DNA of 64,000 bases from the NCBI GenBank assembly GCA_964276515.1, contig OZ193909.1, positions 15,996,001-16,060,000 on the forward strand, read 5' to 3'. Positions within the stretch are counted from its first letter, which is position 1. Every line of letters starts with the position of its first letter. This stretch comes from Gordius albopunctatus (Eukaryota). Both the position numbers and the translations under genes were made by a program. Below the pieces are notes generated by a model that worked only from the letters and a program-made list of their open reading frames with translations, was not told the origin of the DNA and did not search any database. Below are positions 1 through 64,000 of this stretch, one piece after another.

Positions 1-208
1 TGACGTATAGGTAAAAAAACTAAAAACATATTTGTGTTCACCGTGAAAAACTCTACCAGAATCTGCAAACAGTTTGCCGGTTAGTTTTTCTTGTTGAACC
101 ATGTAATTTTTCGGGGCTATTAGTAGCCTTGACAAAATTTTGTATTTTACACATAAAATTTTTTGGCCCTATATTTTGGACTAATTTAAGTTTTATCTTA
201 TAAAACGA

Positions 209-550
209 TATCTATATATATAAAGTAAAGTGTATGTATATATGTATGTATGTAAGGGCTAAATTCTGAAACTACCGGCCCGATTCGCACGAAACTTTAC
301 CCATAGGTTCCCAGGGCGGCCAGGGGTAAAATAGCCTTTTAAGAATCCTAAAATTCCTTTTAATTTAAAAAATATGGGCCTTTTAGTTTTAAAAAATGGC
401 TTAATTCTAAAACTACCGGCCCGATTCGCGCGAAAAGTTAGCCGTAGATGCCCAGGGATGCCAGGGGTAAAATAGCTTTTTCAGATTCCAAAAATACCTT
501 TTAGTTTTAAAAATATCGGACATTTCCCGGCCAGTTTAATTTATAACAGC
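209..550 (+). mobile_element. 5' part of non-autonomous Helitron-like repeat (same family as 25319-26240)
   Basis: Begins TCTATATATATAAAGTAAAG followed by a (tgta)n tract and two internal ~140-bp subrepeats (ctaccggcccgattcgc...cccagggnngccagggg). Near-identical to 25319-25660. A minus-strand Helitron-like 3' end (actagctgacccggcaaacgttg) abuts at 551-575. Confidence 0.65.
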
Positions 551-1908
551 ACTAGCTGACCCGGCAAACGTTGTTTTGCTATATACATTATTTCTAGAAA
601 ATACTATAGGTGGTGTGCATGCTCATCCTTATGCCTCGATCATATAATGAGCGAATAAAATATAATTGACCTATGGGAAATAATTCACGAACTTAATGTA
701 GGAAGAATTAACACGCTAAATACAAAATATAAACACATAAAACAAAGTACTTAACATCTAATTTTTTATTGCTTTACTTTACACATTTTGTCTATATAAA
801 TATACTGTCAAATAAATTAATACATGCCTAAAGAATCATTTAATTTGTAAATTGCCACAGGTTTGTTTTTTTAGTAAAGGTGCTAAAAACTTTTTTTGGT
901 CCTACCGCAAAATCACGATTCTGGCAAATGGCCCTTTTCGGACTTCAATCAAAACCCCAACTCGCCCTGAAAATCTTTTTATTTTTGCGCCTGAACATAT
1001 TTTCGCGCGTCCAGCTTTTCACTTATTTGGGCAAACTACAATTTTGCTTACATCAGCTTAGAAACTTTAGGTATATCATTGGCCGCCAACCGAGCTTTAT
1101 TGCAATAGGGTCTCATTGTTATCATGTTTTGCTGATATATTGTGTAGTTTAAGTCAACAGGTACCATTATAGACGTAGCCCGATCCTCTTGTTTAATACA
1201 GATCATAGTTTAAATTTTTAATAGGTTACATCTTTTGTCCCTTATTTGGCATACAAATCAGTTAAAAAATAAATTCACAAGACACTCATTGAGACTTTTG
1301 ACTGTAAATGTGTATACTTTTAAACACATAGAACTTGCTCGGCGAAAGTAATAAAATCCTTAATTTTCATGTTTGTTATTGACTTATTAACATTTAGCCT
1401 AAATAAATTTAATGTCGTGAACCACGATACAAGCTAATAATTGCTTTTGAAGTTTGTTTAATTTTTTTAACTAATACTGAAAAAATAAACACGATTTTGT
1501 AATAAAACCATCAGTGTCCTTCATATATTAACGTTATATTGGTCACACAACTGCCGTTTATGTGAATGCGCGAAAAGAGAAGAGGTTAATTTTATATAAC
1601 TTTTATTAGCATACCATTTTCTACATATTATGTTATTGCTAGAATTATATGTTTTATTATTGTAAATCCAAAACCTTGTTGATAAAAACCATTTGATTTC
1701 ATTATATCAATTATTCTTTTGTCTACATATATCCCTACCCCTGGCCCTATTCTATAATACCATATTCATTATTAATATATTTATAAACCGATTCCAATAA
1801 ATTGGAAAAAACATTAAATCCATACAATTAAGACGTGGAGTCGGAGAATATATGCGAAAGTTCAAACATAAACTGTGACTTGGCCTTGACGCAAAACACC
1901 TAGAAGTC

Positions 1909-2063
1909 ATGACTTTAGCCAGGTTTTAGATTAGGGGGGGGGGCCAAACGTTAAAAAGTTCAATTAGAGGGGGGGGGGGGGCAAAACATAAATTTTTTAA
2001 TTTTTAAGGCTTTTTGCATTAAAATTTTTTTTTCCGCCATTTAGGGCCTTGGCTTTGCCCATG
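1909..2063. mobile_element. Short MITE with poly-G tracts (family of 55606-55767)
   Basis: catg...cccatg ends. Internal attagggggggg-ccaaacgttaaaaagtt...gcaaaac...tttgcatt matches 55606-55767. TSD degenerate. Confidence 0.5.
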
Positions 2064-2429
2064 ATTAGTGTAACATTTTCTATATATTATATTATTGCTA
2101 TAATTATATGTTTTAATATTGTAAGCCACGTATACCTCTCTTCCTTTCCATTTAATTTTCATTACGTGTGGGTGTGTGTTACTTTTCCTCCCCCCCCACG
2201 CGCTTGTACTTGTTTGTTATTTCTTCCCCCTATATTATAATTTATTAACACGCATCAGTGAATTTTGTATACGCGTACACAACGCGACTGTATCGATAAA
2301 TTTTTATATATTCATTCTTTAATTCCTTTGTCTCTTTTGGGAAATAAATAAATAAACGTAAGATGTAAGGTTTAGTAAAATAAGTCTTCCTTGAATGGAA
2401 AAGTTTTCCCCTGACCTGCCGGCCCAATA

Positions 2430-3710
2430 TATCCCCCTATTCCCTATGATCTTAAATCGCATAGTTAAGAATTTAAAAACAACTAAAGATGGGGCATGTC
2501 ATAACTCGGAAAGAATAATAAATTTTTACTAAAACTATTTTAACATTTCAAAGATTAATCATTGTTTTCGCTCATCTGGTGCATTTTTACACCCAAACGT
2601 TTTAAAGTCGTACAAAGGCTTTTTAAAAACTTTATTGGAAAAAATTTAAAATTTGATACTAACAATTGGATTAAAGCATCCCTCCCAACCAAATCTGGAG
2701 GACTCGGAATTCCTCCTCCCGGCAGCATATCGCTAGCTGCTTTTATTCCTCTTTTAAGTCGACCCAAAACTTAATTTTTAATCTCACAAAACATTATTAT
2801 GACCTTCTGCTAACTCAAGCCTTGGAGCTTTGGAATTTGAATGTCACACCCAAGACCATTCAACCTCAAAGTCAGAGACAAAAGGATTGGGATTCTGGAC
2901 TAGTATCGCGCTCCGTTGATTACCTTTTATCGAGCAGTGATGATAGCCAGCATTACAACCTTAGGTCCCTCGCTTTTGATGGTTCCGGTCAAGAGTGGCT
3001 TGAAACCTATCCCAGCAAACTTTTGGGAATTTTGCTTGAAGACTTTGAGCTATCATATTCCATAGCTTTAAGGTTGGGGATTAGTTACAGCAGAAAATTC
3101 AATTGTTGAAATTGTCTTACCATTGTAGAGGAATATGCTTATAAATATGTTAGGCACACTAAAGCTAATTTATTAATTCAAGCTGCCCTTAAAAAGGCGA
3201 AAATACCCTCAATCCTTGAGCCGTCAGATCCCTCTCTTGAAGGTAGGATGCGCCCTGACGGCGCTTCTCTAGTCCCCTGGCAAAGTGGCCTATCCCTCAA
3301 ATGGGATTTTACTTGTATTGACCTATTTGCCCCTTCCCATTTTAATTACGACCCTATCGCTACAGCAGAAAGGCGTAAAACTACAAAGTACCTACTCAAC
3401 CCTTTTGGCATCCAATATTTTTATCCCTGTCGTTGCCTCGTGCTCCGGTCCCTTCGGTAAACAGGCAATGGGTTTTTTTAAAGAAATCGGAAAACACTCA
3501 CCAAAATCTAAAATTTCTGCGTCCTTTTTACTCAGGCAACAACTAGGGATTCTTGTTGTACGATACAACTTTAAATCCTTTGCCGACTCATGCCATATAT
3601 TAGAAGATAATGATATAGATCTTTGTATCTAACCAATATGTCTTTATTTTTGCATTAGCTTATTTATGTAACTTTGTTTCGTGAAAATAAACTTTTTAAC
3701 CATAAAAAAA
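2430..3710 (+). mobile_element. Decayed non-LTR retrotransposon 3' half (CRE/R2-type, restriction-like endonuclease)
   Basis: Frameshifted ORFs with LPTKSGGLGI, WLETYPS...LSYSIALRLG and RPDG..VPWQSG...WDFTCID...AERRKTTKY (PD-D/ExK RLE-type motifs). AATAAA at ~3686 and a short A-run at ~3705. Confidence 0.75.
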
Positions 3711-4216
3711 GTCTAAACCGCACCGCAATTCTATCCCCACAGTTCTAGCCTACGTTTTGGGAAAAGGAGGCATAGCGTCACGTAATAATTACAAAATAAA
3801 AAAATATACCAGAGTGGATCGTTCATCACGCCAAAATTAAGGCATCTATGCGAATAAAATTAGTGTTAGGGCGGGTAAGTAATGTAACATAAATATAGAT
3901 ACATTTTGCATATTGGGCTATAATCAAAATTTTGTACAAAACCCACGCAAACTAATTCCAAGATATAAGGGACAGGCAACAAATCAGTTAATATAACAGT
4001 TTAACCCTACAAAATAAAGAAAATTAAACAAACAAATTTGGCATATTTTAATATGGTCAACAGGATTCGTTCGGCATATGAAATAGCAAAGTTATTTACG
4101 ATAATTTGCATTTTTATATAAAAACAACGAATTTTACTCTTAATAAATTATGATAAAAGTATAAAATAGTTTTCGGAAAAAAGAAACTTCAAACGATCGA
4201 CAAATTAAGATACAAG

Positions 4217-5395
4217 AAAAATCGACCAGCAAACTGTTTGCATGAACTAGAGGTGTGCACGGATCAATCCGATCCGTCAAAACTCGGATCGGATTTAGAT
4301 TTTAAAAAACTCGGATCGGATCAGATGGATATGAAATTTTTCAAAAACTCCTCGTATCGGATCGGATCAAAAAACTTTGATCCGTGCACACCTCTAACGC
4401 GAATTAAACCAGAAAATTTAGATTCTTTATTATTTTTATATGATAATATAGAATGAGTCAAATAAAATTTTATAATTATTTCAGGTCTATTTTAATTGCA
4501 TTACCTTATTTTTATGTATTTTGAATTTAATCATCAATAAAAAGTTATGTTCGTAAAATTTTAATTAAAAAATGTCGGATCGGATGGATATTAAATTTTT
4601 CAAAAACCCCTGGGATCGGATCGGATCAAAAAAATTTGATCCGTGCACACCTCTAGCATGAACACAAATATATTTTTAGTTTATTCCTACACGTCAAGTT
4701 TTTGAAATATTTGTCGTCAAAATTGCTAAAACAGCGATATTGACGTTTTTCAAAAGGCAAGGAACTTGCAAATTAATCGGAAAAATTTTAATTTAACAAA
4801 TTTTATGTAAAAATTTAAGGGAGAGGAACATTACAATTTTTCTATCATAATTAACTTTAGAGTTATATACAAAATTAATGTATCCCTATCCTTTTACATT
4901 CACAAATTGCCCCAATGGTCGCCCTTCCTTCCCTCTAAAACCAGGAACAGAAACCTATATGGGCCGAAATTTTAAGGTCAGGTCCGTCCCAAACACGCAC
5001 AAATTAATTTTTTCGGCCCGCACTAGTAAAAACAAGTCGACGTTGCTTAAATTATATTATTTATTTGTATTTAGAACAGCATATAAAATAGACTAGGGCT
5101 TTTTGTCGATGAAGATAGGAATAAGTTTTTTTTAATATACATCAAAAATTGGTAGAGCTACGGTAAATCCTTTTTAGTGGATTCCTCTCCCCTTTATTTA
5201 TAAATAAAAATTATTTAACTAAAATTTTACCAATTAATTTGCATGTTACTGACGTTTAAAAAGGCCAAAATCGCTGTTTTAGCAACTTTGACAGCAAATA
5301 TTTCAAAAATTTGACACAGAAAAAAAACTGGAAATATATTTGTGTTCGCCCTAAAAAACTATACAAATACGCGCAAACAGTTTGCCGGTTGATTT
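4217..5395. mobile_element. Foldback/MITE-like element with long imperfect inverted arms, interrupted by a hAT element
   Basis: cagcaaactgtttgc...aacacaaatatattt...gaaatatttgtcgtcaaaattgctaaaacagcgat (4228-4775) is the inverse of 5232-5392. Another right-arm copy lies at 1-100. Confidence 0.55.
4248..4655 (+). mobile_element. Non-autonomous hAT element with 8-bp TSD
   Basis: TIR tagaggtgtgcacggatcaa/ttgatccgtgcacacctcta. Perfect TSD gcatgaac (4240-4247, 4656-4663). Subterminal (tcgga)n repeats. Remnant RIKPENLDSLLFLYDN resembles the end of the hAT dimerisation domain. Confidence 0.9.
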
Positions 5396-6389
5396 ATAAG
5401 TCCACTATTTGTTGACCAGTGTTATGAAAATAAACCATCCGAGTTCGGGCCTAAATTTTGATGTTAACAGACAATTTTTATAGGTAAAAATAAAATTAAT
5501 AAAAATAAAATCCATCCAAGTGACCATTTTATTGGGGGTGAAAATGTTAGACATAACACGAAAGACTGCGTTTTGTTCCGAAAAACAACAATTAGATGTT
5601 TAGTATGCAATAAAAAAACACACACACAAACGTGGAAAATCAAGTTTGCCGTATAACGTAAGTGTTGAGATTGAAGTAGCCCTGAATGACGATTGAAATT
5701 ATTATATATATAAATTGTGTGAAATACATTGGCTCATCTAATTAACGATACATATGGGAATCTAGTAGTGAGGAGGAAGTAAGATTAAAGTTAAACATCG
5801 TTAAGTTTGCGTTTTTGTCATAATTTTTACAATTAAAGGACTATGTCAAAATTAATAATATTTAAAAAATCGGCAATCCCACAATGTTTAAACTTATATG
5901 AAAAACGTGAAATTATAATACTAAGTGCGCAGTATGATAAATCAGTGGGAATAATCTTGCATCACATGACTCATAAGAGATAGCACGTTATCGTAAGAGA
6001 GTGGTAGTGGCCCCATTGATTGGAGATTTCGTTGAGGGTCGATTCAAAATCGATGGAAAAATAACATTTAAAATCATATTTTTATGTAATCCATATATAT
6101 AATCTTAATTTCATTAAAAAAAAATTGGTGTGGTACGCGTGCACAGTTTCTAAAATGAGGACACAAGGGCACATAATAATTAGCAAGTAACTACAGTATA
6201 CAGTTGAAAGAAAGAACGATACACAAAATGATACAAAAAACACGTAGAGAAACGTACAATGCTGAAGTTTAAATATGTATGGTATAAATATTGAGGAGAG
6301 AAGGTGTATCGCCGTAAGCAACTTGCTGATTTCAATTCGAGCCCGAGCAGCAGCGTTGGCTTTTATTCTGAAAAAATTATTTGGGCACA

Positions 6390-6539
6390 TCAATTTTTAG
6401 GGTAGGTTTGTTGGCGAACGCCAGTGTTAGGGGTTGTCACGTTAGGGACTTGACGCGATTTAATTTTGAACCAGTTGGTTTCCTTGTACAAAAACCATAT
6501 GTTACCGGCCCAGAGTAAGAGGTTGGCGTATCCGAATAT
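6390..6539 (-). CDS. Synaptophysin-like alternative terminal exon B (TM4 + tail)
   Basis: tttgtatcag acceptor, phase 0. IFGYANLLLWAGNIWFLYKETNWFKIKSRQVPNVTTPNTGVRQQTYPKN*, carrying the canonical family motif FG..N..LW.GN.WF.YKET.W. Confidence 0.9.
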   Translation of the reverse strand: MFGYANLLLWAGNIWFLYKETNWFKIKSRQVPNVTTPNTGVRQQTYPKN

Positions 6540-9500
6540 CTGATACAAACAAAAGTAAAATTTAATAGTTTTTATCGATAAATTGCGTAGCGCTTTACAA
6601 TTATCTAGATATTTTTCAAATTACAATTATAGCTTATGCGTAAGGAAATCATGGCCTAAGTCATGTTAAAATGTAAAGGGGACAGTACAGCCATCCAAAG
6701 TAAGGATTAAAAAGACAACGCTTCAGACGCCACAATTTCGAGGTTGGCTTGCCGCGCGGTTTTGGCTAACGCTCTGTACTTGAACCAAATGGTGTCTTTG
6801 TACACGAACCACAACGAAGAACTCCACACAAACGAATTGAATATTCCAGCCATCTTGGCAAAATTTATCCAGTCAACTTACAAAATTACCCTCGAAAAAT
6901 CCGGTTAAAGTCTTAGTTTTTAGAGTATTAAATATCATGATTCTTCCGTTAATAGGGGCGAAATAAAAAATAAATAAAATTATAGCCCTATAGATTAATC
7001 AAATGGTCTATAGGAATAGTATATGAATATAATATATAATAAATTAGAAAATGGCGGGGGAACATTGCCTCAAAAAAGGCTAAATTTGTGGGGGAAAACA
7101 ATTTTCCATCAGAAATCCGAATTATTAATCCGTGTGCGAGATGCTTTTTATAGACCCGTGTAATAATAGAGGCATTCGCAAGATAAACGTGTTAATGATG
7201 AGATAATTATTGACGGGGTATCCACAATATGTACAGGCATAACTTAAAACGATATATATAAGCGAAAACATCGTGAAAAATCCTTTAAATATACATATAT
7301 TTTATTCGCTTTTATATTTTGTGTCTGTTTTTAAGATGTTCCTAACTTCTAAAATAAATATACTATTGAAAATAGCTCAACAACGCTGTAGTATGAAAGC
7401 TAAACTTACGATGGAAACGTTTAGGCTGGCAAAATCTCCGCTGTACTTAGTGACGCACCGTTTTTCGCCTTGGGTGCCGGGGAGGGGCAAGCAATCCGAT
7501 ATGCGAGGTATTATGTGATCGGGATTGGTGTAGTACTTCAGGTCCGTCAAATTTTTAGCCCACGCCGATGTAGAGATGAGCCAAAGCAGGGCGAAGGCCA
7601 TAGTCATTATGAAATCCTAAATCATAGTAAAATGCAGGCTAACTAAATTTACCAATATTTAAAAAATAATTAATAAAATTTGGCTGATATAATTAAAAGT
7701 AAAAAATTATTATTTTTTTTATATATTTTAAATCTGGAAATATAGATGACAACTGCGAGGTGACAGGCAAAAGAGCATCGATGATAACCCCAAGATAAAA
7801 TTTTGCTAAAACCATCACTCTTTAACAATCACTTATTGGCCAAAGTTTAGCCTCCATATATACTATTTTATTACCTTAAATTTTGACAAAATCCTTCGAT
7901 TCACTTTAAAAATTGCCATGTTAGCCTCATCGTGTTAGCTAAATCAAAAGGCGACAATAGAAATATTGTCATTAAAGGAAGCATGAGGGTAGCCAGGGGG
8001 GGGCGGCTACCCCCCTCTAAATCCAAAAATTTGTTGAAAATAAAATTATGGCTGAAATTTCAAAAAATGATCCTTTTGCCCTTCCCTAAATCATTATTGC
8101 CCTATCTAATTCCAATGCTGGCTACAACCATGAAGGGAAATCACAAAAAAGTCAAGTACCAACGTTTAAAAATCAACAGTAGCCAGGGCACGGTAAAAAA
8201 GTCATATTATAAATGGTATTAACGAAAACAATATATTAATTTAAAATAAGATAAAAATTTGCCCTCTCCGGGATTCGAACCCACATCACTAGAGGCATAG
8301 GCCTTTGTAGGAGGGGGGCACAGGGACCCATATCAGTAGAGGAATATGCCCTTGTAGGGGGAGGCATAGGGTAATTAATGTTGACCTAATAAAGCAATTC
8401 AAAAAACGGAAAAAAAATTTCGATTCATAATTCGGCCAATGGTCATCTTTTCATTAGTACAGTAGCCAGGACACGGTCAAAAAGTCATATTATTAATGTT
8501 ATTAACAAGAACAATATATTTATAAAAAATTTTTTTTTGCCCTCTCCGGGATTCGAACCAGCAATTAAGATACATTTTGGAAGGATGGACGGACAACGAA
8601 AAGCGAGCCCATAAATTGCATAGCAATTAATAGGGCTATCAATCGTCAAAAATGTATGAAAGGGAGATTAGCCCGATTGTACACAATGCAAGCTAGTGAT
8701 GATCAAAACCTAGGTCAGGTTTTCCCGAGGTCCAACCTCAGGTCGGTTTCATGTTCGACCCGAACCTTAACCTGAGGTCGATCCCGAAAATCAACCTGAA
8801 AAACCTTCAGGACAATTTTATCCCGAACCTGAAACCCAGATTGACCTCAGGTTAACCTTACAAAAATCTCTTGTTTTATGCGATAAATTTAAGAATAAAT
8901 TTTTATTTTACTTTAACTATTTTCCTTTTTCAAGATGGGTCAAACTTTTCAAATATTCACAATTTTAAATGAAGAAAAAATTTTATAAACATATAGATGG
9001 TGTCATCGAGTAATATACATGTTTAACAATTAATTTAATTTTTATATAAAAAAAATCTTATTTTTTTTTTAAATAATAACCAAAAACTATTTTTTCTTCA
9101 TTTAAAATTGTAAATATTTAAAAAGTTTGATGCATCTTGAAAAGGGAAAATAGTTAAAGTAAAATAAAAATTTATTCTTAAATTTATCGCATAAAACAAG
9201 AGATTTTTATCAGGTTAACCTGAGGTCAACCTGGGTTTCAGGTTGGGGATAAAATTGACCTGAAGGTTTTTCAGGTTGATTTTCGGGATCAACCTCAGAT
9301 TAAGGTTCGGGTATTCTAAAACCTTGGTTTTGATCATCACTAATGCAAGCGAATTAATAAAATGCAGCCTCTAATACATAAAAAAGTAAACATTAACATT
9401 TATTAAACTTTTTAGTATGCCATGGTTTAGTGAGGATTTCTACAACTTTCATATCTTAAAGCCAGTCTTGTTAAGGAGCGGCGCTCATTTTTTCAAAAAA

Positions 9501-12500
9501 AAGCTGGAGCTCCTTTTTAAAATTGAGGAGCGGGAGTAGCTCCTTTTAGGGCTTTTTTAAACATCAATAATATTTGTTAATTAAAATTTAATGAAAATAT
9601 AATTTTATTTAAATTTATTCATTATTAAATGTTGAGCCGAATTTTTTATTGATTTCTCATCTAATCATTTGAATTTTTGGATAGTCGAGTTTTTTTTGCT
9701 CTCAGGAAAGTTTTGGATAGTCGAGATCTTTTTAAAAATGGTTTTAATTATTTTTGGAAAATCAAAGGAGCGGTTATGGAGCGGCACTCCATTAGTTGGA
9801 GCGGGAGCGCTCCTTTTAATATGTAGTAGCGGGAGCGGGAATTCGCTCCTTTTGAGAAGGTAGGAGCGGGAGTCGCTACTTCTAAAAAGGAGCGTTAACA
9901 AGACTGCTTAAAGCAAATACATTATAGATGACGTTATTGATGCTTTAAGCGATAGAATTTATTTCTCAAGAGTGTCCAACATTAATTTTTGAAAATAATT
10001 GATAAAATGCAGCGAAATGAATTGCGGCGTTTGCCTTTTTAATGTGTGCCTCAAACGTAGTCTTGTAAAAACGGCTCGGTTTTGTTCGGTCGACTTTCGG
10101 GTCAACTAAGACTAACGTTCGTTTCTGGTCTGGTTTCTAAATTTCGACTATGCCTACTAGAGGTAGATTAAGCCTAATCAACTAAAACCAAAGGTGAATC
10201 AAACAAAAGTCAGCCACTTTTACAACACGACTCAAACCTAGCTACACCCTTATAAATATTATACTAGTCCCCGGCAAAAATACAGCCGTGTAAGTAAATA
10301 GAGAAATAAGCGTTTAAACATGTTAAGCAAATCGTCACAAGATGAGGCGGTAAAAGAAATTTGCTCCTCACCAACATCGGCAATTTTTCGTTGTCTTCGT
10401 AAATCTTGGTGAAGAAAACGTAGACGATAACAGCACCCAGGGCGTATAGGAAGGCCAAAACCCCTATGGCAACGTAAAATTGAGCGGCGCTCGAATAATC
10501 CCCCTCCAAAAATACGCGGGAGGGGGAGTCGGCAACAGCCTGGCTAGGCCCGGCCGGGTAGAGGTCGGGCGCGAGTTTGGCCCCGTTTTTATCGCAAAGC
10601 GGCAAACTCAGGGCGTAATGATCCAGCCTGTTACTCACAACAGGAATAATTGCAAACTTTTAGGGGTTATACATAATAATTTTCATTAAAGTAAGGCAGC
10701 ACCTGATAAGAGTAATTTAGAGATTAGGTGTCACAAAATGTGAAGCTCATTAAAGCATTTTACAGAATTTTAAAAATTTAATGGCGGATTTGGAGTTGGG
10801 CGAGGATTATTCAGCCCGCACACGATTGGTAACGGCGTTTCAAACTCCAGATAGCTCTATAACTTTCCATTACTTTGGGAAAAAGTAACCTTTTAAAAAT
10901 TGTAGGCGAATCATGGTATAATTTCGTTATTCGGTATGAGCGTTATAATTTTAAATCGTAAATTAAATTGATCCCTCCCCTATTTCTCAAACAATTCGAT
11001 TTAGATAGCCTACGGTAAAAATATTAATGGGCGTGCCTGAGGGAGAGCAGCATATTTAAAATTTTAAAATTTCCCTGACCTAGCAACACCAATAAATTTA
11101 TTTGAATAAAATGGTAAATATTCGCCATTTTAAAATATGCTCTTCCGGTACAATCCCTAACCACACTTGACAAATAACAATCTTGGTATGTTTCATATAT
11201 TCGAAGGCTAAAGAAAAATCTATTAATATTATCGTATAGATCCACTTTCGTAACTTATTAAAAGGGCGCTAAAATCAATAGAAAAGAGTTTTAAAAAATT
11301 GCATAGCAATTAACACGTAAATTATGTTATTAGGGGTTAGCTAGTTCAATACCTTTTTTATTATACAAATAATTCATTCACAAAATAAGTATTGTGTGAA
11401 TTTTTTTGGATTGCGCATATTTCGATATGGCGCATGCCGTTGATGAGCATTAGCAGTCTATTTGGTTAATTTGAATTTTTTTTTTTACATAAATGCAATC
11501 GACGCAAAAATATCTCAGCATAAACGCTTCATATATAAAAGCTTACCAATAATGATTTCACAAAATAATGCACATTTTTGTCCATTTTATTACATTTCGA
11601 GTTTCAAATAAAACTCTATGAACAGGACACCAGGGGAAAGACATAGCTGGGAGCGTACTACAATTTAACGATGATAACTCATAATAGTTGAAGAATCCTT
11701 TGTGAGCTAAAATTAATAAATCTATTGGAAAAAAATTAAGCTAATACAGGTTTAAGCGCCATGTATCGAAATTGTATTTTGGATTTTACGATTTCCATGG
11801 TGATTTTCTGCGTAATATAAAAAAAATTAGTTGAGGTCGTGTGTAGTAGAGGTAATAAATTTTGATATTTGTCTGCAAATTGGTCACGAGGGATTGAAAA
11901 CAAAGTTAGAAAGGAAGATAACGCCAAATTTTCGACCACAATTGATCATAAGTTTTATAAAACATGTAGATAATGTAATTTTAAACGAAATGTGGTTTTA
12001 CGAATCCTCAATCAAGCTATGCCAAATCTCATAGAATAATTTATATTATAAATCCATGTTAATCTGTTATATTATGCAAAATCAATTATTCCATTGGAAA
12101 AAAAGCAATTATAGACTTACAACTAATTAGAATTATGGACCGAAGACCCTAAGTCGGTTGCTATAATTATAATCAATATTCAATTAAAACGAAAAGGGAG
12201 TCTGTGTAAATCTTTACATTTTTCATTGAAAAATAATAGTACGTGAGTTTGCTGGATTGTAAATTTTATGTTTGGCTGCGAGATAAATTTTAGGTTTACA
12301 CAGCTTTTCGCGTCGGGTTTGGGCCATTATTAATTTTTTTGTTATTGGTATTAGAGATCTGCACGGGCCGGCCCGGCCCGCGGGCGAGTACGGACGGGTT
12401 TTGTATCATAAAAATTTTAACGGGTCGGGCCCGGACGGGCCTAAAAATTAATGGAACGGGCTCGGGCGGGCCTGAGATTTTTTTAACGGGCTTGAACGGG

Positions 12501-15323
12501 CCTGAAGTTTTATAAGTGGGCTTAAACGAAACAGAGATTATATAAAAGGTCTTGGAGTTACAAAGGTGCTTAAACATAAAACGATTAGAAAAAACAAAGT
12601 AGATGAAACTATTGAGTTTGAGACAGATTTCGATCTGTTAAAATGGTGGTAAGCCAAAGAGGACAAGTATTATATTTAAAATTAATTTTATCCTTTAATA
12701 GATATTCTAAATTAGCACATTTAGCACATATGATATTATGTATACCGGCTACGAGTGCCACCAGCGAGCGAATTTAAGAAAGGCGAACTCGCCTAAAACC
12801 AGAAATTGTTGATGATTTATTATTTTTACATGATAATTATTGATGTCTTTCTATGAATATGTCAAAAAATTAAATAAAATTTTGTGAAATTTTTGATGAA
12901 TTAGGACGGACGCGGAGTTCGTTTAAAAAAATTTTTAACGGGCTTGGACGGGCCTGAAAAATTTACTGACGGGCCTGAAGTGTTGAAAAAAAATTACGGG
13001 CGGGCCCGGACGCGCCTTGAAATTTTAAAAACGGGTACGGGCGGGCTGACCTTCTAAAAACGGCCCGTTGCAGATCTCTAATTGGTATTGCTAACTGTTA
13101 TAGCCATTCCATGTCGATTGGTCAAAAAAGAGGTTTTCGACGGACTATCGCACAATTTGGGGAATTTTCGGGTGGGTGTAGGTCTCGTGTATTATAGTAA
13201 TTTTTGAATTTTTTTTTATTTTGGCCCAATACTTTTTAAGTTACGGCCGTTCAAAGGGCCAAAATCACCATCGCGCGCGTTTTATTATTTTACCATGTTT
13301 GTCATACTAGTTTTGGAAGTAATGGCGCTATCCTCTTGAACTTTAGTGTAAGTTGTTCATAAATTTTTTTATATCTAAATAATTTGACCAAAAACATCAA
13401 CTTTTGCGGTCAGTTTTTGTGGTCAAATTAGTAAAAAATGATAAAAACCTATTTCAACCTCATATAAAAGCACCAATTTTACAAAACGCGCTCCTTTATG
13501 ACTCATCATAAAATTTCGATCGCCAAAAGTTCAAGACCGGCTACGAGATGGTCAAGACTTCTAAAAATAACATTTTCACAAAAAATATTTCTAGATGGCG
13601 GTATAATCAATTTATTAAAAGATCATATTATGATGTTTGTTTCTTACAGAGGACGTTTGATTAACATGCCCACTTGAAGGTATAGATAGATGAGTGATTT
13701 TACATTTTTTCGTTAAATCTTAAAAAGTATTTAAGTTATATTTTTACCGGTTGAAATTATTCAAATAAGTGCGCAGGCAAAAAATAAGTATCAGCAGCTT
13801 AAGTTGAATAGAAGATAATTTAAAATGCTAAGTTTAATGGTGAAAATAAATTTTAATTTATTTATTGGCAAATCTTTTTAAAGGTTCTAAAGAAATAATT
13901 AGAATTTCTCATTAATATAAAATAGATATTTATGAAATTTTGGAAACCGTACATTTTAAATTAAATTTTTATTAAGGTGTCAAGTAAAATTGATTAAGAA
14001 AATCACCTTGTGCGTGAATAGTTAAGTAGGATTCTCTTGAAATAAAAATATAGACTGGAAATCAGGTACTAATATAGCATAATGGAAAATAAATTTGAAC
14101 AAAATATTAATAAATCATAAAAATTACTGAATTTGGGACTACCCAAGCCAACATGGATGCACATAATGAATTTATTGGAAACACCCTGTAATTGCATTAA
14201 AGACCAAATATATATTAGTATGCTTAAGAAATGCTACATGCTGTGTATTGGTTTTGAGTTTAATGATTAACTTCCAATAACAGTAAATTTTTTATAGGAC
14301 AATGACTTTGAGAAGTATGCATAGCAAATATAATCATTATATAAACCATCCTAACCTTAATTTAACCAACAATTAATTATTTTATAAGATACACAAATGC
14401 AACTTCAAATTATAACAAATCAAGTTATTTTTTATCACAAATATGAAACCTAAATGACTATTATGTGTTTACATAATATTACATCATAAAATAGCTCTGC
14501 TTTAGGCAAAATTCATTTAAATAATGAGTTAACTTTAGCATATAAAGAAGCAACATTTTAAATGCAAATTTAAAGCATTTTAAATGCCTTAAAATCGTAC
14601 TGCAATGTGGGTTACTTACAAATACTTGAAGATTTTTTCCACAAAAAGATATATAAGCAAGTAAAGAAGATTTATGTAAAACATAGATAAAGAAATTAGT
14701 TACAACACAGCAAAAACTAGCTTGACAAACCTTTAAAGAGATATACATAATGCATAACCTGAACATTCATGATAAAGGTGGCAAATATTACCTATAAGGG
14801 TAACTAAACATCCCTTTCATGACTTTTGTATTAGTAGGGCATTTAACTTGAAAGGTGAAGTGAGAGCCATGACTAGTGGTAGTGGCAAAGGCAAATATTG
14901 CCAAAAACTAAGAAAAAAAATTATTGATTAAAATATATTTATACAGCCTATTTTATTTGTATGCAAAAAGATATTGGCACCATAATATACTAAGACAAAC
15001 ATTAAAATAAATTACAATTTGAAGTAATTTTATAAATCCTCTTGGTTCCTTCAAGCTACTTAAATTCCTTTCGTGAATAGCTTGAACAATCTATAAAATA
15101 GAAATGGTAATCAAATAATATATTTAATAAGAAATAATATAAAAATGTGAAAAAAGAGGACATAACAGTGTCTCCTAATGAAGGACTTAAGTCCAATTTT
15201 AAAAGTTCCGTTTCTGGCAGCGATAAATGCTAATTAATAATAATTTTAATTCAACTATCTTAATAATAATGCTGTAAACATAAACACTAAAAAACAAATT
15301 ATATATACTTTAGCGGTATCCAT
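6390..15323 (-). CDS. Synaptophysin/synaptoporin-like MARVEL tetraspan vesicle protein (spliced)
   Basis: Exons 15323-15309 (MDTAK), 15090-15016 (..SLKEPRGFIKLLQI), 14907-14792 (FLAIFAFATT..FSYPYR), 10627-10372 (..GDYSSAAQFYVAIGVLAFLY..), 7616-7410 (DFIMT..SAWAKNLTDLKYYT..FASLNVSI), then a terminal exon 6853-6707 or 6539-6390. All GT-AG and phase-compatible. Motifs are diagnostic of the synaptophysin family. Confidence 0.93.
6707..6853 (-). CDS. Synaptophysin-like alternative terminal exon A (TM4 + tail)
   Basis: ccaag acceptor, phase 0. MAGIFNSFVWSSSLWFVYKDTIWFKYRALAKTARQANLEIVASEALSF*, homologous to exon B. Confidence 0.75.
   Translation of the reverse strand: MAGIFNSFVWSSSLWFVYKDTIWFKYRALAKTARQANLEIVASEALSF
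8177..8631 (-). repeat. Repeat with two ~105-bp direct units each ending in a tRNA-like B-box (SINE/HINE-like)
   Basis: Units at 8177-8282 and 8460-8559 end ttgccctctccgggattcgaacc (minus strand GGTTCGAATCCC). The terminus aattgcatagcaattaa recurs at ~11297, ~47521 and ~52888. Confidence 0.5.
8694..9342. mobile_element. hAT-type foldback MITE with 8-bp TSD
   Basis: TIR tagtgatgatcaaaacc/ggttttgatcatcacta. TSD atgcaagc (8686-8693, 9343-9350). Arms are inverted over more than 200 bp. Confidence 0.92.
9463..9906. mobile_element. Non-autonomous hAT-type element with 8-bp TSD
   Basis: TIR cagtcttgttaa/ttaacaagactg. TSD cttaaagc (9455-9462, 9907-9914). Subterminal ggagcgg/cgctcc repeats. Confidence 0.9.
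12352..13080 (+). mobile_element. Internally deleted hAT transposon with 8-bp TSD
   Basis: TIR tagagatctgca/tgcagatctcta. TSD attggtat (12344-12351, 13081-13088). acgggc subterminal repeats. Broken hAT dimerisation domain FDLLKWW..LCIPATSATSER..RTRLKPEIVDDLLFLHDN. Confidence 0.92.
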
Positions 15324-15736
15324 GAACCAATCGATAGAAAAAAAATCTTAGAGGATGGGTGAGTTAAGGATTAATACACCTTTACACCAAGTCGAAAATA
15401 ATAATATAAATTATTTAAGTCATCTTTCTAAATATATATTTGATTGTAGTAAACTTAAAAGTCATATAAATTGGAATGAGGGTAAAATTTTTTTTGTTTT
15501 ATTGAAATTAATTTTAGATAAATACTATCATATTGGTTTCTTAAATTGTGAATATTAATAACAGCTATCTTTCTAATCTACATTATGTACACGATTTTAT
15601 TCCGCTTACAACTTTATTATAAAATTTGAAAAAAAATGTTAATAGCTCTTTTAAACTGTAACACCTGGAATATACACGAATTAATTAATCCTGCTATCCC
15701 CTTTCCTTTTTTCCCCTACCCTTTTGCGCATATACC

Positions 15737-16089
15737 TGTAGTGACGGAAGTCAATGACATCAATCAATATTACTTCTGGGAAACTTAATTCTATTTCCCA
15801 GAAAATAATCGATCTTCATGGAAACTGTAGTGACGGAAGTCAATGACGTCAATCAATATTACTTCTGGGAAACTTAATTCTATTTCCCAGAAAATAATCG
15901 ATCTTCATGGAAACTCATCGATTAGTTTAGATCTTCCAAGGATATTATCGATTTTCCAATAATAATGATTATGTATTTTCCCAAAGATTTATAAACGCGA
16001 TCAGTCGTATAATTATGATTATCATCCCAGTTGTATATTTCTCTCCGGTTAATAAAATCTAATGACACATAGCAGTACAAGGTTATCAA
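15737..16089 (+). mobile_element. LTR-like insert (TG...CA) with 89-bp internal tandem duplication
   Basis: Starts tgtagtgacgg and has agtaca at 16074-16079, with AATAAA near 16050. Flanked by atacc (15732-15736, 16090-16094). 89-bp unit repeated at 15736 and 15825. Confidence 0.55.
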
Positions 16090-16114
16090 ATACCAATTTT
16101 AATTTATTAAGGTT

Positions 16115-16600
16115 AGTATGCTTGTCACGGATAACAGTAAAGCGTTTGTAGGCTTATAATTTAAAACTTTTTGTCAAAAGTGGAAAATTAAGTCTGTGTT
16201 GATGCCGCCCTATCACCCCAGCTCTAATGGTCCGGTGAAACGGTACGTGGTTATTGCAAAATAATGGTTAACACTTGCAAAATCGAAGAGCTATAGTGTT
16301 TGGTTAACTGAATGGATGTTTAACGAGCGCCTCGTGGTTTTGAACGGTCGCCTGTAGAATGAAATTCTTGGCTCGCAAATTAAAGTGTCCGTTAGATTTA
16401 ATTAAGGAGAAAACGTTATAGTTAAAAAGCATCGAAATATAATATAGATCAACAGGTGTTGTATGGAAATTCGGTGCGTATAAATAGGTTTTATAGCGCG
16501 CAGTTGAGGTAATTAGTCCTATGATTATTAAAGTGCGCGTGCTGCATAATAATAAAATTAAAATTCGCCATTGTGAGCAGTTAATGTTCTATGCGTATAT
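16115..16600 (+). mobile_element. Decayed Ty3/gypsy integrase fragment
   Basis: LVTDNSKAF...FKTFCQKWKIK...PPYHPSSNGPVKRYV (DDE core region), with stops. Confidence 0.75.
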
Positions 16601-19599
16601 AATATTTTATCATAGAGATGGACATCACCACGTCATGGTGAAGAGTGCCTATTTTGTGGAACGCATTGCATAGTTGGTTAGATCAGTTCCAGTTTTTTTG
16701 AACCTTCTCAATGGAGCTTCGAGCTGCCCATGTTGAAATCGCTTTACGAGCCAAATTTGGCTCATAAGCGTCATATAGCTCAAGGAAGGAGGGGAAGGGA
16801 TTACATTAACGTTAGCCATAGGGGTGCCGTAAAGCTATCAGGGCTTTATGCCGAAGGTGCGGAGTGTGTGGCCGGTGGCATCTGCCCCAACGTTTGGAAT
16901 TGGAAGGGACACAGTTCTCCAGCGGGGTGCGGTGGAAAGACCGGAAGATAATAATGCAGGAGGGCGTCCTGTTGAGTTAAAGCGTCAGGAAAATATTAGG
17001 AAATCGGTGTCACCGCGTGGGGTGAATTTGATTTCAAACACACCGCAACTAATACATCCTATTTCGCGCATCGGCTCGATTTCAAAATATGTCAATCATC
17101 CTGCCCCAGCGAAGGCTGGAGTTACCGTTGACAACAAAAACACTACCCTGAACAACGTGGCAACAAAGGTCAACACACCTTGATGGTTTACGTCGCACTC
17201 CGGCATATACGTAAATTATATTTAATCACACTACCCACCTTTCCCCCACCCTTTTGCGCATACCAGTTTTGATTTATTAAAGGTGGATTTTATTGCCATC
17301 CATTGAGGAATGCAAGCTCACTCAAATGGCAGAGATCTAGACGCTAGTTTATCGTTTAATTACCGTGCAAAAAGAATGCAAACTCACCAAAAGCAGAGAT
17401 CTAGACGCGCGAGAATTAAAAAACGATTAATAAAATTTTACTCTTGTGGTTTACGCATTCTGGATAATTGAATAAAAAGCAGTGTTAACCTGGTGGGCTC
17501 ATTTTATAAATATTAATACGATATATATAATAAAATATATTATGACAATTGGTAATATGCAAACATTAAAAGTAGATAGGGCATAGACGTGTAACCGCAA
17601 TCAGCTTAAGAGGCTGTAGTTTGGGAATCTAGGTGCAATTTTTAATTAATAAAAGATTTTAAATTAAGAAAAACAAAATAGTTTTGTTTACATAGATTTG
17701 AATTTAAAGTAGGTTTTATTATATGCGACCTTAAATAGAATGAATGGGAAATTCAGGTATTATTAAATGTATTAAAATGTACAAATTTTTGAATATCCCT
17801 TATTTTCTCGATGGCACATTTATACCCTATTAAATGTTAAATTTCGAAACATTTATTTAGATATTCAATTTACCAGGATAAATCGAGAGGAAAGATTAAC
17901 CTTCTTCAGAATGATTCAGGAGAAGGATTATATGTTGAAGGTTGGGGTGAATAAATTTTGGGACTTTTAATATACCCAACCTTCCCATGGTTTAAACTAG
18001 CAAAAGTGATCCATTTTTAAAATAGATATTATTTTATCTCCATCAACATGACTACTAGGCATTTATAATTCTTATATTCAATTTTTTAGCCTAAGGATAT
18101 TCTGCTGACACCCTTTATTCGGTGGCGTTTGAAGTGTTTTTATTGAATTTAGATCAATTAACATTTTAATTTTTATTGTTTGGTAAATTTAATATTGTGA
18201 TGTGGAGGCCACCATCAAGTGGGATTAAGGCTTTTCTTTTTGAAAATAAATCACACAGGTTTACTTTGTGATCAGCCTAATATTCTGCTGATAGAGAATT
18301 TTAAGCTAAACAATGCGTTTTTTGGATTCTCTTGTAATTTTTGACTTTCAGTATAAATAAATGTGGTTGGCTATATATTTTACCCTTGTTTTTACCCCTA
18401 GTTGGTAATTAGTGTATCAATCTTACACTTGCATAATTTTGCATTTTATTTACAGGGGCTAGTGCCGCTACAGGTTTGCTTAACCTCTAGATTCAATCTT
18501 ACCGGTGTTAACGCGAACTCCTTATCAAAATTTTGGCTAAACGCTTTTAGAAACTATTAAATTATAACATAAATTAGATAATATTTTAAAATTAAGAATT
18601 ATTAGCTTCATCAACTGTAGCATAAGTCGTTTACCATTATAAAATGTTTGCAATGGTATCAAGGTCATATGAGCTAAGCTATTAATAAATGTGATCACAA
18701 TTATTAAAGCATTATCGTGGCTTTAAAATTCATTCTACACTTCCTAAAAGGGCGCAATATAATGAGATACTTATCTGGTTGAATTATGTCAAAGCAAAAA
18801 TGATTATATAGATCGTTTTTCAAGTTTTAAGTTATTTTAATATAGGGGGATAATTGCGCAGAAATCCAGTCACCGATTTCGGATCCCTCGCCTATTTCAC
18901 TGCACCGCATTTCAGTAATTTTATATTTAAAAATTCTTTCTCCTTAAGTCTTATAATGTAAACACGCGACGTGAGACAAAAAAAATTATGTCCATTTTGC
19001 ACCAAAGATTATTTACAAAAAATAGCGGGTCATTGTTATCAAAACCAAATAACAAGCGTCCATTACATACAACGATATTGGGTTCGATTATCGAAAAATA
19101 TCCTGCAAAGAAATTGGGATACAAGTAACTTTCATTTGAGAAACTACAACTCTCATTGAACAATGTTTGGTAAATGATTGATTTTTTTCGTATTTCTACA
19201 AATAATTTCAAATAATTTTTATGAAAGCATTAAGAACCTTTCAACATAATAACTTCTTAGCGAAGAGAAATATCTATACCATACCTTACAAATTCAACTA
19301 TTATTTAGAGCTAAGGTTTTAGAAACAAAACAATCTTTAGATGTTTAGGGTTAAAAAAACGAAATGTAAAAGTTAGAAATAATTAACTGAAAAAAGGCAA
19401 ATTGTATATTTAACTTAGCTTGGTTTAAAACTTTTTGTCATACTATCTGGCTATGTATAAGCGTGTCTAAAAACGACACGAATTAGATAAGAATGCAAGC
19501 TTTGTATTAATTTTTTAAATACATTCTAAATATTGATTAATTTTAAAAAACAATTTAATACATTCAAATGACCCGCGATAAAAATATGTGAAAAGAGCG

Positions 19600-22734
<3,135 letters not shown>

Positions 22735-22890
22735 AATATCATATGATCTAGAATAACTGGGCAAACTTGCTACACATAATATAAGCTTAAGGCGACCCAA
22801 ATTAATTCTCGTATAATGAAGGTTTGTAAAAAGCTTTGTGTTAATGTTATATAAATTAACAATTAGCTTGAAGGGATTAATTGCCTTCTC

Positions 22891-23205
22891 ACCAATTTCA
22901 GAAAACTACCAGACCGATTTGGCTCAAAATTTCACAGTTTATTCCTAACACTCCGGAGCATTTTTTAAGATTTGTTCGAGCCAAATCGGTCCAGTAGTTT
23001 TCGAGTATTCGTATGCGTTGCACTGTATACGAAAATAGAACAATAGAAGTAGAACATAGAGACATCAAACTTTATTTTTACTTCAATAACCGCTTTATCA
23101 TCATATATGACCATGGACTATTAGTCTATTTATATGCCCTAAAATTCCAACAAAATTTAATACTCCCGGGTAAATGGCTAAACAACGTTTGCCGGGTTCA
23201 TCTAG
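22891..23205 (+). mobile_element. 5'-truncated non-autonomous Helitron (family of 59415-60247)
   Basis: Shares aaaactaccagaccgatttggctcaaa...gagccaaatcggtccagtagtttt (internal inverted repeat) and the 3' end caacgtttgccgggttcatctag|t. Confidence 0.7.
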
Positions 23206-23379
23206 TCTTGTATATATTTGTAGTTACGAGTACTAGTTGGAGAACGTGTCAATCTGACGATTTTTATATTGGAACTTTGACCTTCTTTTAATTAATAATG
23301 TAAGAATAAAAAGCAGACAATATTTACTATGATGTGTTTACATGAATAGAACAACAGCGAGAATTCAACAGACCTAATT

Positions 23380-25190
23380 TAAATTTTTGTCTTACAAAAC
23401 ATAAAGCTCTCTCCAAAAATTCTCCCTCCATTTTTATATCTGACTTTAAATTACGCATGGCAACTTTGACCTCAGTTTACGTAATCCAATACGCTAGGTC
23501 TAATTCTCCTATTATAATTTCTTGGTTTTGATCTTCAACTAAGGGCCCCTTTTTAATTAATAAATAACTAAAATTGTCGTACCATCTTTGTAATATATGG
23601 ATGTTGTGTGTTAGTATTTCTCAATTTTTTCCCTTTATTAGCCGGTATTTTATGTAATCTTTGAAATTTCGGGCCTTTGACTTTGCTAGCTTGTAGATCC
23701 ATCTTTCTCCTTCCTTTGAGTTTAGTTTTTCATTTATATCAGTACACCTTGTTTTTAGCTTATGCTACGTTTTTTAGCCGATCTTTTAGCTATTTGGCAA
23801 GTTTGCTTATTATTACTAGCATTAGTTTTATACCAAACTTTGTACAATAACTTCTTTTCTTTGACACATTTTTTTACCTCTTTATTCCACGACCATCCTT
23901 GAGAATTCTCTTAGGTTTGCTTTCACCCAATATTGATCCTCCCGTTTTCCATATTGTGCAGGCTATACTATTTTTTCCCTAAATTCAGCATGTCTCATTA
24001 CTTATTTCAGAAATTGTTGAGTATTATCCTTTAGTCTGCTCCATTTTATTGTAGCCGCTACTCTTTGTACCTTTTTCCCTTTAATATATCACTCGGTACT
24101 ACCTTTACATTTTAAACATATAGGTGCATTCTGTTGACGGAGAGAGAAATCTATCTGAGTGTTTCGGCTTACGATTTTGTAAAGGTGTTCCTGTCTCTTA
24201 ATAAAGAAGGTATTTTCTTTAGCTAGGTTTAAAGCATGAGTCATTTATAGAATTTCTAGACCACCTTCATTTCTTAAACGGTAACCCGGACCACCAGTGG
24301 CTTATATGAGCCCCCCCCCCTGTTTTTAATTAATAACTAATTTAAATGTGCTAAAATATTATAGTTTAGTTACATCAAAGACTTCAAGACACTTATATTA
24401 ACCTATAAACACAATATATGCATCTAATTTTTTGTGATTTAATTTTTGACAAAATGCGTTGTAAAATTTCCGAATATGATTGTAAAAATTGCTATGACAA
24501 AAAACTTGTTTGGACATTATTTACCATGAAGATACCAGATCGCCCCAGGAAGTAGATAACTAAGCGATTATTATAATGTTCCTCATTCTATATAATATTA
24601 ATATTTTCATCTTTTATCATATTTATAAAATTTTCTGTTAGAATCAATCCCGGTTTGATAACTAAATTGCCTGCCAAGGCCAGCCAAACCCCTTCAATTG
24701 CCTCACTAATGATGTTCGAACAGCCGGGCCCAAAATGACGATTTTAAATTTCAAGAATTAATTTTGTCTTTTTTTATAATATTTTTGATTTAATTCTAGA
24801 ATTTTTCTAAATAGAAAGGTGACAAAAAATAGTAAACTATATAAAAAATCTCATTATGGTGCCCGCCCACGCCCACTTAAAAATCTCAATTTAGAACGGT
24901 AGTTTGCCCGACGCCTTAGCCAAGTGGGCACAACAGCAAGCCCGACTTTTTGGTTGTCAAATTTTTACTTTTAATTACTAATAAAATGAGGAAAAATTTT
25001 GCCAGATTTCCCCCCCCCTCGTGAAAATCCTAGTTACGCGCCTGCCGACCACTATTATTTCTTTCATACCCTCCTCTTTATCTACCCACGTGTCCATTTA
25101 GGTCCGCTTCCATAACTATAACCCCATCCATACCAAATTGACAACCTTGCGGAAATAGGATTTCTTAGTTGGAACTTGTTTTTCAACCAA
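23380..25190 (-). mobile_element. Decayed RTE-like non-LTR retrotransposon (APE endonuclease region), interrupted by a DNA element
   Basis: Minus-strand remnants ADLNGHVGR, RNEGGLEIL, NTFFIKRQEHL..RNTQIDF and SWNKEVKK, with many stops and frameshifts. Confidence 0.7.
24295..25044. mobile_element. hAT-like non-autonomous element nested in the RTE remnant
   Basis: cagtggc...gcgcctg ends with poly-C tracts. Near-perfect 8-bp TSD cggaccac/ccgaccac. RTE coding remnants rejoin across it. Confidence 0.65.
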
Positions 25191-25318
25191 AACCGTTCAT
25201 AAGCTTGTAAAATGAAGGATTTTAAAATTGTTAATTTAAATAAATTTAATTGGATATAGTTGAAATAGTATTATGACTTGCAATTTGAGATGTAGATTTA
25301 ACTTCCAAATCATATATA

Positions 25319-26240
25319 TCTATATATATAAAGTAAAGTCTATGTATGTATGTGTGTATATAAGGGCTAAATTCTGAAATTACCAGCCCGATTCGCGCGA
25401 AAATATAACCGTAGATGCCCAGGGCGGCCAGGGGTAAAATAACTTTTTCAGAATCCTAAAATTCCTTTTAGTTTTAAAAATATGGGCCTTTTAGTTTTAA
25501 AAATGTCTTAATTCTAAAACTACCGGCCTGATTCGCGCGAAAATTTAGCCGTAGATGCCCAGGGATGCCAGGGGTAAAATAGCTTTTTCAGATTCCTAAA
25601 ATACCTTTTCGTTTTAAAAATATCGGATATTTCCCGGCCAGTTTAATTTATAGCAGCATATACAATAATGACGTCATATATACAAGGCTGAAGTTTTCTC
25701 GCATTAGATATTTAAAAGTATCATAAAAATGTTATAGTCTAAGTCTAGGGTCAAAATTATTGGGGTTTAACCAACTATTTAAATTAAATATATAATATTT
25801 AAATTATTATCACGTGGTCGATCATAGAAGCATATTTTTAATAATTATGCATCCATCCTTCAATTAATTATTTTATTATATTAAAGAAAATTGTATTTCA
25901 AATAAATCAGCTAACTCGAAAAATAAAATAATGGTATTATTGTATAATAAGTAACAGCATTGATCAGCAATTTTTCCAAAAACATTTAATTTTAGTCGGA
26001 TTTGATGGCTAAAACAGAATTCGCATTTGTTTTGTCTTATTATATATATACTAAAAATAGTAGGTTCATAAAATCCATGACGTGATAAAATTCGTGCTCT
26101 AAATAAATATTATGGATATTTTATTTATTTGAATTATTATTTCATATATGGCCCCATTTTAGATAAGTCTTATTAATAGGTTATACTTATTTAACCACTT
26201 AAGGACTGAGCCAAAGCAACGCTTGGCCGGGCACAGCTAG
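25319..26240 (+). mobile_element. Full-length non-autonomous Helitron
   Basis: 5' TC(TATATATATAAAG), 3' hairpin gccaaagcaacgcttggc followed by CTAG. Inserted between A and T with no TSD. Confidence 0.8.
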
Positions 26241-26419
26241 TTCGCCTATAAAATATTTTGTTCGTCAACTTAGTTTCTTATAAATTTTATCTAAGTTGCA
26301 ATATGCCAGATGAATTACCCTGTGATTGTAAAAACCCTTGTATAGAGGTAGTGGGAGTGCTTCTGGTGATAAGTAAATTACCGAACTGTAGAGAGTTAGT
26401 GGTAATGCCTCGAATGATA

Positions 26420-28286
26420 ATTAAATTATCGTTAATTGGTTTTAACGTATATCATCGCAAATGTATAAACGGTTATCATTATTTTTTCGGTTTTATTATC
26501 CCCAGGGGAGAGAGAGGAGCCTTAAGCGATAGTGAAAGCCGATATTCAATTATTGAACGAGAAACACTAGCGCTCGTTTGAAAATAAATAATAAAATTAT
26601 AAATGTAAGAATTGATGAATATGTACAAAGACAAAGTGTCATAAATGGCGGATCATAAATCTTTAGTTTATATATTTTACCAAAGAAAAAATGGCAAGGA
26701 AAAATGGTCACCGCGACTAACTAGATGGGTCCTTATGGTATTAGGTTACAAGACAAAGTTTGAGTAAAACAAGGGATCAGAAAACGCGGCAGATTTCTTG
26801 TCCAGAAAATCGAACAAACACGCGTATCACGTTAGCGAGGAAATTCCAGAAGTTTCAATCCATTTATATCATTGGACGCGGTGAGAACACCTTGGACGAT
26901 CCTGGGTTACGTGAGTTAAAAGAGTGTATAAGAGGCAAACAAATGACGATTGTCACCTATTCGCTAAAAAGCTACAAAAAAAACTTACCAAAATTACACG
27001 AATCAAAAAACATAACATTTTACAAAAGAGCCCGAATAATAAATCCAGCTAAATTAAGAATAGGCATATTTCAAAGACCACATAGGAGCCACGTGGGTAT
27101 CAAGCGAATACAAAATGAGGCATGGCAATATATATGGTGGCCGACATGACTTGTTTAGTGTGGCAAGAAGGTGCTGGAGTTGCAACTACACCGCCGCGGC
27201 GGCGAAGAAGGCACCGATGATAGAGTGTTAACCGAGCCATAGAACTTGGGTTCAAGTACATATAGATATTATGAGCCCTATCAAGGCTAAATCATACCTG
27301 GTTATGATAGAAAATAGCTTGAAATGGGTAGAAGTGTTTAAGTTAAAAGCACAGCATCGATGACCATATTAAAAAAAACATTCCTAAACGTTTGCGAGAT
27401 TTGGGAATCCACTTTTTTAATATGAGATAACGGGCCACAATTCAAAGGTCAGGAGCATTTTGCAAGATGAGAGGGATTAATCAGTGATGAACAGCCCCTT
27501 ATAAACCTGCGTCCAACCAGCTGGCAGAAAGGTAGATACGATTGATCAAAGAAGCCATTATAAGAAACGAGTCAGAAGTGACAGAGCTACAAAATACCCC
27601 ACAGCCAATAGAAGCCCAGCCGACGTGATGCTAAAAAGTCGAATGCTAACCGAATGGGAGGTTTCGAGGGAAATATTCATCAGAGAGACCAGGAAACGGC
27701 CTATATTTGACATAGGAGACAAGGATTGGATGCGCATGTTTTTGGGACCAAGCAAATGGTTAGAAGGCACTATAACAGCCAAACACGGTAGTCGCTCCTA
27801 CGATGTAGGGGCTTGGGGGAGAAAAGACCACCGACACTGGGACCTTGTAAGAGAAGGGAAAATCCTTAAATGGGCCACACTGGGACAAGAGAACGGGTGT
27901 CCTCAAATGATGACATCAATTGAGGAATTGATGGACCAACGACAATAGGCACAAGTGCCTCAAGGGAACAAATTCAGAACCATCTTAAAATGTCTACCTG
28001 CATCGTCGTCGAAACCCGTCAGCATTTCTTACGGATTTTGTCTGTGAAAGGGGGGGGTAGTGATGGCCCCTCTCGTGATAGGTAAATTGCCGTTTATTGG
28101 TTTTTATGTTATCATCGCATGTGCTTTCGGTTTTATAATATCGCTATACCGCACTTAACGTTCATTATACTATTATTCCGCGCGTAATCACCTTTTTCTA
28201 TATTTGTTTGCAAACTAAGAAGGTATGGCTAAAATATTTATCAAGATATGAAAGGAAATCAATTCAGCCTGTCGAAGAGAACTACA
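26420..28286 (+). mobile_element. Decayed Ty3/gypsy LTR retrotransposon (RNase H-integrase, PPT, 3' LTR)
   Basis: YSIIERETLALV, DHKSLVYI, HRSHVGIKR..WWP, VHID, DNGPQF, TAPYKPASNQLAER. PPT aaagggggggg at ~28047. LTR ~28056-28286 (gtagt...actaca). LTR-similar fragment at ~26430-26490. Confidence 0.85.
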
Positions 28287-28645
28287 CCTATAAGATGTTT
28301 AATCGAGTATTTTTGGCGATGGCAAATATACAAATGTATTAGGAAAAAGTAAACTAGTGATTAAAAGCTATTTGGTCCAAGTTTTAATCCACAAAAAAGT
28401 ATATATATATATACACTTTAAATTATTAACAAGTGTCTTAGTCTTTCATGCAATTATAAATTATCTGATAGATTTAATAAATATTTTTAACCAAAAGAAA
28501 AAATTTAAATTTTTGCTAGGGAGAAAATTTCTCCTCCCCTTGGCTACGCCAATGAGAGATTGTCATTAGGTGGATAATTCGATTATTATAAGAATGTAAT
28601 ATTTTCGGAAGAATAACATTTATCACATAATACAATTTTATATAT

Positions 28646-31423
28646 CTATTTATAATCTTTTCCACTAGAATCTGAAATGGATAATTCATCGTATTCCCTT
28701 AATATCATCGGAATCGTGTTGACTATGGGATTTTCTTGTAATTCTGGTTCTTTCAAGAAAATTTCACCCAAATTATCTTTGTACATCTGAAAGTGACTAT
28801 CACGTTTAGCCTCTGTACAAGTTTGTGGATCCAAATTTTTCGTATTTTCCAATTTTATATTGTGTTCTACAAAATTTTCAGACGTCATGTTATTCATGTC
28901 ATAACCGGATGTAGCTAACTCGTCATAGTTGTAATTTTCGTGGTAAATGGGATAAGGTGTGACTAAAGATTCAGTGTATTCCTGACTTCTTACATTATTT
29001 ATATTGTCCGTGTTCAATGAGTTGTTGTTTGATGAGTCAAATGAATGTGACCTCTGATCATTTGTCAAATCATTTTGAAAATTATCACCAAGTTCTTGAA
29101 AAGGAAGATCGGCATAATTATCGGAGATTGAGGAATTGTTCAAACTTTCTCGCACATCATTTTCGATTGATTTAACTTTGATATTTTTTTCTTTTGCTAA
29201 AATATTGTCTTCGCGATGACTTTCATTACCTTCGTTATCGTACACATACTCTGGGCTATAGTTCAAAAACTCTCTTTTAAACTTTGCGGCTAAACGAGAT
29301 GTTTGCCAGTATTTGAAGGCTAATGCAATGGCTACAATAACGAGAATTATTATAAAAAACAAGAGCAAATTTAAAGCAATGTTTGAGCTGTTGCTGGTCT
29401 TCTTAACTCGTTCATCGCGTAATACCTGTTCAGTAGTAATAATATATATCTTTATAGTTGTTTTAGGTTGATTATGCGTCAAAGCGGTTAAAGGTAGATA
29501 GGATTTAGGCTCGCGAGATGGAAAACATAAAGAATTATTTAGAATGAGATCATTAAAAGTTACGAAATTTCCTTTTACGTTTGGCATTGTGCCGCATTTG
29601 TACATACATGTGGAGTTTAATATCATAGAATAATTAGGGAACCATACCAATCCATTAATAGTAACTTCGTTAACTATGGTCATGTTTAGTAGATATTTTG
29701 GCAACTTAATTAAATCCTCTAGAGTACAATTTAGCGGATTACCGATAATGCTCAAATATTTAATTTGATAAAATGTTTGCGGAATGTCCTCTATTTGATT
29801 ATTATGTGCCAACATGTATTTCATTTTTTCCAAAAATTGCATATTGGGTATTGCTGATATTGAATTTCGGGAAACATCTAATATTTCCAATTTATGCAAG
29901 TTGTCAAACGTTCCTGCATTCAAAACTGTTAATAAGTTGTTCGAAACATTTATAGCCCTTAACGCTTCATTGTTTTGAAATGCAGTAGGGGATAATACTT
30001 CTATTTTATTATTACTAATATCTAATGAAATCAATCGATGGCTTTTTGGCATATATTCCGGCGTAAAATATTTAATAGTATTTTCATTGAGGCTGTAGGA
30101 ATGTATATCATTAAAACATTCAAAATATGGTCCTTCAACATCAAAAGTTAGATTATGTAATTTTAAGAAGGACGATATTCGGCATAACTCGCTATTGACA
30201 AAGTTTGAGTCAATTGTGATTTTAATTAAAAAGATTGAATTGTAATCGTAACTTTCACTCAGGTCACTTTGAATGCTGGTTAACCACGTATTTTTACAAA
30301 TTAATGTTTTGATCGAATCTTTTACTTCACATTCTGCGGGAAGTTTTGATGGCTTACAGTGAAGCTTATCTTCAGTTATATTTAAAAGTGACAAGTAGTT
30401 ATATGGCTGTCGTTCATACCTACATTTTGTTTCTTGCACATCTGTTAATTGCTCCAAACTTAGTTTAGCATTAACCCTGGTAAACCATTTAAGATAAGAT
30501 GTTATAAATGGCCTTAAACGACATTTACATGTCAAAGGATTGCCTAATATCGAAAAATTTAATAGTTGGGTTGAGGATATGATATCGCTTGATAAAGTTG
30601 TTATATTGTTGAATTGCAAAAACAATACTGTGAGAGATTCGTAATTTTTTATGTAAAAACTAGATAATTTATTAAAACTCAAGTCTAGTAGCTCTAACGT
30701 AAGCAGAGATTTATCCTTGTACTGGGTTGAGTCGTATTCCACCAATAAATTGTGCTCAACATGCACATGTTTTAGCGTATTAAAGTCCAACAACCAATTT
30801 TCTGGTAAAACTCGAATTCGATTCCAACTTAAATCTATCATTCTTATGTAAATTGAATTTTCAAATATATTGCTAGGAAAAGTCTTTATGGAGTTGTGCG
30901 ACAGATTTACTAGGTCTAGATTAGAAATCGAGGCAAAAGATCGGTCATCTATATATGATATTTTGTTAAATGATAAATCAAATTCGACTACAGCCGACTC
31001 ATTAAAGTAATCCCCTAATATTTTAGGCATATTGCCATTACTAATCACTATGCGGTATAAATTTCTATAAAGCTTAAATTTCTCTTTTATACCATATAAA
31101 AAGTTGTGTTCTTTGATCCTAAGCGTTTGCAAATTGTTATTCTCGATCCACTGGCAATTGATAGATTGCAGGCTTAACTTTGTCAATGGCGGATGGTACC
31201 ATTGAAAATTATTTAAATTCTCGCATGTGGAATTAAAAATTCCAGCTTCCCTTCCAAACGATGGCATGTTATCAATGATGACGCTTTCGAAACTTAACTT
31301 TTTCTGGATTAAAGCTTTCAGTTGACTCAAGGTCGACGAATTATCACACATAAGTGTTGTATCTTTTACAAGACATTGTTGGCTCAAAGCTACTAAAACT
31401 GAAAGAGCATAAAAGAATAACAT
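28646..31423 (-). CDS. Intronless type-I membrane LRR protein (925 aa) with two LRR/LRRCT blocks and no TIR domain
   Basis: Signal peptide, LxxLxLxxN repeats, LRRCT motifs GNPLTCKC and GNPLNC, TM segment LNLLLFFIIILVIVAIALAF, and a ~220-aa acidic/Asn-rich tail. Confidence 0.9.
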   Translation of the reverse strand: MLFFYALSVLVALSQQCLVKDTTLMCDNSSTLSQLKALIQKKLSFESVIIDNMPSFGREAGIFNSTCENLNNFQWYHPPLTKLSLQSINCQWIENNNLQTLRIKEHNFLYGIKEKFKLYRNLYRIVISNGNMPKILGDYFNESAVVEFDLSFNKISYIDDRSFASISNLDLVNLSHNSIKTFPSNIFENSIYIRMIDLSWNRIRVLPENWLLDFNTLKHVHVEHNLLVEYDSTQYKDKSLLTLELLDLSFNKLSSFYIKNYESLTVLFLQFNNITTLSSDIISSTQLLNFSILGNPLTCKCRLRPFITSYLKWFTRVNAKLSLEQLTDVQETKCRYERQPYNYLSLLNITEDKLHCKPSKLPAECEVKDSIKTLICKNTWLTSIQSDLSESYDYNSIFLIKITIDSNFVNSELCRISSFLKLHNLTFDVEGPYFECFNDIHSYSLNENTIKYFTPEYMPKSHRLISLDISNNKIEVLSPTAFQNNEALRAINVSNNLLTVLNAGTFDNLHKLEILDVSRNSISAIPNMQFLEKMKYMLAHNNQIEDIPQTFYQIKYLSIIGNPLNCTLEDLIKLPKYLLNMTIVNEVTINGLVWFPNYSMILNSTCMYKCGTMPNVKGNFVTFNDLILNNSLCFPSREPKSYLPLTALTHNQPKTTIKIYIITTEQVLRDERVKKTSNSSNIALNLLLFFIIILVIVAIALAFKYWQTSRLAAKFKREFLNYSPEYVYDNEGNESHREDNILAKEKNIKVKSIENDVRESLNNSSISDNYADLPFQELGDNFQNDLTNDQRSHSFDSSNNNSLNTDNINNVRSQEYTESLVTPYPIYHENYNYDELATSGYDMNNMTSENFVEHNIKLENTKNLDPQTCTEAKRDSHFQMYKDNLGEIFLKEPELQENPIVNTIPMILREYDELSISDSSGKDYK

Positions 31424-31716
31424 GCAGTCATAACCATAGGACTTCGTGACGTATAGCGACGTTTAGTCAAAGTGCCATCGGTAACCGAATATAACATATA
31501 GATATGTGTACAATTTATATAAGAAATATATTAATATTAAAACATTATTTAAAGAAATTTTCATTGTTGACTCATTCGTTACTAGCTCTACTCAAGTTCA
31601 ATCATGTTAAGCTTTATCATTAACAACCATTGCACAAACTTAAGTTTTGATAAATTTAGAACATCCTGTTCTTTTAAAAGCTCTTATTTTTATTGAAAGT
31701 CCTTATAAAGATAAGC
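31424..31716. promoter_or_regulatory. Putative bidirectional promoter between the divergent LRR genes
   Basis: Only 293 bp separate the two ATGs. AT-rich core tttatataag at ~31514. Confidence 0.45.
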
Positions 31717-32628
31717 ATGTTTTTATTCGCACTCTTTTTCATAACATATTTCTACTATTTTGTCAACGCCGAGTCGGATATTTGTAAAATAGTTGAACCC
31801 CAAATTAAAAATCATTGTAGCTGTGTCTATAATGAATACAATGTCATGTGTCAAAATATAAGACCAAATATGACACGACTTATTGGAAAATATTTTGCGA
31901 ATAAAGATATTATATATAAAAGTATTGTTTTCATAGACGGTAAAATTGGACATATTGGAATAGACACTTTTAATGGCTTAGATACGAAGCGATTGGTGAT
32001 TGATAATGCAAAAATAATCACAATAGCTGCTGACGCCTTCAAACATTGTTGTTACAGCCTACATTCACTCACCTTTGTCAATTCCCTATCCGATATCCCC
32101 TTAGATTTCTTATTCCCTCTACATTCCTTGCAATTCCTCAAATTGAATCAAAACAGAATTACATCTTTAAGAAGTTCCTCTTTACGCGAGAAAAGACAAA
32201 TGTCTAACTTATCGAGCATAGACGTGAGAAACAACGCTTTAGACACTATCAAGATAGACCTGCTCACCACCTTTCCAGCACTCGAAATATTTTTGTTTTC
32301 GGGAAATCCGTGGAGATGCGCTTGTCAACTAAAAAATCCACGCAAAAACGTCCTAAAATGGCTAGCAGGCGTCATGAAAACTAAGCATTTTACGGAAGAA
32401 GAGAAGCACGACTATTCAGAAGCTATCTGCAAATCTCCCGATTGCGGAGACCGATTCGCACCATTCTTCTCTAACGCACTTGATGTATGCCCTAACACCG
32501 TGTACATGGAACTTTTTAACAAGCACACCTACGCCAACATTTACTTCAAATTTGCAATTCTGTTTCTGCTGGTAGTTATAAAAATTGGTCACTCGCTCTA
32601 CAAATCTTGCTATAGTAAGATATCATGA
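31717..32628 (+). CDS. Intronless short LRR membrane-anchored protein (~303 aa)
   Basis: ATG at 31717 starts the signal peptide MFLFALFFITYFYYFVNA. LRRNT-like C..CSC..C, about 5-6 LRRs, LRRCT GNPWRCAC..C, and C-terminal hydrophobic FKFAILFLLVVI. Confidence 0.88.
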   Translation: MFLFALFFITYFYYFVNAESDICKIVEPQIKNHCSCVYNEYNVMCQNIRPNMTRLIGKYFANKDIIYKSIVFIDGKIGHIGIDTFNGLDTKRLVIDNAKIITIAADAFKHCCYSLHSLTFVNSLSDIPLDFLFPLHSLQFLKLNQNRITSLRSSSLREKRQMSNLSSIDVRNNALDTIKIDLLTTFPALEIFLFSGNPWRCACQLKNPRKNVLKWLAGVMKTKHFTEEEKHDYSEAICKSPDCGDRFAPFFSNALDVCPNTVYMELFNKHTYANIYFKFAILFLLVVIKIGHSLYKSCYSKIS

Positions 32629-33999
32629 ATTAGTTGAAGTGTTTATTCGCTTCCAACCTTATTTTCATCATGGGATTATATTTAAGTTTAGGAATAGCAT
32701 TAGAGTCAGGGTTAGAGTCAGGAATACGGTTAGGATGAGCTCTAAAGTAATTTGTGCATGACCTCATAGTTAGTGATGGAAAAAATCTAGGGTTTGACGA
32801 CCTTTATGGTAGGTTTTTTCCATCACTAGTTGAGGAAAGGTTATAAAAAGACAATTAGTGGGCAGGAATTTAGGAATGCTGGCACCTTTTTTAAACAAAG
32901 TACAGAATTTAATCTACGTAATCTATTTCTAAGTTAATTCCTACAAGTGATGGATAACCATGCTTGCAGGGTAATTAAAATATTTTTTAAAATATTTGTA
33001 TCTAATTATTTATATTCTGTATTCAATAAGGGGCGGGGGAGAGTTGGTTTGGGATCAGGCAAATTAAAAAACAGTGGGATCAAGCTGAACTTGGGACGAT
33101 AAACTCTCATTATAACTAATTATTGCAGTGTTAATAAATTAAGGAAACCGGTGTGAGCATATATGTTACCAGGTCTCCACCCAACAAACCTTACGCTATG
33201 TTTCCTCTCAGTCCTTCTTTAATTGCAGAGCAAATAAACTGTTTTTCTACGAACTATAGAAGAGCCTAGTTTAAAACTCAGGGCACCGGGGCGCTAGGAA
33301 ATATTACAAAAATTAAAATTAGTTTATCCAATAAAATTAAAAATTTCGGATAAAATTATTAATATTTTTATATGCTTCGATTACAAATATCAATATGACA
33401 AATCGGTTAAAATATTAACCTGTTGCTAAACACTTATTCTTAGAACTAAATATCGGTCACACAGCAAGATTTTTTGACAACATCGAATTGGAATACAGCC
33501 AAAGCATAACAGCCAAAACCTTTAAGAAATATTAAAAGGCTTCGATTTATAGCTATTACTATTTGTACATTTGTTTATATGTAATAGTTAATGTAACATA
33601 AATAGGTCTTTTTAATTTTTATGAAATTTCGCAAATAAATTTGATTTATTTTTGTTTAATCGTTTCATTAACCCGTCAATATCAAAAGCAATGGATATTT
33701 TTTTCGTCTAAAAAAGATTAAAAGTTTAATTTTTCTAGGATAGAATAAATTACCAAGCAGAGAATTATAGATTATTTAAATTTATTTAAATTATACCTTC
33801 ATTCTATATAGTCCTGCTAATCTATAAAATTAAGTTAATACATATTTAATATAAGGTAAAGAGTTTAAATAATTACTTCCAAAATATGATACATATAACG
33901 TAATCTTAACGCAATTATGATAAGAAACAAATTTTGCTGAGGGTATCATTGAAGATCTATTAATCAAAGTAGACTGGTTAAATAAACATCATACATCCT

Positions 34000-35130
34000 C
34001 TAACAAACATTTCTGACTTTTTCAAGCAAAATTTTGAAAGTGTATGCGTAAATATTCGAAAAATATGGTGTAAAAAGTTGGTGGAATATTAGAGACCGGG
34101 CAGCGCTGGCTGATTTCTGTAAAAGTTGAATGACGGCTAGTCAAAAGATCCAGAGTATGAGGTAACAATAAGTATAAAAATATTTGAAGGTAGGAAGGCT
34201 TGGTATTTGGCCGTTTTAAGGGCTTCGGCAAGTGTCCGAGCATTATAATTTTAGTTGGAAGTTGCTAAAATGTCTATAAAAGTGAGATCCAATTTAAAGG
34301 GTAGCTGTGGGTTTGCATCCTTCCTTCCAACGAAGGGTCAGACGGCTCTAAAACGTAGGGGGTATAGCTTTTTAAAAAGCGGCCTGATTAAGGGTATTAA
34401 CTTTTTCGTGCCTGATGTATTGAAATTAATTAAAAAGGCAGTGTAGATGGTGCCTTGATTAGATGACTACTTGCTGGGACCGGTTGCGGCAGGAAAATTA
34501 TCGTGAATTCTTAGTCTAAGGGCGATGGAGTATGAGAGCTCAGGGTCCCCCAATCTCAACCAACAAAGTGAACTTGGATAAGCTTCTAGCCATTAATGGC
34601 CCGATCCGTCAAAAACCAAAGATTTTAGGTTGAAGTGCTGGCGGACGTCTCTGCACGATAAGAGGGCATCCCAATCCTTTGTCTTGAGGTGAAGGAGGTC
34701 CCTGGATTGTGGTTGGCAGACCAGACAACTAGAGCTAGTAGAAAAGATGATTCCTCGCTTGGTGTAATTAATCTGATAAAAACATGGGCGGATTTATTGG
34801 AAGATGAAGGCGGCCAATGAGATTGAGCCAGCTGGGTGTATGCCCAAGCCGCCTGCTTTAGTGGGTAATGAGGCTTGGAGCCACGAGGAAGTGCTGAATT
34901 TAATGTGGAGGATTGTCAGAGAACTTCTCTTAAAGCTATCGTAGCTTTATAAGATATCAGGAAGTAGAAAATCAGATGGGAAACGAAAACATTGGATTTT
35001 AGAGATATTGAAATAATATTTAATGATGTAAAAATAAAATGCATGGGGAGAAGTTCCATCTTTGTTAAATGATTATTTATAATTCTTCTAATGCGGTTTG
35101 GCCGCCGCCTATTGGAGAGCCCAGATGTGG
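34000..35130 (-). mobile_element. Decayed CRE-like non-LTR retrotransposon related to 2430-3710
   Basis: Minus-strand remnants ASLPTKAGGLGI, FDGSGH*WLEAYPS, ELSYSIALRL and VLEPSDP match the copy at 2.6-3.3 kb. Confidence 0.75.
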
Positions 35131-36331
35131 AAAACAAAGCTCTCCATTTACACTTTTAAAAAGGATGGGGGAAAAGGTATCAGGGCACTGAAATATCTCG
35201 CTTTTTCTTCAAATGGCCATTAAAATGCTTAAAAACCTAAAAAAAACTAATAAGCACTTCAAGTGGGGCGAAAAATATACATGTTTTTGGGGCTACCAAT
35301 TACATTATTCACATATACTAATAATACAATAAACTGACGAACAGCTGTTTTTTGCCTAAAATTTTATTAATTAACATATGCCGCCATTTTGGCGAGATGT
35401 TCAAAAATTAGATAAGGTCGTTAATAATTTTTTCCCAATGGATTTATTTCTATTGATAAGTAAGAAATATTTGTGAAAAGTTATATGATTCCCTTATTAT
35501 GTAGTCAGAATTTAATAACTTAAAATAATAATATTACTTTTACCGATATTAGATTCTCAAATATGTTAAGTTCTATACAATTCTAACTATTTACAATTTA
35601 AATTTCCTTCACCTCAAAGTTTTAATTTTTCCCTTATTGAAGACTTTTGTTAAGTAATTTTAGCTAAAAATAAATTTTTGAAAATAAAAATAACATGGCC
35701 TCTTTTGTCAGTCTGTCTATGTAGTCTAAGTATTAAACAATTTCCCATGACATTAAAATGATATAAAGTCCAATCAAATTAAAGTTAAATAGCATGTGTT
35801 TCATGGCAAAGAAGTTTATTGAATACTTTCACAAGCTCTAAACTATAAATACTACGATACATGAAAACATTATAATAGTTGATGGCATGAATATTATGGT
35901 AAACAGTAGATTTTTAAAAATAATATGCAGGTACGTTAGTTGTTTAACAACTGTCCGCAAATAATAAGAGAACAATATATATGATGAAATAGAATGCCAT
36001 GAAAGGGTATAATTAATATTATATTGCATGAAGAGTAAAGAAGTAGTGTATGAACTAAAAAACATAAGAAAGTTGCAATCGTTAAATTGATTAAACTTAA
36101 TGGATGTTATGACATATATAAAATAATTATACTAGAAATAGTAATTTTAAAAAATAGCTTAAAGTTCGAAATGGGTAAAAACGGTGGCGTTCCTCCTTAG
36201 TTTTGATTATTTTATGTACGGGATTTTTCTCTCGTTAGTAAGCTTATCTATAGGTTAATATATATATATATATATATAAATATTGTAATGCGTATTTTTT
36301 AAATAAGTTGTAATTATTTCAATAGAGGTAT

Positions 36332-49241
<12,910 letters not shown>

Positions 49242-52200
49242 TGTTTCGTGTATAACTTACTGGCTTATTTACTGTCGGTTAAAGGGTAACGTTTGTATAG
49301 AATTTTCTTTAGATGAAGATTTCAATAATTTGATAATTCGCCTTTATATAGAAAATAGAAATTGTTGAATATGAAATTGCTCAATTTGCTTTATACTCAC
49401 AAAAAGTATATAAAGGTCTTAGAAAGAATCAAAAATCTATAATTCGATACCTAGACTAAGGTGTTAGCTGATAAATACGCGATGGTGTAAAATAAATTAA
49501 GATATGAAAGTAAATGCGTGGATTCAGAATGGCAGTATACTAGATTGTTTTTCAGTTGGAAAAATTCGATTATTCGAGATTATAATGTAGCAAGGCTTAT
49601 GAATATATATGTACAAATTAATTGACACTAAAATATCACGACAAAAATTTAAAATGACAACCTAATACCGCTACAAATCGTTCGACAAATTTCACTATAA
49701 GTTGAGCATTATGTGCAAAAAGATCTAGCGCTTTTTATTATCGCTAAACACACACACATTTTGAAAGTCATTATTAAATTCAACAAGGACGCCTATTTTC
49801 TGCGTCAATCACAGGCTCTAAATGTTGAAAAATTTTGCCGATGACCTTAGTTACAAAAGCTTATCATGATAAATTTAATTTTTTCATTTGATTTATGGTT
49901 ATTGAATCATGGAATTTCATGTTGTCATTAACCGACCACCTTGAATTTGCCATATGCTTGATGACAGTTACTAAAGATTTTTGCGCCTTTTCAACACGCT
50001 CAAGAATATAGTATTAGCCTCGAAATAAGTTATAATGGCATTTTAAGCAAAACCGCACATCATTTGTAATTTGAGTTAAATTATGTCAATTGAGATAATT
50101 ACAATGTAAAATACTTTTGTTCTAATTTTCTGCTAACTCATAAGAAAGTCACTTTACTTTAAGCGTGCCCTTGAGAGTAGGGCGATATCATAGGACCTTA
50201 ATTTTTTATATTATATGATAAATGTTAAAAGGTTCGTAAAATTTAGCTATTTGCCCTTTTAAACTCCAATTTCACATATGCAATAAATCAATTACAATCA
50301 AAACCCAAAATGATTTTTAAATTTATTAATTGTCTAAAGGTCCTTGTAATAGTAAAATTATCTAGGAAAAAATGAAAGCGCATTGTTATAAAAAGGTTAA
50401 ATATATATTCCATAAATGAAGCAATAGTTCTAACTTTGGTAAGGTTCCGACCGAATCGTCCAAGGTTAAATGACGGATAAAATTTATCGAAATTTATGAT
50501 GAAGAATATTAGGGAGAGAGCGGAAAGAAAAAGTAATGTGTGTGTTGTTTGTTTTGCTACAAAAACAGGATTATCAAACAGAGATTATTGATAGATTTAC
50601 AGCTTTAAAATAATAATGCGAGAGCGGCTCCGGTATTGATTACTTTCTCTTTCCGATCAGTTAGTTTAAGGAAGGAAAAGCACACGATGGTACTACACTA
50701 CACTAGATGAATAATTTTCTAATTTTATTTTTCCCCCGAAATATATTTTTATTTGCACGAATCAAGAAGGGATGGATGCAAACAATATCAAAGAAATTTT
50801 ACAGGAAAAAGATGCAATAGCTAATAATAATAATCGATGGTGATTGCATGTGCTCCGGGGTCAAATGTATCCTTGCCTATGGTGGGAAGGAGCATGCTAA
50901 TTCTGAAGAACAAAACAGTTGCCATTTTTAACCCATAAATAAGCTTAACCCCGCGCCACCTTTCTATGCTGTAAAATTAAGTCGTAACCATATCATACAG
51001 TTAATTCCGTTTTTAGGGTAATCGGTCTTGAGCTAAAAATCTCTTACAACACATGGTTATTGAAACTCTATCAGAACTAGCAGAAACGATGTTGGTGTAA
51101 ACTTTAGGGAAATTGGGTTGCTTAAAACGCCTTCCAGAAGAAATAGATCAAAGAAAATAGGACTTCAGTCAGTGCTGTATCTAGTGAATCAATCTTGTAA
51201 ACTCTTGCGTTAGTTAGCATTAATTGAAGTTTGTTTATGAATATTAAATATGATGCCTGCTTGTATTTACAATTTTTTTTACAGATTATTAATTAAAAAC
51301 AAATGTATATTTTGTAAAAAATTTTTTTCCATAATTAAAAGTTTATTTCCAAATAATTAAGTATGTTGTATGCAAAAATGTAAATTATATATTTTTTCGG
51401 TTTATAATAATTTTTAATTTCTCTATAGAATCGATTTTATGTTACGGTTCCTAATTTGTATGTAGCAATGACTAATCTCCAATCGAGATGGGGTTTAAAA
51501 TAGTAGTTTATGATTCATTTAATCATTTACGTCATATTATTGATGTTTCTCACGTGATTTTGAAATTTAAGCAAGAATACTTTTGTGTCCCTTAAACATT
51601 CAATTTATTTGGTTAGGAAATATAATTGATTAATTGTTAAAAATGTTAAAATTTTTGGGCGTGTTAAATCACCTGATTTGATTTATTAAAAGTTCGCCTC
51701 TTTTTTTAAAATTAAGTAGGTAATATACTTTAATTCTTGTCATAATAAATTAATACTAAAATGTAATTTTATTAATTGCTAATAATTTTATTTATTTTTA
51801 AGTAAAAAAAATAATTTGTTCAAAAAACCCCATGTAAAAAAACCTATTACGTCCATTAAAATCTTCGTACAAAGCAGCTTAACAATTTAGATTGATCGCT
51901 AAACTTGCAAACGCAAACCGCTACCTCTTGCAATTTATTATTTAGCCTTTTAATTAAATTAGTCGTTTTATTACTTCGAATACCTATAATATATTTTTAT
52001 AAGCTTTAATAAGTTCTAAAAATATTTTGGTAGTTTTGAGAATTGAGACATTTAGCCGATGGCCTAGAAATTCATAAAATTTTGTTTAAAAATTCCAACT
52101 TTAAATAAATCGTTTAAAGATCCGGTCTTTCCGAGGGGAGGAGAAATCTTTAAATCTCTGTTCAACCCCATAATGGAAACTTTAAACAATATATCAAAAT

Positions 52201-54964
52201 AAATTATTACTCTCCTCGAACCAGGTTTAATATTATGCTTAAATCTTTTATAAAAAAAACTTTATCTCCTCAGCTTTAAGGTCTAATAAATTAGAGTTGA
52301 GCGTGCAAGGCCCATCATCACTCAGTTTTACACACGTTTGACACTGATTTTACCATCACATTGATAAAAGGCCGTTCCCGATAATATTAATATGCGTAGA
52401 CAACAAATGGGGGCCACGCGTCTGTTATTAGCCTAGAAGTCAGGCCCTGGGAACACAAAGGCAAAATGAATGAGGAGTGCATATGAAATGCGAAAAAATG
52501 AAATTAAAATATCTTGTGTAAAGGATTTAACTTTTCCTTTCCCCCATCCCTCCCGAAATCAATAAGATCGATTTTAATTTTGCTGCAAGAGAAACAGAAG
52601 GTCGAGCTCCATATAAGGGAATCTCTGCACCAGGCACCTCCTCCCCTCTCTCCTTAGGATTATGATATAACTCTGGCAGTGGGAATATTTGAAATTGATT
52701 ATTATTTCTCGCAAATCTCGAGGTTCGTTCGAATCGGCTAATGTTTTGGCAAAAAAAGTATACGTATTTGATGCGTATGTTTGTGGATTGTGTATACTGG
52801 AAATTCTTCACATTATGAGGAGAGAGGCATCTTATGGAAATATTGCCAATGCTTTATAGTAAAGTATGGTTATATGTTGCTCGGGTATTAATTGCTATGC
52901 AATTTTAGGGCTCACTTTTGTGGTATTGTGATGGGTAGGGCAGGGCGACTAAAGCCTATCATCATTATATTGGCTTCTTTAAGAGGGATCGACTCGAGGT
53001 TAATTCCTTTTTTTTAATTTACTTAAACCAGTAAATTCCCACAGTGTTTCTGAAAAATCTAGGGGGAGAATGTAAGTATTATCTTTTATCTAATTGAATG
53101 ATCTGGATTCACTATAGTTATTGCGAAACGACAATTTTGGGGAAGGGCAGATATACCGCATGCCGCTTAAATGTAGTGGAAAAAAATAAAATTCGTCAAA
53201 TAACAAATGATGCCCCCCAAAAAAGCATAGAAAAGTCTTAAAAATATGACAAATTAGAATATGAGGATGCATAAAAATCGACTTTTTTACCCAAAACATT
53301 TTTATTACACTAATTGTTAGAAATTTCACAGCAATTAATATAAACTTTTCCGTAAAATGGATGTATTTTGAAAGGGGCTTGAATAATACGAATATTGGGG
53401 AAAGAATATCAACATAGTCTTATATTAGAAACACCATGAACTTAAATAAAATATTTAGCCTTAAAGCTTGCCCTTATTTAATACTATAAAGAAACATTAA
53501 TTAGCGAGTTATCAATAAATATAAAAAGTCATCTCTATCGTAATTAACACTGAATGAATGGGGAAAGGCAGGGCAAGTGATGTCTTCCCAAAAAAATGTT
53601 AAAATATTAACTTAAATTAATGTAAATTCTTTAAGACTACTCATTTGCTCCCCTTATTAAACTTTATCCTCTTTAGGAACTTAATTTGCCTAATTGAACT
53701 ATGAGCAAACAACCTTTCCTCTTAGGTTTAGGCAAATCACAATAGCTAAATGCAATCACTCAATTTGACATAAATTCGTTTGATAGTTCATTATTAGTAT
53801 TAAAATATTCATATTAAAACGCCAAAATTGACCAAAAACCTTTATAGAGTTTGGCCAAAATTGTTTGTACCCAAGCCTTTTTCATTGTTATAAATAGTCT
53901 TTCAGCTAGGACACACATTAAATTAATTTGTGAAGCAATAAGAATTTATTAGCAATGTTCAATGATAAACCATTATGTGAGACGGGATAATATAAATTAG
54001 GATACCCAGACACTTATCAAAATCAGAATGGAAACTATCAATTAATGAAAAGAATTGATCATTCTATGGCTAATTATATCAATAAATAAAACTTCAAAAA
54101 ACGGAAAAATTGTAATAGAATAGTAATATAACTAGGCCAGTGTTGGCACCCAATTCGAAACTAACAAATAAAAATGGGTCAATGGGTCATACAAATGGTG
54201 AGCTATTTTAAATTGGGACTCTTATATGTTTGTTTCATTCCTTGCAAGAATAATAATTGAGGATCGAAACTTATTTTAAACTTAATATCTAACAGGTGCT
54301 TTCGAGCTTTCGATATTATGTAAATAAAATAAAAAGTAATGAAAGGTATTTCAGTTGTATTTATTAATCTCATCGAAAAAGTTTTTAAGCTCATAGTTTG
54401 AAAATAAATTTTTAACACCCTACTTGACATGAGTTTGCCCCGAAACATTTTGTCCAAAGATCCCTGCCATTTTTACCATTTAAAGGTGTAAAAATAACAA
54501 TAAAACAAATTTGAAAATCGCTTTAATAACTTATTATAATATAATATAGGCATTTGTAATCACAAAAATCAAAATATAAGAGTGATGTAGTTAAATGAGA
54601 CGTATGGCTTTTCATTATATGTCTTTTGAACGTGAAGCCCATTAGAACAATATTCAAAGCTTTTCTATCAAGTTATTAAATTTTGTCTATCCAGCCGTTA
54701 AAAAAGCCAACTTTTATTTCATTTTTATTGGTCCCTAATTATTAAATTATTCTTATAACAAAAATTTTTGTAACCACGTATAATGTATTATCAAAACTCG
54801 CTTTATTTTTTTTATTATCTTAGTTATTACTTATTATGTAATAAACTTAAAATAATAGCCTTAAACTGTTCAAATATTTACACATTTTTGACACTATAAC
54901 CTGAATATCTAACGCATAACGTTTAACTATTTCTATAGCTCATAGGGTCAGTTATTTTTGTGTA

Positions 54965-55310
54965 TTGTGTGCATGGAGATGAGAATGATAAGATGGGTGT
55001 TAGGAGTAAGCAAAAAGGAACATAAGCGCGATGAAGAAATTTGGGTACTACATCTATTACGAGAAAGCTCCTAACAAACAGACATAGATGGTATGACCAT
55101 GCCGAGAGAAGGGACGATAGCTACATCGTAAAGAAAATCGAAAAGTTAAATTTTGCAAGAAATGAATGAGAGGAAGACCCAAGCTCACCTGGATTCATAA
55201 AATAAAGCACGATATGAGATCTATGTAAATATATAGTCAAATGGAAACGAATGCTGAATGGACTGACCACCAAGCCTAGGTGACAAACAGTCATAGGAAA
55301 AAGAGGATAA
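54965..55310 (+). mobile_element. Decayed 3' end of an RTE-like retrotransposon
   Basis: Remnants EMRMIRWVLGV, RHRWYDHAERRDDSYIVKK and RGRPKLTWI..IKHDMR are typical of the RTE C-terminus. Confidence 0.7.
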
Positions 55311-55605
55311 GGTCAGTTAATAATAGAGGTAGATATATAGAGCAACTCAATTAGATTTAAGCCATTATTTTATGTTAATGTTAACCTCCATCTTCCGGAG
55401 CATATATTTAAGTTTTTTGTGAGTATATGATAAAAGTTTCAATAATTTTTAAACCATAGTAATATTATTATTTTCAAAATTATTGGTAAGTAAGGTTCAC
55501 ATAAATTGAGAAACATTAATTGACACATTATAAGTTCGTTGATATACCATCCTGGAACAGACTATTAACATTCAAAATTAATGCATTCAACTTTTATGTA
55601 ACTGC

Positions 55606-55767
55606 CATGGGCGTACTCAGGTCTTGAATTAGCGGGGGGGGGGCAAAACGTTCAAAAGTTTATTCAGAGGGCAAAACTTAAATTTTTCAATGTTTTTGCA
55701 TTGAAATTTTTTTTCTCGTAAATTAGGGGGGGGGGCAGCCCCCCCTGCCCCCCTGGGTACGCCCATG
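55606..55767. mobile_element. 162-bp hAT-type MITE with 8-bp TSD
   Basis: TIR catgggcgtac/gtacgcccatg. TSD gtaactgc (55598-55605, 55768-55775). Internal ggggggcagcccccc hairpin. Confidence 0.9.
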
Positions 55768-57165
55768 GTAACTGCTCATAAAAATTAGAAAGCTTTGGTC
55801 TTATAAAAGTATAGTGGAATCTAATATTTAATGTCCTAACACAATAAAATAATATCTGTAACAGCTCATTACTTTTTTATAAGTTATTTTAGGATTAAAC
55901 ATTTTAAATGAAAAAAATAAATTTAAATAAATAGAGAAATAAAGACTCTGATTATTATAAAAAATGTTTAAGAGCTTTATAGTTTAAAATAGTAAGCTCA
56001 ACATTAAAATTTGTCAGAATTTGAATCTAGATGCTTATACTATCTTAAATATTGGACAAACAGTTTTTATCATTCAAATCTTCTGTTATCGGAGAAGAAT
56101 AAATCACTCGTAAGATTCATATAAATACAGCAAAAATCTAAACATTAAGCATGAAAAAAATAAAATATGATGTGGGAAATTTATTTTTTACCTTGCAAAA
56201 ACCTAACAGCTGTTTTAATAAATATTATTTCTTTTCTTAAAATAATTATGCTTTGAATTATGAGCATAATTTATTGTATTCTCTTAATTTTTTATACATT
56301 TAATTAAATATATATTAGAGTCCTAATTGTAGCAAACTCTTCGACAATTAATGGCTTCAAATTTTGCTCAACCTAATCAAATAATCTAGTGAAATACGAA
56401 GTACATTAAAAAATTATTATGGGTGTTGTATTTTGAAGAAAGAAAGAAAGAAAGACGTTGAGGTTGTTGGCCACTGTTAAGTTTGGGAGGAAAAAGGAAA
56501 GTGTGTCGACTAATTGTCTTTGTTGGCTACCGTTACGCTTATGGTTTGATTTGGGCTGTCTTGAGGGTTTTAGCTGTAGGTTCAGGAATGAGCGGTTACC
56601 GTTATATTTGCAACAACACGGTTAAATCAGGGGGGGGGGTTTGTGAAAGGATTATTATTTCTTGAATTACTATGATATTTCTACTTCCAATCGGGGAACA
56701 AACTATACTCAATACTAGGTTCGTTAACTCTTTATTTGTATTCGTATAATTATGATAGGCGAATTCAATAAATTTATTCAATCTTTATAATCGAGGTATA
56801 TCGCGGAATATCTCGGCGGGGAACAGTGTTTCTGGTATTCTCTGTACGTAAGGTTCAATTAAGGTAGGCCTTATTCAATCCCCTGTATGCGAACATTCCT
56901 AACTTTTAATAAGTGATAACTTATTAGGGTAGGCCCCCTTAACTCCTGTGGGCTCCTTTAACTCCTGTGGATACAACTATGGGGACCAAGCTAAGAGAAC
57001 ATCAAAGAGACTTTTTTTAACTATACAATAAAAGTTTGTTGTTTTTACTTTTTATAACTACATAATTAATAAGAATTATTAAGAGTTGGGTGGCCCGTCA
57101 ACTTGCCGAAAACCATCTTGCCGAATTGAATGTCGCAGTGTTAAAAAATTTCCTAAAATTATAAA

Positions 57166-60100
57166 ATGCGCCCGTACAAATAAGCATATTAATCATTTAA
57201 TTTCGGATTAAAGTTAAAATTTAGGTATTTTTTATAATAAAATTAATAATTATTATAAGAGGCACTCAATTTAGGGCCTTCTTTATGATAACGGAGAGAT
57301 GTTCGTTAATGTCCCAGGGTAAATTGGGCAAGATTGTTTTATTTGCATATAGTATCCAACTGTCAATTGGGTAAAAAATTACCGTCAAATTCAAATTTAT
57401 AGAATAGAACATAATGTTATAAATTGGCCAATTCTCATAAAATGTAAATTTTATTTTATATTATGTTGCTCATACTCTGCTAGGAAAGGAATCAAATTTC
57501 AAAGAAAGGGTAACAAAAGGTATCCTGAAAACAAAGATCCTGTTGAAGTAGTCACAACTTTTTTTTCATATATCTTAACATTTTTAAGGTATACTGCAGG
57601 ATTAAGCCAGCAACATCGGAAACTATATGTTGTAAGGTGACTGATTATAACAAAGTATTGCTTTTCCCTCCTGAAAATATAATTAATATTCGTAATGCAA
57701 ACAATAGAGAAGTAATTATATATATATATATTATGAAATAAATTGTTTTTTACATTAATATATGTCACAATTATTGTTTACTAATTCAATTGTTCAGATT
57801 TTGTTTAAAATATATGTAATTCACTTATTCCAAAATTTTAGTGTGAATACACATTTACCAAAGTCTTTGCACCTGAATCTCAACAAAAAGCCATATTTCA
57901 GGATATAGCTAAACCTTTGGTCAAGGATTTAATTGATGGGAAAAATGGTTTGAATTTGTTTAATAATTTCATCACAAAGTTCCTATTATTATATCATATT
58001 TTTTAGATATTTATCACATATTTTTTATTTTGATAAATCAAGGATTGGTCTTTGCATATGGTGTAACAGGCTCTGGTAAAACCTACACTATGAATGGTAG
58101 GGGTAATGATGTAGGAATTTTGCTAAGATGCCTAGACACCATATTTAACACACTAGACAAATACCAAAGTGATCAATATGTAAGAAAAAATTATAAATTT
58201 TATGAGAAATGCTGACCATTTTTATAGGTTTTTATACCAGATCGTAACAATGGCTTTGATATATTGTCACCTCCGGAGGCTGCTTATGAAAGAAAAAAAG
58301 CCATGTCTGCATCAAGCTTAACCAAAATTACATTTACTCCACGGAAACCTTTGTAAATTTTTTTTGTTTAACTTGGTTTAATATCAGAGTCTTAGTAATA
58401 TAAATTAACATATGTCCCTATTTAGAATATATTAATCTTCTTGTCTAAAAAATGTGTATTTTTATATGATTAGGTTTTTAAAGGAAGAGAATTTTAACAA
58501 TCGTTCACCAGATTCAACTATAATTGAAGATGTTCCCGAGGATAATTCTTATTGTGTTTTTGTGTCTTTTATTGAAATTTACAACAATTACATCTACGAC
58601 CTGCTTGAGGATGTGAGCCTCGATCAAATCAACATGAAGTAAACTTGTTTACTAAATTTTTGAAAGATTAGCAAATGTTAATGTTGCTTAAACATGCCCA
58701 AATTATTTATTTCTGTTGCCTATATTTTACCCAATGCCATCAACTAGGCTCTACCCCAAACTCAAGGCATAACTTTTTGAAGCATAATTTTACAAATTAT
58801 TTTAAAGAATGTTTGATGTGTTGCATATTTGTTACAAGTATGCACTGCAATTTAAGGGCTCACATCATGTCTGGTCCTGTCCAACTTCTTGGTTTATAAT
58901 CAAACAAGACTTTGTTGCCATTGGCCTTAAAATAAATTTTTATCAGAAAATATATAAGAACTGCTGTGTAAATTAATTCCTTTGATCCCTGTCTGAGGCC
59001 AAAACTAATTTAATGAATTTTATTTTGCCTTAATATGTCCCCTATCCTTTTGTTTGTGGGTCTTTTTTTTACAATTTTCACTTTTATGTCAAATAAAATG
59101 CATTTTTGAGGGAAATTTGTATATATTATTGTGTATTCCACGACAAGGACTCAAATATCAAAAACGTTGCGCGAGGATAGCCAGCACAATGTGTACGTAA
59201 GTGGGTGCACCGAGGTTGAAGTTAAAAGCACGGACGAGGCCATAGAAGTTCTGTACAAGGGCTTGAGGAAAAAGAGGATGGCTAGCACCGTTTTGAATGC
59301 AGAAAGTTCTAGGTCTCATTCGGTCTTTAACGTTAGACTGGTTCAAGCCCCCCTAGATCATCTGGGAGAATACGTTTTGCAGGTAATTCAAACATTTATT
59401 TATGTATTTATTTATCTTATATATAAAAATGAAACTATGTATGTGTGTATGTATGCCGCCACCAATTTTGGAAAACTACCAGACCGATTTGGCTCAAATT
59501 TTCACAGTTTATTCCTGACACTCCTGAGCATGTTTTAAGATTTTTTCGAGCCAAATCGGTCCAGTAGTTTTCCAGTTTGTTTTATACGTTTTGACGTTTA
59601 ATAGAATGTCAATCAAACGCAACCTCATCGTGTTCTTTGAAAATTTGAATATACACTTCTTTAGTAAAAGTGTATCACTTATAGTATTTTCTAAAACGTC
59701 ATGCGTGTAGGTAGTGTAGTGTGATAAATGAAGCATGTGCTGCGGAAAATGGAAACTTTTTACGTTTTGAAACATTAAATCAAAGTCATTTTTTTGCTTA
59801 TTTTTCACTTCAATTATTATTATAGGACGGTCGTGCCCCTCCTACGTGGCTAAATAAATTAAAAATCTAATTTTATCATTTTTTGTGCGTTAAATAAGGA
59901 GAAAAATGAAAATACTTTTAACAAAGTGACAATAAATGTTGATATATCTCAGTTCTTCGGACATTATTAAGTTCAGAATTAAAAGTTTTATTCAGAAACA
60001 TATAATTATAATTATGATATTGTTTCTCAATTACAAAAAATTAAAAAAAATTGCTTGAAGGGCCAGGGGGCCAACGATTTTTCCCTTGGGGGGGGGGCAT

Positions 60101-63100
60101 GGGGCCAGGTTTTCTCTCTTGGGTGGGCTTGAACCTTGGACACTCTTTAACTATTTGTTTAAAAATTATCAAACTTTATTTTTACTTCAATAACCGCTTT
60201 ATCATCATATATACCCTAAAATTCCAACGTTTGCCGGGTTCATCTAGTAATTAATAAAATTTGCCTTTAAACAAAGTAATATGTATCTTCGAAAATCTTT
60301 ATCTCTATTTATAGTTTAATTTAGGCTTAAAATCATATTTTTCTTGCATGAGAATCAGTTGCTCTATTTATCGCCTATGTCGCCTATCAAATTTTTTTTA
60401 TAAATGAGCATGTGCAACAATAAGGGCCTTTAACTATCTTGAGTGGAATGACATTATTCAATATATATACATTACTCTGCATTCGATTCACATTCAAAAA
60501 TTTTGAATTTATGCATTGTACATTTTTATGGAATTTTTTTATACAAAGAACTGTTATAATGTCTGAACAAATGTCCTTTGACCAGTCTTCTATTATATAA
60601 TTTATATAATGCAGCCATCTCGTATCTAATTCATCTAATACTCTTTGCCATTATTACCTATGTGCAATATAATATTTTTTAAATTAACAACCAGATTTTG
60701 AAAGTTATCACTATTTTTTATGATTGAACCATTTGCAGGATAAATCGAAGATATGCGTGAGTCAGTTGGCACTCGTAGATTTGGCTGGGAGCGAACGCAC
60801 CAATCGGACGCATAACATGGGAGACAGGTTGCGGGAAGCTGGTAAGATTTGATTGATATATTATATAAATAAACAATGTTGTTTATTATTGAAGAAAACA
60901 GAAATCGTGGAAAAAAATTATGGCGTTTTTAAAAAATATATTCGTTGTCGTCGCCGTAGTTCGTGATAGGACTAGACGCTTCTGTGAAAGACTTTCATTT
61001 TGTTTTCGCCGAAAGACTAGCTAATGACCGCTGCTTGGCTTTAATTTTTCTCATCCCGTCCGAGCCCAAATATCATTTTTATTTTTGTGCCCCGACAGAT
61101 TACCTTTTGGCAACTTGTCTAGCTGTTGCTTTATAACGGAAATAATTCTCTACGTGATGAATGATGAGCGTTGCTTACTTTTAATTTTTCTGACCTGAGG
61201 CCAAAGTATTTGTTTATTTTCGTTAATCTTGCCTTTTGACCCCAACCCGAGGCCAAACTACGATTTTGCCTTTAAATTTGCCGTAAACATGGCCAGAGGC
61301 CAAAATCGAATTTTATTCTAGCGGCCAACAGCTTTTTGCCATTTTGGTGCATTAGCATTAAACATACACATTTTTCTCGCAAAAATTCTCGAAGCTTCTG
61401 GTATTTTAAGTAAGCCCAACATTAATAACATGTAAATTATTTTTATGTAAAGACGTTTTACGATTGCATGCCAATAGGGAACATAAATGCCAGTTTGATG
61501 GTGCTGAGGAAGTGCATAGAAATTTTGCGAGAAAATCAGAAGGACCCCACCACGGCTAAAATTGTGCCTTACAGGGATAGCAAGTTAACGCACCTCTTCA
61601 AAAATTACTTTGACGGTGAGGGCAAAGTTCGCATGATCGTTTGCATGAATCCCGATGCTTCGGATTTTGAGGAAAATTTGGTGAGAAAAATTAAGAAATT
61701 CAATAAATGAGTAAAATTTATGGTTTTTTTTAAACTTAGCTTTGAATAGCACGACTAGGGTAATAGTGAGTCAAATAATTCAAGTTTTGCTAAATATTCA
61801 TAAGGGGGGCTGACTAGAGATTTTAGTTTTGTTAAAGAAATGTAATTTTTAAAGTCAAAAATAACATTGACCAGGAAAATATAAGAATAATTATAATTTT
61901 TTTTCCTAACCGCCATAATTTTATAAATTTGCACGGAATCGCAAATATATAGAATTTGGCAATCTGTTTTGGGAGGGGAGGGGGCAGTTTTATGAACCCG
62001 CATTTCCATTTGATTAACTTACTGTCCAACTTTTGATTAAAACTAAGCATTTACCCCGGTAAAAGGAGTCTATCTAAGACATGTATGATTGGATTCCAGA
62101 AATCTCTTATAATTTGACCATCCACATGATAGGCTTGCAATCGTACACATTATAATAACACCAAATCTCTTGCCTATTTCTCAGCATGTTATAAGATTTG
62201 CCGAACTGACCCAAGAGGTCCAAGTGAATAGACCGACGGCTTACAAAGTAGACACGGTGGGTATGCAACCTGGCCGGCGCAAGGCGAACGCTATCATGCA
62301 AGAAGCTAGTAAAGCTACGGAAAAATACGACGAAGAACGGGTCATTTGTGATGGTGAAGTCTTGTCGACACCTAGCGTCACTCCCCCACCCCTGTTTGAT
62401 TTGGGCCCAACCTTGCCCAAATTACAAGTAATATTTGCGAAGAGCTCTTTATAAAATGTAGTTAAAAAACACTCGAATATACAGGATAATTACATACGAA
62501 TTTGAACATATTCTTCTTTCTAATATTTCTAAGTGGGAATTTAGGGATCTAATGACATTTTATACTTTGCAGTGTCTAAAAACTAATAAATAAAATGGCC
62601 GGTTATGGGCCATATAGATTAATTAAAAAACACCTAAAGGTAATTGGTTAATACATCTGATCCTATCAAAATTTAAGTTGTTTCTGGCTATATTATTATT
62701 ATTTAATATTGTTCAAAAGGGTGCTTGTAATATATGCCCCTCGCTTACTAAGATATTTACTTGGATCTTTTAGTAAGTCAGAATCGAACCAGAAGATTGA
62801 TTGCACCTTGGATTTGTCCAAGTGTCTCTTGCTAATGTAGTGTAGCTAGTTAGACAACACGAGGACGTTCTTGTTTTTGTAGTTAGTCTCTTAGATTACA
62901 TTGAGTATCCACCGCTTTTTTAAATTGGTTAAAACATTACCCATTAGTTTAAAGAATTATTATTAGGTGTATAAGAGCTTTTTGAAGGACCTCAGTATTG
63001 GTGGTCTGTATTTTGGCTTGGGAGCTGCTAAAGAATCTAGCTAGATTGACTTATCGTTTAAAGGGGTGATCAACGTGGTTAAAAGTACTTAAAGGAAATA

Positions 63101-63783
63101 GGGATTTTAATGTTTAATTGAAACTAATAATGTATTTAAAAAAATTTGGGCCCCGTCTTATTCGCTAATAAAATCTAAAATGAATAATATTTGTGATAAT
63201 TTCGATTCTTAGAATTTGTAATCTGATGATTAGACGAAGTGAGGGGTATTTAATGTTTTTCTAAAATTTTGAAAAGTCAACTGCTCCCCTATTTATCTAG
63301 GTATTGCGTTGCCTTTAATAGATAATAGCTGTTTTACGTCGGTTTTTTAAAGGGGATATGTAATGCTCTGATCTGATAGTTTAGTTTCTAAAATATAAAA
63401 ATCCATTTTATTTTGTAATTTCAAACAAATTAAACTTTTACATTGGTAAACTATTTAACCACTTCCTTGGGTACGATAAATAATATCGAAAACAGACTGC
63501 ACTTTTATAGCATTACAGTGTTAAGGGTCTTCTAGAACGCAAACTTCATGCATTTTTTCATGTTTTTGGCCCTTAAAATTTTTCTATCTTTTATTGACTC
63601 TACAAAAAATTGATGTTCTAGCTTATCGACGTGGTGGACCCTACGATGTTGTTGTCGCTGGAAAATATTCTCAGTCAAAAGAGTGACAAAATGGCTTCTT
63701 TCCTAGCACTAACCCTATCCAATCTTGACGACCTCCTCAAATCTAACGGGATGAGTGGGGAAGATTTCGAAAAACTCAAAAAG
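57166..63783 (+). CDS. KIF23: Kinesin-6 KIF23/MKLP1/Pavarotti-like protein (3' part beyond window)
   Basis: Exons 57166-57173 (tentative start), 57484-57547, 57589-57711, 57842-57947, 58043-58179, 58228-58352, 58474-58638, 59148-59382, 60739-60841, 61478-61680, 62185-62427 and 63622-63783. Motifs [33 protein letters not shown] and [27 protein letters not shown], plus the long loop-6 insert of kinesin-6. Confidence 0.93.
59415..60247 (+). mobile_element. Non-autonomous Helitron in a KIF23 intron
   Basis: a|TCTTATATATAAAAATG-(tgta)n 5' end and caacgtttgccgggttcatCTAG|t 3' end. Shares both blocks with 22891-23205. Confidence 0.78.
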
Positions 63784-64000
63784 GTTTGCGCCTAAAATAT
63801 ACCTTAAATGAATGATTTTAACATAATAGAGAATTAAATTTGAGCACATAATTACTGATGTGCCAGAATTTTTGGCCAGATAACTATAGTATTTTGGGGG
63901 TAAGTCTCCTTGTTTTAAGGTTCATTTATTGGTATGTAATGATTAAATGCTGCATCCACCTTGTTTAGTGTTTACCTAGAAAATTACGTAGTTTTGTTTT

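Follow-up and report, generated by a model that had tools for sequence, protein, structure and literature searches.

The genome of the hairworm Gordius albopunctatus carries, on the minus strand of a 64,000-nucleotide stretch (assembly GCA_964276515.1, contig OZ193909.1, positions 15,996,001 to 16,060,000; the whole stretch is referred to here as the window), a synaptophysin-like gene that ends in two homologous terminal exons, named A and B. This raises the question of whether the gene specifies two proteins that differ in their fourth transmembrane region (TM4) and cytoplasmic tail, or whether exon A, the upstream member of the pair, is a remnant of a duplication that no longer (or never) served the gene, or one that serves it in some other manner.

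The gene possesses five shared coding exons, amounting to 223 codons and ending at a phase-0 GT donor (Table 1), and their reading frame runs on into both terminal exons. Exon A consists of 48 codons (the first of which is ATG) and exon B of 49 codons, and the predicted A and B forms are consequently 271 and 272 aa in length, respectively. The first-pass annotation had reported two phase-0 homologous terminal exons bearing the motif W..(S/N).WF.YK(D/E)T.WFK, each with its own stop; these features were recovered in both exons, and the junction coordinates it proposed (7410->6853 and 7410->6539) proved to be right. Four hydrophobic peaks were observed in each form, the fourth being weak (1.24 in A and 1.48 in B). 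Additionally, cysteines at positions 53, 80, 196 and 208 provide one pair per luminal loop, all on conserved columns, and presumably these residues pair within their respective loops.

Table 1. Coordinates of the predicted exons and processing signals of the synaptophysin-like gene, in transcript order (positions are those of the window).
Feature	Position	Strand	Basis or signal
Coding exon 1 (predicted; start codon, 5 codons)	15309..15323	-	Phase-0 GT donor; match to the Gordionus N-terminus
Coding exon 2 (start of TM1)	15016..15090	-	AG/GT sites, open frame
Coding exon 3 (remaining TM1, first luminal loop)	14792..14907	-	Frame and sites, with homology
Coding exon 4 (luminal loop 1, TM2)	10372..10627	-	Pfam MARVEL match, E 9.5e-06, a fragment under the curated cut-off
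Coding exon 5, the last of the shared exons (TM3, luminal loop 2 and the beginning of helix 4)	7410..7616	-	Phase-0 GTAAGT donor
Candidate branch point YTRAY (TTGAC), about 20 nt 5' of the exon A acceptor	6872..6876	-	
Exon A: derived duplicate terminal exon; remaining TM4, 23-residue tail, stop	6707..6853	-	AAG acceptor
Candidate variant poly(A) hexamers GATAAA (6576) and ATTAAA (6566), between the exon A stop and the exon B acceptor	6561..6576	-	
Exon B: canonical terminal exon; remaining TM4, 24-residue Pro/Thr/Gln tail, stop	6390..6539	-	CAG acceptor
Likely poly(A) signal AATAAA, directly after the exon B stop	6362..6367	-	

The closest protein among 1.84 billion representatives searched was synaptophysin-like protein 1 of another horsehair worm, Gordionus sp. 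(XP_065324086.1), to which the B form is identical at 181 of 268 aligned residues (68%). Exon 5 alone displays 79% identity to this protein across the matched stretch, its MARVEL match (E 0.006) being a fragment under the cut-off, and a look-up of exon 5 in the Atlas returned only MARVEL/SYPL1-type leads, all of them <0.9. The named matches of the Gordionus protein are synaptophysin-, synaptoporin- or SYPL-like; its predicted structure matches the synaptophysin fold with an E value of 1e-15, compared with 9e-3 for synaptogyrin, and the model superimposes on solved synaptophysin chains (PDB 9B8O and 9BRA) with a TM-score of 0.90-0.91. Furthermore, the hairworm gene shares with vertebrate synaptophysin, synaptoporin, SYPL1 and SYPL2 the four-helix MARVEL fold, the four luminal cysteines and the TM4 signature. 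The gene is thus a member of the physin family, closer to the physins than to the synaptogyrins, and is not vertebrate SYP proper. In the Gordionus model helix 4 spans residues 216 to 242, so that the terminal exon encodes approximately three quarters of this helix together with the whole tail.

With respect to the relationship between the two exons, the TM4 block of the Gordionus protein is identical to exon B at 23 of 25 positions and to exon A at 11 of 25, and exon B matches TM4 of rodent synaptophysin with an E value of 4e-07, while the match of exon A to the same stretch is weak (E 0.3). The earlier description of exon B as canonical is borne out by these values, and the difference in similarity to Gordionus indicates that exon B is best regarded as the ancestral type and exon A as a derived copy. 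Across their first 25 codons A and B align without gaps, sharing 11 of 25 residues and 42 of 75 bases, and this gap-free homology begins precisely at both acceptors. The BLOSUM score of exon A against exon B is 78, the runner-up among 6157 AG-preceded window frames reaching 12, and a family PSSM identified no TM4 blocks in the window other than A and B. Both exons are covered by contigs of two public sequencing runs, which belong to one study (possibly the source of the window itself) and display a DNA pattern in that introns are covered and repeats are very deep; no splice junction came from them. As none of the differences listed for the main contigs falls inside either exon, the duplication is not an assembly artefact. 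No alignment beyond chance was detected between the tails, the upstream flanks or the downstream flanks of A and B (p 0.15-0.76). Synonymous sites between the exons are saturated (pS 0.75, pN 0.37; base differences by codon position 10/8/15), which marks exon A as an old copy. The terminal exon is therefore present twice in tandem as the result of an old duplication. A second open frame across exon A was without homology and was taken as chance.

The residues that exon A has kept point to selection acting on the protein. All seven columns conserved at a level of at least 99% in 89 family blocks (G3, N6, W10, W15, F16, K19 and T21) are retained, four of which had served in the pattern that gathered these blocks. 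In a neutral simulation the same outcome was obtained in 3 of 42,668 runs, the mean being approximately two of seven; these runs are the ones among 180,000 that matched the observed 33 +/- 2 base differences (31-35 of 75), with indels uncounted, and about 15% of them were without a stop. An independent alignment of 56 sequences has G3, W10, W15, F16, K19 and E20 as invariant TM4 columns, of which exon A retains five, the sixth (E20) having changed to D. Additionally, of 3536 intron windows of 23 codons without a stop, just 0.1% reached the codon score of the exon A tail, the GC3 of which (0.60, against 0.55 in B) is exon-like. The retention of all seven columns, set against the neutral runs, argues that exon A has been under protein-level selection for most of its history.

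The copy is nonetheless a divergent one. Retention followed column conservation with a p value of 0.03, which became 0.17 once the anchored columns were dropped, and the near-invariant columns F2, N13 and E20 are altered in exon A. Against the family PSSM, exon A scored 28 and exon B 71, the TM4 blocks in 79 loci ranging from 30 to 87 (lowest 29.7), and the hydrophobicity of TM4 in exon A is near the bottom of the range (2 of 93 worse). The small residues of exon A at columns 2, 7 and 13 recur in divergent natural physins (L030, L034 and L072), which suggests that the changes at these columns are tolerated.

Acceptor strength was scored on the basis of 33 acceptors which had been inferred manually in the window's myosin and synaptophysin genes, and on this small, hand-picked training set the acceptor of exon B scored 3.2 and that of exon A -4.55. 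Just two of the 33 inferred true acceptors lie below the score of exon A, a score that is reached by half of 295 intronic decoy AGs. The AAG triplet itself is normal in the window, as it is found at five of the 33 inferred introns. The candidate branch point upstream of exon A constitutes weak evidence, since a YTRAY-type motif also precedes 13 of the 33 inferred true acceptors. Donor-like sites are present on the minus strand at 6890 (score 4.3) and 6882 (score 0.9), at distances of 36 and 28 nt ahead of the acceptor of exon A; these lie near the candidate branch point and might dampen the use of exon A. A micro-exon ending at either of these sites was rejected, since none of the 20 inferred myosin introns is shorter than 39 nt and intron 5 held no suitable upstream acceptor for an in-frame homologous micro-exon.

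As regards transcript ends, the 167-nt spacer between the stop of exon A and the acceptor of exon B contains ATTAAA and GATAAA, without AATAAA; AATAAA was similarly absent within approximately 300 nt of the stop in all three of the other genes checked. No stable RNA structure was predicted over exon A, the spacer and the exon B acceptor (z +1.99). An A-type protein was not found among longer proteins or proteins of similar length in word-based searches, which are weak in that they need shared 5-residue words.

The explanation that best accommodates these observations, to which we assign a probability of about 0.65, is that the gene gives rise to two spliced isoforms through competing 3' splice sites that would swap most of TM4 together with the tail. 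Joining of the exon 5 donor to the strong downstream acceptor would produce the exon B transcript as the default form, while joining to the weak upstream acceptor would produce the exon A transcript, likely a minor or regulated form. The products would be two four-helix vesicle proteins with 223 residues in common, differing in most of TM4 and in the entire cytoplasmic tail. Because each exon carries its own stop, the A and B proteins would be mutually exclusive without special machinery, and neither transcript would have a junction downstream of its stop. The A transcript would either end at the spacer hexamers or continue as far as the AATAAA at 6367, with exon B then forming part of its 3' UTR, the odds being approximately even.

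If both forms are made, the swap would alter regions that have been linked to v-SNARE binding in human and rat synaptophysin. Column 12 is Gly in exon B and in 74 of the 89 family blocks, and Ser in exon A and in four of the 89. This column aligns with mouse G218 in the rodent synaptophysin match and, as we infer, with human G217, a disease site in TM4 that has been modelled at the VAMP2 interface (PMC4558601). The occurrence of Ser in four family members means that the change at the G217 column may be neutral. Columns 3, 7 and 11 of exon A are Gly, Ser and Ser, forming a small-residue stripe, and columns 7 and 11 are located on the variable (lipid) face, the variability moment not being significant (p 0.23). 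In the rat, residues 219-244, the first 26 of the tail, have been reported to hold a synaptobrevin-II site (PMC7948965). Rat residue 219 corresponds to column 19, which places most of this region within the exon that is swapped, and the rat residues essential for synaptobrevin binding are conserved in neither the A nor the B tail. A single-sequence fold prediction for exon A returned one long helix (pLDDT 90, pTM 0.50), to which little weight is given as isolated peptides often fold in this way.

The two tails differ in kind. That of exon A is proline-free and predicted to form an amphipathic helix (hydrophobic moment 0.75, p 0.04), and is unlike the Pro-rich coil of exon B. It carries a YxxΦ motif 4-12 residues past the conserved Lys and terminates in Φ-x-Φ, two features that were each absent from all 142 family tails (a set rich in fish). 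Both YxxΦ and Φ-x-Φ are read as sorting-like motifs, and YxxΦ frequently arises by chance. The tail of A had previously been set apart as basic, a distinction which does not hold, as it carries four K/R and two D/E residues and the tail of B five K/R and no D/E. The long Tyr/Gly/Pro/Gln repeat tail of vertebrate synaptophysin is indeed absent, the A and B tails extending for 23 and 24 residues after WFK; this absence is ordinary rather than distinctive, the median family tail being approximately 22 residues (n=142). In the mouse, the interface with synaptophysin has been described as being formed by luminal portions of the V-ATPase subunits e2 and a (PMC11269182), and the luminal loops, which provide this contact in rodents, would be identical in the A and B forms. 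In view of the Ser at the G217 column, the small-residue stripe and the amphipathic tail with its motifs, altered v-SNARE binding or sorting would be expected, with the A form then engaging the v-SNARE differently and being directed to another vesicle pool. The first-pass annotation had proposed that the isoforms differ in vesicle sorting or synaptobrevin binding, to which the change at the G217 column and the swapped tail region lend indirect support. That A and B differ in v-SNARE handling or sorting is a tentative proposal, and we lean somewhat against it.

Several other explanations of exon A have to be weighed against the production of two functionally distinct isoforms. Both isoforms may be made and be near-equivalent in function, the swap altering mainly the 3' UTR, mRNA stability or tissue level; this possibility overlaps with the preferred reading, as the splicing step is common to both and it is the consequence that differs. 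Natural physins with the small TM4 residues of exon A (columns 2, 7 and 13) are in keeping with near-equivalence, as is the report that neuromuscular junctions of worm and fly show little phenotype when the physin family is lost (PMC6519982), while tails as unlike as a Pro-rich coil (B) and a Pro-free amphipathic helix with sorting-like motifs (A) are not, and we consider it rather unlikely. A further reading is that exon A was long used as an alternative exon and has lately fallen out of use, leaving a fresh pseudo-exon with a decaying acceptor. The decoy-level acceptor, the several altered near-invariant columns with a PSSM score at the bottom of the range, and the full-length Gordionus proteins, which are B-type only, would all follow from such a loss; however, the 48-codon frame is intact, the tail, which cannot be aligned to that of B, is still coding-like in codon use and GC3, and the AG and a branch-like motif are still present. 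Moreover, regulated exons typically possess a weak proximal acceptor, and recent disuse is judged to be unlikely.

Two explanations remain. According to one, an old local duplication left exon A behind as neutral sequence that was never functional, in line with the unalignable flanks and tails; this is largely refuted by the conservation of the seven columns, as neutral decay to 33 of 75 differences leaves about two of the seven residues and a frame that is open in some 15% of cases, and we regard it as scarcely credible. According to the other, exon A is expressed (also) alone: translated from its first codon, by way of an internal start or of a transcript that retains the intron, it would yield a micropeptide of 48 residues and one helix, acting in competition with TM4 of the full-length protein or as a complement to it. 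Such a peptide would account for selection alongside a weak acceptor, Met is present at the first column of exon A in 1% of the family, and the adjacent myosin gene seems to have an internal first exon. The bases at -3 and +4 of the ATG are A and G, as in the myosin and catchin-like starts; of 2222 ATGs in the window, 236 share this context. Conversely, ATA to ATG requires one transition and the acceptor AG sets two of the context bases, the retained residues are family-invariant and would be expected to pack in a four-helix bundle, and seven ATGs lie upstream in the intron. Both the existence of a micropeptide and its proposed action on TM4 are accordingly rated as very unlikely, and competing splicing of exons A and B is retained as the preferred reading.

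The distribution of the arrangement was assessed among 79 metagenome loci from other organisms. In 12 of these an AG directly precedes TM4 column 1, the same intron position as in the hairworm gene, which indicates an exon boundary of long standing and wide occurrence. The first-pass annotation had suggested that other invertebrate synaptophysin loci be searched for a duplicated TM4 exon; among the metagenome loci, a second TM4 exon was present in none of the 12 that bear the intron, whose flanks cover 0.3-9 kb and none of which is a known hairworm. The only one of the 79 loci with two TM4 blocks (L057) was set aside as two whole tandem genes rather than an exon duplication; these synaptophysin-like genes, at 72-870 and 1698-2480 of one metagenome contig, are apparently intronless. 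The Gordionus protein cluster comprises three proteins, two of them B-type and one a 72-aa fragment, and it contains no A-type member, although the Gordionus genome was annotated with RNA-seq.

Vertebrates vary TM4 and the tail by means of paralogous genes, while the hairworm-type gene would hold two versions within one gene. Substitution of tandem duplicated C-terminal exons is a described class (Martinez Gomez et al., PMC9741552), in which each mRNA uses one of two homologous 3' coding exons in tandem and, as here, the core residues are kept; C-terminal swaps are reported to represent 77 of 236 human tandem duplicated exon substitutions, and terminal ones often to affect transmembrane helices (PMC9741552). 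Features of this class that are seen in the synaptophysin-like gene are adjacent homologous exons of the same phase behind one donor and core residues under purifying selection. The events in that study differ in that use of both exons is annotated, the synaptophysin case being a predicted one, and its main text names no synaptophysin-family gene. Among molluscs, the Liolophura RefSeq isoforms X1 and X3 likewise possess alternative C-terminal tails from one physin gene; however, these diverge only past WFK, so that TM4 is common to both and the tails are not duplicates. Among the titles and abstract openings listed by a literature search (subscription journals being mostly outside its reach), none described a physin gene with a duplicated TM4 exon, and no publication within its reach paired Nematomorpha with synaptophysin. 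The initial view that the arrangement is undescribed thus has to be narrowed: the general class is well described, and it is its occurrence in a physin gene that was not found in print.

Other features of the window were recorded in the course of this analysis. Within the myosin heavy chain gene, tandem duplicated exons of equal phases at 47977-47863 and 47269-47176 on the minus strand encode the P-loop, the next helix and loop 1, and match the mutually exclusive cluster-2 of scallops and Daphnia; the presence of a tandem exon pair in this gene was counted in favour of the A/B reading of the synaptophysin-like gene. A 200-codon Gly/Ser/Asn/Tyr-rich frame with an ATG in good context lies inside the same gene at 40494-39895 on the minus strand, its phase-0 GT end being just ahead of a rod exon near 39716, and has the appearance of an internal first exon from which a headless rod protein of the catchin/myorod type would start. 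Many introns are very short in the region 36600-48000 (minus strand), with 12 of 20 inferred myosin introns measuring 39-49 nt, and one near 37190-37110 on the same strand appears by eye to begin with GC instead of GT. The upstream neighbour of the synaptophysin-like gene (19600-22300, minus strand) has exons resembling NKAP, an identity which we assume from the C-terminal motif. Long, apparently intronless frames at 28649-31462 (minus strand) and 31678-32625 (plus strand) stand head to head with some 200 nt between them and, labelled by eye, look like leucine-rich-repeat membrane proteins, and exons of a kinesin-like motor gene, also labelled by eye, occupy 59100-63800 on the plus strand.

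The class of splicing mechanism proposed here is an ordinary one, and what it probably adds is a second, unannotated isoform. If true, this isoform would be found in an organism that does not lend itself easily to experiment, within a poorly studied phylum that steers the behaviour of its hosts, no link between gene and behaviour being drawn here. A broader proposition, which we put forward as speculative and rather improbable, is that hairworms diversify synaptophysin by way of a lineage-specific duplicated exon that exchanges the helix facing synaptobrevin together with the sorting tail, the resulting natural chimera separating V-ATPase contact through the shared luminal loops from v-SNARE handling, in its boldest version with exon A acting as a micropeptide as well. 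The job of synaptophysin is still debated, and the A and B forms, if both are produced, would constitute a natural pair with which to ask whether TM4 and the tail set synaptobrevin binding and sorting while V-ATPase contact is held constant.
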